Shown here: positions 1 through 64,000 of the stretch, in pieces
Position numbering within the stretch: position 1 is the first letter of the stretch
Layout of the letters: the number at the start of each line of letters is the position of its first letter
NCBI GenBank assembly: GCA_943356775.1
Contig: CALRFU010000001.1
Coordinates: 78,891 to 142,890 of the forward strand
Reading direction: 5' to 3'
DNA: 64,000 nt
Origin: Candidatus Nomurabacteria bacterium
GTDB lineage: Bacteria; Patescibacteriota; Minisyncoccia; Phycocordibacterales; UBA2100
Made by a program: the position numbers and the translations under genes
Notes under the pieces: generated by a model
Database searches by the model: none
The model's input: the letters and a program-made list of their open reading frames with translations, nothing else
What the model was told of the DNA's origin: nothing

Positions 1-403
1 TCCAAAGCTTGGAGAGAGCATTTTCCATCGCGCGCGGTGAGCGCGTGACGTCACGGGGCATCTTTACCTCGAGAAGCATCGCGTCGCGTGTGAAAAGAAA
101 GCCGGAGCGAGCGTACCAAATCCACACTTTCCAGGCGGTGATGAGTGCGGCCACGGGAAGCCAGAGAGGGGCGGTGCCCAGCAACCAGCCGAAAGCAAAG
201 AGCGGTAGACTCGGGACCATATCCCACATCACGCTAAAGATTCCCCAAAAGAGTATGCTCAAAAAAAGGCACCGTGAGATGCCCCAATACCCGCCGATAT
301 ATCCGTCGACGAGATCGTGTAAATTAAAACTTACAAGCGCTCCTACCGAGGCACGCAAATCGCCCGAGGTGACAATCCCCTCTTGATCATACTCTTGAAT
401 CAC
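1..403 (-). CDS. Hypothetical membrane protein, partial; N-terminal part only, gene runs off the left edge of the window
   Basis: Open minus-strand frame from about 403 to position 1 with no stop. Translation is Trp-rich and hydrophobic (..FLSILFWGIFSVMWDMVPSLPLFAFGWLLGTAPLWLPVAALITAWKVWIWY..). There is no in-frame ATG near the top, only a candidate GTG at about 403. The overlapping plus-strand ORF 9..386 is Arg/Ser-rich and not protein-like. Confidence 0.3.
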   Translation of the reverse strand, partial: MIQEYDQEGIVTSGDLRASVGALVSFNLHDLVDGYIGGYWGISRCLFLSILFWGIFSVMWDMVPSLPLFAFGWLLGTAPLWLPVAALITAWKVWIWYARSGFLFTRDAMLLEVKMPRDVTRSPRAMENALSKLW

Positions 404-464
404 TCAGAAAGTGTAGCATTTTCTGCCGCGATACCGGGCTGCTATCAACATACCGGCAGATACC

Positions 465-496
465 AAAAAAGGCTCCGCGATTCGCGGCGCCTTTTT
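465..496. terminator. Intrinsic terminator-like hairpin flanked by an A-run and a T-run, possibly bidirectional, downstream of the 511..1602 gene
   Basis: AAAAAAGGCTCCGCGATTCGCGGCGCCTTTTTGT: 9-bp GC-rich stem with one G-U wobble and a 3-nt loop. Minus-strand transcript reads hairpin then TTTTTT. Confidence 0.5.
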
Positions 497-510
497 GTAC
501 TGAATACAAT

Positions 511-1602
511 TTATTTTTTGAGAATGTAGGTGCCTTCAGGGAGACGCGCGAACATAGCGTTCTGTAAATTCACGGCGATGGTCGCGTCTTTTACGTACCG
601 TTCGCGTTTAACGCGTTCGATTATCTCGTCGCGCGTAAGCGGACCTTCGCGTTCCAATATTCCGGCGATGACATCGCGCACAACACCCGGCTCGTATCCC
701 CACTCCTTGAGGGCGTAGAGCCCGCGGCCGACGAGCACGAAGCGACCGTCTTTTATGAGCTCATTGTGGGTAGTTGCAGGGTGTGTTTTGCGGCCAAAAA
801 GCTTCTCTATACTCTTTGCGACTTCAATGAAGTGCATCGGGGAGCCGTGACGCTTCAGCGTAAGATAGGCAAAATCTCGGGTGTTCTTGATGCGTACATG
901 CGGAGAATCTTGCCGTCCCCATTCACCGAGCGGATTCCTGCCGATACGTTTTGATATCAAAAGCCATCGCGGCAAAACTTCTTTCGAACGGTTCTTCACA
1001 CCGGCCTGCTTCAAATGTTTCTCGAAGAGTTCCAAGAATTCTTCCTCGGCGGTAAGTTTATTTGGTTCGATGGATTCATATAGACTTGAGAGTGCTGTTT
1101 CAATTTGCTCCGCAAGCTGCTCATCCACATGCCAGCGGGCCTTGAAATCATTATCTTCGCGACGGTCGTCGAAATGATGTCCGACGGTAAGAAGAAAGAC
1201 GATGTGATTGCGGTCGGCGTCGTTCTTGCCGAGTTCTTCCAAAACTGTTTCCTCCGAAAGAAAAGTGCCAAGTGCGGCAACGGCTCCTTTGAGATTATCC
1301 AAATGCATTGTGAGAGCGGCGTACGCGTCTGAATCGCGTACCGCTGAGACGCTGTGATTCTCGATCTGACGGATACGCTCGCGCGTGATGCCGTATTCCT
1401 GTCCGATGGCGTCCAGGGTCCGGCGCTCACCCTTTCCGGCAAGTCCAAACCTGTCCGTGAGGACGCGCCGAGAACGCTCCGGGAGGCCGGAGAGGAGGTC
1501 TTTGGTGACCAATTTTGGCTGGAAAGATAGCATAAATGCCGGGTTATTGACTATATTTGATTCCTGTGGCTTCGTTGTATCAAATATATGCTCCGGAGTC
1601 AA
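511..1602 (-). CDS. Sigma-70 region 4 domain protein with C-terminal HARE-HTH-like winged helix
   Basis: N-terminal ..LPERSRRVLTDRFGLAGKGERRTLDAIGQEYGITRERIRQIE.. matches sigma-70 region 4. C-terminal ..FIEVAKSIEKLFGRKTHPATTHNELIKDGRFVLVGRGLYALKEWGY matches the HARE-HTH pattern. Confidence 0.6.
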   Translation of the reverse strand: MTPEHIFDTTKPQESNIVNNPAFMLSFQPKLVTKDLLSGLPERSRRVLTDRFGLAGKGERRTLDAIGQEYGITRERIRQIENHSVSAVRDSDAYAALTMHLDNLKGAVAALGTFLSEETVLEELGKNDADRNHIVFLLTVGHHFDDRREDNDFKARWHVDEQLAEQIETALSSLYESIEPNKLTAEEEFLELFEKHLKQAGVKNRSKEVLPRWLLISKRIGRNPLGEWGRQDSPHVRIKNTRDFAYLTLKRHGSPMHFIEVAKSIEKLFGRKTHPATTHNELIKDGRFVLVGRGLYALKEWGYEPGVVRDVIAGILEREGPLTRDEIIERVKRERYVKDATIAVNLQNAMFARLPEGTYILKK

Positions 1603-1827
1603 GTGAATCCACCGTGAGGTGCCGCCGAAGGTGGTTCGACTGTCGGACGCAGTCCGATAGGAGAAGATTCACGTCGGAACGAGCACGTTCCGACGAAGAC
1701 CACTCGCACGCGCGAGCACGCGCGGGCCAGGTACTCACCGTCTCACGATAGCTTTTCCACACCTAAACCCCACTTTGTCATCTTGCCGATGCCACCAGCC
1801 TGAAAGATGAAGTGCTAGGATTCGGAG

Positions 1828-3222
1828 ATGGCAACTAGTTCGGTAAAAGTCCCACCGCAAGACATAGAGATGGAACGCGCGCTTCTGGGCGCCCTGATGC
1901 TCAATCAGAACGCTATCTACGAAGTTGCGGATCTCGTCGGTGTCGATTCGTTTTACGCGGGAAAACACCGGACGATATTCGACGCCATGCTCGCACTCTT
2001 CGCCAAGGGTGAGCCCATAGACATGGTTACCCTCTCCGGTAAACTCAAAGAACGGAAACTTTTGAACGAAGTCGGCGGTGCAAGCTATCTCTCCGAGATG
2101 GTCGGCGCGGCAGCTTCTCCGGGGAGTGCCCGGCACTACGCCCAAGGAGTGCAGAGTAAATTCATACTTCGCAGCCTCATCGACGCCGCTGCAAAGATAG
2201 GTGAGCTCGGTTTTGAGGAAGACCGTGATATCGAGGTCATTCTCGACGAGGCTCAGTCGGCAGTCTTTTCTGTAACGCAGACTCCGATGCTCCGCTCATT
2301 CACAGCCATTAAGGATGAACTTGCTGAGGCGTGGGAGCGACTCGAGAGCCTGCAGAAGCATGCGGGCTCTATGCGTGGCATCCCCACCGGTTTCCCCCAG
2401 CTTGATAATCTCCTCGCCGGATTCCAAAAGTCAGACCTTGTCATTCTCGCGGCGCGCCCCTCAATGGGTAAGACCGCGCTCGCCCTCGACATTGCCCGGC
2501 AGACCGCGACTAAGCACGGCACAGCAGTGGGCATTTTCTCTCTCGAAATGAGTTCGCAGCAACTCGTCGACCGTATGCTCGCAGCTCAGGCCGGAGTCAA
2601 CTCCTGGCGGCTACGCACGGGTAAGATTAAGGACGAAGACGAATTCGAGCGGTTGCAGCAAGGTATGGGCGTTCTCGCGGAAGCCCCTATTTATATCGAT
2701 GACAAAGCGTCCACGAGCGTGCTCGCAATGCGGTCCGTGGCACGTCGTCTCAAAATGGAAAAGAATCTTGGCCTCATCATCGTCGATTACCTTCAGCTCA
2801 TCACGCCGACGCAGTCGCGCGGCGGAGATAACCTCGTACAACAAGTTACTGAAATATCCCGCTCGCTCAAGGCGATGGCACGTGAGCTCGAAGTCCCCGT
2901 GCTAGCGCTCTCCCAGCTCTCCCGCGCTGTCGAGCAACGCGGAGGTCGTCCACGCCTCTCCGACCTTCGTGATTCGGGTTCTATCGAGCAAGATGCCGAT
3001 GTGGTTATGTTTATCCATCGCGAGGATATGACAGGCAATCGCACGACAAACGATAAGACTGGCGTTGCCGAGATTCTTGTCGAAAAGCACCGCAACGGTC
3101 CTGTGGGCAAAATAGACCTCCGATTCGACTCAGAGAAAACTACCTTTTTATCCTTGGAAAAGAGTGACTTCGGGGATTTCAATACCGAGACAGAAGTCGA
3201 ATCCGGATCCAACCCATTCTAA
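1828..3222 (+). CDS. dnaB: Replicative DNA helicase DnaB
   Basis: 464 aa with DnaB N-terminal domain (ERALLGALML..), Walker A (ARPSMGKTALALD), and conserved DLRDSGSIEQDADVVMFIHRED motif. Confidence 0.95.
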   Translation: MATSSVKVPPQDIEMERALLGALMLNQNAIYEVADLVGVDSFYAGKHRTIFDAMLALFAKGEPIDMVTLSGKLKERKLLNEVGGASYLSEMVGAAASPGSARHYAQGVQSKFILRSLIDAAAKIGELGFEEDRDIEVILDEAQSAVFSVTQTPMLRSFTAIKDELAEAWERLESLQKHAGSMRGIPTGFPQLDNLLAGFQKSDLVILAARPSMGKTALALDIARQTATKHGTAVGIFSLEMSSQQLVDRMLAAQAGVNSWRLRTGKIKDEDEFERLQQGMGVLAEAPIYIDDKASTSVLAMRSVARRLKMEKNLGLIIVDYLQLITPTQSRGGDNLVQQVTEISRSLKAMARELEVPVLALSQLSRAVEQRGGRPRLSDLRDSGSIEQDADVVMFIHREDMTGNRTTNDKTGVAEILVEKHRNGPVGKIDLRFDSEKTTFLSLEKSDFGDFNTETEVESGSNPF

Positions 3223-3234
3223 GCTAATACATAA

Positions 3235-3265
3235 TAAGCATGCGATCGCACGCTTATTATGTGAG
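3235..3265. other. Near-perfect 30-nt palindrome immediately after dnaB stop
   Basis: ATAATAAGCATGCGATCGCACGCTTATTAT with inner GCGATCGC core. No clear T-tract, so terminator function is uncertain. Confidence 0.3.
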
Positions 3266-3323
3266 TCAGAAATTCTTCTGTACCGGCACTTTGATATGCC
3301 CACTGTGATACGATGGCGAACGT

Positions 3324-3926
3324 ATGGACACCATTGAGCGCCTGATTGCTATCTTTCAGAAATTCCCCGGTATCGGGCCGCGTCAGGCTCAACGTTTCGT
3401 GCAATTCCTTTTGCGCAGTCCCCCTTCTATGCGCCGCGAGCTTATCGAATTACTCCAATCGCTCGGCGGTGCAGTGAAGCAGTGTGCGCAGTGCATGCGC
3501 TTTTCGAGCAGCAGCGGCAAGACGTGTAGCATGTGTTCAAATCCGGAACGAAATCAAAAGCTACTTGCGGTTGTAGCTGTTGATGCGGATATCTCGGCCC
3601 TCGAACGCGGGGGCACCTATCGGGGCCTCTATTTTGTGCTCGGCGGCACCATCTCGCTTGCATCCGAGAAGACCAACAATCTGCGCATCAAACAACTCTT
3701 CGACTCGCTGCCACAGCGCATACATGCGGGCTTAGAAGAAGTGATTTTGGCTTTCCCTGCAAATCCAGAGGGTGACGCGACCGCAATACAAGTACGCGAA
3801 AAATTGACGGAAGTTTTATCTCCGTTATTGACGATAACCGCGCTCGGCCGTGGCCTATCGACAGGAAGCGAGCTTGAATATGCCGACCCGGAAACCATCA
3901 AAAGCGCTCTCGAGAGTAGACGTTGA
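3324..3926 (+). CDS. recR: Recombination protein RecR
   Basis: 200 aa with N-terminal HhH (FPGIGPRQAQRF), C4 zinc finger (CAQC..CSMC) and Toprim region. Confidence 0.9.
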   Translation: MDTIERLIAIFQKFPGIGPRQAQRFVQFLLRSPPSMRRELIELLQSLGGAVKQCAQCMRFSSSSGKTCSMCSNPERNQKLLAVVAVDADISALERGGTYRGLYFVLGGTISLASEKTNNLRIKQLFDSLPQRIHAGLEEVILAFPANPEGDATAIQVREKLTEVLSPLLTITALGRGLSTGSELEYADPETIKSALESRR

Positions 3927-3928
3927 GA

Positions 3929-4246
3929 TTACGGAAGCGCGGTGATACGGACCTTTGCGAATGGTTGACGATGACCTCCTTTCTTGAAATAGCGACTTTT
4001 TTGGCGGTAGCGGATGACGGTAACCTTCGCTTCGCGGCCTTCCTCGACGAGTTCTGCTGAGACTTTGGCTCCTGAAACGTATGGAGCTCCAACGACAGTC
4101 TCCTTGCCGTCGTCGGTCAAAAGCACTTTGTCGAAGGTAATTTTGTCTCCCGCTTTAGTGCCAGTCATTTTTTCAATATCCAAAACGCTGTCCTGTGTGA
4201 CAACGTACTGTTTGCCGCCTGTCTCGATAATTGCAATCTTTGCCAT
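3929..4246 (-). CDS. rplU: 50S ribosomal protein L21
   Basis: 105 aa: MAKIAIIETGGKQYVVTQD..VIRYRQKSRYFKKGGHRQPFAKVRI, typical bL21. Confidence 0.9.
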   Translation of the reverse strand: MAKIAIIETGGKQYVVTQDSVLDIEKMTGTKAGDKITFDKVLLTDDGKETVVGAPYVSGAKVSAELVEEGREAKVTVIRYRQKSRYFKKGGHRQPFAKVRITALP

Positions 4247-4269
4247 ACGAAGGCGCCACTATACCCCGC

Positions 4270-5349
4270 TTAGTCGGGATCTGCAAGAGCCGGCCGCTCC
4301 AAAAGAGGCGTATCGAGATCCATAGACTCCCCTGTGATTCGGAGAACATCCTTGTCAATCTTTCCCAGCTCCTTTGCCCCGGCGTTGTAATGATTCACCG
4401 TGGTTGAAAGAGAATTACCGACTTTCTTATAATAATCCTCGTACGCCTTAAGGTGGCGAGATAGCGCCTCGACATTTTTAGCTATATCTTTGGCCGTTTC
4501 TTCTATCTTGAAGGCCTTGAAACCGTAGAGGACTGACTGCAGGTATGCGGCGAAGGTTGTGGGGCTTACGATGATGACCTTCTTCTCGTTGTACGCATAG
4601 TCGATAAGGTTGCGGGTGTTTACTTTGACCGAACCGACTTCATTGATGAGAAGGTCGTAGTAAATTGCCTCCGCAGGGATGTACATGAAGGCAAAGGGCA
4701 GCGTGCCGTCCTTCGGACGTACATATTTGGAAGTCTCATCGATGCGCATCTTGAGGTCGTTCTTGAATTGCTTTTCAAGCTCCGCGCGTTGTGTGTCGTC
4801 AATAGCGTTTACCAAGCGTTGGTAGTTATCGAGGGAGAATTTTGCGTCTATCGGTATCACTCCCTCTTTGGTCACCACAACAGCGTCCACCGTCTCTCCT
4901 CCCGGAAATTCGTACTGCATTTTGTACGATCCGGGGGGCAAAATATTCGACAGAATGAGTTCAAGCGAAGCCTCGCCCAGATTCCCCCGCTGCTTTTGAT
5001 GCTTCAAGACCTTCTCGAGATTGGCGAGCTGCTCGGCGATAGTCATGAATCGCGTTGTCGCTTCGTTTGTCTTGGTCTGTTCTTTTGTGACCTCAAGCAA
5101 TTGCTCGGACATCTGCTTGCTGATGGTGCTCATAAGGCGCTCCGCCTGTTCCGACTGCGTGCGCATACCCTCGAACATCCTCGACGTGCCTTCTCCAAGC
5201 TTAACTTCCATCGCACGGGAGAGATCCTGCAATTGATTTTGCAGAAGCATAAGACCTTGAGAATCTTGTTTTGGTAATTGTCGTAAGAAGACAAAATATG
5301 CAATCAGTGCGAGAATGGCCACCAGAAGTCCGATAATCAGCCATTCCAT
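4270..5349 (-). CDS. rmuC: DNA recombination protein RmuC
   Basis: 359 aa with N-terminal TM helix, long coiled coil, and C-terminal RmuC-type region. Confidence 0.75.
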   Translation of the reverse strand: MEWLIIGLLVAILALIAYFVFLRQLPKQDSQGLMLLQNQLQDLSRAMEVKLGEGTSRMFEGMRTQSEQAERLMSTISKQMSEQLLEVTKEQTKTNEATTRFMTIAEQLANLEKVLKHQKQRGNLGEASLELILSNILPPGSYKMQYEFPGGETVDAVVVTKEGVIPIDAKFSLDNYQRLVNAIDDTQRAELEKQFKNDLKMRIDETSKYVRPKDGTLPFAFMYIPAEAIYYDLLINEVGSVKVNTRNLIDYAYNEKKVIIVSPTTFAAYLQSVLYGFKAFKIEETAKDIAKNVEALSRHLKAYEDYYKKVGNSLSTTVNHYNAGAKELGKIDKDVLRITGESMDLDTPLLERPALADPD

Positions 5350-5390
5350 GCAGCGATTGTAGCATGCGAGGTTCTTGCTATACTTGTCCG

Positions 5391-5843
5391 ATGTTAACCA
5401 CTCAAATACGCACCGAGATGACCGCGGCGATGAAGGCGCGCGATGCGGTTCGCGTCGATACCTTACGCGGTGCTATGTCTGCTTTTACAAATGAACTCGT
5501 TTCCAAAGGTAAGAAACCGATAGAAGAACTCGCCGACGCCGATGCCGTAACTGTACTCAAGCGGCTGGCAAAACAACGCAAAGAAGCTGCCGACGTATAT
5601 ACAAAAGGCGGTCGCACCGAACTTGCCGACAAGGAGCTGGCTGAGCTTAAAATAATAGAATCGTACCTGCCGCAGATGGCAAGCCGTGAAGATATCGAAA
5701 AAGTGGCTCGTGCCAAAAAAGAGGAACTCGGTGTAACCGATGCGTCAGGCATGGGCAAACTCACGGGTACCGTACTGAAAGAATTCCAAGGCTCTGCCGA
5801 CGGTAACCTGGTCAAAGAAGTAGTTGCCTCGCTCTTTGCTTAG
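5391..5843 (+). CDS. GatB/YqeY domain protein
   Basis: About 150 aa matching the GatB/YqeY family pattern (..AMKARD..RLAKQRKEAADVY..ELAELKIIESYLP..). Start chosen at MLTTQ inside ORF 5364..5843. Confidence 0.75.
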   Translation: MLTTQIRTEMTAAMKARDAVRVDTLRGAMSAFTNELVSKGKKPIEELADADAVTVLKRLAKQRKEAADVYTKGGRTELADKELAELKIIESYLPQMASREDIEKVARAKKEELGVTDASGMGKLTGTVLKEFQGSADGNLVKEVVASLFA

Positions 5844-7036
5844 CGCGAGCTGAGTGCCGTAGCGGCCGAGGCAAGTGCCGCACACAAAAATACAAGAAGG
5901 AACGCCGCGGGGAGCGATATCGTGAGCGCTGCAAGCGCCCCCACAATACATACGGCGATTCTTCCGATTGCGAGGGCCATCTCCTTAAGTGCCGTATATT
6001 CGTCGATATAAGAACCCGCATCCGCAGTCTGTTCGAAGGTCAGCGGATCCAATCCGATGCGGCGGGGCGTCGTCGTATAAAAATACGAATCAACCAATAC
6101 CGCCCCGAGGGGTGTGCCCACAAGCGCACGGAATGCCCATGGAGTCATCGCAAACACGACATTCAGAAGAATAGATTTGTGTAGACCGGCCCGGCGCAAG
6201 TTTTTGCGGACGAACGAGCGCGCGAGAATGGCGATGATGAATGTGAGCGAAAGGATGATTCCGAGCATGCCATACGACCACCCCGTGATAATGAAGATAG
6301 CCAAAGGCCAGAAAAGTAAGAGAGCCGCCCCTGAAATTCCTTCGAAAAATGCGTGAAGTACCACCGTACGGTTCGCCGGTTCTATCAGATGCCCGAACGT
6401 TTCCCGATACCCCCACGAGAAGCCTTCGTGTATGTCACGCAGATAAAAGATGGGCAAAACAGAGAGAATCATCAGGGCTGCCGCGATATAGAGAAGTCCG
6501 AGAGGGCCGAAAGAGGGGAGAACTATAGCCAGCCCGCCGAGAATCGGCGCAAGTGCGATTAGAAATTCTCCGAACAGGTTTCCCCGGCCTTTGCCAATCG
6601 CCTGGACCTCAACTTCATAGGGTATCCAATAGAACGCGCGATACAATCCAAGTCCGATGGAGAAGAGGACCAGCGCCCCCGGTGTATACGCGGCACCCCA
6701 AAAACCTCCGAAGGTTGCACCGAGAACAACGAAAGATGCGGCGGCAAAAAGAATTGCAGACACAAATACTCTCCGCGCCCCAAAACGGAGGAGGCGCGCC
6801 GCGTAAGGGGTGGCGAGACACGTGATAGTCTGAGAAAGAGCGTAGAGGAGAGCTGCGCGTGCAAGCCCATGCGCCACACTCGGCTCAACAAGATAAAAAT
6901 ATTGAAATACAAGAACCCAGGCAAAAATATTGGCACCCGCAAATGAGAATCGGAAAAGAATCCGGTGAATCAAAAGTGCCCGCGCGCTCCGGAGAGGAGT
7001 CGCGAGAGCAGATTCCCGCAAAGAAAAGCTGCGCAT
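5840..7036 (-). CDS. Polytopic membrane transporter, MFS-like
   Basis: 398 aa with about 12 hydrophobic segments. No specific substrate signature. Confidence 0.45.
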   Translation of the reverse strand: MRSFSLRESALATPLRSARALLIHRILFRFSFAGANIFAWVLVFQYFYLVEPSVAHGLARAALLYALSQTITCLATPYAARLLRFGARRVFVSAILFAAASFVVLGATFGGFWGAAYTPGALVLFSIGLGLYRAFYWIPYEVEVQAIGKGRGNLFGEFLIALAPILGGLAIVLPSFGPLGLLYIAAALMILSVLPIFYLRDIHEGFSWGYRETFGHLIEPANRTVVLHAFFEGISGAALLLFWPLAIFIITGWSYGMLGIILSLTFIIAILARSFVRKNLRRAGLHKSILLNVVFAMTPWAFRALVGTPLGAVLVDSYFYTTTPRRIGLDPLTFEQTADAGSYIDEYTALKEMALAIGRIAVCIVGALAALTISLPAAFLLVFLCAALASAATALSSR

Positions 7037-7037
7037 A

Positions 7038-7421
7038 CTAGGTTGCGTGCTTCTCGGGCAGAGGACGCATGAGGGGCGTAAAGAGTGGGACGACTGCGAC
7101 CAGTCCGTACCCTACCCAGAGATACCAATCGCTATACATACTCCAGCCCGAGAAAGGCACCGTGTATACAGCATCCAGTAACGCCATCATAAGTGCCCAG
7201 AAAGCTGAATATGGGAGGATGTCTTTCCAAGAATAAAAGCGGAGCGAATGGCCCGCGACGGTCGTCAAGAATATCAGCACGCACAATCTGAAAAGAAGTG
7301 AGAGTGTGCCGCCGGCGATACCGTATATAACAAGACCGGACCACACGAGCGACATCACGGCGTAAATGACAATGCCCCATCCTAGGAGTGCCCCGTATTT
7401 CATAGCACCATTATACGGCAA
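7038..7421 (-). CDS. Small integral membrane protein, hypothetical
   Basis: 127 aa with 4 hydrophobic helices. Directly downstream of the preceding membrane gene with a 1-nt gap. Confidence 0.4.
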   Translation of the reverse strand: MPYNGAMKYGALLGWGIVIYAVMSLVWSGLVIYGIAGGTLSLLFRLCVLIFLTTVAGHSLRFYSWKDILPYSAFWALMMALLDAVYTVPFSGWSMYSDWYLWVGYGLVAVVPLFTPLMRPLPEKHAT

Positions 7422-7449
7422 ACAGCCCCCGCTATTGGCGGGGGCTGTT
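7421..7449. other. Perfect GC-rich hairpin between RRM gene 3' end and membrane gene start
   Basis: AACAGCCCCCGC-TATT-GGCGGGGGCTGTT: 12-bp perfect stem with no flanking T-tract. Confidence 0.4.
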
Positions 7450-7477
7450 CAAAACTCGGGCGTAAGGCCCGAGGAGC

Positions 7478-7831
7478 TTACCAGCTCCGGCTTCCGCCGT
7501 CACTGTTGCCTCCCCGTCCGCCGCTGTAACCACCGCGGTCATTGCTGCCGCCGCCGCTACGAAAATCGCGTCGAGGTCTGTCTTCCATTGGGCGCGCCTC
7601 ATTTACCGTGAGGGAGCGTCCGCCGAAATCCTTTCCATTCCACATTTCAATCGCCTTCTGTGCATCCTCGTCGGATGACATTTCAACGAATCCGAAACCT
7701 TTCGAACGACCGCTCATCTTATCCATGATGATAACGGCTGATTCGACGGCTCCGCATTGTGCGAAAGCATCCTTGAGTTCTGTATCGGACGTGCTGTAAG
7801 GGAGCCCGCCGACATATAGCTTCTTAGCCAT
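7478..7831 (-). CDS. RNA-binding protein with RRM domain and Gly-rich tail
   Basis: MAKKLYVGGLPYSTSDTELKDAFAQCG..SKGFGFVEM contains RNP2 (LYVGGL) and RNP1 (KGFGFVEM). C-terminal RGG/GGY repeats. Start at M19 of the ORF. Confidence 0.85.
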   Translation of the reverse strand: MAKKLYVGGLPYSTSDTELKDAFAQCGAVESAVIIMDKMSGRSKGFGFVEMSSDEDAQKAIEMWNGKDFGGRSLTVNEARPMEDRPRRDFRSGGGSNDRGGYSGGRGGNSDGGSRSW

Positions 7832-7988
7832 GATTCTTTTGTATGTGTTTCCTCTAAAATGATGTAAACCAACCTTTCCACTCAACTATACATAAGTCGT
7901 GGAAAACTTACATTCCTCGCGATAGTACCCTATCCGTTGAATTAATCAACCTCTTGACTGTGGACGAAAAACATTTTATAAGAATAGC

Positions 7989-9176
7989 TTAAGATACGAC
8001 TCCGAACTTCCTGCCGACCATGGTAAATTTTTCAACTGCGGTCTCTATGTCTTCTTGCGTGTGAGCTGCCGAGACCTGGACCCGGATACGCGCCTTGCCT
8101 TTTGGTACCACAGGAAACGCAAAGCTGATTACGTAAATGCCTTTGTCAAAGAGCGCCTTCGCCATTTCCAGCGCCTTTTTCTCATCGCCGAGCATTATCG
8201 GTATTATTGGATGCTGCGCATCGGAGACGGTAAAACCGTTTTTCCGCATGAGCTCACGGAAAAGTCTGATGTTTGCCCATAAGCGTTCTCGAATTTCAGG
8301 ATGTGATTTTAAATACTTGATCACGAAAAGTGAAGTGCCGGTAACAGCGGTATCGAGTGAATTTGAAAACAGGTACGCACGCGAACGATTACGCAAATAC
8401 TCCGCCGCCTCCTTCCGCGTCGCTGTAAACGCTCCGCCTGCTCCTCCCAGCGCTTTTCCAAACGTACCCGTGATGAAATCCACGCGACCAACGACGCCGC
8501 AGGCCTCTGGAGTACCTCCGCCCGTATCTCCCATGACTCCCGTCGCATGCGCATCATCGACCATTACGAGCGCGTCGTATTTATCTGCCAAATCACAAAT
8601 TTCTTTCAAGGGTGCAATATCACCGTCCATGCTGTACACACCGTCTGTCGCTATCACACGCAAACGTTTCCCCGCCGTCGCTTTGAGTTTTTCCTCAAGA
8701 TCCGACATGTCCAGGTGCTTGTAGACGTGTCGTTCGGCTTTTGAGAGCCGCACTGCGTCGATGATAGAGGCGTGATTCAATTCGTCGCTGATGATTGCAT
8801 CCTGATCACCGAAAAATGTTTGAAAAAGTCCGGCGTTGGCCATAAAGCACGACGAGTACAAAACTGCGTCTTCTGTACCTACCAGATCGGCAACGGCTCG
8901 CTCGAGATCTTTGTGCACCGTCTGGGTACCGCAAATAAATCTTACTGAAGCAAGGCCGAATCCCCATGTGGCGACTGCCTCCTCCGAAGCTTTCTGGAGA
9001 AGCGCTGAGCCGGAGAGTCCGAGATAATTATTCGTACTAAAATTCAAATATCTTTTCCCACCAACTGTAATCTCGCGGCCTTGCGCGCTTTCAAGCACGC
9101 GTTCTATCTTGTATGTCCCGTTCTCCTTCGCCGCGGCAAGCTCTGCTTCGAGTATAGGTTTGAGATTAGTGTACAT
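7989..9176 (-). CDS. kbl: Glycine C-acetyltransferase (2-amino-3-ketobutyrate CoA ligase)
   Basis: 395 aa PLP-dependent alpha-oxoamine synthase fold. Adjacent to a threonine dehydrogenase-like gene in the canonical tdh-kbl arrangement. Confidence 0.8.
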   Translation of the reverse strand: MYTNLKPILEAELAAAKENGTYKIERVLESAQGREITVGGKRYLNFSTNNYLGLSGSALLQKASEEAVATWGFGLASVRFICGTQTVHKDLERAVADLVGTEDAVLYSSCFMANAGLFQTFFGDQDAIISDELNHASIIDAVRLSKAERHVYKHLDMSDLEEKLKATAGKRLRVIATDGVYSMDGDIAPLKEICDLADKYDALVMVDDAHATGVMGDTGGGTPEACGVVGRVDFITGTFGKALGGAGGAFTATRKEAAEYLRNRSRAYLFSNSLDTAVTGTSLFVIKYLKSHPEIRERLWANIRLFRELMRKNGFTVSDAQHPIIPIMLGDEKKALEMAKALFDKGIYVISFAFPVVPKGKARIRVQVSAAHTQEDIETAVEKFTMVGRKFGVVS

Positions 9177-9182
9177 ACCGTC

Positions 9183-10415
9183 TTACCCATTGATCTTAAA
9201 CACGATCTTTGGATTTTCGTTCATTGCTTTTTCAAAAGTCTCGGGAGTAAACGACTTGAAATCGTAGATCGTACCTTTACCCTTCTTCAGAATCACTTTC
9301 CAAATCGCGTCCTGAATGCCGTTGGTCTTGTCACTCAACATGCGCTGCGCGATTTGCCATGTTTTGAATATGTTGCGCCCGATAATACCGTGGAAGGTCA
9401 ATCCGCGTACGATAGCGCGGGAGAATTTTGGAATCGTGATGTCCCCATCTTTGAGACCAAACAAAATGACGTGTCCACCCCGACGAGTACTGTCTATACA
9501 GTTATTGACCGAGGCAGCGGGTCCCGCCATTTCCATGGAGATATCAACACCCTTTCCATACGTCAATTCCATGATCCGCTCTACGACCTCGGGGTCGTGC
9601 TCCCAATCGTTTTGTTTCTTTTTCTTTTCGATAAGGATAGTCTCGTGAGCGCCTAATTCTTTTGCCATTTTAAGATTCTTCGGATTTACATCCACCGCGA
9701 TGATCTTTACCGCTCCGAAGCTTCGCAAAAGCAGTATTGCAAACATTCCAATAGGGCCGCACCCAAATACCGCGACTCGCTGTCCGCGGAAATCGACGAC
9801 TGTTGTTGCATGCACGGCGTTGCCAAACGGATCAAGGATAGCGGCTATCTCTGGGCGAATTCGACTCTCGTCGATTGCCCACAGATTTTTAGCCGGAATT
9901 TTGACATATTCCGCGAAGATACCGTCCATGGAAATACCCAAGATTCCTTCATTCAAGCACACGTGCTGTTCTCCAATTCGGCATTGGTAGCACCGTCCGC
10001 ACGTGACATGCGAATCTCCCGAAACGAGACTACCGACTTGTATCTTCACGCGATTCTTTTCGTCGGGATCGTTATACAAACGCGAAACCATCGAACCGAC
10101 TTTGATTATTTCCCCGACAAACTCATGGCCCATGATACGCATGGTCTTCTTCTCACGTGCGAGAGAATCGTGCACATAGTCTTTGAAAACAGTGCGGTTC
10201 CACAATCCGCGATCAGTACCGCAGACACCGGCATAGCGAATTTTGAGAATGACCGCGAGTGCATCTTCTGTACTTTTCTTCTCATCCAAAATCGGCATCG
10301 GCACATCGCGCATCACAAATCCGCGACTCCCCTCCCAACCGTCTTTTTTGATATCCACGGTCAGTGCTTTGGCGGTTTTTGGAATCATACTCAACACAGT
10401 ATCAGAGTCCTCCAA
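9183..10415 (-). CDS. Zinc-dependent alcohol dehydrogenase family, probable L-threonine 3-dehydrogenase
   Basis: 410 aa with GVCGTD catalytic-zinc motif, structural-zinc Cys cluster (CGRCYQCRIGEQHVC) and Rossmann (VFGCGPIGM). Function inferred from kbl neighbour. Longer than classical Tdh. Confidence 0.65.
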   Translation of the reverse strand: MEDSDTVLSMIPKTAKALTVDIKKDGWEGSRGFVMRDVPMPILDEKKSTEDALAVILKIRYAGVCGTDRGLWNRTVFKDYVHDSLAREKKTMRIMGHEFVGEIIKVGSMVSRLYNDPDEKNRVKIQVGSLVSGDSHVTCGRCYQCRIGEQHVCLNEGILGISMDGIFAEYVKIPAKNLWAIDESRIRPEIAAILDPFGNAVHATTVVDFRGQRVAVFGCGPIGMFAILLLRSFGAVKIIAVDVNPKNLKMAKELGAHETILIEKKKKQNDWEHDPEVVERIMELTYGKGVDISMEMAGPAASVNNCIDSTRRGGHVILFGLKDGDITIPKFSRAIVRGLTFHGIIGRNIFKTWQIAQRMLSDKTNGIQDAIWKVILKKGKGTIYDFKSFTPETFEKAMNENPKIVFKING

Positions 10416-10440
10416 AACTTACCAGAACACGGCGAGACAC

Positions 10441-10767
10441 TCATTCTCCAATCAAAGGATTGCGAACGCCGGCGAAGTACCGAACAGGTATTTTTCCTTC
10501 ATGATCAAGAATGGTCATGAGCTCTTTTCGTAACACCTCAGGTAATTCATCAAACGTAAAACGGCTCCACTCCTGCAGGGTAGAAACCCCAAGAGGAACT
10601 GAATTTTCAAGAAATGTTCGGCTTTTGTGATCGAGCCTTGCTCCGAGCAACAGAGACAACTTCTTGTCCTCGAGTAGAGAATCCCATTCTGTGCGCGCAT
10701 AATTCTCTTGCGCCTTCCATCTCTCCTCGAAACTTATACCATCACCCAGACCTTTTTCAATCGTCAT
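10441..10767 (-). CDS. Hypothetical cytoplasmic protein
   Basis: 108-aa ORF with no recognisable motif. Consistent minus-strand gene flow. Confidence 0.35.
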   Translation of the reverse strand: MTIEKGLGDGISFEERWKAQENYARTEWDSLLEDKKLSLLLGARLDHKSRTFLENSVPLGVSTLQEWSRFTFDELPEVLRKELMTILDHEGKIPVRYFAGVRNPLIGE

Positions 10768-10843
10768 ATCAAATATTTCTTGGATTAATGTAGGTTTTGT
10801 TCAAGATTGATTTCATTCATACAAAGTCCTGCTACCGAATTTT

Positions 10844-10918
10844 GGTGGACCAGCGGGGGATCGAACCCCGGACCTCCTCATTGCAAATGAGGCATTCTAC
10901 CACTGAACTACTGGCCCA
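10844..10918 (-). tRNA. tRNA-Ala (anticodon TGC), CCA encoded
   Basis: Reverse complement GGGCCAGTAGTTCAGTGGTAGAATGCCTCATTTGCAATGAGGAGGTCCGGGGTTCGATCCCCCGCTGGTCCACCA. G3:U70 Ala identity pair, anticodon loop TTTGCAA, T-arm GGTTCGATCC, 3' CCA. Confidence 0.85.
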
Positions 10919-11011
10919 TTATTTTTCGACGTTTACTTCGGGGGTATTCTACCCGAGCTACTGACCCTTTGCTTTAGGGATATACCTGTATATCACAAAA
11001 AATGAATGGAA

Positions 11012-11785
11012 TCACGGCTCTGGCACTGCTACCCCGTTCTTGTGAGCGCGTACTGCATGAATATACTCTTGCAATAAAAGAAGATGTCCGCGTACTCCAG
11101 GGTTGAATACGTACACCTGACTTTCGCCATCGGAGCGGACGATAAAAGCTCGGACCGCGGCGAGTGGCTGTGGTTCGCGTAATTCCCATACATTTTTGTG
11201 CCGCACATCAAGGATATTTTGGATTTTTATTTTTGCATCAAAAATCATCGAGTCCCTTTGTTCTATCGAAAGATTTTGATTGTGGTCTATTTCCGCAATC
11301 GACAAGATAAGAACTTCGTCGAGAAGTTTTGATGCTCGGCTTTCATGTTCTCCCAGTGTGTGTATTAAGTTTTCGTCACGGAAACGAACTTCCCCTTTGT
11401 CGAAAACAACCATAATCTGGTTGTAGGTGCCCGTATTCATGAACTCTTCTGCCTCTACTGGCGCAGCCGAGGAAAATACAGCCTCCGATCCGTGTTGACC
11501 CATTTTAGGCTTCATTTCTCCCGATTCTAAAAAATCAAGAACGGCTTCACCGCGAGTACCCCGAAAAAGCAACTCCCCTGACGTAAAGTTTTTAAATGTG
11601 CCTAACCTCAGGAACGAGAGTGCAATACGTTGCTCAGCAGGCGATAAAATTTCAAGCAACGCCACATGCAGACTTTCGCGTAGCTGGGGAGCGTTTTCTT
11701 CAGGTGTGCCTTGATCTCTGTTAGGCGATGTCTCTATTCTCGGTGCCGATCTCATACAAAAAAAGTATATACTAAAATTCGACAA
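11012..11785 (-). CDS. Hypothetical protein, unknown function
   Basis: 257-aa ORF; real start may be an internal M. Sits between tRNA-Ala and ddl. Confidence 0.45.
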   Translation of the reverse strand: MSNFSIYFFCMRSAPRIETSPNRDQGTPEENAPQLRESLHVALLEILSPAEQRIALSFLRLGTFKNFTSGELLFRGTRGEAVLDFLESGEMKPKMGQHGSEAVFSSAAPVEAEEFMNTGTYNQIMVVFDKGEVRFRDENLIHTLGEHESRASKLLDEVLILSIAEIDHNQNLSIEQRDSMIFDAKIKIQNILDVRHKNVWELREPQPLAAVRAFIVRSDGESQVYVFNPGVRGHLLLLQEYIHAVRAHKNGVAVPEP

Positions 11786-12775
11786 TCATCTGCGTGCAAG
11801 CGCAATCGCATGCTCGAGAAATTCGGGCACGGAGGAACCGACGCTCTCGAGCATGGGCTGAAATGATGCCCCGGGATACAGCCCTGGTGTTGCATTCACT
11901 TCCAAAAGATACAACCCTCGCGGTGCGAGTATCATATCTGCTCGCGAAAAATGCGAAAGTCCGAGCGCTTGATGCGCTGCCCGCGCCATCTCCGCAATGG
12001 CCTGCTTTTCGGTGTGGCTGAAATTGCTCGGTACATTGTGGCGCAGACTTCCCTCTTGGTGATGCGCGAATTGGAGAACACGCGTACCGGGAGGCGCTAC
12101 CACGTGTGCAGGCGGAAGCACGTACAACTCTTCTCCGCGGAAATCCTCGATGACGCCGACGCTCGCCTCTTCGCCGCGAATATATTGCTCAACGAGAGCT
12201 GCGCCGAATGCATCCAACACATCGCCCAATATATCGGGCAATTCCAGAAGGGTCGCCGCGACGCGTATCCCGGTCGAAGCTCCTTCTTGAGCGGGCTTCA
12301 CCACGTACGGCGGACCGAATTGAGAAAATACAAGACTCGACATATCCCCTGTCGTGAGGGCATTCCCGAGCGAAAAGGAAACTGCGTGCGGCATCCTGAT
12401 ACCCGCCTTTTGCAGAACCTCACGTGCCCGTATTTTATGTAAGGAAAGTGCCGCGGATTGTGAACGCGCTCCCGCGTACGGGACGCCGGCGCGTTCCAGT
12501 ATTCTCTGCACCGTACCATCCTCGCCAGCGCCACCATGCAGCGCGTTTAATACGACATCGACTTGCGAAAGAATTCGCGCCGCATCAGCAGGACTACCGC
12601 GCATATGCCAATACCCGCGCTTATCGATAAAAATATCGCGCGTGTCATATTTTTCTTCGGGAAGAGCCGCAAGCATTGCGGCACCCGTCTTCAACGAAAG
12701 TTCGTATTCGCTCGAAGTCCCTCCCCGCAAGATACCAACGCTCGTGCGTGCCATCATGCAATTGTACCACCGCAA
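11786..12775 (-). CDS. ddl: D-alanine--D-alanine ligase
   Basis: 329 aa ATP-grasp fold ending in the LEVNATPGL motif typical of Ddl. Confidence 0.9.
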   Translation of the reverse strand: MRWYNCMMARTSVGILRGGTSSEYELSLKTGAAMLAALPEEKYDTRDIFIDKRGYWHMRGSPADAARILSQVDVVLNALHGGAGEDGTVQRILERAGVPYAGARSQSAALSLHKIRAREVLQKAGIRMPHAVSFSLGNALTTGDMSSLVFSQFGPPYVVKPAQEGASTGIRVAATLLELPDILGDVLDAFGAALVEQYIRGEEASVGVIEDFRGEELYVLPPAHVVAPPGTRVLQFAHHQEGSLRHNVPSNFSHTEKQAIAEMARAAHQALGLSHFSRADMILAPRGLYLLEVNATPGLYPGASFQPMLESVGSSVPEFLEHAIALARR

Positions 12776-12794
12776 AATGTTAGCGGGGTCCTAG

Positions 12795-13241
12795 CTATTC
12801 CGAAACGTTGAAAAGAGCCTCATCAGGGAACCACCATGGCGAACACGTCCAGGACGCAGTGGTGATGCGGGAATCGATGGCTTCTTTCTGGTCTCCACCG
12901 CCTACAATCACCCCGCTCGTAGTAGGGTCAACTGTGTATGTGCCATCAGGAGATATGACAACGCGTAACTGCCCAGAAGCATTGCCCTTTACTGTTGCCG
13001 TTTCGAGCAGAATATTCCCTTTGTTGATGAATAGGGCGCCTTTATCCGTGCCCTCAAAATTAGACCTTGTATAGCTACATGAAGTTGGTGGGATAGTTGC
13101 GACGTTTCGTTGCTGAAACATTCGTACAACGTCCGCACCGTTAGGAGTTTGTACGTGCCGATACAGGATATAGCAGGCAAATAAAATGACCCCAGCCAGG
13201 AAAACTGAAGCAACGTAAAAGAGACCTCTCGCAATTGTCAT
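12795..13241 (-). CDS. Hypothetical membrane-anchored protein
   Basis: Start taken at MTIARGLFYVASVFLAGVILFACYILY (single TM) followed by about 120-aa extracytoplasmic domain. The longer ORF would overlap uvrC. Confidence 0.4.
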   Translation of the reverse strand: MTIARGLFYVASVFLAGVILFACYILYRHVQTPNGADVVRMFQQRNVATIPPTSCSYTRSNFEGTDKGALFINKGNILLETATVKGNASGQLRVVISPDGTYTVDPTTSGVIVGGGDQKEAIDSRITTASWTCSPWWFPDEALFNVSE

Positions 13242-13245
13242 GTCA

Positions 13246-14535
13246 CTAGTATATCTTGCCCCGACGCTTTCGATGCCACGAAATCGCAAATCTGTGAGCT
13301 TCGTTGTTGGCAAGCAAAATATCGCGCTCATAGGCTTGTATTGCACCCTTGTCACCAATGAGTCGCTCAGGCTTATGAAATTGATTTTTGACAACACCCA
13401 CTATCGGTATGCTTATCCCCGTCTGTTTTAGAAGCGTCTGAACTGCGCGCATCTGGCCGATTCCCCCGTCGACGACAAACACGCGCGGCAAGGGCCATTC
13501 AGGATGATTGAGACGCCGCGAGAGCGCTTCTTTGAGCGAAGCCACGTCATCATTGGTCGCCGTTTGAATTTTGAATTTACGGTATGCCGCTTTTATTGTT
13601 TCGCCGCCGTCCACTACAGTCATCACAGCCACGGTCTCCGCGCCACTCGTATGTGCGACATCATATGCCTCTATCCGTATGCCGCCTGTCCTGAGTCCTA
13701 TCGAAGGGCCGCCGGACGCTATACGATGTTCATCTTTGATAAGCGATACGTCTCGGATATGTTCGAGAGCGTGCATCTGTCGACGCAGCTGCGTTGCTTC
13801 CTCGAATTTCTCAGCCCCCGCTGCGACCTTCATTTCACGCGCAAGTGCCCGCTTTAAACCCATGAAATTACCTGAAAGAAAAGTGGAGATGTGTTTAACA
13901 CGTTGCGCATACTCTTTTTTACTCACCTCGCCCGTGCACACGCCGGGACAGAGCCCTATCTGGCGATTGAAACAAGGTTTGCATGTTCGACCTCGTAGGT
14001 CGCTCATGTTCGACTTCGTAAGTCGAACATTCTGGTCGGGGCACGGTACACACTTCGCATCCCGGAACGGGAATATTTTCCGGACTATCTTCAGGGCTTC
14101 CTGAAGTTGCGTGCCGTGTGGGAAGGGGCCGAATGTTTTTTTGATGTCTTTTGTATCCCAATTCTGGTAGAGCTCACGGCCTCGTACGATGAGCACCCGC
14201 GGGTAGTCTTCCTTTGTTATCACAACATAATTAAAACTTTTGTTATCTTTCTCATCGACATTGTACGGGGGCTGATGCTTCTTGATGAGATTTGCTTCGA
14301 GTATTAAGGCTTCAAGTATCGAATTCGTTTTTGTATGCGTGATTGTTTGTGCTTCCGCAACCATGCCGACGATTCTTTCGCCGCGACCTTTTATCAAATC
14401 CGAAGAAAAGTAGCTTCGAACACGGTCGCGCAAAGACGTAGCTTTCCCGATATACAGTATCTTTTTACCTTTTTTAAACACATAGACTCCCGGCTCATCG
14501 GGTAGTTTGAACTTCTCTAAGTCCGTACGTTTCAT
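13246..14535 (-). CDS. uvrC: Excinuclease ABC subunit C, short form lacking C-terminal (HhH)2
   Basis: N-terminal GIY-YIG (GVYVFKKGKKILYIGKATSLRDRVRSYF), Cys-rich segment, UvrBC-like region, C-terminal RNase H-like endonuclease (IEAYDVAHTSG; VVDGGIGQ). 429 aa. Confidence 0.85.
   Translation of the reverse strand: MKRTDLEKFKLPDEPGVYVFKKGKKILYIGKATSLRDRVRSYFSSDLIKGRGERIVGMVAEAQTITHTKTNSILEALILEANLIKKHQPPYNVDEKDNKSFNYVVITKEDYPRVLIVRGRELYQNWDTKDIKKTFGPFPHGTQLQEALKIVRKIFPFRDAKCVPCPDQNVRLTKSNMSDLRGRTCKPCFNRQIGLCPGVCTGEVSKKEYAQRVKHISTFLSGNFMGLKRALAREMKVAAGAEKFEEATQLRRQMHALEHIRDVSLIKDEHRIASGGPSIGLRTGGIRIEAYDVAHTSGAETVAVMTVVDGGETIKAAYRKFKIQTATNDDVASLKEALSRRLNHPEWPLPRVFVVDGGIGQMRAVQTLLKQTGISIPIVGVVKNQFHKPERLIGDKGAIQAYERDILLANNEAHRFAISWHRKRRGKIY
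13984..14031. repeat. Two overlapping copies of a 25-nt palindromic element (one exact, one degenerate) inside uvrC
   Basis: ATGTTCGACCTCGTAGGTCGCTCAT overlapping ATGTTCGACTTCGTAAGTCGAACAT. The exact copy recurs in uvrA. Forms an 11-bp stem with a 3-nt loop. In-frame; encodes NVRLTKSNMSDLRGRT. Confidence 0.7.
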
Positions 14536-14643
14536 TGGCTTGAGTATACAGAAATACCCTATCCACTGCGAATGGTATTTGACTTTTCTCTGAGGTCGGC
14601 TATACTTAGATTTTAATGACCTCCAAGAAGTTTCGATTCAAGA

Positions 14644-14706
14644 ACACCCGCCCGGGTGCATTTTTTTACCTCTCCAATTCGTCCCCCATTCGGGGACTTT
14701 TCTTTG
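14644..14706 (+). promoter_or_regulatory. Tandem terminator-like hairpins in the carA leader (possible attenuator)
   Basis: CACCCGCCCGGGTG followed by TTTTTTT, then GTCCCCCATTCGGGGAC followed by TTTTCTTTGT, immediately before the carA ATG. Confidence 0.4.
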
Positions 14707-14707
14707 T

Positions 14708-15757
14708 ATGAAGTTGTACCTCGAAGATGGCACGGTTTTCGAAGGAAAAAGCGTCGGCGCTTCAATAAAATCGGGAAAACAAGTCCACGGCGAGGTCGTT
14801 TTTAATACTGGCATGGTTGGATACCCTGAAGGATTTACCGACCCTTCTTACGCAGGTCAAATTCTCGTCTGTACGTATCCCCTTATCGGCAACTATGGCG
14901 TACCGGACCTGAAAACTCTTGAATCCGAGAAAGTGCAGATAAGGGGACTTATCGTTTCAGAATATTGTGAAGAATACTCACACGCCAATGCAAAAATGTC
15001 TCTGGGACAGTGGCTGAAAGACTCCGGCATTCCCGCGATATCAGGAATCGATACGCGTGCACTCACGAAGAAATTGCGCGAGCGAGGTGTGATGCTTGGA
15101 CAGATGAGTGAGGGCACAGCAACAAAAACATTCAACGACCCGAATGAGGAGAATCTTGTCGCGGCAGTCAGCCCAAAAAAGAAGAAAGTCTATGGCGATG
15201 GCGCTATAAAGATAATCGCTCTCGATTGTGGAATGAAAGAGAACATCGTGCGTTCACTTGCAAGACCCGGAGTAACCCTTATCCGTGTCCCTTGGGATTA
15301 TGATTTCACCACCGAGAAATATGACGCGCTCTTTATATCCAATGGTCCAGGAGACCCTACCCAATGCACTTCGACCATCAATCATATCCAGGCGGCAATG
15401 CACGACAGTAAGCCAATACTGGGCATTTGCCTCGGCAATCAGCTTCTGGCGCTTGCCGCAGGAGCTTTCACGTATAAGCTCAAATACGGTCATAGGGCTC
15501 AGAATCAGCCCGCCATCGAGTCCACCACTGGGAGGTGCTATATCACCTCCCAGAACCACGGATTTGCGGTAGATACGAAGACGCTTCCTGACGGCTGGGA
15601 GGAGTGGTTCTCTAATGCCAACGATGGAAGCAACGAGGGTATCCGTCACAAGAGCAAGCCATGGCGTTCAGTACAATTCCACCCGGAAGCCAATCCTGGT
15701 CCTACCGACACCGCATGGATATTCGACGAATTTTTAAAGTCCCTCAAGACTGTATGA
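14708..15757 (+). CDS. carA: Carbamoyl-phosphate synthase small subunit
   Basis: 349 aa with CPSase small-subunit N-domain and class I glutamine amidotransferase (GICLGNQ catalytic Cys, HG..). Confidence 0.9.
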   Translation: MKLYLEDGTVFEGKSVGASIKSGKQVHGEVVFNTGMVGYPEGFTDPSYAGQILVCTYPLIGNYGVPDLKTLESEKVQIRGLIVSEYCEEYSHANAKMSLGQWLKDSGIPAISGIDTRALTKKLRERGVMLGQMSEGTATKTFNDPNEENLVAAVSPKKKKVYGDGAIKIIALDCGMKENIVRSLARPGVTLIRVPWDYDFTTEKYDALFISNGPGDPTQCTSTINHIQAAMHDSKPILGICLGNQLLALAAGAFTYKLKYGHRAQNQPAIESTTGRCYITSQNHGFAVDTKTLPDGWEEWFSNANDGSNEGIRHKSKPWRSVQFHPEANPGPTDTAWIFDEFLKSLKTV

Positions 15758-18700
15758 CTATCAAACCAAAAAAAATATTGCTCTTGGGCTCAGGAGGTCT
15801 CCGCATAGGTCAGGCGGGAGAGTTTGATTACTCCGGCTCACAGGCTATCAATGCTTTCAAAGAAGAAGACATCCGGGTTGTTCTGATGAATCCGAACATC
15901 GCGACAGTACAGACAGATGAGAAACGCGCCGACACAGTGTACTTCCTCCCACTCACAGAGAAATTTGCGGCAGAAGTCATACGGAAAGAACGCCCTGACG
16001 CGATAGCGTTATCGTTCGGCGGACAAACGGCACTCAACCTCGGACTCTCGCTTGAAAAAAACGGAGTACTCAAAAAATACGGAGTAAAAGTCCTTGGCAC
16101 ACCCGTATCAACAATCCGCGACACGGAAGACCGTGAACTTTTCGTAAAACGACTCAAACAAATAGACGTGAAGACAGCCCGCAGTCGTGCGACGTCCAAC
16201 GTCGCTGAAGCCAAGAAAGCCGCAGAAGAAATCGGGTACCCGGTCATGGTCCGCTCCGGATTCGCGCTCGGCGGCGAAGGTTCAGGAGTCGTACGAAATG
16301 AAAAGGATTTGGTCGCCAAACTTTCAGAAGTCTTCCGCAACGTCTCACAGGTTCTTGTTGAAGAGTATCTCGGCGGGTGGAAAGAAATCGAATACGAAGT
16401 CGTGCGCGACCGCGCCGACAACTGCATCACCGTCTGCAATATGGAGAATTTCGACCCGATGGGTATTCATACCGGAGAGAGCATCGTTGTCGCGCCATCG
16501 CAAACACTCTCGAATGCCGAATATCACGGACTCCGTGAGGTAGCTATCAAGACTATACGGCACCTCGGTATCGTCGGCGAATGCAATATTCAATACGCAC
16601 TCCATCCTTCAAACGGCGATTATCGCGTCATCGAAGTGAATGCCAGGCTTTCGCGCTCATCAGCACTCGCCTCAAAGGCGACTGGATATCCGCTTGCCTT
16701 CGTCGCCGCAAAATTGGCGCTTGGATATACCCTGCCTGAAATAAAGAATTCGATTACGAAGAAAACCAGTGCCTGCTTCGAGCCCGCGCTCGACTATGTC
16801 GTCCTCAAGATTCCGCGGTGGGACCTCAACAAATTCGAGAATGCCGCTCCCCGCATCGGTACCGAGATGAAGAGCGTCGGCGAAGTGATGGCAATCGGAC
16901 GCTCATTTGAAGAAGCGCTGCAAAAAGCTCTCCGCATGCTCAACATCGGGGCATACGGCCTCACCGCACAGAAAAACGACAACTTCCGAATACCGGATTA
17001 TGCCGACGAGATAAAAAACCCGACCACCCGCCGCGTCTTCGCGATTGCCCAAGCTCTTCGTGACGGGGTTTCTGTCGAAAAAATACACGACATGAGCGCG
17101 ATTGATCTGTGGTTTCTCCACAAGATGCAAAACATCATCACACTCGAGCATGAATTGAAACGTAAAAAATTGAATCCGACTCTCATGCGCCGTGCGAAAC
17201 AGCTTGGATTTTCTGATGCGCAGCTTGCAATCATTAAGAATACAAATGAATCTGCCATCCGAATACTTCGGAAAAAGTTGAAGGTTCTTCCCGTCATTAA
17301 ACAAATAGACACGCTTGCTGGCGAATTCCCTGCCGAGACCAATTACCTCTACCTTACCTATCACGGCACCGAGAACGACGTTGTTCCGGGTAAAAAGCAG
17401 ATAGCCGTCCTCGGAAGCGGTCCGTATGCGATAGGTTCATCCGTAGAATTCGATTGGTCGAGCGTACAGGCACTGCGTACGCTTAAGCGCGAGGGGTACG
17501 GCACGATAATGATTAACTACAATCCGGAGACTGTTTCCACCGACTACGACACCTCCGACCGTCTCTACTTCGAAGAACTTTCTCTCGAACGAGTTCTGGA
17601 CATTACCGACTTCGAAAAACCTCAGGGCGTAATCGTCTCTACCGGCGGACAAATACCAAATAACCTCGCTCTGAAACTCGAGAAAAACAAAATCCGGATT
17701 CTCGGTACTACGCCTGAAAACATTGACCGCGCTGAAGACCGACACGTTTTCTCCAAGCTGCTTGATAGCCTCGGCATCGACCAACCGGATTGGGCGGAAC
17801 TGACGACGCTCGCCGCAGCCTTGCAAACGGCCGAAAAATTGGGGTACCCGGTACTTGTCCGGCCTTCTTACGTCCTTTCGGGAGCCGCCATGGCCGTCTC
17901 GATGGATAAGACTTCACTCGTGAAATATCTCAAACGCGCGGTCGACATCTCTTCCGATCACCCGGTCGTCATTTCCAAATTCATCGAGAACGCCCGTGAG
18001 ATTGAGATAGACGGAGTAGCGAAGAAGGGCGGCCTCGTCGTGTACGCCATCACTGAGCACGTAGAAAACGCCGGCACTCACTCGGGTGACGCAACCGTAG
18101 TGCTTCCACCGCAGCGCACCTACATCGAGACTATCCGCCGCGCCAAACACATTGCCAAGGGCATTGTAAAGGAACTCAACATTACCGGACCGTTCAATAT
18201 CCAATTCCTCGCAAAAGACAACAGGCTACAGGTCATCGAGTGTAATTTGCGCGCTTCCCGCAGCTTCCCTTTCGTATCGAAAGTCACCGGATACAACTTC
18301 ATCGACATCGCAACGCGCGCGATGCTCGGTCTCGATGTCGCGGGCAACTACCGGACGCTGGAGCTAGACTTCGTTGCCGTCAAATCCCCTCAATTCTCAT
18401 ACGGTCGCATCAAAGGTGCCGACCCTATCTCCTACGTGGAAATGGCATCTACTGGCGAAGTCGCCTGCTTCGGAGACACATACTCCGAGGCTCTTTTGAA
18501 ATCCATGATGGCTGCAGGATTCCGCCTGCCAAAGAAGAATGTACTTGTATCGCTCGGCAAAGAGGAGAATAAAGTGAAATTACTCCCAGGCATTCAAACA
18601 CTTGTAGGGATGGGTTTCAAAATATTTGCGACAGAGCAAACTGCAGAATTCTTACGCGAGAAGGGGGTGAAGTGTGAGAAGGTCTACAAGATAAGTACCG

Positions 18701-18936
18701 CGAAGCATCCAAACGTCTCGGACCTGCTCGAAAAAGGTACGCTCGACCTTATCATCAACATCCCTACTCGTGCATTCCAACGCGAATCGACCGATGGCTT
18801 CACCATCCGTCGCAAAGCAATCGACATGAACATTCCTCTCCTTACGAATCGACAGCTTGCCGACGGTTTCATTACTGCCCTCGCAGAACAAAAAGGTAAC
18901 GGATTGAAAACGAAATCGTGGGAAGAGTACCGGTGA
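15754..18936 (+). CDS. carB: Carbamoyl-phosphate synthase large subunit
   Basis: Start [31 protein letters not shown] overlapping carA stop (ATGA). Duplicated ATP-grasp halves, oligomerisation and MGS-like domains. About 1060 aa. Confidence 0.95.
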   Translation: [1060 protein letters not shown]

Positions 18937-18940
18937 TTCT

Positions 18941-21589
18941 CTATTTCTTGCCTCTTTTTAGAATTCGCTTCAGGTAGTAGCCGGTGTGTGAACCATCAGT
19001 CTTCGAAACTTCCTCGGGGGTACCTTTAGCGACAATTTTGCCGCCGCCCTGGCCTCCTTCCGGACCCATGTCGATAATGTAATCGGCACACTTGAGTACA
19101 TCGAGATTGTGTTCGATGGCTATGACCGTATTACCCCGTTCGACAAGTTTTTGCAGAATATTTACAAGCTTCGCCACATCGTCGTAGTGAAGCCCCACCG
19201 TCGGCTCGTCGAGCAGATATATGCTTTTTGTAATGAACGGGCGGTAGAGTTCTGATGCAATTTTGACGCGCTGCGCTTCGCCGCCGGAGAGCGTCGTCGC
19301 GCTCTGGCCAAGCTCGAGGTATCCGAGACCCACATCAATCAGGCTTTGCATTCTGTCCGAGACAGCCGGTATGTCTTCAAAGAATGAGTACGCCTCTTCC
19401 ACGGTCATTGAGAGCACATCGTGAATGCTCTTTTTCTTGTATTTCACTTCGAGCGTCTCTTTCATAAATCGCTTGCCGTTGCACACATCGCACGTGACGT
19501 AGACGGTCGGAAGGAAGTGCATCTCTACCGCGACCAAGCCGTTGCCCTGACATGCTTCGCAGCGACCGCCTTTGACGTTGAACGAGAATCGGCCCGGCCC
19601 CCATGCGCGGGCACGGGATTCTTCCGACATCGCAAACATATCTCGGATATGCGTCCAGGCCCCTGTGTATGTCGCAGGATTCGAGCGCGGCGTGCGCCCT
19701 ATCGGAGACTGGTCTATCAATATCGCCCGCCCGAGATATTCGGTGCCTGAAAATTCTTTTGCATTGTATATTTTGGCAGTCCGATATCGCTTATCAAAAC
19801 GCGCCTGCAAATTCCTGTGGAGAATTTCGTAGAGAAAAGTAGACTTGCCGGAACCGGAAACCCCGGAAACAACGACAAACTTCGCGAGTGGTATATCGAC
19901 ATTGAGGTTCTGTACATTGAATTTGTTCGCGCCGCGGATCTTTATCTTGCCCCTGTCGGCCGTCCTCCGTTGCTCCGGTATTTCTATCATCGTCTCCTCG
20001 CGTAAATACGAGAGGGTGCGTGAACCGGATTTGTTGGTCTTGGCGGTAAGGAGTTCATCGAGCCAACCCTCAGCGACGATTTCCCCTCCATGAACACCGG
20101 CACCGGGACCCAAATCCACGATGTAGTCTGATGCGTAAATGGTATCTTCGTCATGCTCCACGACGAGTACCGTGTTGCCCAAATCACGGAGATGTTTAAG
20201 CGTATTTATGAGCTTATCGTTGTCGCGCTGGTGGAGGCCGATAGTCGGCTCGTCGAGTACGTAGAGAGCTCCCACAAGCCCTGAACCGAGTTGCGAAGCG
20301 AGCCTAATGCGCTGGGCCTCACCTCCCGATAGGGTGTTGGCTTTGCGGTCTAGAGTGAGATATTCGATTCCCACATTGAGCATGAATTGAAGCCGGCTCG
20401 TTATCTCCTTTATGACAGTACGTGAAATATCCTGCTCCTTCTTACTGAGCTTTAGTTTCTCGAAGAAATCTTGCGCATCCTGAATGGAAAGACCGGCAAG
20501 CCGCACGATACTCATTCCTTCAACCGGCCCTTTGCCTTCTTCTCCCGTGACCTTACCCAGGAGCACATTGAGGGCTTCCGGCCGCAAACGCGCGCCCTTA
20601 CACACGTCGCACGCCTCATCGCCAAAGAAATATTTCGTTCCGAGTCCTTTACACTCCGGGCAAGCTCCGTAGGGCGAGTTGAATGAGAAGAGGCGCGGCT
20701 CTATCTCCGGGAACGAAAATCCGTCATACGGGCACATAAACTTTGCGGAAACAATGGTGCTCTCACCTTCCGCATCGGTAATTTTTACCAGGCCCTCGGA
20801 TTCGGTGAGCGCACGCTCTATTGCCTCGCTCGCACGCTCGCGGGCGGCTTTTGGATCGTCCACGAATTCTGAGACGAATAGCTCATCCACCACCACGTCG
20901 ATATCATGCTTGTGATGCTTTTGGAGTTCAATACGCTCGCGCAGAGACTTGTCCGCACCGTCGACAACAACCTTTTCAAATCCCTTATTCAAAAGGTCAT
21001 AGAGCAACTGGTAGTATTCACCTTTGCGACCAACAACGACGGGCGAGCTGATGCGTATCTTTGCAACAGATACCCCCTTCGTCAGTATGTTCGACTTCGT
21101 AAGTCGAACATCTGATGTGTGTTTTATTGCCTTCTCGACGATATTCAGCACCGACTCCAAAATTTCTTCATTTGAATGTTTGCGCACCTCGCGTCCGCAA
21201 ATAGTGCAGTGTGGCTTCCCTACCCGCGCATAGAGCACGCGCAAGTAGTCGTATATTTCGGTGATAGTCGCTACCGTCGAGCGCGGGTTGTTGGATCGGC
21301 TCTTTTGGTCTATGGAAATAGCGGGGGACAAGCCCGTAATCTCATCCACATCCGGCTTTTGCATCTGGCGTAAAAATTGACGTGCATAAGCGGAGAGAGA
21401 CTCAACGTACTTGCGTTGACCTTCTGCAAATATCGTATCGAACGCGAGTGAAGACTTCCCGCTCCCGGAAAGCCCCGTGAAAACAACCATTTTGTTGCGC
21501 GGTATCTCGACACTCACATTCTTGAGGTTGTGCGTGCGGGCGCCCTTAATGACGATCTTATCGCTTCCAATATGCTTTTTTTCGGCCAT
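18941..21589 (-). CDS. uvrA: Excinuclease ABC subunit A
   Basis: 882 aa with two ABC ATPase modules ([12 protein letters not shown]; [13 protein letters not shown]) and zinc-finger Cys pairs. Signature LSGGEAQR occurs twice. Confidence 0.95.
21087..21111. repeat. Exact copy of the 25-nt palindromic element inside uvrA
   Basis: ATGTTCGACTTCGTAAGTCGAACAT, identical to 14007..14031. In frame; encodes D160-VRLTKSN-I in UvrA. Confidence 0.7.
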
Positions 21590-21651
21590 ACAAATGTTTG
21601 CGACCCCTGCTATGCGCTAGGGGTTAGGGTGGTCACTATACCACAATGGCT

Positions 21652-22569
21652 TTACAGTATCATCGCCTCTTCTTTGAGCTCAATTTTGAACGTATCGAAA
21701 ACTTTGAGTTTGATACTTTGCGCCAAATTTCGTACATCATGTGCAGTCGCGTTCCCCTGATTGACGATGTAATTGGGATGCTGAAGCGAGGAAATGGCGC
21801 CGCCGACGGTAGCGCCCTTCATACCCGCTTTTTCGATAAGCCATCCGGCGGGCACGCTACCTTCTCGCGACTTAACCCCCTTTTCTTTCTCAAACATGTC
21901 AATAATATTTTGTGGTGCAACAGGATTCATAAAGAACGAGCCCGCAGCTTGTATGTTCTGTAAATGACGCTTCTCGCGCTCCGCGATCGTTTCTTCTGCA
22001 AGTTTCGCACTCTCACTGGAGTTTTTCTTTTGCAATTCAAGAAAGACACGCGTGATAAGCCACTTGGGATTCTGTTTGAAAAAACTATTACGATAGGAGA
22101 ATCCGCATTCTGTGTTCACGAAAATTCTGGTCTCACCTGAGTACATGTTGATTGCTTTCACTTTGTGTACAAAATCCTTGATTTCAGCTCCAAAAGCGCC
22201 CGCATTACCTCGTGCGGCACCACCGATTGTACCCGGAATCCCCGCAAGTTTTTCCCAACCCCCCAAGCCTTTTACACCAGCCGCCTGAATCAAGCTAAGC
22301 AGATTACATCCTCCGTCGGCATCAAGCTCACGATGAGCAAAAGAGAAATTTCCACTCACAATGTGTATGACCAATCCATCGTATCCGTCATCGGGGACCA
22401 AAACATTACTGCCACCCGCCAGTATGATACATCGGATGCCCTTTTCATGCGCCCATCCAATTACTTCGCGCATCTCGTCCTCCGTAGCTACATCGACAAA
22501 ATATTTTGCCGCACCGCCAATCTTGAATGTGGTGAGAGGCGCCAACGGGACATTCTCCTGAATTTTCAT
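21652..22569 (-). CDS. murB: UDP-N-acetylenolpyruvoylglucosamine reductase
   Basis: 305 aa with FAD-binding PCMH domain (TFKIGGAAKYF..ILAGGSNVL) and MurB C-terminal domain. Confidence 0.85.
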   Translation of the reverse strand: MKIQENVPLAPLTTFKIGGAAKYFVDVATEDEMREVIGWAHEKGIRCIILAGGSNVLVPDDGYDGLVIHIVSGNFSFAHRELDADGGCNLLSLIQAAGVKGLGGWEKLAGIPGTIGGAARGNAGAFGAEIKDFVHKVKAINMYSGETRIFVNTECGFSYRNSFFKQNPKWLITRVFLELQKKNSSESAKLAEETIAEREKRHLQNIQAAGSFFMNPVAPQNIIDMFEKEKGVKSREGSVPAGWLIEKAGMKGATVGGAISSLQHPNYIVNQGNATAHDVRNLAQSIKLKVFDTFKIELKEEAMIL

Positions 22570-22570
22570 A

Positions 22571-24610
22571 CTATTTTGATTTTTTGGAATTTTTTGCCTT
22601 CTTCTTAGTTTTTTCTTCCAATTTACCTATTTCGTCCCGCAAAAGTGCAGCGGTCTCGAAGTCGAGCTTGTCGGCCGCTTCATGCATCTGATTTCTCTTA
22701 TCTTTAATGAGCTTCTTTACGTCGCCGCCGTATGCCGCCGTATCCAGCTCTGCGAGCTCACTCACCGCGCGACTCCGTGTGCGCTGAATATCGCCGACGA
22801 TATCGTGTATCCGCTTCTCAATAGTTTTTGGTGTGATTTTGTGCTTCTTGTTGTACGCCTCCTGGATTGCGCGCCTTCGATTTGTCTCCCCCATCGCGCG
22901 CTCAAGCGAGCCCGTCATGTTGTCCGCATAAAGAATGACACGTCCGAGCACATTACGCGCCGCGCGGCCTATGGTCTGAATGAGCGAAGTCTCACTTCGC
23001 AAAAAGCCTTCCTTATCGGCATCGAGTATCGCCACAAGCTCTACTTCGGGAAGGTCGAGGCCCTCGCGCAAAAGGTTAACCCCCACGAGAACATCGAAGA
23101 CTCCCTTGCGAAAATCCGTGAGTATTTCGATGCGTTCAATCGTCTTTATGTCGCTATGTATATACCGGACTTTGATTTTTCTCTCGTCGAGAAACGTCGC
23201 CAAATCTTCAGCCATTTTTTTGGTTAGAACGGTGACCATTGATCGGCTGCCGCGTTTTGTGACCATCTCCGCCTCATTGATGAAATCTTTGACCTGTCCC
23301 GCAAAGTCGCCGCGGGCAATGATGGGGCGCACTTCTATCTGAGGATCCACAAGCCCCGTCGGACGAATGACCTGTGATACAGGAATGCCGCTGTGCTCAA
23401 GCTCATATTTGCCGGGAGTTGCGCTCGTGTAGATAGTTTGCCCGACGCGCTTTTCGAATTCACCAAAATTAAGCGGCCGATTATCGACGGCGCTCGGCAA
23501 ACGGAATCCGTGTTCTACGAGCGTATCTTTGCGGGCTCTATCGCCCGCGTACATACCTCCAATCTGCGACACGGTGACGTGTGACTCGTCTATGATGGTA
23601 AGGAAATTGGGGCTCCCGTCAGGATTCGTCGGAAAGTAGGAGAGGAGCGTGTACGGCGGCTCTCCCGACTTTCTCCGGTCAAAATGACGTGAGTAATTTT
23701 CAATACCGTTACAAAAGCCGAACTCACGAATCATTGCGATATCCTGACGCGTGCGCCGCTTGAGACGCTCGGCTTCGAGTATTTTCCCGGCGGCGGCAAA
23801 TTTCTTCAGCTGCTCCGCAAGTTCCAGTTCTATATCTGCAAGTGCGGCATCTTGTACATCTTTTGGGGTTACGTAATGCTTGGCGGGAAAGATAAATACC
23901 GCATCATGCTTCTTTTCTATCTCACGCGTTATGGCGCTCATTTCTTCTATCTTTGCGATTTTTCCTCCTGTGAGATCGATACGGTAGACGATGCGCTCAC
24001 TTGCCGGCATGAGCTCGACGGCCGCACCGAGGGCGCGAAATGTGCCGGGGGTGAGCTCTCCCGCAACGCGTTCGAAATACATCGAAATAAGTTTTCGGGT
24101 AAAGGTGGCGCGCGTCATCGGCTCGCCTTTTGTTATTTTCATATTCACCTTCTGGTATTCGATAGGACTCCCAAGACCGTAGATACAAGAGACGGAAGCG
24201 ACCACAATCACATCCGGGCGCGTCAAAAGCCCTTCAGTAGCAGCATGCCGCAAGCGTTCGATATCCTCATTAATCATCGCCTCCTTTTCAATGAAAGTAT
24301 CAGTGACAGGGACGTATGCCTCCGGCTGGTAGTAGTCGTAGTAAGAAACGAAATAGTGCACTGCCGCATCGGGGAAAAATTCGCGATACTCTGCAGCAAG
24401 CTGCGCAGCGAGCGTTTTGTTGTGAGCGATGACGAGCGTCGGTTTCTGCCAATGCTCGATGATATTGGCGACCGTAAAGGTCTTGCCTGAGCCTGTGACG
24501 CCGAGGAGCGTCTGGTCGCGTGTCCCCTCCTTGAGCCCTTTCACAAGCGCCTCGATAGCCTTGGGCTGGTCACCCGCCGGGGTATATTCAGATTTAAGTT
24601 TGAATTTCAC
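22571..24610 (-). CDS. uvrB: Excinuclease ABC subunit B
   Basis: 679 aa with helicase motif I (GVTGSGKTFT), beta-hairpin region, helicase C domain and C-terminal UVR domain (AALLRDEIGKLE). Confidence 0.95.
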   Translation of the reverse strand: MKFKLKSEYTPAGDQPKAIEALVKGLKEGTRDQTLLGVTGSGKTFTVANIIEHWQKPTLVIAHNKTLAAQLAAEYREFFPDAAVHYFVSYYDYYQPEAYVPVTDTFIEKEAMINEDIERLRHAATEGLLTRPDVIVVASVSCIYGLGSPIEYQKVNMKITKGEPMTRATFTRKLISMYFERVAGELTPGTFRALGAAVELMPASERIVYRIDLTGGKIAKIEEMSAITREIEKKHDAVFIFPAKHYVTPKDVQDAALADIELELAEQLKKFAAAGKILEAERLKRRTRQDIAMIREFGFCNGIENYSRHFDRRKSGEPPYTLLSYFPTNPDGSPNFLTIIDESHVTVSQIGGMYAGDRARKDTLVEHGFRLPSAVDNRPLNFGEFEKRVGQTIYTSATPGKYELEHSGIPVSQVIRPTGLVDPQIEVRPIIARGDFAGQVKDFINEAEMVTKRGSRSMVTVLTKKMAEDLATFLDERKIKVRYIHSDIKTIERIEILTDFRKGVFDVLVGVNLLREGLDLPEVELVAILDADKEGFLRSETSLIQTIGRAARNVLGRVILYADNMTGSLERAMGETNRRRAIQEAYNKKHKITPKTIEKRIHDIVGDIQRTRSRAVSELAELDTAAYGGDVKKLIKDKRNQMHEAADKLDFETAALLRDEIGKLEEKTKKKAKNSKKSK

Positions 24611-24642
24611 TCGTCTACTCTACTCTTTTTCTACTTTCTCTA

Positions 24643-25893
24643 CTAGTTTTCTAAATGCAATACGCATACATTCCGCTTGCCACGCTTCATCAGGGCAATG
24701 CCGTTGTAAAAATCTTCGGCAGTAAGTTTTTGCTCCTCGTCTGTAATCACTTCTCCATTCAGACTTACCGCTTTGTCAGTGAGGAAGAGTCTCGCCTCGC
24801 GTTTAGAGCTTGCCAGCTTAGAACCTACAAGTACGTCAATCAGAAGTGCATCCATACTGACGTCGTGCGAGGGAGCCGCGCTCTTGAGCATTGCGAGTGC
24901 TTCATCATCAAGACCCTTGAGCCCCGCGTCGTCAAAAAGCACGCTTGAGACCTTTTCCACGGTCTCAGCCGCATCAGCTCCGTGCGCCAGTGTTGTTACC
25001 TCACGCGCCAAAAGGTGCTGCGCGTGATGTTCCTTCGCATCGCGGCGGTGCATTTCCATCACCGCTTCGATTTCCATATCGGAAAGAAGCGTGAAGAGTT
25101 TGAGGTAATCGGCGACGCCCTCGTCACTCGCGCCAAGCCAGAATTGGTAGAACGCATACGGAGATGTCTTTTCCGCGTCGAGCCAGACGGCGTTGCCTTC
25201 ACTTTTGCCGAATTTCTTGCCGTTCGATTTGTCCACGATGATAGGTATCGTAAGCGCGTAAGCGGTTTTGCTTTCTTTGCGCCGAATAAGCTCGACGCCG
25301 GCGACGATATTCCCCCATTGGTCGGAGCCGCCTATCTGCACATCGCAGGCATGCTCGGTGTACAAATGCCAAAAGTCATAGGCCTGTAGGAGCGGGTATG
25401 AGAATTCCGTAAAAGAAATCCCTTCCTCGCTGTCCATGCGAGCGGAAATTGCATCTTTCTTGATGAGCGAATTGACCGTAAAATATTTCCCCGTATCACG
25501 GAGAAATGATATGAGCTCAAGCTTGCCGAGCCAATCGTAATTGTTGACGAGTTGCACCTCGATACCTCCGAGTATCTTTTCAGCCTGCTTCTTCAATTTT
25601 TCTGAGCGCGTGGTAATTTCTTCGATACTCAGAAGTGGTCGCTCCACATCTGGCTTGGGGTCACCAATCATCCCCGTGCCTCCACCAATGAGCAATATCA
25701 CTTTGTGCCCCGCGTCTGCGAAGCGGCGTAAGAGCATGTAAACGGCCAAATTGCCCACGTGGATAGAATCTGCCGTCGGGTCCACCCCCAGATAGACGGT
25801 CCGCTTATTACCATCGGTAATTTCTCCAAGATTTTCGGACGAATACTGGTACACGTAGCCTCGAGATTTTAGAATTTCCGACAATTTTGCCAT
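24643..25893 (-). CDS. tyrS: Tyrosine--tRNA ligase
   Basis: HIGH-type motif (PTADSIHVGN), KMSKS-type (KFGKSEGN), C-terminal S4 domain. Start at MAKLSEIL with GGTGGA Shine-Dalgarno. 417 aa. Confidence 0.9.
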   Translation of the reverse strand: MAKLSEILKSRGYVYQYSSENLGEITDGNKRTVYLGVDPTADSIHVGNLAVYMLLRRFADAGHKVILLIGGGTGMIGDPKPDVERPLLSIEEITTRSEKLKKQAEKILGGIEVQLVNNYDWLGKLELISFLRDTGKYFTVNSLIKKDAISARMDSEEGISFTEFSYPLLQAYDFWHLYTEHACDVQIGGSDQWGNIVAGVELIRRKESKTAYALTIPIIVDKSNGKKFGKSEGNAVWLDAEKTSPYAFYQFWLGASDEGVADYLKLFTLLSDMEIEAVMEMHRRDAKEHHAQHLLAREVTTLAHGADAAETVEKVSSVLFDDAGLKGLDDEALAMLKSAAPSHDVSMDALLIDVLVGSKLASSKREARLFLTDKAVSLNGEVITDEEQKLTAEDFYNGIALMKRGKRNVCVLHLEN

Positions 25894-25912
25894 ATCCACC
25901 TTTATACCACGA

Positions 25913-26302
25913 CTATAAACCATCTCGCTTTTGTTCCCGTCCGCGGACTTCATGCTCATCCATACCGAAGTGGTGAGCAAATTCATGCCATATGGTCTCC
26001 CCGACGACTTCCCGGACATCCCTCTTATCTTCTGCTGCGGCTTCTTCAATAGGTATCTGGTAGAGGGTGATGGTGTCCGGCAACGTCATACCCACGCCAT
26101 ATTCCTCCCCACGCTCCGAGAGCGGAATGCCCTTGTAGAGTCCGAGCAGCGTCTCGTCATCACCCAGGCCTTCCGCTTCGCGGTCTTCCGGCGAAGGCTC
26201 ATCCTCGACAAGCAAAGCCACGTTCCTTATCTTTAAGCGCACCCACTCGGGTAATTTCTCATACCCTTCGGCAGCTATCTTTTCAAATTCCTTGCGTCGC
26301 AT
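25913..26302 (-). CDS. Small zincin-like metallopeptidase family protein
   Basis: About 130 aa from MRRKEFEKIAAEG with HEFAHH (HExxH) motif near the C-terminus. Upstream part of the longer ORF is Ser/Thr-rich and not protein-like. Confidence 0.5.
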   Translation of the reverse strand: MRRKEFEKIAAEGYEKLPEWVRLKIRNVALLVEDEPSPEDREAEGLGDDETLLGLYKGIPLSERGEEYGVGMTLPDTITLYQIPIEEAAAEDKRDVREVVGETIWHEFAHHFGMDEHEVRGREQKRDGL

Positions 26303-26324
26303 ATGGCTATGATACACTGGGCTG

Positions 26325-26555
26325 ATGGTAAAAAAGCCTAAGATGACATTGGAAAAGCTTGCGACTCTTGTAGTCGAAGGTTTTGAAGAGGTTAAAACCG
26401 ATATCGGAGAACTCAAGCGTGATGTGACGCAAGTGAAGCACGATGTCGGGGAAATAAGAACCGACCTCAAGGCGCACGGAAAAGCAATTGATAAAGATGC
26501 AGTCACTCTCATCATCCAAGAAACTCGCATCAAGAAACTCGAACACGCGCGCTAG
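26325..26555 (+). CDS. Small coiled-coil protein, hypothetical
   Basis: 76-aa heptad-like charged sequence in an AT-rich stretch (about 43% GC). May start at MTLEKL. Confidence 0.35.
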   Translation: MVKKPKMTLEKLATLVVEGFEEVKTDIGELKRDVTQVKHDVGEIRTDLKAHGKAIDKDAVTLIIQETRIKKLEHAR

Positions 26556-26560
26556 GCGTC

Positions 26561-26980
26561 ATGACAAAACGACCATTACTGCTGCGTATAATCTCGATAT
26601 ATTTCGTATTCCTTGGCCTATACCTTTTGTTCACCTTTGTTTATGGATTATCGGTCAGTCGGTTTTCTTTGGAATCTTTAGTTATAATTGCTCTATCCGC
26701 CGCCACACCAATAATACTTACAGCGGCGGCGATTACCGCGTTCATGTTGAAACGAATATCCATCTATCTTTTCTTCGGCGCGTTGTTACTACTTGCCGTG
26801 CAATCTCTGTATCTATTAACTCTTGCTGAATTGTTCAGCGGCCCCATAATCGGACTCGCAATAATTCTTGCAGTGATTTTTTATCTACGCGTGTTGGCAA
26901 TGAACGGTATTCTAAAAAGTCTTATTGCCTCACCAATTCTGCAAAACGTCTTTTCACCTTCTCGATCTTTGGCTCAATGA
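26561..26980 (+). CDS. 4-TM membrane protein, hypothetical
   Basis: 139 aa with four hydrophobic helices in AT-rich DNA. 3' end overlaps msrA convergently by about 59 nt. Confidence 0.4.
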   Translation: MTKRPLLLRIISIYFVFLGLYLLFTFVYGLSVSRFSLESLVIIALSAATPIILTAAAITAFMLKRISIYLFFGALLLLAVQSLYLLTLAELFSGPIIGLAIILAVIFYLRVLAMNGILKSLIASPILQNVFSPSRSLAQ

Positions 26981-27464
26981 CAATCTGACAATACGGCGCA
27001 CTTGCGTTCTCTTTGAAGTAATTTTGATGATACGACTCGGCGGGAAAGAATTTTCCGAGCGGAATTACTTGCGTCACGACGCGCGTACCATCCTTGAGAG
27101 ATTCTTGGATTTCTTGCGCTATCTTTTCCGCAATCGCTTTCTCTTCTTCTGTCTCATACAAAATCACCGACCTGTACTGCTCCCCTACGTCCGCACCTTG
27201 CCTGTTCTGTGTTGTCGGATCATGCGAACCAAAGAAAACGGTAAGCAAATCTTCGTACGAAATAATTGCGGGATCGTATGTCACGCGGATAACTTCCGCG
27301 TGCCCCGTTGTTCCGGTACTAACTTGCTCATACGTAGGCACCACTTGTGGTGAGCTTGTCGAACCACCGGCGTATCCAGATTCCACCTTCAGAACCCCCT
27401 TCAACATCTGAAATACAGCCTCCGTGCACCAAAAGCATCCACCTCCGAATACTGCTGTTTTCAT
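26922..27464 (-). CDS. msrA: Peptide methionine sulfoxide reductase MsrA
   Basis: 180 aa with MKTAVFGGGCFWCTEAVF active-site motif. Full-length. Confidence 0.9.
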   Translation of the reverse strand: MKTAVFGGGCFWCTEAVFQMLKGVLKVESGYAGGSTSSPQVVPTYEQVSTGTTGHAEVIRVTYDPAIISYEDLLTVFFGSHDPTTQNRQGADVGEQYRSVILYETEEEKAIAEKIAQEIQESLKDGTRVVTQVIPLGKFFPAESYHQNYFKENASAPYCQIVIEPKIEKVKRRFAELVRQ

Positions 27465-27549
27465 ATAGTGATTGTAACAAAAAATGAAATAAATACGTGT
27501 TATTCTTGTGTACTATAGAGATACCTTCTTAAGGCTTGATTTTTTCTGC

Positions 27550-29376
27550 ATGAATTACCTCATTTCTATAAAAAAATACTTACTCGCGCACAAGATAGTA
27601 AGTGCGGTCATATTAGTTGCAATTGCCGGCGGCGGATACTGGGGATACGGAAAACTCACCAGCACGTCTGGCGAGACGCGATACGTAGTCGCAATGGCGC
27701 AAAAAGGTACTCTTGTGGTTTCTGTTACCGGCAGTGGTCAAGTCTCCACTTCCAATCAGCTCGATGTAAAACCAAAAGTCTCTGGCGAGATTCTCTCGGT
27801 GCCTGTTAAGAACGGACAAGCTGTAAAAGCTGGGGCATTGATAGCAGTCATTGACCCCACTCAAGCACAGAAAACGGCGCGTGACGCCGAAGCAAATCTT
27901 CAGAGCGCACAACTTTCCTTGGAAAAATTACAGAAACCGGCGGACCGGCTTTCAATAACACAGGCACAAAACTCCCTCGCCCAGGCACAGGAATCAAAAC
28001 AGAATGCGACAGATGACCTGAGTAAGGCATATGTGGATGGATATAATGAGGTCTCCGGTGCCTTCATCGACTTTCCCACCGCCATCGTTGGTTTACACGA
28101 CTTGCTTTTCACCACAAGTTCTCAACTTGGAGGTTCGAACCAGGAGAATATCGATTATTACGCAAGTGTGATTGACCGTTTAACTGGTACGAGCAAGGGC
28201 ACACAATTTCGCACTGATACACAAATTAAGTACACTGCTGCAAAAGCCGCGTACGACAAGAAGTTTGCTGATTACAAAGTCACAAGCCGTACAGCTGACG
28301 GTGCAACTATCGCCGCACTTATTCAGGAGACGGACGACGCCGTTAGACTTAACTCTGACGCACTGAAAAGCGCCAATAATCTCGTCCAGCTTTATAAGGA
28401 TACGTTTGCGGATTACGACCTTACTCCCTCAGCCTATGCGACAACGCAACTCTCAACGCTCAATGCCCATGCGGGCACCCTCAATTCTCATGCGAATTCT
28501 TTGCTTGCAGCCCTGACAATAATACGAACTTCAACACAAGCCATCTCGAGCGCCAAACGTAGTATCACTGCCAATCAGCAATCGCTCGATAAATTGAACA
28601 ATGGAGCGGACGACCTCGATGTGCAGTCATCTCAACTTACCGTCACTCAGCGGAAAAACGCACTTCAAGACGCAAAAGACAACCTCGCGGACTATTACGT
28701 ACGCGCGCCGTTCGACGGCACCATCGCTGCACTCAATGCAAAAGTACACGACTTCGCAGGCTCCACAGCCATTGCGACCATCATTACGCAATCTAAAATC
28801 GCAGAACTGAGCCTCAACGAAGTTGATGCAGCGAGTACCGCCGTCGGCAATAAGACAACGCTGACCTTCGACGCGGTACCTGACCTCACTATAGCCGGTA
28901 CCGTTTCAGAAATAGATACGGTCGGTACGGTTGCTCAGGGGGTCGTGACATACAACGTAAAAATTTCTTTTGATACTCAGGACAACCGCGTAAAGCCCGG
29001 CATGAGTGTTTCAGCAGCAATCCAGACTGCGGTGAAGCAAGACGTGCTCTTGGTGCCAAATTCTGCCGTAAAAATTCAGGGTAATTCTTCATATGTCCAA
29101 GTATTCAATCCCCCACTGTCTGGAGATACCGCTTCTTTACGTGGACTTACTTCGACGCAAATACCTGGGCAAGTTACCGTGCAGAGAGGTCTGTCGAATG
29201 ACACTTCAACTGAAATTATCTCAGGCTTGAATGAAGGTGCTCAAGTCATTGCACGTACTATCGTAGCCTCGGCACAAACGCCAACGACGCAGGCGCCGAG
29301 TCTCTTCGGTGGAGGTGGCGCCTTCCGGAGTACCGGAGGGAGTGCAGGAGCAGGTACACGCGTACAAACTCGCTAA
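27550..29376 (+). CDS. Efflux periplasmic adaptor (HlyD/MacA family) with extended helical region
   Basis: N-terminal TM anchor, biotinyl/lipoyl-like beta motifs (VSGSGQVS..KVSGEILSV) and a long Gln/Ala/Thr-rich alpha-helical region. Start taken at MNYLISI. Confidence 0.7.
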   Translation: MNYLISIKKYLLAHKIVSAVILVAIAGGGYWGYGKLTSTSGETRYVVAMAQKGTLVVSVTGSGQVSTSNQLDVKPKVSGEILSVPVKNGQAVKAGALIAVIDPTQAQKTARDAEANLQSAQLSLEKLQKPADRLSITQAQNSLAQAQESKQNATDDLSKAYVDGYNEVSGAFIDFPTAIVGLHDLLFTTSSQLGGSNQENIDYYASVIDRLTGTSKGTQFRTDTQIKYTAAKAAYDKKFADYKVTSRTADGATIAALIQETDDAVRLNSDALKSANNLVQLYKDTFADYDLTPSAYATTQLSTLNAHAGTLNSHANSLLAALTIIRTSTQAISSAKRSITANQQSLDKLNNGADDLDVQSSQLTVTQRKNALQDAKDNLADYYVRAPFDGTIAALNAKVHDFAGSTAIATIITQSKIAELSLNEVDAASTAVGNKTTLTFDAVPDLTIAGTVSEIDTVGTVAQGVVTYNVKISFDTQDNRVKPGMSVSAAIQTAVKQDVLLVPNSAVKIQGNSSYVQVFNPPLSGDTASLRGLTSTQIPGQVTVQRGLSNDTSTEIISGLNEGAQVIARTIVASAQTPTTQAPSLFGGGGAFRSTGGSAGAGTRVQTR

Positions 29377-29387
29377 CGCAAGGAATC

Positions 29388-30110
29388 ATGCCGAGTCCCC
29401 TCAAGGTAGAAGTAAAGGATGTCACGAAGACGTACCACATCGGCGACATCTCGTTTCAAGCCCTTGCGGGTGTATCGTTTAGCATCGCGGAGGGCGAATT
29501 TGTCGCCATTATGGGTCCCAGTGGTTCGGGAAAATCAACACTGATGCACATTCTTGGGTGTCTTGATACACCGAGCACTGGCACATACACATTAGACGGC
29601 AAATCAGTAGGGAGTCTTTCCGACGACGAGCTTGCTGATATTCGTCGTGAAAAGGTAGGCTTCGTCTTTCAGGCGTTCAATCTCCTCCCTCGAACGACTG
29701 TCATGCGCAACGTGATGCTGCCTCTGGTCTATGCCGGAGTACCCGCCGAAGAACGAGCTGTGCGAGCGGTGGACGCACTCAAAGATGCGGGATTCGACGA
29801 ATCACATTTCGAACACAAATCAAATCAACTCTCAGGCGGGCAGATTCAACGCGTCGCTATCGCTCGCGCACTGGTGAATAACCCCACTATGATACTGGCG
29901 GACGAGCCGACGGGAAATTTGGACACGAAGACCGGCGAGATAGTATTAAGAACATTTCAAAAACTGAACCGAGAACACGGCCGCACGATTATCCTCATCA
30001 CGCACGAAGCAGAGGTGGCTGCACACGCCGACCGCATCATTCGCGTCAAAGATGGCCTCATTCAAGACGATTCTCGCTCGCACGCAGTCCACAAAGTTAC
30101 ACATCTATGA
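29388..30110 (+). CDS. ABC transporter ATP-binding protein (MacB/LolD type)
   Basis: 240 aa with Walker A (GPSGSGKST), signature (LSGGQIQR), Walker B (ILADEPTGNLD). Confidence 0.9.
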   Translation: MPSPLKVEVKDVTKTYHIGDISFQALAGVSFSIAEGEFVAIMGPSGSGKSTLMHILGCLDTPSTGTYTLDGKSVGSLSDDELADIRREKVGFVFQAFNLLPRTTVMRNVMLPLVYAGVPAEERAVRAVDALKDAGFDESHFEHKSNQLSGGQIQRVAIARALVNNPTMILADEPTGNLDTKTGEIVLRTFQKLNREHGRTIILITHEAEVAAHADRIIRVKDGLIQDDSRSHAVHKVTHL

Positions 30111-31318
30111 AAACTGTCGACGTTCTTGAAGAAACATATGTGGCCCTTTCTGCCAACAAGATACGCAGTGGCCTCACGATTTTGGGCATCGTCATCGGTA
30201 TCGCTTCGGTCATCGCCATGCTCTCTATCGGTAATGGTGCGAAGCAAAGTATCCAAGGAAATATAGAATCTCTCGGTTCAAATCTTCTCACTATTCTGCC
30301 AGGAGTTTTACAGCCAGGACGCGGCATTGTCTCTTCGGGACGTGGTGCCGCCGAGACTCTGAAAATCGAAGACGCGGTGGCTATCGCTGAATTACCAGGT
30401 GTCGCTGCACTTTCGCCAGAATTGTCGCGCCGATTCCAGATAGTATCGAGTACGGGTAACAACACCAATACGACCGTTATAGGTTCTGCGAGCGCGTATG
30501 CAACTGTCCATAATTTAAATATCGCTGAAGGCTCATTCATAAGCGATGAGAATGTGCGCGGATTAGGCCGACAAGCAGTGTTGGGTGCTACGGTTGCAAA
30601 AGATCTCTTCGCAGACACCGACGCTATCGGCAAGACCATCCGTATTAACGGCGGAAGTTATCGGGTAATAGGAGTACTCGCCTCTAAAGGCGGTTTCGGC
30701 TTTTCAGGCCCCGATGGCGTGGTCTTTGTACCCATTACTACCATGCAAAAGATACTCACTGGCTCGGACAGCTATTCGACCATCGCCGTGCAGGTAACTA
30801 ATAAGGATCAGATGAAAGACCTGCAGCAAAATATCACCGACATTCTCATGACGCGTCACCGCGTCCTTGAAGCGGATTTCTCAGTAATATCGCAAGAAGA
30901 TATTCTCGGTACCCTCTCGAGTGTCATAACGACTTTCACGCTTTTCCTCGCGGCCATTGCGAGTATCTCACTCGTCGTCGGCGGTATCGGCATCATGAAC
31001 ATGATGCTCACTACCGTAACCGAACGCACCAAAGAGATTGGATTGCGCAAAGCCGTCGGCGCAAAGCAGGATGACATACGAATTCAATTTCTCGTTGAAG
31101 CGGTTATGCTTACGCTACTTGGCGGAATTATCGGTACGGGTATCGGCTGGCTCGTCTCCTTCGGTGTGACCGCAAGCGGAATCCTCCAGACATCGGTGTC
31201 CCTTTCGTCTGTGCTTCTCGCCTGCGGCGTCTCCGCGGGTATTGGGATTGTCTTTGGATACTATCCGGCAGCCCGTGCGGCTCGCCTTAGTCCCATTGAT
31301 GCGCTTCGATACGAATAA
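30107..31318 (+). CDS. ABC transporter permease (FtsX/MacB-type)
   Basis: 403 aa with N-terminal TM, large periplasmic domain, C-terminal FtsX 3-TM bundle. Start overlaps the ATPase stop. Confidence 0.85.
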   Translation: MKTVDVLEETYVALSANKIRSGLTILGIVIGIASVIAMLSIGNGAKQSIQGNIESLGSNLLTILPGVLQPGRGIVSSGRGAAETLKIEDAVAIAELPGVAALSPELSRRFQIVSSTGNNTNTTVIGSASAYATVHNLNIAEGSFISDENVRGLGRQAVLGATVAKDLFADTDAIGKTIRINGGSYRVIGVLASKGGFGFSGPDGVVFVPITTMQKILTGSDSYSTIAVQVTNKDQMKDLQQNITDILMTRHRVLEADFSVISQEDILGTLSSVITTFTLFLAAIASISLVVGGIGIMNMMLTTVTERTKEIGLRKAVGAKQDDIRIQFLVEAVMLTLLGGIIGTGIGWLVSFGVTASGILQTSVSLSSVLLACGVSAGIGIVFGYYPAARAARLSPIDALRYE

Positions 31319-31714
31319 TCAAATATCCATGCGGCGATGATACAAATTCGCCCAGCACATAGTCAGTAATCGGTCCTCGGCAACACGTTCTGCCATCTGT
31401 TTTTCCTCTTCGTTTTCGTACAAAACAACTGAACGATATTGCCCGCCAACATTCGCACCTTGTCGATTCGACGTAGTCGGATCATGCGAACCAAAAAAGA
31501 CGGTGAGTAAATCTTTATAGGAGATGGTGGCAGAATCGTACGTGACGCGAATGACCTCTGCATGCCCTGTGTTGCCACTACTCACTGCATCATACGAAGA
31601 ATTGTCCATCGCCCCTCCCGCATATCCTGATTCCACTTTTTCAACCCCTTTGAGCATTTGAAAAATGGCCTCTGTGCACCAAAAGCATCCACCTCCGAAT
31701 ACTGCTGTTTTCAT
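31319..31714 (-). CDS. MsrA paralog, C-terminally truncated (possible pseudogene)
   Basis: 131 aa. N-terminus identical to msrA (MKTAVFGGGCFWCTEA) with 41 nt of perfect nucleotide identity. Diverges after about 110 aa and stops flush against the permease stop codon. Confidence 0.5.
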   Translation of the reverse strand: MKTAVFGGGCFWCTEAIFQMLKGVEKVESGYAGGAMDNSSYDAVSSGNTGHAEVIRVTYDSATISYKDLLTVFFGSHDPTTSNRQGANVGGQYRSVVLYENEEEKQMAERVAEDRLLTMCWANLYHRRMDI

Positions 31715-31748
31715 CTCGCCAGTATATCAAAACGATGCTATACTTTTT

Positions 31749-31892
31749 CCTCCTTCGGGGTTGGGTGTGAGTCCCAATCGGCGGTAAAGCCCGGCGCAAG
31801 CGTGTGGCGAGTCCGCGAGTCTCGGTTAAATTCGGGACACGACTGCGGTTAAATCCCGCGACCGACCGTATAGTCGGGATAAAAGAAGGAAA
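31749..31892 (+). promoter_or_regulatory. FMN riboswitch (RFN element)
   Basis: CTTCGGGGTTGGGTGTGAGTCCCAATCGGCGGTAAAGCCCGG ... GACCGACCGTATAGTCGGGATAAAAGAAGGA matches conserved RFN blocks. Lies upstream of ribE; hairpin plus T-run expression platform precedes the ATG. Confidence 0.8.
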
Positions 31893-31946
31893 CGTGCATC
31901 ACCTTTTGGTGATGACGTCGCGACCCCGAAAAAGGCGGGTTTTTCT

Positions 31947-32534
31947 ATGTTTTCGGGAATCATTACAGAAACAGGTACAGTCGCGGATGTGTTGCCAAAT
32001 GCAATTCGTGTCGGCGCACATGCTGCGTTCGTACGCAACCTCGTTCGCGGTACGAGCGTCAGTGTCGACGGAGCGTGCCTCACGGTCGTGTCAAAAGATA
32101 TAAGTTCATTTACGACAGATATCATGCCGGAAACAAAACGACGAACCACCTTGGGGAGCCTTCGCGTTGGTGAGACGGTCAATCTCGAGCTTCCCGTGAC
32201 CGCATCTTCCTTTCTTTCCGGCCATATTGTACAGGGACATGTTGACGGTATCGGAACATTGAAGCATGTTAAGAAAGACGGAGATAGTCACATTTTTTCT
32301 ATCACTGTTCCGCACACGCTTGCGCGATATATCGCCCCGAAAGGATCGGTAACAGTGAGTGGTGTTGCGCTCACCGTTATCGCGGTACGCTCTTCATCAT
32401 TCAGCGCAGGGATTATTCCTCACACGTTCCGTACGACTACGATGCACAGGCTTGCAGTGCGCGACTCGGTAAACATCGAAGTGGACGTGCTCGCGAAATA
32501 TGTCGAGAAATTCACGCGCAAACATTCACAATGA
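31947..32534 (+). CDS. ribE: Riboflavin synthase
   Basis: 195 aa starting MFSGIITETGTV with two lumazine-binding repeats. Confidence 0.9.
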   Translation: MFSGIITETGTVADVLPNAIRVGAHAAFVRNLVRGTSVSVDGACLTVVSKDISSFTTDIMPETKRRTTLGSLRVGETVNLELPVTASSFLSGHIVQGHVDGIGTLKHVKKDGDSHIFSITVPHTLARYIAPKGSVTVSGVALTVIAVRSSSFSAGIIPHTFRTTTMHRLAVRDSVNIEVDVLAKYVEKFTRKHSQ

Positions 32535-32974
32535 AAAATATCAAAGACTTACGCATAGCAATTATCGGGACATCATTTCGAAAGAAGGTTACTGCAGAGC
32601 TTGAAAAACGCTGCGTCGCGACATTGCGAAAGCGTGGGCTTTCCACACAACAGATACGCATTGTTCGCGTTCCGGGAGCATTTGAAGTGCCACTCGTTGC
32701 AAAAAAAATGGCGGCGCAAGGAATATACGACGCTCTTATCGTCTTTGGTGCAATCGTCAAGGGAAAAACGTACCATTTCGAGCAAATCGCAAACGAATGC
32801 TCGCGTGGCTGCGCCGAGGTATCACGTGCGTATGAGATACCCGTCATCTTCGAAGTACTTGCTGTGTACAATCTCGCGGATGCATACCTGCGTGCAACGC
32901 GAAAGAATGAGAACAAGGGCGTTGAAGCGGCCGAATCTGCGCTGTCCATGATAGATCTTATGTCTCGACTATGA
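32531..32974 (+). CDS. ribH: 6,7-dimethyl-8-ribityllumazine synthase
   Basis: 147 aa; RIAIIGTSFRKKVT..VPGAFEVP..GAIVKGKTYHFE is typical of lumazine synthase. Confidence 0.9.
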   Translation: MKNIKDLRIAIIGTSFRKKVTAELEKRCVATLRKRGLSTQQIRIVRVPGAFEVPLVAKKMAAQGIYDALIVFGAIVKGKTYHFEQIANECSRGCAEVSRAYEIPVIFEVLAVYNLADAYLRATRKNENKGVEAAESALSMIDLMSRL

Positions 32975-34200
32975 AAATTACTTTCTGCACTATACCGGAG
33001 GCAATTGTCGAAATAAAAAAAGGTAATATGCTCATCATCATCGACAGTCCGAAGCGCGAAAACGAAGCAGATTTATATATTCCTGCGGACGCCGCAACTC
33101 CTGCGGCGATACACACAATGATTACACACGGCGGTGGCATCTTGTGCGCTGCAATTACTCAATCGCAAGCACATCGTTTGCACCTTCCGCTCATGGTCCC
33201 CTCTACGGAGAATACTGAAAAAACTGGAGTGAATTTCACCGTCTCTATCAATGCGCGGCACGGCATCACGACCGGCGTCTCTGCGCACGACCGCGCAAAG
33301 ACAATCAGAATCCTCGCAAGTCCAAAATCGAAGCCAACAGATCTCGTTAAGCCTGGACACGTATTCGGTCTTGTGGCGCGCGACGGAGGAGTCCTCGTGC
33401 GCGAAGGACACACAGAGGCGGCAGTCGACCTTGCTCGCCTCGCTGGCAGAGCGCCTGCGGGCGTTTTGTGTGAAATTGTTGGAAAAAACGGTCATATGGC
33501 AAAACGCAAAGAAATAAATGAGCTCTCACGAACACTCGGAGTAAAAATAGTCGCGATACGCAATCTTATCCGTTATCTTTGCGTGCATCCTTTGTCGACC
33601 ACACCTTCAAGCTCTAGCACTATACGCATTGCAACATCGACGCTCCCAACGAAATACGGTACATTCGATATCACTGCCTACAAATCCGTTTTCGACAATC
33701 GCGAACATGCCGCACTTGTTTTCGGAAAACCACGCGGAGAGACACTCGTTCGCGTTCACTCGCAATGTCTTACCGGCGATACACTCTTTTCGCTCCGATG
33801 CGACTGCGGCGAACAACTGAAAAAGAGCATGCACGCGATAATCCGCGCGGGCGCAGGCGTCGTCGTGTATCTCAATCAGGAGGGCCGCGGCGTTGGCTTT
33901 GGCAACAAAATACGGGCATATGCGCTGCAAGATAATGGTTGTGACACCGTGCAAGCAAACGACGAACTCGGACTGCCGATAGATTCGCGCAGTTATGAAG
34001 CGGCGGCGGACATCCTTAAAGATCAAGGCATCGATATGGTGCGTCTTCTCACGAACAATCCCAATAAGATGGATCAGCTCCGTACCTTTGGCATCGTTGT
34101 AACGAAACGCATTTCCCTCGAAACCACACCAAACAAAGTGAACACTCGATACCTACGAACTAAAAAACTCAAAATGGGTCACCACCTCAAGAGAGTCTAG
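32971..34200 (+). CDS. ribBA: Bifunctional 3,4-dihydroxy-2-butanone-4-phosphate synthase / GTP cyclohydrolase II
   Basis: 409 aa. N-terminal DHBP synthase (RENEADL..), C-terminal GTP cyclohydrolase II (VHSQCLTGD..LRCDCG). Confidence 0.9.
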   Translation: MKITFCTIPEAIVEIKKGNMLIIIDSPKRENEADLYIPADAATPAAIHTMITHGGGILCAAITQSQAHRLHLPLMVPSTENTEKTGVNFTVSINARHGITTGVSAHDRAKTIRILASPKSKPTDLVKPGHVFGLVARDGGVLVREGHTEAAVDLARLAGRAPAGVLCEIVGKNGHMAKRKEINELSRTLGVKIVAIRNLIRYLCVHPLSTTPSSSSTIRIATSTLPTKYGTFDITAYKSVFDNREHAALVFGKPRGETLVRVHSQCLTGDTLFSLRCDCGEQLKKSMHAIIRAGAGVVVYLNQEGRGVGFGNKIRAYALQDNGCDTVQANDELGLPIDSRSYEAAADILKDQGIDMVRLLTNNPNKMDQLRTFGIVVTKRISLETTPNKVNTRYLRTKKLKMGHHLKRV

Positions 34201-34204
34201 CGGT

Positions 34205-35290
34205 ATGAAGAACTCGAAGTCGGACGAGGATTATATGCGCGAGACGCTTCGGCTCGCGGAGATGGGTCGCGGCTTTGTAAATCCCAACCCAATGGTTGGT
34301 GCGGTTATTGTACGGAAGGGACGTGTTGTGGCGCGAGGATACCATCGTATCTCTGGTGGTTCGCACGCCGAGATTGAGGCACTTTCGAATGTGCGCGGCA
34401 ATGCTGCAGGTACGACTTTGTATGTGAATCTGGAACCGTGCTGCCATTTCGGACGCACGCCGCCATGCACGGACGCACTTATCCGCGCCAAGATTGCCCG
34501 CATCGTCTGCGCAACGCGCGATTCAAACAAGACGGCACGCGGAGGTCTCGAGAAATTACGGCGAGCCGGCATCGATGTCTCAATCGGCAGCCTCAAGAAA
34601 GAAGCGCGCGATCTGAACGAATCATTCTTTACATTTCATGAGAGGCAACGGCCATTCGTCGCATTAAAATTCGCCGCAAGCCTCGATGGCAAGCTCGCCA
34701 CACGCAGCGGTGATTCAAAATGGATAACGAGTAAGCCGGCTCGTGCGCACGCGCGGCGTTTGCGAGGCAGCTACCAAGCCGTAGTCGTTGGAGTGGAAAC
34801 CGTCATGGCAGACGATCCACACCTTGGAGCGCGCATAAAAAAACTCCCGGATCCTTTGCGCGTAATTCTTGATTCGACGCTTCGGATATCTCTCAAGGCT
34901 CAGGTATTACGCGATTCGCATGTCATTATCGCGACAACGAAACGCGCTTCGGCACTAAAAAAGAAACTGCTGGAGCGTCGTGGCATACGTGTCCTTACCT
35001 GCGGGGACAATCATATTGCGCCGAGACAACTTCTTGCATCGCTCAAACAATTGAACATAATCAGCGTACTTGTGGAGGGCGGCGGCGCAGTTTTGGGAAG
35101 CTTCATCGATGCCGGCTTCGTTGATAAAGTCTATGCTTTTTACGCGCCAATCCTCATCGGAGGCGAAAATGCTGTCTCAATCGGCGGCCACGGAGCGGGG
35201 CGTATTGCAACAGCGCTGCATCTTTCTCACACTTCAGTAGAAAGCTTTGGCTCCACTGTTCTTATCACAGCATCAACCAACAGACCCTAA
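34205..35290 (+). CDS. ribD: Riboflavin biosynthesis deaminase/reductase
   Basis: 361 aa with cytidine-deaminase-like zinc motif (HAEIEAL..LEPCCHFGRTPPC) and C-terminal RibD reductase domain. Confidence 0.9.
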   Translation: MKNSKSDEDYMRETLRLAEMGRGFVNPNPMVGAVIVRKGRVVARGYHRISGGSHAEIEALSNVRGNAAGTTLYVNLEPCCHFGRTPPCTDALIRAKIARIVCATRDSNKTARGGLEKLRRAGIDVSIGSLKKEARDLNESFFTFHERQRPFVALKFAASLDGKLATRSGDSKWITSKPARAHARRLRGSYQAVVVGVETVMADDPHLGARIKKLPDPLRVILDSTLRISLKAQVLRDSHVIIATTKRASALKKKLLERRGIRVLTCGDNHIAPRQLLASLKQLNIISVLVEGGGAVLGSFIDAGFVDKVYAFYAPILIGGENAVSIGGHGAGRIATALHLSHTSVESFGSTVLITASTNRP

Positions 35291-36798
35291 TCTCTCGGAG
35301 ACGGTCGTAAGAGCGGAAACAATTGCGCTTCGTGAGCGGGGCGATTCTCGAGGAAGGAAAAGAGGCGCTCCGAGACACCAAAGCCAAACGCAGGCGGCAT
35401 GCCGAATTCCATAGCGCAGACGTAATCTTCATCCAAGCGTTGCGCTTCGTCATCACCCGCATCGCGCATTCTTTGTTGCTCTTCGAATCGCGCACGTTGA
35501 TCTTGCGGGTCGTTGAGTTCACTGAATGCCTTCCCCATTTCCGAGCCTGCGAGGATGACCTGCAATCGCTCGACGATGTCAGGGTTATTCGCGGAGCGCT
35601 TGGCAAGAGGTTCGAGATAGACAGGAACCCCCACAAGAAAAGCGGGGCCCGATATGGTCTTACGTATAGATTTCCACAAATGGTCGATAGCTCGCGGCTT
35701 ATTGAGCGTTTCCCCTACTTGTATCTGAGCATCGCGAACCGCTTGTATCGCTTCTTCTTCCGTACAGGTCAGAGGATTAATACCGAACTTCTCCTGAATG
35801 ACGGCACAAAAATCGATGAGCGGCCACTCTTCCGCAAAATCAACCGTATGAGCGTTTACCTCAAATGTGTATTTACCATAGACCTCTTTTACGATGTGGC
35901 GATAGAGCTCCTTCAGGAATTCCATCCCCTTTTGCATGTCGCTGTACGCCTCATAGGATTCAAGCTGCGTGTAATCCTGCAAATGCTCCCGTGATTGGCC
36001 TTCATTGCGGAAGATGCGGCCAATCTCAAAAACTTTCGGGAACCCGGCGACGAGCAGCTCCTTTTGCCACAATTCACCGCAAGAGATACGGAGATACACA
36101 TCAATGTCGAGCGCGTTGTGGTGTGTCTTAAACGGTCGAGCATCGGCACCACCGGGAGAATTCTCGAGAATGGGAGTCTCGACTTCGAGGAAGCCGCGCT
36201 CTATATAAAAATTACGGGCTGCTTGCCAAAATCTTGTACGGCGTCCAAACATGGCGCGTACTTCCGGATTCAGAAGGATATCAAGATACCGCTGCCGCAA
36301 AATCAATTCCTCGTCCTTGATACCGAAATGTTCGGCGGGCATCGGCAAGAGCGATTTGGCGAGCATGCGCCACTTCTCCACCTTCAGAGAGCGTTCTCCT
36401 CTTTTCGTTTTAAACATCACCCCCGAAGCCTCGACAAAGTCACCCGTATCTACCGTAGCCACAAAAAGGTCGAATAGAGCCTCATCCATATCCGCTTTCT
36501 GCAGCACAATCTGCATGCGTCCGGTACCGCCTGTGGTGAGCGATTTATCCTGAGTGGAGTCGAAGGGAGTCGAACCATCGAAGATGTCCGCAAAAGCAAT
36601 GCCTCCTTGACCTCTCAGAGACATCACACGGCCTCCTAGGTGAACCTTGCGGCCGCTTGCTTCCAAATCATCGAAAGCGGTGCCTGCATCCGCATTACTC
36701 ATATCCCGGTGCGAATCGACGGGATACGGGTTCATGCCTGCGGCTCGAAGAGCATCAAGCTTCTTCAGTCGTTCGTCACGGATTTCCTGCTCGCTCAT
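35287..36798 (-). CDS. lysS: Lysine--tRNA ligase (class II)
   Basis: 503 aa with N-terminal OB anticodon-binding domain and class II motifs 1-3 (..FRNEGQSREH.. ; ..GGGIGIDRL-type C-term). Confidence 0.95.
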   Translation of the reverse strand: MSEQEIRDERLKKLDALRAAGMNPYPVDSHRDMSNADAGTAFDDLEASGRKVHLGGRVMSLRGQGGIAFADIFDGSTPFDSTQDKSLTTGGTGRMQIVLQKADMDEALFDLFVATVDTGDFVEASGVMFKTKRGERSLKVEKWRMLAKSLLPMPAEHFGIKDEELILRQRYLDILLNPEVRAMFGRRTRFWQAARNFYIERGFLEVETPILENSPGGADARPFKTHHNALDIDVYLRISCGELWQKELLVAGFPKVFEIGRIFRNEGQSREHLQDYTQLESYEAYSDMQKGMEFLKELYRHIVKEVYGKYTFEVNAHTVDFAEEWPLIDFCAVIQEKFGINPLTCTEEEAIQAVRDAQIQVGETLNKPRAIDHLWKSIRKTISGPAFLVGVPVYLEPLAKRSANNPDIVERLQVILAGSEMGKAFSELNDPQDQRARFEEQQRMRDAGDDEAQRLDEDYVCAMEFGMPPAFGFGVSERLFSFLENRPAHEAQLFPLLRPSPRD

Positions 36799-36839
36799 AG
36801 TGCGCCCATGATAACAAATATTTGACCGGGTGGAGAGCT

Positions 36840-37043
36840 CTAATTCCGTATCTCGACCGGAGGGACGGGATTGGCCGCACGCGTGAGAAGAATCCCGATG
36901 CCAAGAAGCGGCAGTATTGAGAGTACAATAAGGAGAATAATGAGGACATTTGCACTCTCCTGAGAATCGAGCATGCGGTCAATCCATGAAACTGTTTTTT
37001 TGAATACCTTCGGGGTCCCGTCGTTCCACTCTTCTTCTGTCAT
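36840..37043 (-). CDS. Small membrane protein, hypothetical
   Basis: 67 aa with one hydrophobic helix (LIILLIVLSILPLLGIGILL). Lies between the RND pump and lysS. Confidence 0.3.
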   Translation of the reverse strand: MTEEEWNDGTPKVFKKTVSWIDRMLDSQESANVLIILLIVLSILPLLGIGILLTRAANPVPPVEIRN

Positions 37044-37094
37044 GGGACTAGCGTAGCAAACGTACAGAATCCTGCACCTTCCTTTTACACACCT

Positions 37095-40000
37095 CTAACG
37101 CACGATGTCTTCAGGTAATTTACCCGGCCAACGGTACACAAGTACCGGAATAAGTACGAGAGTGAGTATCATTGCGAACGAAAGCCCGAAGAGTATCGAA
37201 AACGCGAGCGGTCCCCAGAGCGAAGAGGCGTACGTGAGCGGAATCATGCCGAGCACCGTCGTTACAGTGGTCAAGAAAATCGGTCGCAGACGCGACACGG
37301 CAGCGTCGACAATGATATCGACAAACGGACGTCCTGCCCCCGTCTTCATGCGCTGGATGATTGCGTCCATGAGAATAATCGCGTGATTGATGATGACGCC
37401 TGCCAGGGCGATTACACCGAGTAGCGAAGAAAATGAGAGTGGTAGACGCGTGAGGGCGAGCCCGCCCATGACGCCGATGAGCGAAAGCGGCACAATCATG
37501 AGCAAGTATCCCGCAAAACGGAATGAATTGAACGATAGTACAAGAATGATGAACGTGAGGGCGAGGCCCGCCAATAGCGCATATCCCATCTCAAGAAAGG
37601 ACTTATTCGTCTCTTCGTTCTCACCACCTACCGATATATGTACGCCTTCGGGCAATTCCACTTGTTCCATCCGCTTGTTGAATGCGGCAAGCACTTCGCC
37701 CGGGGTCTTGAGAGGTGAGACATTGGAAGTAAGCGTCACGACGCGCTCGCGTCCTTCGTGATTTATTGCTGAATCTGAACGTGTGACTCCATGCTTGAGA
37801 ACAGAACCAAGAAGTATCGTTTGTCCGCTCGGCGTTGTCATTGGGATTTGATTCAGTGAATCCACCGTCGTGTTCGCCGCATCGTGTGGGTCGACGTAAT
37901 TCGGATTCAGATTGAGCGACACCACGACGTCTACATCACGCTCTCCGCCCGTGAGAGAAGTCGCAGCAAAGCCTGAGACCGCCGTACGAAGCGTGGATGC
38001 AACGGATCCGGGAGTGAGCCCCAGTTGCGCCAGTTTCGCGCGGTCGATGCTGAGAGAAAACTCAGTGCTGGCGTTCTTGTTGGATGAATCTATATCAATG
38101 GCACCGGGTGTTTGCTCCAGCTCACGGCGGGCAATCGTAATAGCGGCATCGAGCGAGTCGGCATCACGACCGAGATATTTTATAAGGATGGCAGCTCCTA
38201 CGGGCGGACCTCCCGTGGGAGCGGAGACCTTCACCCGACCCAAAGAATAATCTGCGAGTTTTGCTTTTACATCTTCGATGATTTCATCGCTCGACTCGCG
38301 CTCGCCCTTGTCTACAAGGTTCAAGGTCACGTTCGCATAGCGGGTGTCCGTTTGCGGGCTGTCGCTGAATGCGCTCGTACCTCCCACCGTGGTTACGATA
38401 GAAGCAAATCGCGGGTCGCCGTAGAGCTCTTCCTCAATCGCGCGCACCGCGATATCCGTCTGATTGAGGGCCGTACCTTGCGTCATTTCAAGCTCTATCG
38501 TAACGAATTCCGAATCTTCTCCGGGGAAGAAATTGGTTTTTACGATACCTACTACTGGCAGCGCAATGGAAAGAACAAAAGCGACAATCATTCCAATCAA
38601 AAATTGATTCTGCGCTTTACGATTACCCAATATCTGACGCAATCGCAGGTCATACCACGTGCGAGCACGCCGTGCATACTCTTCTTGTTTTTCCAACAGT
38701 CGGGAATGCTCACCGGTTTGAGAAAATGTCATCGTAAGGAACGGCACCAGACCAAGCGCGACAAATATTGATGCGATGAGGACAAAGATGAGGGTGAACG
38801 GAATCGAGGCGATGAATTGACCGACGATACCTGAAATGAAGAACAGAGGTAAGAAAAATGTGACGGTCGCCATAGTTCCCCCAATCAAAGGCCACCCGTA
38901 TTCTCGAAGTGCCTCAAATGCCGCCTGTTTTTTGTCACCGTACATACGTATACGCGTATGCACTGCCTCGACGACCACAATTCCGGAATCGACCAGAATA
39001 CCGATAGCAAGAATGAGAGAAAAGAGCGACAAGAAGTTGATGGTGTTGCCGCTATAGAGCAGACCGATAAAAGCTATGAGAAATGAAAGTGGGATTGAAA
39101 GCCCTGCCACAATCGCCTCACGCCACCCAATCGTGAGAAAGAGCGCAAGCATCACCAAAATCATCGTCTCGAGCCCTGTCTGCGTAAGCTCTCTCAAGTC
39201 GGTACGCACCTGATCTCCTGCATCGTTGGAAATAATAACTTCACTGCCTCGGAGGACCCCCAATTTCAATTCTTCAAGTTTTTCACGAACACCCGCAGTT
39301 GTACTCGTGACGTCTTGTCCGCGTACTTTGTACACAAAGAGCGAGAATGCTTGTGCGGAGGGCTTACCGTCCGTTGAAATACGTGAATATGATGTTGCTT
39401 TCTCCACGCCGTCGGAAACATCCGCAATGTCGCGCAGATAAATGATTCTGCCGCTAATATTTAATACAGCGATACCTCCAATGTCTGATATATCGTCAAG
39501 ACTGCCCTTGAAAGAGATGTTGTAGGTAATGTCGTCCACGGTGACAGCCCCAATCGGCAGAGATGCGTTCGACTGACCGATTGCGCCGACGACCTGCGAA
39601 AGTGTTATGCCCAAGCGAGCAAGTTCTTCTTTTTTGACGACAACCTGCACTTCGCGATTGCGCACTCCAGAGACGTCGACTCGCGAGACGCCTTTGACCG
39701 CCTGCAATTCGCGTTTGAGTTGATCGGCAAGTTCCGCAAGTTTTGCGTATGGATAATCAGCAGAAATAGAAATTATTTGCACCGGTTGGTCGAGGAAATT
39801 CACTTCAGAAACAGCTGGGTCTTTTGCCTCCTCCGGAAGGTCTGGTTTTGCTTTATCGACTTCGTCTTTTAGTTTTTGAATTGATTTATCGATATCTGCA
39901 GAAGCAGCGAATTCTGCCGTAATGATGGAGAGTCCCGGACGCGATACTGAGGTCAGCCGGTTGAGGTCAGTGAGATTTGCCAAACGCTCTTCGAGCTTGT

Positions 40001-40196
40001 TCGTTACCAAGCGCTCGATATCTTCGGCGGAAGCACCCGGTAATACAACCGAGATAATACCGACCGGGATTTGAACTTCCGGAGCGGATTCCTTGGTGAT
40101 GACAATTGCAGCAGTAACACCCCAAATAACAAGTGATGCGATAAGCAGTATCGTAAACTGCCTCTTTTCGATAAAGAATTTCCAGAAGGGGAGCAT
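37095..40196 (-). CDS. RND superfamily efflux pump (AcrB/HAE1-like)
   Basis: 1033 aa with 12 TM helices, two large periplasmic loops, and conserved TM4/TM10 regions. Confidence 0.9.
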   Translation of the reverse strand: MLPFWKFFIEKRQFTILLIASLVIWGVTAAIVITKESAPEVQIPVGIISVVLPGASAEDIERLVTNKLEERLANLTDLNRLTSVSRPGLSIITAEFAASADIDKSIQKLKDEVDKAKPDLPEEAKDPAVSEVNFLDQPVQIISISADYPYAKLAELADQLKRELQAVKGVSRVDVSGVRNREVQVVVKKEELARLGITLSQVVGAIGQSNASLPIGAVTVDDITYNISFKGSLDDISDIGGIAVLNISGRIIYLRDIADVSDGVEKATSYSRISTDGKPSAQAFSLFVYKVRGQDVTSTTAGVREKLEELKLGVLRGSEVIISNDAGDQVRTDLRELTQTGLETMILVMLALFLTIGWREAIVAGLSIPLSFLIAFIGLLYSGNTINFLSLFSLILAIGILVDSGIVVVEAVHTRIRMYGDKKQAAFEALREYGWPLIGGTMATVTFFLPLFFISGIVGQFIASIPFTLIFVLIASIFVALGLVPFLTMTFSQTGEHSRLLEKQEEYARRARTWYDLRLRQILGNRKAQNQFLIGMIVAFVLSIALPVVGIVKTNFFPGEDSEFVTIELEMTQGTALNQTDIAVRAIEEELYGDPRFASIVTTVGGTSAFSDSPQTDTRYANVTLNLVDKGERESSDEIIEDVKAKLADYSLGRVKVSAPTGGPPVGAAILIKYLGRDADSLDAAITIARRELEQTPGAIDIDSSNKNASTEFSLSIDRAKLAQLGLTPGSVASTLRTAVSGFAATSLTGGERDVDVVVSLNLNPNYVDPHDAANTTVDSLNQIPMTTPSGQTILLGSVLKHGVTRSDSAINHEGRERVVTLTSNVSPLKTPGEVLAAFNKRMEQVELPEGVHISVGGENEETNKSFLEMGYALLAGLALTFIILVLSFNSFRFAGYLLMIVPLSLIGVMGGLALTRLPLSFSSLLGVIALAGVIINHAIILMDAIIQRMKTGAGRPFVDIIVDAAVSRLRPIFLTTVTTVLGMIPLTYASSLWGPLAFSILFGLSFAMILTLVLIPVLVYRWPGKLPEDIVR

Positions 40197-40203
40197 ATCT
40201 TGG

Positions 40204-41868
40204 TTACTTTAGCTCTACCTTTTCATCTGCCCGCAAACCACGTGCGTCCGTCACAATCTGCATATCAAGCGTGAGGCCTTCAGTAATAACAACGCGGTCA
40301 CCCAAGAGTGTCCCGACTATGACCGGATGAGGCACAAGTTTATTTTCGGCATCAAGAGTAAACACGATTGTCTCATCTGAGCCGATTTTAATCGCAGAAA
40401 CAGGAATGCTAACTCTCGAGAGATCTTTTGCGGTCACGCGAGCGCGAGTAATGGATACGAGGACAGATTGTCCGTTGATAAGCGCGCCGTCATTGCCTGA
40501 AACGCCGATGCGGACTTCAATCTTCTTCGTCAGCGGATCAATAGCGGGCGCAATTTTCGTGACCACACCGGACACTCCCCCCTCGATTGCTGCAGTGCGT
40601 CCTGCGGCGATATCGTGTGCATCATTTTCGGTCACGTACGCGACGATTTCCAACGCACTGTTGTTTGCGACCGTGAGTACGGGAGACGACTGCTGGACAT
40701 AATCTCCGCGTTTGAGCGAGAACGAATTGATAGTACCGGAGATAGGGGCACGGATGATTGTCTTCTCCAAATTGGCACGAGCCGCCGCCAGACCTCCTTG
40801 CGCTTGCTTCAGTGCCGCTTTCGCCGCTGCGACATCCTCGACTTGTCCACCCGTCACACCTTGCTCAAGATTCTTATGTGCAACGTCAAGAGCCGACTTC
40901 GCTGCCACCAGGCCTTGCGTGGCACCGGAGAGCGAGGAGAGCGCGGTCGTGAGCGTCGTTCGTGCTGCTGTGGCTTCAGACAAATACGTCGCAATGGTGC
41001 TCGCTGAGGCACCGGATGTGCCAATGCCTTTATTGAGAGCACTGATGATCATGTCGAGGAAGCTACGTATTGCACGCATCTCCGTTTCTGTCGCGCTAAT
41101 CTCGACGGAAAGATTGGACGAAGCGGAAAGTGTCAGAGATGCGAGGGTCTCACGTTTTAAATATCCACTAATGACCGGTCGCACGTTCTCTATCTTCATC
41201 GAAAGTTGAGAGTCGGATGACGTGACGTTAAAGATTGGTGAGTGACCTTCAGGATTGGTAAACATCTTATCCGTGGTCCCACGTATGGCGTTGTCTGCCG
41301 TCGCATATGCGGAAAGTAATGTGTTCACTCCAACTGCCTGGGCAGCATCAAGCGAAGCTGAAGCATTTGTACGGTTTGACTCGAGTATCGCCCGCTGCTC
41401 ACTTCGTGCACCACCGGTAATCTTCGAGAGATTTGCTTCCGCAGCTTCGACGGCACCCTGCGCCTGCAGCACGGCAGCCCTCTCCGATGCGTTTTCAAGC
41501 TCGGCGGCGACGGAGCCCGCAGCGATGGGGTCGCCCAAGGTTTTATAGACCCCCGTGACTTGTCCAGAACGCTCAGCACGCACCGTGGCTTCTGATTTGG
41601 AACTTACTTGGCCGACAACAGAAAGCGGCGAGGTTTGATTGGATAATTCGGCAACACTCTTCACTTCGACACTATGCACTTGAGGCGCAGGAGCAGCCAG
41701 AGACTCCGAGCCGCCGAAGAGCGACGACACTCCAGCGATTACGAGTATGAGCGCAGCTGAAGCAATTCCGACTTTCCACCAACCGACACGGGAGCCCCAG
41801 CGAACGAAGCGTGGAAAAGCTGTGCGGATGAATAAAACGGCTTTAACAATCAGATTTTGGGGATGCAT
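40204..41868 (-). CDS. RND efflux periplasmic adaptor (membrane fusion protein)
   Basis: 554 aa with N-terminal TM, coiled-coil hairpin, lipoyl and beta-barrel motifs (IRAPISGTINSFSLKRGDYV). Confidence 0.75.
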   Translation of the reverse strand: MHPQNLIVKAVLFIRTAFPRFVRWGSRVGWWKVGIASAALILVIAGVSSLFGGSESLAAPAPQVHSVEVKSVAELSNQTSPLSVVGQVSSKSEATVRAERSGQVTGVYKTLGDPIAAGSVAAELENASERAAVLQAQGAVEAAEANLSKITGGARSEQRAILESNRTNASASLDAAQAVGVNTLLSAYATADNAIRGTTDKMFTNPEGHSPIFNVTSSDSQLSMKIENVRPVISGYLKRETLASLTLSASSNLSVEISATETEMRAIRSFLDMIISALNKGIGTSGASASTIATYLSEATAARTTLTTALSSLSGATQGLVAAKSALDVAHKNLEQGVTGGQVEDVAAAKAALKQAQGGLAAARANLEKTIIRAPISGTINSFSLKRGDYVQQSSPVLTVANNSALEIVAYVTENDAHDIAAGRTAAIEGGVSGVVTKIAPAIDPLTKKIEVRIGVSGNDGALINGQSVLVSITRARVTAKDLSRVSIPVSAIKIGSDETIVFTLDAENKLVPHPVIVGTLLGDRVVITEGLTLDMQIVTDARGLRADEKVELK

Positions 41869-41930
41869 ATGGGCAATACATATTAACCCACTAAACGCGT
41901 TTCGTCAACTTTCCTTCCCACTCCGCATCA

Positions 41931-42689
41931 TTATTGATGCGGGAGAAGTGCTCTAAAAAGAGACATGAGCACGAGACCAATCAGGAAAAACAACGCGTGC
42001 TTGCCGTAGTGCCCGCGTTCGCGTACAGAGCCAATCGAATGAGGAATGAGATCGTGAAAAACGACGATGAGATACGCGCCGGCCGCGAGACCAAGCAGAG
42101 GAACTTCGAGAGCTTCGAATTGTTCCAGAAGGAAGTATCCTCCAATCGAGCCAATCAAAATGGTGGAAGAGACAATGAGATTGTACGTGAGCGCAGTGCG
42201 CGCAGACAATCCCGCTTGCCGCAAGACGAAGAATTGTGATGTTTCCTGAAGCACTTCATGCACCAAAATGCTTATCGTGCTTACGATACCGAGAAGTGGG
42301 GACACGGCAAACGCAGCGACGATAACGACGCCGTCTCCGATGTTGTGTATCCCATCACTGAAAAGAATGCGGCCCGCATCAATACGTGAGTGGGTGTGGT
42401 CTTCCGTCTGCACATCATGATGATGGTGGAAATGCGGTATAAAACGAAATCCAACAAGCACGAGGACGACTCCTGCTGCCACCCACGGAAGACCTGCCAT
42501 AAGCGACCCTGCATGTTCAATAATCTCCTGTGATAAAGAGTATGTGGTCACCAGAAGTACGCCCGCCGCAAAACTCACCAGGAAGTGCAAATTGCGCTCA
42601 ATGAGCGGTCCTGCCTGCCGCCACGCAATAAGCTTCCCCGAAAGGGAGGCGAGCATGACGACGAATGATGCGGTAAGTATTTCAAGCAT
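41931..42689 (-). CDS. ZIP family metal permease (ZupT-like)
   Basis: 252 aa with His-rich loop (HHHHD..HTH) and ZIP signature HNIGDGVVIV..HEVLQE. Confidence 0.85.
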   Translation of the reverse strand: MLEILTASFVVMLASLSGKLIAWRQAGPLIERNLHFLVSFAAGVLLVTTYSLSQEIIEHAGSLMAGLPWVAAGVVLVLVGFRFIPHFHHHHDVQTEDHTHSRIDAGRILFSDGIHNIGDGVVIVAAFAVSPLLGIVSTISILVHEVLQETSQFFVLRQAGLSARTALTYNLIVSSTILIGSIGGYFLLEQFEALEVPLLGLAAGAYLIVVFHDLIPHSIGSVRERGHYGKHALFFLIGLVLMSLFRALLPHQ

Positions 42690-42707
42690 AGCGAATGGAG
42701 AGGGATA

Positions 42708-43277
42708 TCAAGCTTTCTTGTTACGAAGTATGAGCGGGAGAATTGAAATGGTTGCGCCGAGTAATCCCGCGAGTAATCCTACCCAAAATTCCATACGGAA
42801 TTTGAATGTGCTTTCATCTGAGCTCCGGAGAACGTTCAGCTCAAACTCGGCCTCCCCTACAGTTTCACCAAAATCGCCTTTGCTTGCGTCGTTATACCTC
42901 AGGTCCAACGTGTATGTCCCTCCCTTAGGAAACATATATGAGAAGCCGTTGCCTCCGAATTCTTGTTTTGCGACAGCGCCGGCAAAGAGCGTATTTCCTA
43001 CCCGGCTTCCGTCCTTCTCTGTAATGCGTACCCAGATATCTGTGAATGTAATCTGTTTTTGACGCGTCTCGTCGGCGAAGAGGCCAAAATCGAACCGGCC
43101 GATGGTGCCCGCATGAATAGAGGATTCAGCATAGTCGACATCAGCGATACGCCCTCCCGTTGTTGTGCTTGTGAACGTTAGCCCCTCTCCTCCGTGGGCC
43201 TGCGCAGTGTCTACAGGAACTGCGAGCACACCCGCCAAAGAAACGACAACAAGAGCGAATACCAATTTCGTGTACAT
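42708..43277 (-). CDS. Secreted/membrane-anchored hypothetical protein, predicted mature N-terminal His
   Basis: Signal peptide MYTKLVFALVVVSLAGVLAVPVDTAQA, then HGGEG.., about 150-aa domain, C-terminal TM. The start is ambiguous; the chosen start (and the longer ORF) overlaps the dgkA start. Confidence 0.4.
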   Translation of the reverse strand: MYTKLVFALVVVSLAGVLAVPVDTAQAHGGEGLTFTSTTTGGRIADVDYAESSIHAGTIGRFDFGLFADETRQKQITFTDIWVRITEKDGSRVGNTLFAGAVAKQEFGGNGFSYMFPKGGTYTLDLRYNDASKGDFGETVGEAEFELNVLRSSDESTFKFRMEFWVGLLAGLLGATISILPLILRNKKA

Positions 43278-43326
43278 GACGGATATGATAGCAGACGGCA
43301 GGCCGCCAACAAGATATACTAGAGCC

Positions 43327-43686
43327 ATGCTCGACAAGAAGGTAAATAGCTTGCGCAACGCCCTAGCCGGCCTCGTTGTCGCATGGAAGGAAGAGATAAA
43401 TTTCCGTATAGAGATAGGCTGCGGCGTTCTTGCGGTCGCGGCGGCATTGCTGCTCGGGATATCTCAGGCGGAGCTTCTTATCATTCTCTTTCTTATCGGA
43501 TTCGTACTCTCGGCAGAAGCCCTCAATACCGCTCTCGAAGAATTCTGCGACATGGTACAGAAAAATCACGACCCCCACATTGCGAAAATTAAAGACCTCG
43601 CCGCGGCCGCCGTCCTTATCGCCTCCTTCACCGCACTCGTGATTGGAGCCGCAATCTTCATTCCATACATCGCTGCCCTCTCATGA
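43327..43686 (+). CDS. dgkA: Diacylglycerol kinase family lipid kinase
   Basis: 119 aa aligning to E. coli DgkA blocks (SLRNALAGLVVAWKEE ; EALNTALEEFCDMV ; KDLAAAAVLIA). Confidence 0.85.
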   Translation: MLDKKVNSLRNALAGLVVAWKEEINFRIEIGCGVLAVAAALLLGISQAELLIILFLIGFVLSAEALNTALEEFCDMVQKNHDPHIAKIKDLAAAAVLIASFTALVIGAAIFIPYIAALS

Positions 43687-44231
43687 CCTCCTTCATTCAA
43701 GGCGTCGACATGCGCGTCCTTGAGTCGCTGTACGCGTTGAGGGACGCTCGGCTTGTTGACGTATTCATTGGGATAAGTGAACTGGGGACGGTACTCACTA
43801 TTTATGGACTTGCGGTGTGCATCGGACTCTTGCTGCTTTTGTATCGAAAATACGCTGCTGTTGCAGGCTTGGCTCTTGCCGTTGCGACAAGTGGCTTCGG
43901 AGTGATTCTCGTCAAAGGGCTTATTGAGCGAGCGCGTCCTCCAGTCTCCTTTCGCGCATACACGGAAATCTGGTACTCATTCCCGAGCGCGCATGCAGCG
44001 CTTTCCGCAGCTCTCTATGGGTATCTAGTATTTCTCGTTTGGACTTTAATCCCGTCTCGGAGCATACGTATTGCAGCAACAATATTTCTTTCACTCGTCG
44101 TCGCAGCGATTTCATTCAGTCGTATTTACCTTGGCGTACATTATCTGAGTGATGTGGTGGCCGGAGTGCTGCTCGGGGCTTTCTGCGCATGGCTAGGATA
44201 CCGCTGGCTGACCTTCGCGCGTAGCTCATGA
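43683..44231 (+). CDS. PAP2 family phosphatase
   Basis: 182 aa with PAP2 motifs KGLIERARP, PSAHA, SRIYLGVHYLSDV. Confidence 0.8.
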   Translation: MTSFIQGVDMRVLESLYALRDARLVDVFIGISELGTVLTIYGLAVCIGLLLLLYRKYAAVAGLALAVATSGFGVILVKGLIERARPPVSFRAYTEIWYSFPSAHAALSAALYGYLVFLVWTLIPSRSIRIAATIFLSLVVAAISFSRIYLGVHYLSDVVAGVLLGAFCAWLGYRWLTFARSS

Positions 44232-44995
44232 CACCGCTCGACGCACTTATTCTCGGTATTGTAGAAGGAATAACGGAATTCCTTCCTATTTCCTCAACTG
44301 GACATCTTATCCTCGCAAGTTCCCTCCTCGGTATTACCAACTCGGAATTTCTCAAGAGTTTTGAGATAGCTATACAGTTGGGAGCAATTCTTGCTGTCGT
44401 TGTATTGTATTGGCGTTCTTTTCTCGATATAGAAATCCTCAAGCGCATCGCCGTAGGATTTATTCCGACAGGAATTATCGGACTCGCCTTCTACAAAGTC
44501 GCAAAAACTTACCTTTTGGGAAATGAGTTGGTAGTGGTGGTGGCACTCGCGGTTGGAGGTATTGCACTTATCGTATTTGAGCTTCTCCATACAGAAGAGT
44601 CGAGTGCGACGGAAGGCCTGCAACACGTCACGTATGGACAGGCCGCGCTTGTCGGACTCTTCCAATCTGTAGCTATCATCCCCGGTGTATCACGCTCCGC
44701 GGCGACTATTCTCGGCGGGCTCCTCATCGGCATCAAGCGGGCGACCATCGTGGAATTCTCCTTCCTCCTTGCGGTACCAACGATGGGTGCCGCGACAGGG
44801 CTCGACCTCGTCAAAAACGCCGGCTCCTTCTCGGCGAATCAATTTCTTCCGCTTGCTGTCGGGTTCGTGGTTTCATTCTTCGTTGCACTTCTCGCAATAC
44901 AATTCCTTCTTGGGTTTGTTCGCAATCGTTCATTCATCGCATTCGGTGTGTATCGCATAGTCATTGCCATTCTGTTTTTCTTCCTTGTTCTGTAA
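44228..44995 (+). CDS. uppP: Undecaprenyl-diphosphatase
   Basis: 255 aa; LGIVEGITEFLPISSTGHLIL and second PGVSRSAATI motif are typical of BacA/UppP. Confidence 0.9.
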   Translation: MTPLDALILGIVEGITEFLPISSTGHLILASSLLGITNSEFLKSFEIAIQLGAILAVVVLYWRSFLDIEILKRIAVGFIPTGIIGLAFYKVAKTYLLGNELVVVVALAVGGIALIVFELLHTEESSATEGLQHVTYGQAALVGLFQSVAIIPGVSRSAATILGGLLIGIKRATIVEFSFLLAVPTMGAATGLDLVKNAGSFSANQFLPLAVGFVVSFFVALLAIQFLLGFVRNRSFIAFGVYRIVIAILFFFLVL

Positions 44996-45007
44996 TTCCA
45001 AAGCAAC

Positions 45008-45032
45008 GGCCCCCATGCATCGCATGGGGGCC
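45008..45032. terminator. Perfect GC hairpin between convergent uppP and GNAT genes
   Basis: GGCCCCCATGC-ATC-GCATGGGGGCC: 11-bp perfect stem; flanks only weakly T-rich. Confidence 0.4.
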
Positions 45033-45046
45033 AGAGCACCAAACGC

Positions 45047-45676
45047 TTACAGCGGCTTCTCTCGGTAGATTTGCCCGTAGTGAGTTGCCGCGCCATTGTA
45101 CAAAACCCTCGGATCGAGATCACGGGGATCAATGACGCGGAACCCTAACTTCTCGTACAGGACCTGAGCCTTGGATTGGCTCGGGAGATCCGTCGTGTGC
45201 AACCGCAACACAGTGTATCCCTTGAGTCTGGCCGTTGAGATCGTCCACTCAAGAAATCTCTTTCCGAGCTTTTGACCTCGCTGGGTCGGATCCAGACAAA
45301 ACCATCCAAGCCATGCTACTTCCGGCTCGTCGAGCGTTTTGTGTTGCAAACCGGTGAGTCCGACAACACTCTGCCGCTTTTTGAGTACCCAGTGCTCCTG
45401 ACTATCGAGTCCTAGTGCCGTCATCGCTTCCCTGTAGGTTGTAGGGTCGATAGTCGCACGATACTCGATCTCTGGACTTTCCGGCAAATCACGACACTGC
45501 GGAAAAACACTGTTTGCCAAAACGATGGCCGACTGTAGAGTCTCCCTCGTAAGAAGTTCGAGGGAAAGTTTGTCCGCCTCATTTCCTCCAAAAACCGGGG
45601 GGGTCTTCACTTCGGCGTTCACGATATGCTCCGTTCGTTCCACCTTATTTCCGCACCACAGCGGCACGGATTCCAC
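45047..45676 (-). CDS. GNAT family N-acetyltransferase
   Basis: 209 aa with GNAT motif A (QRGQKLGKRFLEWTI). Confidence 0.75.
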   Translation of the reverse strand: MESVPLWCGNKVERTEHIVNAEVKTPPVFGGNEADKLSLELLTRETLQSAIVLANSVFPQCRDLPESPEIEYRATIDPTTYREAMTALGLDSQEHWVLKKRQSVVGLTGLQHKTLDEPEVAWLGWFCLDPTQRGQKLGKRFLEWTISTARLKGYTVLRLHTTDLPSQSKAQVLYEKLGFRVIDPRDLDPRVLYNGAATHYGQIYREKPL

Positions 45677-45754
45677 TCTCGATTATGACATCTCTCGGTA
45701 CACCTATTGGTAGCAAAAATAAAAACTGTGAACTGTCCGCTCTGGTACGTGAGA

Positions 45755-46666
45755 CTAGATTTCCTTTCCCGTGAGCATTGTCTTCAAAAGTGCCATGCGG
45801 ACGATAAGCCCATATCCTACTTGCTTGAAATACACAGCATGCGGTGATGCGTCGACAGCCTCCTCTATCTCACCGACGCGCGGAAGCGGGTGAATGATAA
45901 TAGCCCCCTCCTTCATGTGGTCGGCCACATCGCGGGTAATAATATAGCGCCCGCGCTGTTTTTCGTACTCCTCATCGTTCTTTATCCATTCCTTTGCGAT
46001 GCGTGTTTGGTAGACCACATCAGCATCGCGGATACCCTCCGTCATGTCTTCGGTCTCAATAAAGGGGATATTGTTCTCCTTGAGATGATTCTTAACGTCA
46101 TCCTCCATGCGCAATTCGGGTGACGAAATAAAAGTAACCCGCATACCATTATATTTACTCAAGAGATACGCGAGTGAGCGCGGCGAGCGGTAATACTTCA
46201 AATTACCCACAACCGCGACATGTATATCATCTTCGCGTTTCAATTCACGCTGGATAGTGTAGAGGTCGAGGAGTGCTTGCGTCGGATGCTGACCCATGTT
46301 GCCGTCTCCCGCATTGATGACGGGAACCTTCGAGACGGCTGCGGCCCGCGTCGCCGAACCTACCTCCCCGTGGCGCATGACGATAATGTCGGCATATTGG
46401 CTGACAACTTTTATTGAATCTTCCAGTGTTTCCCCCTTTGACTGCGAGGAAGATTCGCCGCTTTCTACCGTTATAACGTTGCCGCCGAGCCGCATCATTG
46501 CCGATTCGAAGGAAAGACGTGTCCGCGTTGAAGAAGCAAAGAAAAGCGAAGCGAGTATCTTGCCTTTAAATGATTCATCGCGCTTGTCTTCGAGAGACGT
46601 GGCGAGTTCGAAGAGGCGCTTGAGAGATGCGCGGTCAAACTGCTGAGTTTCTACGAGGTGTTGCAT
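45755..46666 (-). CDS. pyrB: Aspartate carbamoyltransferase catalytic subunit
   Basis: 303 aa with STRTR, HPTQALLD and HPLPR motifs (ATCase-type, not OTCase). Confidence 0.85.
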   Translation of the reverse strand: MQHLVETQQFDRASLKRLFELATSLEDKRDESFKGKILASLFFASSTRTRLSFESAMMRLGGNVITVESGESSSQSKGETLEDSIKVVSQYADIIVMRHGEVGSATRAAAVSKVPVINAGDGNMGQHPTQALLDLYTIQRELKREDDIHVAVVGNLKYYRSPRSLAYLLSKYNGMRVTFISSPELRMEDDVKNHLKENNIPFIETEDMTEGIRDADVVYQTRIAKEWIKNDEEYEKQRGRYIITRDVADHMKEGAIIIHPLPRVGEIEEAVDASPHAVYFKQVGYGLIVRMALLKTMLTGKEI

Positions 46667-46682
46667 TGAAAATCAGTGTAGA

Positions 46683-47231
46683 CTATTTTTCTACCATCGC
46701 AACAGCCCGGGTGCGCAAGAACGTGAGTTCAAATCGCTCATTCTGTACCACCCAACGATACAAAGCAGGACTCAGAAGCACAGAGAAAACGATCGTACCC
46801 GTCAGGTGCATCAAGGTAAAAGGAATTTGACCTGTAAATGCGACTACCAACGATTGGTTCATAAAAATAGGGCCTATCGTCATAGTGACGGCATCGTAGA
46901 CCACGGTTGCTGGGATACCGAAGAGAAGGAAATTTTTGACCGAAGCGTCACGATTTTTGAAAAAGAGATGCGCTGCAACACCGAGAAGACCGTAGCAGAT
47001 TGCGGTCACGGCAGTCCAACTTCCCCACCCGCTTGTGATTGCGTCATAGAGAACGATACCCAAGAAGCCGAAAAAAAAGCTGCCCAGGATACCGTAGCGT
47101 TTTGAAAACGGCATCACCGTAGCGAGCATCGGCTCGAAGTTTGGCGGACGGAATGGTATCAGGCGGAAGAGAAATACCGCACTCCAGCCGATGAGGAACT
47201 TGAAAGAAGCGCTGGATATCGAGAAGTTCAT
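46683..47231 (-). CDS. Membrane protein, possible ECF-type transporter S component
   Basis: 182 aa with 5-6 TM helices. Family assignment weak. Confidence 0.35.
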   Translation of the reverse strand: MNFSISSASFKFLIGWSAVFLFRLIPFRPPNFEPMLATVMPFSKRYGILGSFFFGFLGIVLYDAITSGWGSWTAVTAICYGLLGVAAHLFFKNRDASVKNFLLFGIPATVVYDAVTMTIGPIFMNQSLVVAFTGQIPFTLMHLTGTIVFSVLLSPALYRWVVQNERFELTFLRTRAVAMVEK

Positions 47232-47246
47232 AGGAATACTATCGTA

Positions 47247-47900
47247 TCATAGCTGCCCGAGGTGTGCGTGGTCGTTCCAGACGCGCAGCTGCCATGGCGA
47301 CCTACCTTTTGGGCGATCTTCGTCCCTATATTTGACAACGGTAAGTGCCGTATTCTCAAGCTCTCCAAAACCCTCAATAATATGCAAACATTCCTGCGCC
47401 GTGAGATCAGCACCGAAAATCACAGCCGCAGCAATTATGTACATGAAAAACCCGTGGCTTACGACCAAGATATTGTCCTCAGGGCGTTTCGAAAGATATC
47501 CAAGGCCTTCAAGTGCGCGTTGCTTGAGGTCCTCAAAATTCTCCCCGTCTTCGTAGTGCCAACCTGGAACATGAAAGTTTTCCCTAGACGCCTGAATAAC
47601 CGCAACCGCTTCAGGATCGTTGCGTTTCTTGCCAAGTATCTTCGTTGCCGAAATTCGTTCTCTAAAAGAAGCAGAAGTTTCGATGCGCTTATCAATATAT
47701 GTTGCAATAACTTCAGCTGTTTGTAGCGCGCGTGGCATCGTACTCGAAACAATTATTTCTATTGGCAAGTGCACGCAGCGTTTCGCAATTTCAGCGGCTT
47801 GTACTTCTCCTCTCTTCGAAAGGCGCGTATCAATGGGGTTGTACTGACCGAGAGCATTTCCCTCGCTTTCACCGTGTCGTACCAGATAGATAGTCTTCAT
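47247..47900 (-). CDS. Histidine phosphatase family protein
   Basis: 217 aa with LVRHGESEGN catalytic motif. Confidence 0.8.
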   Translation of the reverse strand: MKTIYLVRHGESEGNALGQYNPIDTRLSKRGEVQAAEIAKRCVHLPIEIIVSSTMPRALQTAEVIATYIDKRIETSASFRERISATKILGKKRNDPEAVAVIQASRENFHVPGWHYEDGENFEDLKQRALEGLGYLSKRPEDNILVVSHGFFMYIIAAAVIFGADLTAQECLHIIEGFGELENTALTVVKYRDEDRPKGRSPWQLRVWNDHAHLGQL

Positions 47901-47909
47901 TTGTATTGT

Positions 47910-49160
47910 TCAGAGTACAAACTCGCCGTCCTTATAGATGACCTTTGTTTTTCCGTTTTTGAGATGTGCAGTCACGGTGCGGCGCGTCGTCGAGATGACG
48001 TCGGTGTGTACGGAAGAATCGTTGAAACCGAGCGCTTCCGCCTGCTTCGTAGTGAGCTTCGAGACATTGCCGCGGAAGGTGTCGCGGTAACTCATGCCGA
48101 GCGCGATATGCGTGTTACCGTATGGCCCTCCCATGTTTTCGTCATAGAGGGTCTCTGCCATAAATTTGGTGATGCGCGAGTGCCGCTTATCGGTGAGCGA
48201 GTATTCGCCGAGTCTATCGGCGCCCGGTGTCGCAATCATTTCCTTGAGTAGTTTCTCGTTGGTCTTCGCCTTTGATTTCACCACCTTGCCACCTTTGAAT
48301 TCAAGTTCAATGCCCGTAATTTTTGAACCGTAGCGGTAGAGCGGTTGGTTGAGCTTTATCCAACCTTCTGTCCCGCGCCAATCCGGAGATGTAAAAATCT
48401 CGAAGCTTGGCATATTCACACCGCGCCCCGCGAGCCAGTTGCGCTTCTCTCCGATGCGTATCCAGAGATCCATATCCGGACCGACCGCATGCAATCTGTC
48501 TATTTTTGGGGTCAACGCATTCAAGCGACTCTTGTACTTCTCTATCTCCGCATATACTTCTTTCCAGCGCTTTATCGGGTCTTCGTAATCCAAGAAACAC
48601 GCTTTGATTATCTGGTTCCAGTATTCTTTCTCAGAAAGTCCCGCCTCCTTGGCCATTGCGGGGGTTCCGTACATGGCAATACTCCATGTAAATTTACCTT
48701 TCCACTCTTTTTCATGCCGCCAGTCGGTAAAAGGCTTCATCGCCATACCGCGCATCATCATTTTCTTCGGGTCTATACCGTCCATGAGGTGCATATCCTT
48801 ATCCGCAAGGAGATAGAGCGAGTGGTCCATCTGGTCGACAACGCCTTTCAAATATTTTGCGGGAAAGAATTTGAGCTGTTTTTCAGACGCGTTTTGGTAG
48901 AAGTACCGACCCGTGCTGGCATTGCGGCGCATATCGCCGTTCTCCTCATCGGGTGCATAGTGCGAAAGCACGTGTCCTCCCGCGTCGACGATTGCATTGC
49001 AGACGGCCATAAAAAGTGGCTTGGCGCTTTCATTGGCGGAAAGCCGCACGACATCTCCCTTTTTAATTCCCTTCCCCATTCCGAGTGCAAAATTCACGAG
49101 CACATCGGCATATTTTTTTAATATTTTCTCACTCGGTACGAACGGTTTTTTTGATGGCAT
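47910..49160 (-). CDS. Aminopeptidase, M29 family (AmpS/PepS-like)
   Basis: 416 aa; N-terminal VNFALGMGKGIKKGDVV pattern and overall length typical of thermophilic-type aminopeptidase. Confidence 0.75.
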   Translation of the reverse strand: MPSKKPFVPSEKILKKYADVLVNFALGMGKGIKKGDVVRLSANESAKPLFMAVCNAIVDAGGHVLSHYAPDEENGDMRRNASTGRYFYQNASEKQLKFFPAKYLKGVVDQMDHSLYLLADKDMHLMDGIDPKKMMMRGMAMKPFTDWRHEKEWKGKFTWSIAMYGTPAMAKEAGLSEKEYWNQIIKACFLDYEDPIKRWKEVYAEIEKYKSRLNALTPKIDRLHAVGPDMDLWIRIGEKRNWLAGRGVNMPSFEIFTSPDWRGTEGWIKLNQPLYRYGSKITGIELEFKGGKVVKSKAKTNEKLLKEMIATPGADRLGEYSLTDKRHSRITKFMAETLYDENMGGPYGNTHIALGMSYRDTFRGNVSKLTTKQAEALGFNDSSVHTDVISTTRRTVTAHLKNGKTKVIYKDGEFVL

Positions 49161-49218
49161 CCGAGAAGACTACAAGCCGTGAGGGCCTTTGTCTACCCCG
49201 GGCGGGCGGAAACGTAGC

Positions 49219-50685
49219 CTATTTGAAGACAATTTCTTGAGCCCGCTCTTTGATATCTATCGGGTAGACACCGGTGAAACAGGAGGTGCAAAATTGGTCT
49301 TCGGAAAGGCCTGTCGCAGCTATCATGCCTTCGTATGAAAGATAGCGCACCGAGGTCGCCTTGAGGTGCTGCCGTATCTCTTCGACTGATTTCGTGGCAG
49401 CAATGAGGTCTTTTTGGTCGGGAGTATCGATACCGTAAAAGTCCGGGAATTTTACCGGCGGGGAGGCGACGAGGAAGTGCACTTCAGTCGCCCCCGCCTC
49501 GAATAGCATTTCTACTATCTGACGCGAAGTGGTACCGCGCACGATTGAATCGTCGATGACGATGACCCGCTTACCCTTGATGCAATCGACTATCGGCGTG
49601 AGCTTCGCCTTCACTCCCTGCTCGCGGATATGTTGCTCCGGTTGGATAAACGTGCGATGGATGTATCTATTCTTTGCGAGCGCAAGTTCCATCGGTATTC
49701 CCGAAGCACGTGAAAATCCTACCGCCGAAGGTATCGCGGTCTCGGGGACAGGAATTACTACATCCGCTTCAATTTTATTTTCTTTTGCGAGCTGCACACC
49801 GAAATTTTTGCGCACCTCATAGACTGATTTGCCGAGTATTTGGCTATCCGGCCGGGCGAAATACACGAATTCAAATATGTCGAGTTTTGGATTCGGCGTG
49901 GCCAATGTACGGGAGCGCATTCCACCTTCGTCTATCACAAGCATCTCTCCCGGCTCAATCTCACGTACAAATTCAGCACCTATCGTAGGGTATGCGCACG
50001 TCTCGGATGCAATAACGTACCCGCCATTAAGCCGCGCTACGGAGAGCGGGCGCACACCACACGCGTCGCGGATGGCAATGAGTTTATCCTTGGACATGAT
50101 GAGTATGGAGAACGCCCCGGTCATGTGGGGATACACCTCTGCAATAGCGTTTTCCAAATCATTGCCTTCCCGCATTAATGCCCCGATGGCCTCCGCTATC
50201 ATGCGGGAGTCTGAATACTCGGACGAGTCTATCTTTTTAGACGTAAGGAAATCCGCAAGTGCCTTCGTACTCGGCAAATTGCCGTTGTGCACGAGTGCTA
50301 TTGAATCGTCTTCCGGTGCAGAGCGCAGTGACACGTACGGGTACATACCGGCGCTCGGAGCCTCCGCTGGACGCTCTACCGAGCCCTTGCCCGCCACGAG
50401 CATCGGTTGGGCGTGCTTCACGTGGGAGCCGCCTGCCGTCGAATAACGATTATGGGCCACACTAATGTGGCCCGTGAGTTGTTTTATGTTGTTTTCGGTA
50501 AAGACTTGAGAGACGAGTCCCATGCCTTTGTGGAGGGTAATACTCTCCCCGTCGGCGACGGCGATACCGGCGCTCTCTTGCCCCCGGTGTTGGAGCGCAA
50601 AGAGTCCGAAAAAGGAGAGCCGCGCAGCTTCGAGTCCCGTACCGTAGACTCCGAAGACCGCGCATTTCTCTCCAAGTAGTTCCAT
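49219..50685 (-). CDS. purF: Amidophosphoribosyltransferase
   Basis: 488 aa with N-terminal Ntn glutaminase Cys (MELLGEKCAVFG..LQHRGQESAG) and C-terminal PRTase domain. Confidence 0.9.
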   Translation of the reverse strand: MELLGEKCAVFGVYGTGLEAARLSFFGLFALQHRGQESAGIAVADGESITLHKGMGLVSQVFTENNIKQLTGHISVAHNRYSTAGGSHVKHAQPMLVAGKGSVERPAEAPSAGMYPYVSLRSAPEDDSIALVHNGNLPSTKALADFLTSKKIDSSEYSDSRMIAEAIGALMREGNDLENAIAEVYPHMTGAFSILIMSKDKLIAIRDACGVRPLSVARLNGGYVIASETCAYPTIGAEFVREIEPGEMLVIDEGGMRSRTLATPNPKLDIFEFVYFARPDSQILGKSVYEVRKNFGVQLAKENKIEADVVIPVPETAIPSAVGFSRASGIPMELALAKNRYIHRTFIQPEQHIREQGVKAKLTPIVDCIKGKRVIVIDDSIVRGTTSRQIVEMLFEAGATEVHFLVASPPVKFPDFYGIDTPDQKDLIAATKSVEEIRQHLKATSVRYLSYEGMIAATGLSEDQFCTSCFTGVYPIDIKERAQEIVFK

Positions 50686-50729
50686 AGAGAAGAAGGGATT
50701 ATATCATAATCCGGCCGATATGGGGATTT

Positions 50730-51677
50730 TCAAATTCCCTTCTCAAGCAGCCACAAAAGTATCGCTTTCTGAACGTGTTTGCGGTTCTCCGCCTGGTCAA
50801 AGATGACGGAATTCTTGTGTTCGATGGCGTCGCGGGTTATTTCGTAGCCCACATGCATCGGCATACAGTGCATAATCCCCGCCTGTGGAGCGTAGGTATC
50901 AATCAGCTGCGCATTCAATTGATACGGCATGAGGAGGCTCCTCCGGCGTTCGTATTCATTTGCGAACTCCGGACGCACCTTCCCGTTTTCAAAATATTCA
51001 ACATCCATCCAGGTATCCGTGTGCACATAATCGGCACCACGAAGAGCCTCCTTGATATTCAAGATTTTTCTTACTCTGCCCGTATCGTCCGCCGCCGCAT
51101 TCAATTCCGCGTCCACGCTCGCCACATTGACTTCAGGTGCCGCCAGAACCACATCTATCCCCAGCTTCGCACACGCAAGCTTGAGTGTATTGGAGACGTT
51201 ATTTTCAATGCCCAACCACGCCACTTTTTTTATATTTTCCAGACCGCCGGAACGTTCTGACATGGTAAAAATATCAGCAAGGGCTTGGCACGGGTGATAT
51301 TTCTCACTACAACCGTCGATAACGGGTATCTGATCAAAAGAGGCCGCAAGCGCGACGTCTTTCACGCGCATGAGGCGCATCATGAGCACATCTCCGAAAC
51401 GCATCGCGGCGCGTATCTCATCACGGAAATCGGCGAGGGCAAATTGCGTCTTCGCTGCATCCAGATAAATGGCGTGACCGCCAAGCTCTGTCATTCCGGC
51501 TTCAAATGAAATGCGAGTGCGCGTCGAACCCTTCTGGAAAAACATAAGCAGGGTCTTCCCGTGCAAAAGGTCCGTGGGCTCGCCTGCGCGGTATTTTTTC
51601 TTGAGCGTCGTAGCAATATCCAAAATTGCGCGGATATCATCCGCGCTCTGTTTTTTCAAGGATATAAGGTGGCGCAT
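50730..51677 (-). CDS. argF: Ornithine carbamoyltransferase
   Basis: 315 aa with STRTR, HPCQ and HCMP (HCLP-type) motifs diagnostic of OTCase. Confidence 0.85.
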   Translation of the reverse strand: MRHLISLKKQSADDIRAILDIATTLKKKYRAGEPTDLLHGKTLLMFFQKGSTRTRISFEAGMTELGGHAIYLDAAKTQFALADFRDEIRAAMRFGDVLMMRLMRVKDVALAASFDQIPVIDGCSEKYHPCQALADIFTMSERSGGLENIKKVAWLGIENNVSNTLKLACAKLGIDVVLAAPEVNVASVDAELNAAADDTGRVRKILNIKEALRGADYVHTDTWMDVEYFENGKVRPEFANEYERRRSLLMPYQLNAQLIDTYAPQAGIMHCMPMHVGYEITRDAIEHKNSVIFDQAENRKHVQKAILLWLLEKGI

Positions 51678-51761
51678 AGAGGTGTGCTATTAAGGATAAT
51701 ACGATTATAGATAGAAATAAGGAAGGGGTGCGCGCAGAGGAGTCCGCGCGCACCCCGGGTT

Positions 51762-52262
51762 TCAACGGACAAAGAGCCAGCGCTCTTTGTCGCAAGGCTG
51801 GGGAGGGTCCGGCGAGAGCGCGGATTCCGGGAGGCGTTCGCGGATTCCGAGCCGCTCCGCCCACGCTTCGACGTCCGGCATCGTCGCCTTCGTTATCGCA
51901 TCCATCTGACATTCTTCGAATACCGTCATGACGGTGCGTACCGAAGTGATGCCGAAGAGCTGGATGACGGCGGGCGTCCGTGCGATGAGTTCAAAAACCA
52001 TCTCACGGACAATACCGTTACCCCGCAAATCCTCGTCGACGTAGATTTGCGAGATTTCCTGCCAGAATTCATCTCCGGTCTTGCGCCGTGCGACGTGCCC
52101 CTTAAGAGGACCCGCCACAAAGACGAACTTGTGTGCTCGCGGATGGACCACCGTCCGACCGGAGAAGAATTGACTCGACAGATTGCGTGGTGTGAGAAGC
52201 GCGGCGTTGTAGACGCCGAGCTTACCCATCCGTGCCGCCAAGTCGATCCAGTTTGGATGCAT
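51762..52262 (-). CDS. GNAT acetyltransferase, possible N-acetylglutamate synthase acetyltransferase module
   Basis: About 166 aa from MHPNW with GNAT motif A (IYVDEDLRGNGIVREMVFELIA). Begins 1 nt after the upstream kinase-like ORF stop. Confidence 0.5.
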   Translation of the reverse strand: MHPNWIDLAARMGKLGVYNAALLTPRNLSSQFFSGRTVVHPRAHKFVFVAGPLKGHVARRKTGDEFWQEISQIYVDEDLRGNGIVREMVFELIARTPAVIQLFGITSVRTVMTVFEECQMDAITKATMPDVEAWAERLGIRERLPESALSPDPPQPCDKERWLFVR

Positions 52263-52263
52263 C

Positions 52264-52758
52264 TTACGTTCCTCCGTGCGATGGGCAGGTGTCGGGGAAT
52301 CCGACGACCTCGATTTTCGGATATTTCGTGAAGTCCGCTTGTTTTGCAAATTTCCTGCTTTCGAGCGTCAGCACGTAGATTTTGTCGTAGCCCAGATACG
52401 TTGTCAGGACCAAGACGTCGCCGTTGATGTGACAGAGCACCGATCCGACGTCGAGAACCGGGACTATGACCGTCGCCGGAATCTTCTCAGCCGCGAGGCG
52501 GTCTTGGATTTCCGTCTGATTGCGTTCGAGGATATCGCGCGCAATCTGCCGGCCTTCGAATGTTGCAATTTGCCTTCCGAGCGCGCCGAATTCAAACGGA
52601 ATGTTCCGTTCTTTCAATGCCGCCGAAATCTGCGTGCCCCCGCCGGTGCAGATAACAACGAAGTATTCCTGCGCAAGCGTGCGCAACCACGCAAGCACGT
52701 CCGGACGCATATCCGCAAGGTCGCCGGTCATCTTGATGAACGCTGTTCTGCGAGCCAT
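52264..52758 (-). CDS. Short amino-acid-kinase-like protein
   Basis: 164 aa with degenerate AAK motifs (AFIKMTGDL ; VVICTGGGTQI). GGAGGG Shine-Dalgarno upstream. Much shorter than ArgB or UMP kinase. Confidence 0.4.
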   Translation of the reverse strand: MARRTAFIKMTGDLADMRPDVLAWLRTLAQEYFVVICTGGGTQISAALKERNIPFEFGALGRQIATFEGRQIARDILERNQTEIQDRLAAEKIPATVIVPVLDVGSVLCHINGDVLVLTTYLGYDKIYVLTLESRKFAKQADFTKYPKIEVVGFPDTCPSHGGT

Positions 52759-52989
52759 AAGGCCCTCCGTTTGGTGTGAAAGAACGGATCGTCAGATGCG
52801 TTTTTCGGTTGCATCTAAACGAAGAATGACCTCACTTGAGGCCATTTTGGAAAGTTTGTGGGAAGGGTACAAACACTCTAAACAGCCTCAAATGAAGCTG
52901 CTCGTCGGCGCTGAATATTTGAAATCGTGCTCTGCATGAGCTATACGCTACCACAGCTATTTTTCCTTGCAAGCCCATTGTGGATAGCC

Positions 52990-53026
52990 CTAAATAAAGA
53001 AAACGGGCGCCTATGGGACGCCCGTT
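52990..53026 (-). terminator. Rho-independent terminator about 200 nt downstream of hisG
   Basis: Minus-strand RNA AACGGGCG-UCCCAUAGG-CGCCCGUU followed by UUUCUUUAUUU. Confidence 0.55.
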
Positions 53027-53225
53027 GAGTTGGAAAGAACAAGTGTTTTTGACGTAGGGCGACTGCCGCGCTACGCCGGTTTGCGTGTCGCCTTTTCAGC
53101 AAGGCCGGATATGCCCTCGCGACGCTATAGTTCAGCTTCAACCATCGCAAAAGGAGGTCTGAGAACTTTCATTTTGTTTGTCCTTCGTTTAGTTGTGGCG
53201 GCGGAGCCGAGGCTCCGCCGTAGAG

Positions 53226-54143
53226 CTAGATAATCGAAGATGCGTTCAGCTCGACAATGCCCGTCGCACCCAGTTCAAGCAGCTGCATCTTGAGGTCGTT
53301 GATACCCTCGACGGGAACGACCGTCGAGATAGCGCAATACCCTTCCTCCGCGAGCGCTTGCACTGTCGGACTTTTGAGAGCTGGTAACACCCGCCTGATC
53401 TGATCGAGCCGTCCAAGCGGAGCATTCATCGTGAGATACCGTTTATCGCGCGCCTCGATGACGCCGAGGAGCAGCTTGGCGAAGAAGTCCACACGACGTC
53501 GGACATTCTCACAGGCATACAGATCGGCATGTGCAATGAGTACGGTTTGCGATTCGAATATCTGTGCGACCGAGATAAGGTCGTCAGCCGTGAGGCTGCT
53601 GCCTGTCTCGACGAGCGCAACCCCGAAGTCGTATAGCCCGGAGGCGACAAGCGCCTCCGCACCACCAGGACAGCTGATGACCTCGGCATTGATATTCTCT
53701 GCTGCGAGAAATGCCTTCGTCGTTTGTGGATACTCGGAGACGATACGCACTCCGCGCTGCCGCCGCAATTCGTCGAGTGTACGGGGCGAGTCGTTGCGGC
53801 CGAACAACACACCTCGCGTACCGCCGTTGGTTGTCTTGCTGTAGGCAAGCATTGCGACAACGTTGACCTTGCCCTGCATTCCACCCTCGATGACGTTATC
53901 GAGACCGGTGATACCGGCCACGACCACGCCTTTTTCCACCGCTTCGCAAACCAAAGACGGCTTCAGGCGGATCGCGGTATCGAATCCCGGCAACCCGCTT
54001 ATCGCGCCGATGCTCGAACGCGGATGCGGTAGCTTGAGCCTGATGCCCGCGGCAGCAGCCAGATTGCTCGTCGGTTCTTCAATACTTTTACCGGCGGGCC
54101 ATGCGACTGTCCTTTGCGGATCTATACTCTTTTTCGTGCCCAT
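53226..54143 (-). CDS. hisG: ATP phosphoribosyltransferase, long form with C-terminal regulatory domain
   Basis: Start MGTKK with GGAGG Shine-Dalgarno. HisG catalytic core plus C-terminal regulatory domain (..VVPVEGINDLKMQLLELGATGIVELNASSII). Confidence 0.8.
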   Translation of the reverse strand: MGTKKSIDPQRTVAWPAGKSIEEPTSNLAAAAGIRLKLPHPRSSIGAISGLPGFDTAIRLKPSLVCEAVEKGVVVAGITGLDNVIEGGMQGKVNVVAMLAYSKTTNGGTRGVLFGRNDSPRTLDELRRQRGVRIVSEYPQTTKAFLAAENINAEVISCPGGAEALVASGLYDFGVALVETGSSLTADDLISVAQIFESQTVLIAHADLYACENVRRRVDFFAKLLLGVIEARDKRYLTMNAPLGRLDQIRRVLPALKSPTVQALAEEGYCAISTVVPVEGINDLKMQLLELGATGIVELNASSII

Positions 54144-54270
54144 GAGGGCCTCCATATTTCGTGCGTACGTGCGCACATGCGAATGTTCACCCTCGCAAGA
54201 TTGACGGATTTTCACGCAAAAACCCCCTCGCGAGAGGGAGTTGGTTTGAAATCTAGAAACGACTGTCAAC

Positions 54271-54579
54271 TCAACTCCCTCTGGCCAGAGATGTAGAGCG
54301 GTGATGCAATTTGCTGATGACACTGCGGTAACCACCCCCTTTGCCATTGAGCCACTTGGAAACGCGCGCTACCGTGGTCGAGCTCAAGCCCGTTTTCTTC
54401 TGAATAACCGCGTACGACACCTCCTCCGAGAGCATTTCGGCGGTCTGAAAGCGCTTCGCGAATTCTTCTATCTCGTCCGGCGTGAGCAAATCGCACAAAA
54501 AGCGGCGGGCTTCATCCGCATTCTTAAGCGACAAGAACGCTTGTACCAAACGCTTATATTCCTGCTTATTCCAGTTCAT
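54271..54579 (-). CDS. TrpR-related YerC/YecD family DNA-binding protein
   Basis: 102 aa; ..FLCDLLTPDEIEEFAKRFQ..GLSSTTVARVSKWL.. is the typical TrpR-like HTH. Confidence 0.7.
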   Translation of the reverse strand: MNWNKQEYKRLVQAFLSLKNADEARRFLCDLLTPDEIEEFAKRFQTAEMLSEEVSYAVIQKKTGLSSTTVARVSKWLNGKGGGYRSVISKLHHRSTSLARGS

Positions 54580-54585
54580 AGAGGC

Positions 54586-54614
54586 ACTTTACTCTACTAG
54601 AGTACTCTAGTCAA
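54586..54614 (-). promoter_or_regulatory. Candidate sigma-70 promoter with overlapping 16-bp perfect palindrome operator upstream of the TrpR-like gene
   Basis: Minus strand TTGACT-N17-TAAAGT. The palindrome ACTAGAGTACTCTAGT (54596..54611) covers the -35/spacer. ATG lies about 8 nt after the -10. Confidence 0.4.
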
Positions 54615-54650
54615 GCTCCCGTTTTACTTACTGCGTAGCAGTTAGAAAAA

Positions 54651-54675
54651 CGCAGTCCCCTTGGGGGATAAAGAG
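54651..54675 (-). terminator. Terminator-like hairpin after the DUF1003 gene
   Basis: Minus strand CCCCC-AA-GGGG followed by ACUGCGUUUUUCU. Confidence 0.4.
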
Positions 54676-54698
54676 TCCCTTGCTTGTGGGCAATGGCG

Positions 54699-55208
54699 TT
54701 ATCCTGAATGCCGTTCTATCTCCGCGCGGATTCTTTTTAGGTCGGTGCTCTGCTTCATGCGTTCGAGTTCGGGATTTGCTTCCATGGGGACTTGCAGATG
54801 CTGTGCGACCTTTTCGAGCATGACGAGAAGCATCGTAATCTCCTCTTCCGCACGCACATCTATTTCGGTATCTATCTGCTCACGTATGTCCTCCACTTTG
54901 CTCTGGCGGTTCTGGGTGATGAGCACGATTATCGAGAGCATGATTGCTTCGAGCGAAACCACCATGGTCAAAAGGTTGAACGGATACGGGTCAAATGTGC
55001 CGATTCCCGGAATATCTCCGAGATTGATGAGTATCCAGAGGACAAAAACTCCAACGTTTATGAGCAGAAAGGGCACTGTTCCGAATTTGAGTGTAAAAAA
55101 TTCAGCCAGGGCGTCTGTCCACGTCCGCTCTACGTGCAACCGTGATTTTATCTCTTCACGGATTCTTTTCTGCCGCACCCGGGTTGTTGCTACTGACGGA
55201 GTATCCAT
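54699..55208 (-). CDS. DUF1003 family membrane protein
   Basis: 169 aa with two central TM helices and charged coiled-coil C-terminus, typical of DUF1003. Confidence 0.55.
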   Translation of the reverse strand: MDTPSVATTRVRQKRIREEIKSRLHVERTWTDALAEFFTLKFGTVPFLLINVGVFVLWILINLGDIPGIGTFDPYPFNLLTMVVSLEAIMLSIIVLITQNRQSKVEDIREQIDTEIDVRAEEEITMLLVMLEKVAQHLQVPMEANPELERMKQSTDLKRIRAEIERHSG

Positions 55209-55256
55209 ATTATGTATAGTGATTTATCCTGAGTTTATCGAAGGGGCATCGTCGAA

Positions 55257-56204
55257 CTATTTCTGTATGCTATGCCCCCCGAACTGATTGCGCAACGCGG
55301 AGACGACCTTACCTGTGAATGAGGGTTTCTTCACCGACTCCACTCGAAATTGGAAGGAGCCTTCAATTATCTTTGCCTCGATACCCATTTCATGCGCGGT
55401 CATTGCCGTCCACTCGCCCTCCCCGAGATGCCCGACGGTGCTTGAGACCTCTTCTAAATCCTCACCATACTGCCCAAACGCGCTCTTGAGCCAGCCTACA
55501 AGGCGCGATTCGATAACGCTTCCGTGATTATAAATATCTGTGACACGTGAAAGGTCAAGTTTGTACGGAGATTTTTTGAGTATTTCAAATCCTTCCCCGA
55601 GGGCCTGCATCATCCCGTATTCAATGCCGTTGTGAACCATTTTCACAAAGTGCCCCGCACCGGCACCCGTAAAGAATTGGTAACCATCTTTGAGTGCGAG
55701 GTCTCGGAAAAGCGCTTCGTGCATTTTGAAGGCTGCTTCATCGCCCCCTATCATCAAGCATCCACCGTTGCGCGCACCTTTCGGACCACCTGAAAATCCC
55801 ACGTCGATGAATGTGATTCCATGTTCTGCGAGTTTGTTTGCGCGTACTTCGGCCTTTTTGAAATATGAGTTGCCACCATCTATAACTACGTCGCCTTTTG
55901 AAAGTAATTCCGTAAGTCCGCCTTTGCCAAAAAGCACTTCGTCTACAGGACTCGGCGCATCTTCTGCGGCCCCGGGCAAACGAGCAGGCACCATCACCCA
56001 CACAAGCCTAGGCGAAGAGAGTCCATCTATGAGCTCCTTGAGAGAAGTGCGTGGTTGGACGCCTTGCTTGGCGAGACCGTCAAGCGTCATTGCACTCGAA
56101 TCAAAACCACTCACACTCCAGCCTTTCTCGTGAAGCTGCAACGCAATCCCCGACCCCATTTTGCCGAGACCTACGATGCCTATCTCTTTTTTGTCATTTG
56201 ACAT
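55257..56204 (-). CDS. 6-phosphogluconate dehydrogenase-like NAD(P)-binding protein, short decarboxylating form
   Basis: 315 aa; IGIVGLGKMGSGIA Rossmann motif and 6PGDH C-terminal domain. Overlaps zwf by 11 nt. Confidence 0.8.
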   Translation of the reverse strand: MSNDKKEIGIVGLGKMGSGIALQLHEKGWSVSGFDSSAMTLDGLAKQGVQPRTSLKELIDGLSSPRLVWVMVPARLPGAAEDAPSPVDEVLFGKGGLTELLSKGDVVIDGGNSYFKKAEVRANKLAEHGITFIDVGFSGGPKGARNGGCLMIGGDEAAFKMHEALFRDLALKDGYQFFTGAGAGHFVKMVHNGIEYGMMQALGEGFEILKKSPYKLDLSRVTDIYNHGSVIESRLVGWLKSAFGQYGEDLEEVSSTVGHLGEGEWTAMTAHEMGIEAKIIEGSFQFRVESVKKPSFTGKVVSALRNQFGGHSIQK

Positions 56205-57636
56205 GGCGTGCTGTGTCTAAGACTTCTCTTGAGTTCGGTCTATAGCTCTCCAACGGTACCACGCCCTTTTGCCATGCGGCAAGGATAGGGTCGGTAAATC
56301 TCCACATCTCCCGTATCTCTCCGGTACCGATAAAGAGAGTCTGGTCACCACGGATACAATCAAGAAGGAGTTTTGCGTATTCTTCGACGTACGGCACGTG
56401 GGCGGATTGTTCGCGCAACATATAATGAAATTCTCTGCGCTCGGTCGCAAACGAGAACCCTGCTTTCTTTGTCCAAAACTCAATCAGTATCTCCTCACGC
56501 GGCTCCATGCGGAATATAACTTCGTTCTTGTGATGCGCACCGTTGGGCGGACAGAGGCACGGCATCGGGTGCTTGAAGGTGACGACAATCTCCTTCAAGG
56601 GCTCGCCCAAGCGCTTCCCGCTTTCCATGACCATCGGCACACCGCTCCACTTGGGGTTCGACATCGTGGCGCGAACCTTAAAATAGGTCTCTGTATCGGA
56701 GCTCGGCAGCACACCCTCGATATCCCGGTACCCGTCATACTGACCCCGGAATGTCGCCTTCTTCATGTCTTCGTCTGAAAGAACATCGAGTGAGCTCAAT
56801 ATGTCCGCCCGCTTCTTTTGTATGGCGGCTGCTTCGAAACTCTCCGGATGTTCCATCGTCACGAGTGCGAGCATCTGCAACAGATGGTTTTGTCCCACGT
56901 CACGGAAGGCCCCTACGCCATCATAAAAAGGTCCCCGCTTTTCCACGCCGATTGTCTCTAATACTTTAATGTGAATGCCTTCGATGAGTTTATTGCCCCA
57001 CGGGAGCTCGAAAAGATTGTTGGAGAAACGGAAGGTCAGGATGTTTTGCAACATTTCCTTGGCGAGATAGTGGTCAATGCGGTATATCTGTTCCTCTTTG
57101 AAGAGTTTCCCCAGCAGTTCATCTATTTGCTTGGCGGTCGTGGAGTCCATACCAAAGGGCTTCTCGACAATCACATGCGTCCAACCCTGGTCGGGCTCAC
57201 ATGGATCGGTAAGCCCTGAGCGCGCAAGTTCGCTGAGTATCAATTCGTAAAATTCGGGCGCAACGGAGAGATAGAAAAGCTTGTTGGAGCACACGCCCCA
57301 CTCCGCATCAAGTCCGTCAAATGTCTTTTTCAGGTCATCGTAACTGGATTTGTCGCCGAATTCCCCGCGCTGAAATTCGAACATGGAGAGGAACGGCAGA
57401 AGTTCCGCTTCGGAAATCTTTGTTTTTGCATGTTCTTCCAGGACTTCGTGTACATAGCCCTGAAATTCTTCGTCGCTCCACTCGCGCCGCGAAAAACCGA
57501 CGACTTTGAACATCTTCGGGAGCTCACCGTGTTTGTATGAATAGTAGAGCGCGGGCAAAACCTTGCGCCGCATCAAATCCCCCGTCGCTCCAAAGGCCGC
57601 AAAGATGGTGGGGATGTTATTACTGGGAGCAACCAT
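56194..57636 (-). CDS. zwf: Glucose-6-phosphate 1-dehydrogenase
   Basis: 480 aa with GATGDL NADP motif and RIDHYLAKE active-site signature. Confidence 0.95.
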   Translation of the reverse strand: MVAPSNNIPTIFAAFGATGDLMRRKVLPALYYSYKHGELPKMFKVVGFSRREWSDEEFQGYVHEVLEEHAKTKISEAELLPFLSMFEFQRGEFGDKSSYDDLKKTFDGLDAEWGVCSNKLFYLSVAPEFYELILSELARSGLTDPCEPDQGWTHVIVEKPFGMDSTTAKQIDELLGKLFKEEQIYRIDHYLAKEMLQNILTFRFSNNLFELPWGNKLIEGIHIKVLETIGVEKRGPFYDGVGAFRDVGQNHLLQMLALVTMEHPESFEAAAIQKKRADILSSLDVLSDEDMKKATFRGQYDGYRDIEGVLPSSDTETYFKVRATMSNPKWSGVPMVMESGKRLGEPLKEIVVTFKHPMPCLCPPNGAHHKNEVIFRMEPREEILIEFWTKKAGFSFATERREFHYMLREQSAHVPYVEEYAKLLLDCIRGDQTLFIGTGEIREMWRFTDPILAAWQKGVVPLESYRPNSREVLDTARHVK

Positions 57637-57724
57637 AAGGCGCGCTCATTATAGCCTAGCGAGGTGAGAGGAGCGAGAACTTGTTCTCGCATCCCTACGA
57701 GCGACGGCTAAACGGACAGAGTGA

Positions 57725-58369
57725 CTACACCTCATCAAGGTCCCCCACGATTTCTCTAAGCTCTTCCCGAAGAGATGCCGCTGTTGTGAATAAAATCGTC
57801 GAGAAACCGAGGGCCTGAGCCGCCGCTATATTGATATCTGAGTCGTCGATAAACAAACATTTTTCCGGAGTCGTCTTTAATTGCGTAAGTACTGCCTTGT
57901 ATGTACGCGGGTCCGGCTTCGACGCGCCTATATCGTACGAATATACGCGAGTGTCGAACAGTTCCTGGAAATTGAATTTCTCTTCGCAGTGGTCTATCCA
58001 CTCCTTCGCATGATTAGAAAGGATGGCGAGCTTGTAGCCGAGGTTCCGGAGTTGAATCACGACGTCACGCGTACCTTCCACCTCGAGAAAATTTTCACGA
58101 ATATGCTCTTTGAGCCACGCACTATCTCCTATCTGCGGATACCTCTCCACGACATCACGCACGTACTCGTCTTCGCTCACCGTACCGTGGAAAAATTCTT
58201 TCACGAGCGGAGTGAGGAGCGGATGCTTCTCCTGCGCCCAGTCCATCTTCGGGCCCGATATTTCGAGCTGATGCTTTTCGCGTAGCGCGAGGCCGGTGTC
58301 TTTGACACCCGTGAGCAACACCTCCGAGAGGTCGAAGATGATGTGCTCTATTACGCTGTCTTTTTTCAT
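57725..58369 (-). CDS. HAD superfamily hydrolase
   Basis: Start MKKDSVIEHIIFDLSEVLL (motif I DxD-like FDLSEV). HAD motifs II-IV present. Confidence 0.7.
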   Translation of the reverse strand: MKKDSVIEHIIFDLSEVLLTGVKDTGLALREKHQLEISGPKMDWAQEKHPLLTPLVKEFFHGTVSEDEYVRDVVERYPQIGDSAWLKEHIRENFLEVEGTRDVVIQLRNLGYKLAILSNHAKEWIDHCEEKFNFQELFDTRVYSYDIGASKPDPRTYKAVLTQLKTTPEKCLFIDDSDINIAAAQALGFSTILFTTAASLREELREIVGDLDEV

Positions 58370-58376
58370 TGGCAGA

Positions 58377-59006
58377 TTAGAGTTTGAGCTTCTCCGGATT
58401 CGTTGCACGTATCGTTTTTTCTAAAACGTTCCCCTTTTCATCAACTTCATAACAAAAGACTTCTCCCGTGCCGAATTCGAGCGTGCCGACACCTTCGTCA
58501 CTCATATCTTCCAAATATTTCACGAAAGCGCGGAGAGAGTTACCGTGCGCGACGACAAGCACATTCTTTCCTACGACAAGTTCCGGAAGAATGTGGTCCG
58601 TGTAGTACGGGACGACTCTGTTGTAGACATCCTTCATCGTCTCGCCTCCCTCGACAGGATGGTCCCAGCTGCGTCGTATCCGTTGGAATTCCTCCTCACC
58701 TATCTCCTTTTTGACCTCCCATTTGTTCTTGCCTGTATGCACGCCGTAACTCCGCTCGTTGAGAGCCGCGTGGCGTTTCGGCTCAATAGCACCTCCCAGA
58801 ACCATCCTGATTTCTTGGAATGTTTCGTGCGCACGCTTGAGCATTGATACATGTACGCTGTCAATACGGATATCTTTGATGGCATCTCCCGCCCGGCGCG
58901 CTTCTTCGAAACCTTCCTCGGCGAGATTTACATCAGTCTGTCCCGTCCACTTTCCAAGCTTATTCCATTCTGAGACACCGTGCCGGACCAATACGAGATA
59001 CGCCAT
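58377..59006 (-). CDS. gpmA: 2,3-bisphosphoglycerate-dependent phosphoglycerate mutase
   Basis: 209 aa with LVRHGVSEWN catalytic His motif; short dPGM form. Confidence 0.85.
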   Translation of the reverse strand: MAYLVLVRHGVSEWNKLGKWTGQTDVNLAEEGFEEARRAGDAIKDIRIDSVHVSMLKRAHETFQEIRMVLGGAIEPKRHAALNERSYGVHTGKNKWEVKKEIGEEEFQRIRRSWDHPVEGGETMKDVYNRVVPYYTDHILPELVVGKNVLVVAHGNSLRAFVKYLEDMSDEGVGTLEFGTGEVFCYEVDEKGNVLEKTIRATNPEKLKL

Positions 59007-59014
59007 AGATACAG

Positions 59015-61656
<2,642 letters not shown>

Positions 61657-61707
61657 AGAATTTTGAATCAGGAATTACTGATTGTATCGCGCCCACACCG
61701 GGAACGA

Positions 61708-62007
61708 TTATTTTTGAGAACCGGAATTGGTGTCGTCTTCGTCGACCGGTCCGATGACTCCGAGTACCCACTTTTCTATCTTCTCCAGTATCGCGTGAGT
61801 TTTTGGATACCGCACCGTATGCACTATTGCCCAGGCGCGGAAGCGTGGAGAAGAAATCGAGAGGAGGATGAATCCGACGGCGAGAAACAAAAACCCTTGG
61901 AGAAACGGGAGTGCGAGACCGATGAGGCCAAGCACGATGAACACAACGCCGGCGAAGACAACGAGGATACGTTTAAATTCTCTATTCATCTGATTTAGCA
62001 AAATCAC
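61708..62007 (-). CDS. DUF454/YbaN-like small membrane protein
   Basis: 99 aa; GLIGLALPFLQGFLFLAVGFILLSISSPRFRAW matches the YbaN-family pattern. Confidence 0.5.
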   Translation of the reverse strand: MILLNQMNREFKRILVVFAGVVFIVLGLIGLALPFLQGFLFLAVGFILLSISSPRFRAWAIVHTVRYPKTHAILEKIEKWVLGVIGPVDEDDTNSGSQK

Positions 62008-62067
62008 GTCGCGTACTGTCCTTTAAAACGCGACAATTAGAGTTTACACCAAAAAGGCTGCGGTCTT

Positions 62068-62262
62068 CTACCTCTCCTCCGCTTTGTAGATGCACTTGAT
62101 GCACTTGGTCTGATTCTCACGTGTCTTGATGTACTTGTTGCCGCACGCACAGACCGGGATATGCGTCAAAAAAGGCTTTTCTACCCATTTGCCGTGCTTT
62201 TGGAACGTTTTCGACGGGAGATTCATATGTGCAACAATACCACGTCTTGAGACAAAAATCAA
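62068..62262 (-). CDS. Small Cys-rich (zinc-ribbon-like) protein, hypothetical
   Basis: Two CxxC-like pairs (CACG..CIKC). May start at MNLPSKTF. Confidence 0.3.
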   Translation of the reverse strand: MIFVSRRGIVAHMNLPSKTFQKHGKWVEKPFLTHIPVCACGNKYIKTRENQTKCIKCIYKAEER

Positions 62263-62284
62263 ATGGCATGCTATATATTCTCAG

Positions 62285-63532
62285 ATGCAGAAGGATGCTA
62301 AGAGATACGATGTCATCGTCATAGGCGGCGGAGCCTCAGGAATGATGGCCGCCGGTCGCGCAGCGGAACGGGGTAAATCAGTCTTACTCCTGGAGAAAAA
62401 CGCGGCTGTCGGCAAAAAATTGGACATCACGGGCGGTGGCCGGTGCAACATCACGAATGCGGAATTCGACCGGCGCGCATTTGCCAAGCACTACGGCGCG
62501 GCCGAGCAGTTTCTCTATTCCCCACTCTCGCAATTCGGCGTGCAAGACACCTTCGACTTTTTTGCGAAGCGCGGACTTCCGCTCGTCGTCGAGGCGCGTA
62601 AGCGGGCATTTCCGGAAACACAAAAATCACCCGACGTCACATGCCTCATGAAAAAATATCTGACTGATACGGGTGTGGTCGTGATGAACCGGGCTGCCGT
62701 CAAGGGACTCACGATAGTGCGTAACCGTATAGAAGAGGCAAAAACAACCCAGGGCACATTCGCGGCGGATACATTTGTCATATCCACCGGCGGCGTCTCG
62801 CATCCGGAGACAGGTTCGACAGGCGACGGATTCAAGTGGCTCACCGAGCTCGGGCATTCTGTGAAGGCTTCGACTCCCACCATCGTGCCGCTGAAAATAA
62901 AAGAGAGCTGGGTAAAATCGCTTGCGGGCGTCTCGCTCTCGTTTATGAAAATTGTCTTTTTTGCCGATGGAAAACGCGCATTCTCAAAGACCGGAAAGAT
63001 TCTTTTCACTCATTTCGGACTCTCCGGACCTCTCATATTAAACAGTGCAAGCGAAGTTGCTGAATTGCTGAAATACGCCGAGGTCACGGCAACTATCGAC
63101 ATGTACCCCGACACTGATTTCGCAGCGCTCGAGCGGCAAATCATCGCAAAGATAGACGCCAACAAGAACAAGGATTTCAAAAATGTACTTGCAGAAGTCG
63201 TCCCGCACGGATTGGCAAAAACAATCCTCGAACTACTGACGCTGCCCAATGAAAACATAAAAGCTCACAGCGTGACCAAAGAAGAGCGCAAGCGTCTTAT
63301 TCATATATTGAAAGGAGCGCCTCTCACGATTTCTGGCCTTATGGGTTTCGACCGTGCAGTCATTTCCGACGGCGGCGTGCCCCTTACCGAAGTAGACACA
63401 CGCACGATGCGCTCGCTAGTAGTCGAGAATCTCTATCTCACCGGCGACGTGCTCCATATCAATCGTCCATCGGGTGGCTACTCACTCCAGCTCTGCTGGA
63501 CTACCGGATATGTCGCGGGCAACAACGTCTAA
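62285..63532 (+). CDS. HI0933/BaiN-like FAD-dependent oxidoreductase
   Basis: Start MQKDAKRYDVIVIGGGASGMMAAGRAAERG (GxGxxG FAD motif). About 415 aa; C-terminus typical of aminoacetone-oxidase-family flavoproteins. Confidence 0.8.
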   Translation: MQKDAKRYDVIVIGGGASGMMAAGRAAERGKSVLLLEKNAAVGKKLDITGGGRCNITNAEFDRRAFAKHYGAAEQFLYSPLSQFGVQDTFDFFAKRGLPLVVEARKRAFPETQKSPDVTCLMKKYLTDTGVVVMNRAAVKGLTIVRNRIEEAKTTQGTFAADTFVISTGGVSHPETGSTGDGFKWLTELGHSVKASTPTIVPLKIKESWVKSLAGVSLSFMKIVFFADGKRAFSKTGKILFTHFGLSGPLILNSASEVAELLKYAEVTATIDMYPDTDFAALERQIIAKIDANKNKDFKNVLAEVVPHGLAKTILELLTLPNENIKAHSVTKEERKRLIHILKGAPLTISGLMGFDRAVISDGGVPLTEVDTRTMRSLVVENLYLTGDVLHINRPSGGYSLQLCWTTGYVAGNNV

Positions 63533-63560
63533 ATTATAAGGCTTAGAAAAATTACATTGT

Positions 63561-63932
63561 ATGATATTAAGAAAGAACGTAGCGGTCTCGATGGCAGGGG
63601 CGCCATTTGTGCTGTCGTTTGCTCTCGACGGTGCCGCCTCAGCATTAACAACTTCGTGTATGGGTGTGCCGGCTGCTGCGAGCGTTGCATGGACGGCGTC
63701 TTCTGCAGGCGGCATTGCTCCGGTCGCATTCCTATGGGGAAACGGAAGCGCGTCTACAACTCAAACCATTGCCGTCTCGCCAGGAACCCACTCAATAACG
63801 CTTCAAGCAACTGACGCATCGTCCACGGTGGCAACAATGACGTGTTCGGCTACAGTAACCGTTGCGGCAACGACAACGCCGACCACCAGTATCAATCCGC
63901 AAATTCAAGCGAGACCTCCGCAGCGGACATAG
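63561..63932 (+). CDS. Secreted Thr/Ala/Ser-rich hypothetical protein
   Basis: 123 aa with signal-peptide-like N-terminus (MAGAPFVLSFALDGAASA) and low-complexity T/A/S-rich remainder. Confidence 0.3.
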   Translation: MILRKNVAVSMAGAPFVLSFALDGAASALTTSCMGVPAAASVAWTASSAGGIAPVAFLWGNGSASTTQTIAVSPGTHSITLQATDASSTVATMTCSATVTVAATTTPTTSINPQIQARPPQRT

Positions 63933-64000
63933 GGTGATGATGTGAAAGAGCCCCAGCGCATGCTCGCATCAGATTCATCCGTCTTTCCACCAGGACTTAT

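Follow-up and report, generated by a model that had tools for sequence, protein, structure and literature searches.

The palindromes that lie in frame in uvrC and uvrA of a Candidatus Nomurabacteria contig are, with high probability, copies of a REP-like repeat whose hairpin is the cognate site of a clade of RAYT-like HUH/Y1 transposases, by which the repeat would also have been spread. They were found in a 64-kb stretch of DNA, analysed as a whole and called the window here. An earlier note had described the palindromes; what is added here is their assignment to a RAYT-like Y1 transposase family, which has this element as its cognate hairpin.

Palindromes in uvrC and uvrA

The uvrC gene (13246..14535, minus strand, 429 aa) contained a perfect 25-nt REP-like hairpin, ATGTTCGACTTCGTAAGTCGAACAT, at 14006..14030 on the minus strand, which was read in frame as (N)VRLTKSN(M). 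A partly decayed second copy, ATGTTCGACCTCGTAGGTCGCTCAT, was located at 13983..14007 (minus strand) and encoded MSDLRGRT in another frame. Both lay between Cys residues, in a loop of the Cys-rich segment, and together they read NVRLTKSNMSDLRGRT. The same perfect hairpin was present 7 kb away at 21087..21111 (minus strand) in uvrA (18941..21589, minus strand, 882 aa), in a hypervariable loop that directly precedes the UvrA_inter (UvrB-binding) domain; its reading frame was that of the perfect uvrC copy, and it encoded (D)VRLTKSN(I), which gives DVRLTKSNI. Thus, the 25-mer with an 11-bp stem and a CGT loop, the degenerate overlapping copy and the identical uvrA copy encoding VRLTKSN were all present with the sequences that the earlier note had given, but each of its coordinates was one base too high.

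On the coding strand, the 25-mer consisted of AT, GTTCGACTT, ACG, AAGTCGAAC and AT, which means an 11-bp stem and a 3-nt loop that reads CGT on the plus strand. In uvrA, the stem was lengthened by flanking CAG/CTG bases. The copy at 13983..14007 had four mismatches to the perfect 25-mer, shared 2 nt (AT) with the hairpin at 14006..14030 and was offset from it by 23 nt; such a tandem offset of a 25-nt unit does not by itself preserve the frame. It matched a sister subfamily (GACCT...AGGTC) plus two further mismatches, and this subfamily, TGTTCGACCT, is the internal hairpin in many RAYT genes. The copy is most likely an older, decaying member of that subfamily.

Chance does not explain the hairpins in the window. 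Matches to the 25-mer with three or fewer mismatches numbered 0.00 in 100 dinucleotide shuffles of the window, and a count of hairpins centred on T-ACG/CGT-A in which 9 or more of the 11 stem positions pair gave 3 in the window versus 0.045 in shuffles. All three of them were located in uvrC or uvrA. Folding of the hairpin segments as single-stranded DNA gave -15.9 and -13.0 kcal/mol (z-scores -6.1 and -6.3), and DNA fold z-scores across the tested 25-nt units ranged from -6.1 to -7.0. The same UvrC protein with the insert was encoded by 12 contigs from independent assemblies (NCBI, ENA, Logan), and this speaks against an assembly artefact.

The hairpin family and its host loops

Searching 185,579 species genomes for a 21-nt core of the hairpin, GTTCGACTTNNNAAGTCGAAC, gave 66 sites on 52 stretches, about 60 of the sites being in 24 Patescibacteria genomes (MAGs). 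The loop was CGT or ACG at 58 of the 66 sites. The conserved unit was exactly 25 nt, as the flanking bases A-2, T-1, A+1 and T+2 were kept in 51, 60, 59 and 43 of 61 copies, respectively, and no conservation was seen outside it in these copies. The MAGs contained one to five exact cores each, except for JAIFWM01 with 18. Most hairpins stood alone, and some formed pairs at distances of 23 or 48-49 nt. The pairs with 48-49-nt spacing in JAIFWM01 were considered as CRISPR-like but rejected because they had two units only and formed no arrays, and a DNA uptake sequence was rejected because the copy number was far too low. Searches with the hairpin in Rfam and for its literal sequence in the literature gave 0 matches each.

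About half of the scanned core copies were intergenic, and the rest were in frame inside unrelated genes, including those for UvrA, UvrC, PheT, CarA, PGM, an AddA-like protein, BacA and GT2. All three reading frames and both orientations were used by the in-gene copies, so that different peptides were encoded (e.g., CSTYEVEH), and flips of the loop altered the encoded peptide at orthologous sites. The 25-mer is therefore a dispersed REP-like palindromic element and not a peptide motif, and the further copies are tied neither to coding DNA nor to one frame. The proposal of the earlier note, a miniature mobile or recombinogenic palindrome that tolerates in-frame insertion, is supported by the approximately 60 copies in 24 Patescibacteria genomes and by the patchy distribution among orthologs. 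In this unbiased genome scan, UvrA, UvrC or the AddA-like protein hosted 5 of the 16 bona fide in-gene copies.

Among 120 UvrC and 120 UvrA orthologs, the inserts were variable, with lengths of 0-40 aa, and patchily distributed. The nearest UvrC orthologs without a REP had approximately 13 residues fewer in the Cys-loop, so the "about 15 extra residues" suggested previously were roughly right. The 25-mer was nucleotide-identical between orthologs while its flanks were only 65-77% identical, and the UvrC of locus L006, which is 69% identical, had the same 25-mer at the same site. The insert site of uvrA was also filled in L009 (with the loop flipped), L028, P0122, P0141, P0145, P0146 and P0180. 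Several palindrome families were common to the variable loops of UvrC and UvrA in Kaiserbacteria, and the Cys-loop of the L141 UvrC contained another hairpin, AGCAAGGCGACGCCTTGCT, as a head-to-head dimer; no hairpin was found at the second variable site of UvrC (GPSIGLRT). In Kaiserbacteria, the loops that host the inserts in uvrC and uvrA are thus hypervariable hot spots.

The in-gene copies are not clean insertions. Element-bearing loops were merely 2-4 aa longer than those of element-free orthologs, and comparison of filled and empty sites did not give clean insertion boundaries in these hypervariable loops. No presence/absence polymorphism, which would have pointed to ongoing mobility, was found between near-identical strains.

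A RAYT-like Y1 transposase with its own hairpins

Eight of the approximately 47 CPR loci that were fetched by the hairpin alone encoded a 220-aa HUH/Tyr Y1 transposase, and hairpin copies were located at -39..-53, at +133..+162 (in frame) and just past the stop of these genes. As an independent set, 80 further metagenome loci were fetched by the transposase protein. In the metagenome loci, the gene's own hairpin variant was found 2-52 nt upstream in 50 of 51 and 1-42 nt downstream in 45 of 49, and the transposase CDS also carried it internally in frame. The three copies at the RAYT gene (both ends and internal) were identical perfect hairpins; where the internal hairpin was not perfect, it was near-perfect at almost all loci.

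At least 15 stem variants were found, including the ATCGGGATTT type, and a second RAYT-like clade (L015) had the same hairpin as the L141 UvrC dimer. Among 44 distinct internal hairpins, 98.1% of cells were paired, although this percentage is partly circular because the rows had been chosen as hairpins; double changes occurred at 9 of 11 pairs, and there were 140 compensatory cells versus 41.8 in shuffles (0/500). The stems covary between lineages, and the repeat sequence co-varies with the enzyme lineage. In one MAG, CAYHST01, the copy in UvrC (L013) was accompanied by a RAYT gene (L034) that carries the same hairpin. Only one module per genome was seen among the fetched loci of the multi-locus MAGs JAIFWM01, CAYWMQ01 and CAYHST01.

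The transposase matched Pfam PF01797 (Y1_Tnp), and its sole NCBIfam match was NF047646, "REP-associated tyrosine transposase", with 35-44 bits (E 1e-8 to 1e-11), which is below the cut-off of 80 bits. The residues N76-H77-Y78-H79 and Y137-x-H-x-N-P were invariant, and the approximately 220-aa protein had a conserved C-terminal extension, YRWSSY.DY. The structure model was of medium confidence only (pLDDT 61.7), and its 25 best PDB matches were all Y1 transposases, including IS608 TnpA, ISDra2 TnpA and 4ER8, which is a RAYT bound to a REP hairpin (PDB). Foldseek matches to 2A6M, 4ER8 and 2XM3 had E values of 3e-5 to 3e-4. A PDB sequence-profile search with the RAYT alignment gave 0 matches, and it was the fold search alone that gave matches.

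In the 64-kb window, no RAYT homolog was found by tblastn, so the link between hairpin and RAYT is by family only for the source genome. Local hopping from a RAYT beside the uvr cluster was also considered and rejected, as tblastn of the window proteins against 88 RAYT loci gave only four stray matches.

Relation to known repeats and alternative readings

The CPR hairpin and its Y1 gene are of the REP/RAYT kind, in a novel variant form. REP/RAYT systems (REPtrons; E. coli TnpA(REP)/YafM with REP-BIME, Pseudomonas REPIN-RAYT) likewise have a short dispersed hairpin repeat, a stem-loop palindrome of 20-40 nt (25 nt here), and a single-copy HUH/Y1 gene flanked by its own repeat, which was seen in relatives and not in the window. 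Also shared are the HUH motif, catalytic Tyr and Y1 fold (H77, H79 and Y137 invariant), the covariation of repeat and enzyme lineage, and the fold match to 4ER8. There are multiple dispersed copies per genome, though few compared with classical REPs; low copy number is also known from RAYT groups 1 and 4 (PMC5581495). However, the CPR hairpin has no GTAG/GTGG 5'-foot tetranucleotide, just the conserved A-T/A-T flanks (61 copies), and it has a perfect 11-bp stem with a fixed 3-nt ACG/CGT loop. Its copies are mostly singlets instead of REPIN doublets and are not mainly extragenic, since all three hairpins of the window, and about half of those in the scan, are inside ORFs. The RAYT-like gene has an in-frame hairpin copy inside its CDS, its product of approximately 220 aa ends in YRWSSY.DY and scores below the NCBIfam RAYT cut-off, and the host lineage is CPR/Patescibacteria. 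Our literature search found no paper combining RAYT or REPIN with CPR.

Intragenic REPs have been described in frame in uvrA, uvrB, uvrC, uvrD, recBCD and polymerase genes (Di Nocera et al. 2013, PMC3733652), as singles or dimers that encode 8-30 aa at recurrent sites, and repair genes are often the sole REP-tagged genes of a genome. The bias to nucleotide-excision-repair (NER) genes that had been pointed out for this DNA is real here, but it belongs to a pattern for UvrABC genes published, unexplained, in 2013 (PMC3733652). Those REPs are GTAG- or CGTC-tagged and occur in Proteobacteria, Verrucomicrobia (Opitutus) and Rickettsia, whereas the CPR family has a different hairpin with a demonstrable cognate transposase gene. 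The likeness to Rickettsia palindromic elements drawn earlier holds for palindromic repeats tolerated in frame in surface loops of conserved proteins, but not further: the RPE-1 type is 100-150 bp with no known transposase, and the CPR unit is 25 nt with a cognate Y1 gene, in Kaiserbacteria. The likeness to HIP-type repeats has to be dropped, because HIP1 is an 8-bp palindrome of very high genomic frequency and the 25-nt unit has 3 copies in 64 kb. IS200/IS605 elements (IS608, ISDra2) share the Y1 HUH fold and the recognition of hairpins on single-stranded DNA, which is predicted for the CPR enzyme. However, they are multicopy whole units with distinct LE/RE hairpins and a conserved target tetranucleotide, none of which was seen for the CPR family in the loci fetched here.

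The two identical perfect copies just 7 kb apart could point to an assembly artefact or to a local exchange between uvrA and uvrC by gene conversion or template switching, but this is already refuted by the same UvrC protein on 12 independent contigs, the same 25-mer at the same site in L006 and its occurrence in 24 other genomes and many genes, and we give such an origin hardly any credence. A conserved protein motif VRLTKSN common to UvrA and UvrC, suggested by the same peptide and frame in both genes, is also already refuted and has practically no probability left: at other loci this DNA is translated in different frames and orientations or is intergenic, loop flips change the peptide at orthologous sites, and the hairpin-encoded segment of the RAYT was modelled as disordered (pLDDT <50, residues 42-59). 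The NER genes and the GTTC/GAAC half-sites also brought a LexA/SOS operator to mind. The LexA/SOS motif is GAAC-N4-GTTC, a palindrome in the promoters of damage-inducible genes, and this candidate was rejected because the sites are mid-CDS, the half-sites read GTTC-N13-GAAC, and other copies are in PheT, CarA, PGM and intergenic DNA; a literature search on this idea gave nothing specific.

It is unlikely, but conceivable, that the hairpin is kept in uvrA and uvrC as a functional cis-element, e.g., an mRNA or ssDNA structure bound by a domesticated Y1 protein that tunes NER expression or activity. The location of all three window hairpins in NER genes and of 5 of 16 bona fide in-gene copies in UvrA, UvrC or an AddA-like protein fits this, as do the nucleotide-perfect 25-mer within diverged flanks, the same bias in other phyla with uvr often the sole REP-tagged genes (PMC3733652), and the three identical copies kept at RAYT genes, which imply sequence-specific recognition. 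However, most UvrA/UvrC orthologs do not have this hairpin, or have unrelated palindromes or none at the same loop, copies also occur in PheT, CarA, PGM, BacA, GT2 and intergenic DNA, the second uvrC copy is decaying, and there is no Rfam match. A further reading, which we consider rather improbable, takes the transposase module as an autonomous insertion sequence of the IS200/IS605 type, with the scattered hairpins as its orphaned or abortive ends instead of REPs that depend on a domesticated single-copy RAYT. It has the fold and Pfam family of IS200/IS605 TnpA and LE/RE-like hairpins at both gene ends, but only one module per genome was seen among the loci fetched from the multi-locus MAGs, the hairpins at the two ends do not differ as LE and RE do but are perfect and identical to the internal one, a conserved tetranucleotide target or guide is absent, and NCBIfam gave the RAYT model only.

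We therefore prefer a REP-like repeat with a cognate RAYT-like enzyme. The enzyme clade is widespread in Kaiserbacteria and other Paceibacteria-type CPR bacteria, as a single-copy gene of approximately 220 codons with upstream, in-frame internal and downstream hairpins and a few extras scattered over the genome. Like IS200/IS605 TnpA and E. coli TnpA(REP), the enzyme would most likely bind the hairpin on single-stranded DNA and nick and rejoin the strand next to it. Occasionally it would also copy or paste the hairpin elsewhere, with a preference for sites that already have a hairpin or adjoin one. Such binding, cleavage and dissemination are suggested by homology to 4ER8 and IS608 TnpA and by the concerted evolution of the three copies, and the window copies would have been mobilised in the same manner. 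In gene-dense genomes, many copies would then land within genes, and those surviving would be in frame in tolerant surface loops, with the VRLTKSN frame favoured. The uvrC Cys-loop and the uvrA pre-UvrB-binding loop would be repeated targets of several hairpin families, which would lead to their hypervariability.

If, against the odds, the uvrA/uvrC hairpins reflect functional interplay of a domesticated Y1 enzyme with NER and are not neutral passengers, NER might be modulated by enzyme binding or nicking at the in-gene hairpins, or by effects of the hairpins on the mRNA, with consequences for the mutation or recombination rate. Alternatively, the covalent tyrosyl-DNA intermediates of the enzyme could be processed by NER, which would make NER genes its preferred targets. 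An autoregulatory or master-copy role would then fall to the hairpin that the enzyme gene carries in its coding sequence, and the cross-phylum bias of intragenic REPs to UvrABC genes would have a mechanistic basis.

The spread of REPs and the preference of intragenic REPs for UvrABC and other repair genes have been standing questions from the first descriptions of REP/RAYT systems onwards (PMC3733652; PMC8266576). With its minimal 25-nt perfect hairpin, the CPR family offers an exceptionally clear-cut system for both questions, and the three identical copies per enzyme gene together with at least 15 natural stem variants provide a specificity-swap series for hairpin reading. The family extends REP/RAYT biology to the ultrasmall, gene-dense Patescibacteria, where the element directly shapes protein sequence in hypervariable loops of UvrA, UvrC, CarA and PheT, and it explains the odd 8-16-aa inserts and length variation met in the annotation of CPR repair proteins.

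Hairpin copies in the window and their repeat family

A perfect 25-mer, ATGTTCGACTTCGTAAGTCGAACAT, with an 11-bp stem and a 3-nt loop, was found at 14006-14030 inside uvrC (13246-14535, minus strand, 429 aa) and again at 21087-21111 inside uvrA (18941-21589, minus strand, 882 aa). The palindrome and its identical uvrA copy described in the earlier note were thus confirmed in the sequence, with the note's coordinates one base too high. The overlapping degenerate uvrC copy it had reported was also present: ATGTTCGACCTCGTAGGTCGCTCAT (13983-14007) has four mismatches, and its last two bases (AT) are common with the perfect copy. The uvrC copies read as NVRLTKSNMSDLRGRT, and the uvrA copy is translated as DVRLTKSNI. 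No further copy with up to six mismatches was found elsewhere in the 64-kb window, and shuffled sequence gave 0.00 matches to the 25-mer. Hairpins centred on T-ACG/CGT-A with at least 9 of 11 stem pairs were exactly these three in the window (0.045 expected). When folded as ssDNA, both segments were strongly structured (uvrC, -15.9 kcal/mol, z -6.1; uvrA, -13.0 kcal/mol, z -6.3).

The window has 10 perfect stems of at least 9 bp, where shuffles give 0.68. Four perfect intergenic hairpins with 9-12 bp stems (1672-1695, 7421-7449, 45008-45032 and 53199-53220; e.g. GGCCCCCATGC-ATC-GCATGGGGGCC) look terminator-like and are unrelated to the REP family. The window also has a near-perfect 34-nt palindrome, ACATAATAAGCATGCGATCGCACGCTTATTATGT, at 3229-3262 (core GCGATCGC), and two diverged direct repeats of about 340 nt (27126-27482 and 31388-31732; 72-80% identity, 4.26 kb apart), which are probably paralogous genes.

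GTTCGACTTNNNAAGTCGAAC was scanned against one genome per species (185,579 species), and the further copies that the earlier note had proposed to look for were found: 66 sites in 52 stretches, about 60 of them in 24 Patescibacteria MAGs (Kaiserbacteria, Adlerbacteria, Nomurabacteria and Parcubacteria/Paceibacterota, some labelled Saccharibacteria). The five or six matches in other phyla, with different loops, look like chance. At 58 of the 66 sites, the loop positions left free in the search read CGT or ACG. Among 61 loop-oriented copies, the only conserved flanks were A-2 (51/61), T-1 (60/61), A+1 (59/61) and T+2 (43/61), so the unit is the 25-mer of the earlier note.

About half of the copies were intergenic and the remainder lay in frame within real genes, in three frames and both orientations and with different peptides (CSTYEVEH among them); just one of the hairpin's six frames has a stop codon. 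Among loci fetched from other genomes and metagenomes (L-numbers), UvrA copies at the window's site were found in L009 (flipped loop, giving VRLRKSN) and L028, UvrC copies at two other sites in L013 and L026, PheT copies at three sites in L016, L017 and L046, and copies in a beta-lactamase-like protein at the same site with opposite loops in L043 and L048. CarA, phosphoglucomutase, an AddA-like helicase-nuclease, a GT2 glycosyltransferase, BacA and a large surface protein also carried copies. The earlier note had asked whether copies cluster in coding regions and in one frame; about half were intergenic, as stated, and the hydrophilic VRLTKSN/VRLRKSN frame did dominate among bona fide copies in genes other than RAYT genes (13 copies, counting those of the window), with only a handful in the other two frames. 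The 25-mer was identical between orthologs although their flanks share only 65-77% identity, and ACG-CGT loop flips were seen at orthologous sites and within RAYT modules.

These data agree with the earlier note that the sequence is a dispersed DNA repeat family. A protein motif VRLTKSN is refuted because the same DNA is used in other frames, orientations and intergenic sites, and gene conversion by the occurrence of the 25-mer across species genomes and in orthologs. An assembly artefact is refuted by the identical UvrC encoded on 12 contigs (NCBI, ENA and Logan assemblies; longest, CALRDZ010000001.1 of MAG GCA_943355075.1).

The flanks extended the palindrome by at least 4 complementary bp beyond the 21-nt core in 16 of 61 copies (L009-L060 plus the window), against about 2.6 expected by our own estimate, and internal RAYT hairpins reached 21 bp (L099:+143). 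Such over-extended palindromes hint that the hairpins may grow by fold-back or template switching. MAG JAIFWM01 (18 copies) had intergenic hairpin pairs 48-49 nt apart with unrelated 27-nt spacers (L020:5507/5555, L042:765/814, L044:1869/1917 and L047:465/513).

Hypervariable loops of UvrC, UvrA and CarA

Homologs of the window UvrC are proteins of Candidatus Kaiserbacteria and other Patescibacteria, and the order uvrB-murB-uvrA-carB-carA-uvrC-ddl is kept in relatives. This UvrC has just 429 aa (13246-14535), with UvrC_M and an RNase H-like domain but no (HhH)2 domain at its C-terminus. It is similar in this to Kaiserbacteria orthologs of 401-475 aa. In L002, a locus of the same species with identical UvrC, a 604-aa serine recombinase (5532-7346) follows the 247-aa gene after ddl at a distance of about 0.4 kb; no such gene was called on the source contig (L001), which is strain-level variation.

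Alignment of 120 UvrC orthologs (66-100% identity) showed that the stretch from the first Cys residues to the KPC motif holds 0-40 extra residues, with recurrent peptide families among the inserts. At DNA level, four orthologs had perfect or decaying palindromes in this loop: the same 25-mer plus a TGAACGACTT-type copy in L006, three hairpins in a row in L008, a 38-nt perfect palindrome in L141 (10515-10552) and GCTAATTCGCGCGAATTAGC in L143. Two copies of AGCAAGGCGAC(A/G)CCTTGCT, arranged head to head, make up the L141 palindrome; the same hairpin flanks a second RAYT-like gene, that of L015. The UvrA loop between 'IVE.ARK' and 'LTKGVS' was as variable among 120 orthologs (83-100% identity), with VRLTKSN or VRLRKSN in seven proteins and the sister peptide VRPTRSN in three. 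It also contained AARQGLAA, found in UvrC too, and RDFVNPDI, whose identity to the peptide from the ATCGGGATTT hairpin within RAYT genes suggests that it derives from that hairpin. The CarA loop 'LG....F.DPN' was another recurrent site, with NVRLTKSNI in L028 (L028:1275) and HVRPRRSNI, a sister subfamily with flipped loop, in L143 carA (8764-9852); the window's own CarA had no hairpin copy.

Both the UvrC and UvrA loops are therefore hypervariable hot spots. Loops with the element were just 2-4 aa longer than those of element-free orthologs, which suggests trimming after insertion, or replacement. A second lineage-specific 8-aa UvrC insert, GPSIGLRT (13669-13734), is common to the homologous proteins P0008 and P0013 (GPSMGLRA) and missing from most orthologs; no hairpin is detectable at this site now.

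A RAYT-like gene with three cognate hairpins

An ORF overlapping two hairpin copies in L034 matched Pfam PF01797 (IS200-like Y1 transposase family). By tblastn, this approximately 220-aa protein was encoded in 8 of about 47 CPR loci that had been fetched solely via the hairpin, and nowhere in the window. Seven of the eight had one architecture, with a hairpin 39-53 nt before the start codon, an in-frame internal hairpin at +133 to +162 and a third just after the stop. The internal frame varied by ortholog (MFDLRSRT versus VGLTKSN in L056 and VRLRKSN in L012). The family had 3041 homologs at E <= 1e-5, annotated 'transposase' or 'hypothetical', and those with a named source were all from Patescibacteria.

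Scanning metagenomes with the protein alignment added 80 loci. In 77 loci the gene was matched over its full length; most of these had a perfect hairpin at +125 to +166 (9-21 bp stem, ACG/CGT loop), and nearly all others had a near-perfect one. At least 15 stem variants were found between loci (e.g. TGTTCGACTT, TGTTCGACCT, TGTTCGAGAT, TGATGGAGAT, ATCGGGATTT, TGAACGACTT and TGACGGGTTT), and each gene's own variant was repeated on either side of it, upstream in 50 of 51 loci (at a distance of 2-52 nt) and downstream in 45 of 49 (1-42 nt). In the RAYT-like genes L034:2900-3565, L041:4410-5084 and L058:5923-6600 and in those of L061-L140, the internal hairpin was recorded as identical to the copies flanking the gene. 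Across 44 distinct internal hairpins 98.1% of cells were paired, a percentage that is partly circular since the rows were picked as hairpins; 9 of 11 pairs had both-side changes, and compensatory cells numbered 140 against 41.8 in shuffles (0/500). The invariant pairs were the G-C five positions from the loop and the closing T-A. Independently of row selection, the hairpin lay at the same gene position everywhere and matched its flanking copies. Hairpins thus evolve in concert within modules and covary between them. The 'degenerate' window copy is of the GACCT/AGGTC subfamily, which many RAYT-like genes (MFDLVGRT and MFDLRGRT types) have as their cognate hairpin. The second RAYT-like gene, that of the remaining eighth locus, L015 (4403-5029), belongs to a distant clade (38% identical) and is flanked by AGCAAGGCGACGCCTTGCT hairpins (L015:3991, 4328 and 5081).

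The sole NCBIfam match was NF047646 'REP-associated tyrosine transposase' (E 1e-8 to 1e-11). The score is under the family's cut-off of 80 bits, which makes the protein a distant relative rather than a member of this equivalog. N76-H77-Y78-H79 (HUH motif) and Y137-I-H-L-N-P were invariant. The AlphaFold model, of medium confidence (pLDDT 61.7, core 71-88), had the beta-alpha-beta-beta-alpha-beta-alpha topology of HUH Y1 enzymes, with residues 42-59, including the hairpin-encoded peptide, as a low-confidence loop. A sequence-profile search of the PDB gave no match, and the best 25 Foldseek matches against the PDB were all Y1 transposases, including IS608 TnpA (2A6M, E 3.3e-5), the E. coli RAYT bound to a REP hairpin (4ER8, 4.8e-5), ISDra2 TnpA and IS200 transposase. 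The protein is thus of Y1/HUH nature.

Proposed mechanism and relation to known REP/RAYT systems

On ssDNA, IS608/ISDra2 TnpA and E. coli TnpA(REP) each recognise a hairpin and cleave next to it. By analogy, we infer that the RAYT-like enzyme would bind its own hairpin on ssDNA and nick and rejoin adjacent to it, which may copy or move the hairpin, with a preference for spots beside existing hairpins. The tandem AT-sharing copies at three independent uvrC loci and the repeated hits in the same loops fit such placement. Selection would then retain only in-frame copies within tolerant loops.

A regulatory host function of the hairpin in NER genes is disfavoured by its patchy distribution, by unrelated palindromes taking its place at the same loops, by the decay of the second uvrC copy and by the many copies that are intergenic or in non-NER genes. 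An autonomous IS200-type element is likewise disfavoured, given one module per MAG among the fetched loci, identical ends and no conserved target. The system behind the hairpins appears instead to be a previously undescribed form of REP/RAYT, because a Patescibacteria clade, the lack of a GTAG tag, a perfect fixed-loop hairpin and an internal in-frame copy evolving in concert come together here. Classical REPs carry the tag, and the two surveys of REP/RAYT systems that were searched (PMC3733652, PMC5581495) do not describe a copy in frame inside the transposase gene that evolves with two flanking ones. Our literature search found no paper linking RAYT or REPIN with CPR, and none with the hairpin sequence.

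The earlier note had remarked that both sites are NER genes, and the wider counts bear this out: all three T-ACG/CGT-A hairpins of the window are within uvrC or uvrA, and of the 16 bona fide copies that the unbiased genome scan found in genes other than RAYT genes, 5 were in UvrA, UvrC or an AddA-like protein and 3 in PheT. RAYT genes do not neighbour the uvr cluster, so local hopping fails to explain the bias. The bias is already published: Di Nocera et al. reported that in many cases a species has no REP-tagged genes other than repair genes with intragenic REPs, and judged chance hard to credit (PMC3733652). The uvrA and uvrC hairpins are a fresh case of this phenomenon. The finding is ordinary in kind, yet it offers a clean natural experiment on how Y1 enzymes recognise hairpins and on the association of REPs with NER genes, which is still unexplained.

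Follow-up and report, generated by a model that had tools for sequence, protein, structure and literature searches.

A palindromic repeat inside uvrA and uvrC of a Patescibacteria genome is probably a REP-like element linked to a RAYT-like transposase

The 64-kb stretch of Patescibacteria DNA analyzed here (the window) carries the same 25-nt palindrome in two NER genes, each time in frame, raising the question of what this sequence is and how it came to lie inside coding regions. The palindrome, ATGTTCGACTTCGTAAGTCGAACAT, was read directly on the + strand at positions 21087–21111 in uvrA and consists of 11-bp arms around a 3-nt center, CGT on the + strand; an identical copy lies at 14006–14030 in uvrC. 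Both host genes are on the − strand, and the palindromes themselves were assigned no strand. uvrA (18941–21589; 882 aa) is recognized as UvrA by Pfam and by its homologs, and uvrC (13246–14535; 429 aa) encodes GIY-YIG and RNase H domains without the HhH tail. Coordinates and translation confirm the initial annotation, which had reported an exact second copy in uvrA, read in the same frame as the one in uvrC: the two share the peptide core VRLTKSN, with codons GAT GTT CGA CTT ACG AAG TCG AAC ATA encoding DVRLTKSNI (UvrA residues 160–168) in uvrA, and NVRLTKSNM encoded in uvrC. A degenerate copy with a C/G arm variant (ATGTTCGACCTCGTAGGTCGCTCAT; read (S)DLRGRT; no strand assigned) lies beside the intact uvrC copy at 13983–14007 and shares its final two bases (AT) with it. 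The uvrC copies are placed in a hypervariable loop, with KC.PC on one side and CKPCFNRQIGLCPGVC on the other.

Searching the window with the pattern ATGTTCGACN7GTCGAACAT at up to 3 mismatches, we found three matches, compared to 0.03 expected from shuffles; the exact 25-mer repeat likewise had no match in shuffled controls. In the mRNA sense, the uvrA copy is predicted to fold at −18.1 kcal/mol (z = −6.3 versus shuffles), in agreement with its earlier description as hairpin-forming. An Rfam search of window positions 13000–22000 returned no match at E ≤ 1. Other perfect hairpins in the window (1672, 7421, 45008, 51768, 53199) fall outside the 25-mer family; the one at 45008–45032 lies between convergent genes and is terminator-like.

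The 25-mer in uvrA is held by a clade-specific hypervariable linker, codons 154–175 (21065–21130, − strand). No solved UvrA has these residues: the query passes from residue 153 to 176 where 2r6f runs from 165 to 166. The linker is positioned between the first helix and the first strand of the UvrB-binding domain, and the Pfam UvrA_inter match spans residues 176–272, supporting the initial placement of the 25-mer within this domain. Its further placement between the Cys pairs of the first zinc module holds in part, the second pair being degenerate here (CPYD, not CxxC). In an AF2 model, residues 160–171 are predicted as coil (pLDDT <50) between a helix at 140–158 and a strand at 177–184. A MAFFT alignment of the N-terminal 330 aa of 120 UvrA sequences showed the gap that an insertion predicts when compared with distant UvrAs, but close orthologs have a hypervariable linker of 6–30 aa at this position. 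Where the element is missing from these close orthologs, its place is taken by unrelated sequence of about the same length or by another palindrome. We found no clean empty site for the inserted length among the close orthologs L079, L080 and L081 (93–94% aa) or in the cluster member L082 (81.5% nucleotide identity); all four carry other DNA or another palindrome there. The uvrA copy adds a peptide predicted to be disordered to an already hypervariable linker and is most likely neutral for the protein; an effect of the 25-mer on translation or UvrA function is possible.

The 25-mer is not an insertion singular to one essential gene but belongs to a repeat family dispersed through many unrelated genes and many Patescibacteria genomes. 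Sampling one genome per species, our family scan identified ~110 copies in 76 Patescibacteria loci. The contig scan with a 19-base core returned 78 loci, all but two from Patescibacteria, with ~4 chance matches expected by arithmetic; scanned viral contigs gave no match to the core pattern. We rejected L043 (Pseudomonadota) as a chance-level match, with two non-complementary variable arm positions and a stop-containing frame, and L065 (Phycisphaerales), which has no 25-mer match at ≤4 mismatches. The home of the family is Kaiserbacteria/Paceibacteria-type Patescibacteria. LCQW01 contains at least 13 copies, JAIFWM01 at least 19, and this window three.

Across the family, the element has sharp borders, with information of ~2 bits inside and <0.2 bits at the borders and flanks, and its outer four bases, which formed no part of the pattern used for scanning, likewise show conservation (A97/T114 ... 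A113/T92 of 115). The center TCGTA is invariant, and the arms vary in a compensatory manner (T..A, C..G, A..T; also TTGGAC/GTCCAA and ATGGAC/GTCCAT). Copies occur in both orientations and in many genes, and 66 of 116 (57%) are embedded by 15 codons or more in stop-free ORFs of ≥150 codons, compared to 82% of random positions deep inside such ORFs. The element can be read without a stop in five of its six frames, and intragenic copies use five frames (23/14/14/9/5), indicating that the constraint is on DNA and not on a peptide. At 41 orthologous site pairs, the element is more conserved than its flanks (88% versus 68.5% identity), with differences consisting of paired arm changes and a flipped center.

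Since 25 is not divisible by 3, insertion of nothing but the conserved unit would not be in frame, and we detected neither a target motif nor a target-site duplication in 115 flanks. Flank complementarity extends beyond the 25-mer by ≥2 bp in 24 of 73 copies, compared to 4.6 expected. Tandem and decaying copies are present (window 13983–14007; L023/L025), and, from genome to genome, more than one palindrome family has come to occupy the same protein loops. Orthologs can also carry different variants at exactly the same nucleotide position, a pattern more in line with in-place replacement or gene conversion than with classical transposition.

In related genomes, the same type of hairpin is found around and within a transposase gene. 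At 14 loci, it brackets and interrupts in frame an ORF of ~220 aa encoding a Y1/HUH transposase: one hairpin lies 9–28 nt before the start codon (73 nt in one locus), one in frame at codon 44–55, and one at −4 to +37 nt around the stop. This three-hairpin architecture is present in 14/14 loci and with at least five stem variants. The protein scores 28.2 bits with Pfam PF01797 (Y1_Tnp), above the gathering cutoff of 23, and its best NCBIfam match is the RAYT model REP_Tyr_transpos (NF047646; E = 8e-9) at 35.5 bits, below the cutoff of 80. An HYH (HUH) motif and Y137-x3-N141-P are invariant in 45 transposase sequences. Neither sequence nor profile searches of PDB sequences yielded more than noise. 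We therefore cite the fold from a Foldseek search with a predicted model whose mean pLDDT is only 58.8 and which is good for residues 1–125 only: its top 30 PDB matches comprise IS608, ISDra2 and IS200 TnpA and 4er8 (TnpA_REP with a REP hairpin), led by 2a6m, 2xo6, 2f4f and 4er8 (probability 1.0). Many of the transposase homologs are on short contigs.

The stems differ by transposase lineage (ATGTTCGACTT, ATGAACGACTT, ATGATGGAGAT, ATATCGGGATT) around a constant center, and each variant both surrounds and interrupts the transposase gene to which it belongs. L008, a second and distant Y1 gene, has a palindrome of its own on its flanks that differs from these. There is one close transposase locus per genome among these loci, with conserved synteny with gap or rnhB; the hairpins there are symmetric save for the 3-nt center, which varies. 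In the 64-kb window, tblastn detected no transposase gene, and the usual neighbors gap and rnhB are also absent from it.

Since the hairpin brackets a Y1/HUH gene and its stems track the transposase lineage, we consider it probable that the 25-mer represents a REP-like element whose copies are dispersed and homogenized by a RAYT-like Y1/HUH (IS200/IS605) single-stranded DNA transposase. On the model of E. coli TnpA_REP and IS608 TnpA, the palindrome would extrude as a hairpin in single-stranded DNA, the transposase would recognize its stem and invariant apex (T-CGT-A), and cleavage at the hairpin foot through a 5′-phosphotyrosine intermediate would be followed by strand transfer. Because the host genomes have almost no intergenic space, the copies that persist would be ones that inserted, or underwent replacement afterwards, in frame at protein surface loops able to tolerate them. 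Other classes of repeat fit poorly. The single close transposase locus per genome and the lack of a target motif led us to reject an IS200/IS605 insertion sequence; the 25-nt length, unrelated flanks and lack of flank duplication, a MITE (inverted repeats of a DDE-type IS, 70–300 bp, with target-site duplication); and the dispersed, mostly single copies inside genes, a CRISPR repeat.

We weighed four other explanations against this reading. Repeats can misassemble, and the short contigs that hold many transposase homologs are a reason for caution, yet an assembly or chimera artefact, the concern for which a check had been proposed initially, is extremely improbable: the contig in GCA_943355075.1 (an NCBI MAG) is identical to the window across 3249 bp, an independent ENA assembly differs by one base and retains the 25-mer, the uvrA peptide recurs unchanged in six cluster members taken from separate assemblies, orthologs from other samples have the element at the same site, and the ORFs are intact and in frame. 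More deserving of attention is the idea that host processes (template switching, hairpin-templated repair, gene conversion) make and homogenize the palindromes, and that the Y1 gene has merely been colonized by them. It would accommodate the same-position variants and flipped central triplets, the excess flank complementarity, and the lack of target-site duplications and empty sites. Identical 25-mers in unrelated genes, however, call for more than host repair, and the three-hairpin architecture at every locus and with several stems, the tracking of stem and transposase lineage, and the separate palindrome of the distant gene L008 all argue against it, making it improbable.

Two further alternatives, both of them selective and to our minds very unlikely, concern host function. 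Patescibacteria are thought to depend on DNA uptake, and the 25-mer, conserved above its coding flanks and present in many genes and both orientations, could be a selected protein-binding or DNA-uptake signal kept for the host rather than a selfish element; uptake sequences, too, can lie within genes. Yet its stems diverge freely by lineage with only hairpin and apex kept, copies number tens per genome rather than hundreds or thousands, some are tandem or decaying, and the link with the Y1 gene is tight. Selection within uvrA and uvrC, for a regulatory mRNA structure or for the peptide as a functional module, has in its favor that both intact window copies share a frame in NER genes, that 10 of 112 copies elsewhere fall in the uvrC-carA-carB-uvrA block (a count confounded by inherited orthologous sites), and that an excess of REPs in repair genes has been noted before (PMC3733652). 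Against it stand the many copies in unrelated genes and five frames, which form the majority, the predicted disorder of the peptide, and the close UvrA orthologs that lack the element or carry a different palindrome. On the REP-like reading, the uvrA and uvrC “insertion” is ordinary mobile-repeat biology and not a repair-specific device.

Within the preferred reading of a REP-like element with a RAYT-like transposase, we tentatively propose a more specific scenario, which we regard as possible while leaning somewhat against it. Patescibacteria may hold a separate lineage of RAYTs for which the cognate hairpin is obligatory, both in frame within the coding sequence and at the two gene borders. 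The hairpins of this lineage would lie mainly inside other genes, where the master variant of the moment would overwrite occupied loops in place, time after time, by replacement or conversion that the transposase mediates. If so, UvrA, UvrC, CarA and CarB carry “hairpin sockets” in which the peptide changes with the repeat family of the genome, REPs are a steady source of loop variation in streamlined genomes, and these sites form a natural record of how RAYTs copy REPs.

REP/RAYT-like systems seem to exist also in ultra-small Patescibacteria, for which a literature search found no paper describing such systems; here the elements have left intergenic DNA and now occupy protein loops. Anyone annotating these genomes should be prepared to meet peptides encoded by repeats in conserved proteins, as in uvrA codons 154–175 and others, and assemblies may break at such repeats. 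Same-position variants, together with the hairpin inside the transposase gene, offer a comparative handle on how RAYTs multiply and homogenize REPs.

The closest known systems are the proteobacterial REP/RAYT pairs (E. coli TnpA_REP, also RayT/YafM, with REP/BIME; PMC2817692, PMC3479197). In both, a short (20–40 nt) palindrome is dispersed in many copies, a Y1/HUH gene (here in related genomes only) has these palindromes close by on either side, one of them at or beside its stop codon, hairpins co-vary with transposase lineage through stem-preserving compensatory changes, and the transposase gene apparently occupies a fixed chromosomal position, here next to gap or rnhB. In contrast to proteobacterial REPs, whose GT(A/G)G head at the 5′ hairpin foot is needed by E. 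coli TnpA_REP (PMC2817692, PMC3479197), the element described here lacks this head and instead has GTA(A/G) at its invariant TCGTA apex, and it is an almost perfect 25-nt palindrome without a bulge, mostly intragenic rather than extragenic. The transposase differs from proteobacterial RAYTs in having one hairpin copy in frame within its gene, a long C-terminal region in its ~220 aa, a score below the NCBIfam RAYT cutoff, and a Patescibacteria host. REPINs (REP doublets), described in PMC3116915 as non-autonomous mobile DNA built from REPs, resemble some doublets found here at 43–64-nt spacing (JAIFWM MAG; L014/L049/L051/L059), although our copies are mostly singletons, with doublets a minority.

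IS200/IS605 elements (IS608, ISDra2) share the predicted transposase fold, an enzyme that acts on hairpins, and the lack of target-site duplication, but they are autonomous, with several full-length copies, unequal left and right ends, and a fixed tetra- or pentanucleotide target, whereas here the hairpin alone is dispersed and we saw no target motif. By description, the 25-mer is also like Rickettsia palindromic elements (RPE), in-frame palindromes inserted into ORFs of functional genes in a reduced genome and tolerated as extra surface peptides. RPE-1 is much longer, at roughly 100–150 bp, and RPEs are not known to have a dedicated transposase.

Most similar in location are the intragenic, in-frame REPs with GTAG or CGTC tags that were described in repair genes of other phyla in 2013 (Di Nocera et al. 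2013, PMC3733652), including uvrA of Thioalkalivibrio, both uvrA genes of Opitutus terrae, uvrB (R. conorii), uvrD, polA and recBCD. Intragenic REPs in uvrA are therefore already known, and calling the uvrA copy unusual, as was done initially, overstated the case. As here, those REPs occur in frame in ORFs, as single and tandem copies, with a suggested location in flexible loops. The two sets differ in that intragenic copies there are a minority of mainly intergenic families and bear GTAG or CGTC tags, compared to 57% deep in ORFs here, and in that the same loops here serve several palindrome families in different genomes. As an element, the 25-mer is of a familiar type; what is unusual is its habitat.

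The 25-mer in uvrA is one copy of a clade-wide family of REP-like repeats (REPs are short dispersed hairpin repeats) that is tied to a transposase resembling RAYTs, the REP-associated Y1/HUH transposases of the IS200/IS605 type. On the + strand, the element at 21087-21111 reads ATGTTCGACTTCGTAAGTCGAACAT, a palindrome with 11-bp arms and the 3-nt centre CGT. The initial annotation had described it as identical to the 25-mer in uvrC (14006-14030) and as read in the same relative frame, and our data confirm both points: the host ORFs are on the - strand (uvrA, 18941-21589, 882 aa; uvrC, 13246-14535, 429 aa), the two copies share one frame giving VRLTKSN, and the uvrA copy encodes DVRLTKSNI, residues 160-168. 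A decayed third copy, ATGTTCGACCTCGTAGGTCGCTCAT at 13983-14007, ends in two bases that also belong to the intact uvrC copy. Allowing up to three mismatches, we found three sites in the window, compared with 0.03 expected from shuffled sequence. The proposed mRNA hairpin is indeed stable, with the mRNA-sense 25-mer folding at -18.1 kcal/mol (z = -6.3). An assembly artefact, raised earlier as a possible source of the element, is ruled out by other assemblies and by the protein cluster: over 3249 bp the window has an exact match in a contig of MAG GCA_943355075.1, the 25-mer is retained in an independent ENA assembly with a single base difference, and six UvrA protein-cluster members from different assemblies encode the same peptide. 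Another perfect hairpin, GGCCCCCATGCatcGCATGGGGGCC at 45008-45032, shares the 11+3+11 layout but lies between two convergent ORFs and is probably a bidirectional terminator, not a family member.

UvrA residues 9-153 and 176-300 align to G. stearothermophilus UvrA residues 21-165 and 166-284; residues 154-175 are therefore extra relative to solved UvrAs. The Pfam UvrA_inter match spans residues 176-272, and the element therefore lies in the UvrB-binding domain, as first annotated, between its first helix and first strand. The AlphaFold 2 model shows a helix (140-158), a coil (159-176) and a strand (177-184), with pLDDT below 50 at 160-171 and a mean of only 66 for the whole model. The placement between the Cys pairs of the first zinc module stands with one correction, that the second pair is degenerate (CPYD instead of CxxC; window 20720-20740, residues about 284-290). 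C286, Y288 and D289 are invariant in 44 aligned UvrA orthologs.

In 120 close UvrA orthologs, the region bounded by VEKARK and LTKGVS is hypervariable and measures 6-30 aa. Nine orthologs carry a clear family copy at this position, two of them two copies, as the variants VRLTKSN, VRLRKSN (flipped centre) and VRPTRSN (C/G arm); two more have a degenerate-looking copy. Ortholog alignment thus gives a mixed picture: there is a gap against solved UvrAs, but close orthologs offer no clean empty site, because those lacking the element carry unrelated DNA of similar length. At locus L082, where uvrA is 81.5% identical in nucleotides to that of the window, the linker contains another palindrome, AAGGTCTGACCTT-ggggaattct-AAGGTCAGACCTT; at L079 (about 1440-1470) it contains GCGGCAAGGC-aag-GCCTTGCCGC, encoding ARQGLA (GCGGCAAGGCaagGCCTTGCCGC). 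The peptide DFVNPDI occurs in three UvrA proteins (P0027, P0028 and P0075) and within some transposases. The loop that holds the uvrA 25-mer is hypervariable and probably tolerant.

The uvrC site shows similar behaviour. Its loop, bounded by KC.PC and C(K/R)PCFNRQIGLCPGVC, varies from 0 to over 30 aa, and its contents differ by genome: family copies, an MMEIRSPS variant, and the recurring peptides ANSHELA, ARQGLA and TSQARSHLT. A palindromic origin of ARQGLA is seen at the DNA level in uvrA of L079 only; we infer that ANSHELA, TSQARSHLT and other recurring UvrC-loop peptides derive from other palindromes. Seen at the peptide level only, ANSHELA, TSQARSHLT and LKTKNSKLKT recur in the UvrA and UvrC loops of other genomes (UvrC proteins P0272, P0301, P0318 and P0333); at the DNA level, GLTLGNSKGQ is the peptide of AAGGTCNGACCTT doublets in these loops. 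The two loops look like common landing sites, or graveyards, for several hairpin families. Two other UvrC positions are occupied in L026 and L004, giving three across genomes. At the position of the L004 copy (window 13600-13650, residues about 296-312, ASGGPSIGLRTGG), the window UvrC is about 7 residues longer than that of L004 and about 9-10 longer than other orthologs, which may reflect a remnant of an older insertion. This UvrC has GIY-YIG and RNase H-like domains without the C-terminal HhH region, and lacks the precomputed UVR match (PF02151) that most orthologs have.

Scanning one genome per bacterial species with the core pattern GTTCGACNTCGTANGTCGAAC, for which about 4 chance matches are expected by our own arithmetic, we identified 78 loci, 76 of them in Patescibacteria (Kaiserbacteria, Paceibacterota, Parcubacteria and MAGs labelled Saccharibacteria). 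Together with the window, these loci hold 116 copies at four or fewer mismatches. The family has sharp borders, with about 2 bits per position within the 25-mer, including the four outer bases absent from the scan pattern, versus less than 0.2 bits in the flanks, where we found neither a target-site duplication nor a target motif. The TCGTA/TACGA centre is invariant and the arms vary in pairs: the inner pair is T..A, C..G or A..T, and TTGGAC/GTCCAA and ATGGAC/GTCCAT also occur. Searches of viral contigs and of Rfam gave no match to the family. Bases just outside the 25-mer extend the pairing by at least 2 bp in 24 of 73 copies, versus 4.6 expected, with variable sequence and up to 12 bp (for example L030 4365-4413 and L078 5714-5756); candidate causes of this complementarity are insertion into palindromes already present, a weak consensus longer than the 25-mer, and extension templated by the hairpin.

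Across 41 pairs of orthologous sites, identity is 88% in the element compared with 68.5% in the ±90-nt flanks, and the element differs almost exclusively by paired arm changes and the flipped centre. The same persistence is seen in carA, carB and other genes, and new copies stand in tandem with old ones in the window uvrC, in L074, and in L023 versus L025. Independent insertion at the same nucleotide would fit this pattern less well, we infer, than replacement in place, in which a hairpin, once established, would be overwritten by the genome's current variant. The finding would be of greater interest were this replacement model true.

Sixty-six of the 116 copies lie at least 15 codons deep in stop-free ORFs of at least 150 codons, compared with 82% of random positions in the same loci. 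The sixth frame of the 25-mer contains TAA, and copies occur in each of the five stop-free frames (VRLTKSN 23, MFDLRSRT 14, MFDFVSRT 14, VRLRKSN 9, CSTYEVEH 5); the constraint is therefore on the DNA, not the peptide, and the frame common to uvrA and uvrC carries little weight. Because 25 nt is not divisible by three, simply inserting the conserved unit would not on its own preserve the frame. For some copies (L064 2510, L051 1867, L072 4657 and L038 2870), the longest stop-free ORF that spans the element begins only 0-3 codons away, and in L072 and L038 this ORF is just 55-67 codons long; translation might then initiate at the ATG that ends the element, giving an N-terminal peptide encoded by it. 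Both intact window copies are in nucleotide-excision-repair genes. The syntenic uvrC-carA-carB-uvrA block (window 13246-21589) holds all three window copies and 10 of 112 copies from other genomes (L001, L004, L006, L026, L029, L042, L054, L066 and L077), a count confounded by shared ancestry of the sites. It possibly reflects a regional or repair-gene bias, echoing PMC3733652, though the sites are not independent.

In 14 loci, a conserved ORF of about 220 aa has three copies of the same hairpin around and inside it. The first precedes the ATG by 9-28 nt (by 73 nt in one locus), the second is in frame within the gene at codon 44-55, and the third falls between 4 nt before and 37 nt past the stop codon's end. 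Such genes lie at L038 2870-3610, L048 4368-5123, L034 490-1233, L084 10031-10765, L085 9961-10675 and L086 4433-5257; in these six the in-frame hairpin is always present, encoding a loop, modelled at low confidence, that separates helix 1 from the HUH strands. We know of no report of a REP within a rayt ORF. The protein matches Pfam Y1_Tnp (28.2 bits, gathering cutoff 23); its best NCBIfam match is REP_Tyr_transpos, at 35.5 bits under a cutoff of 80. HYH (the HUH motif) and Y137-x3-N141-P are invariant across 45 homologs, and Y137-x3-N141 appears to correspond to Y115-x3-N119 of E. coli TnpA_REP (PMC3479197). For the AlphaFold 2 model, reliable for residues 1-125 only, the top 30 Foldseek PDB matches are exclusively transposases of IS608, ISDra2 and IS200 and the structure 4er8, in which the REP-associated transposase of E. 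coli is bound to a REP hairpin.

The transposase family has 3049 matches at E ≤ 1e-3; those named belong to MAGs of the Kaiserbacteria/Parcubacteria type and carry the annotation "hypothetical" or "transposase". Every homolog has a lineage-specific, hairpin-encoded peptide in the EFND-IVDIHGW loop, and three more lineages show the three-hairpin layout in their DNA, with the same centre and other stems (ATGAACGACTT, ATGATGGAGAT and ATATCGGGATT). A second, distant Y1 gene (L008 4403-5029, genome LCQW01; 38% identity) has its own palindrome, AACCAGCAAGGCgacGCCTTGCTGGTT, on either side and a family 25-mer 81 nt downstream. The transposase gene adjoins gap in four loci and rnhB in three; the 64-kb window contains none of these genes. 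Taken together, this organisation is that of a REP/RAYT system (PMC2817692).

The initial view of the element, as an unusual hairpin inserted in frame into the UvrB-binding region, is partly right but misses the clade-wide family, the transposase and the hypervariable loop. Classic in-gene palindromic repeats are the Rickettsia palindromic elements. In-frame intragenic REPs are also already known and are overrepresented in genes for replication and repair; examples are in Thioalkalivibrio uvrA, both Opitutus terrae uvrA genes and R. conorii uvrB (PMC3733652). REPs are by definition extragenic (PMC12306157), and E. coli TnpA_REP requires the GT(A/G)G head found on proteobacterial REPs (PMC2817692, PMC3479197); the present family has neither this habitat nor this head. 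We found no paper on REP/RAYT systems in Patescibacteria. Compared with known REP/RAYT systems, the family differs in four ways: its hairpin is defined by the apex and lacks a GTAG head, most copies are intragenic, one sits within the transposase gene, and the host phylum is Patescibacteria.
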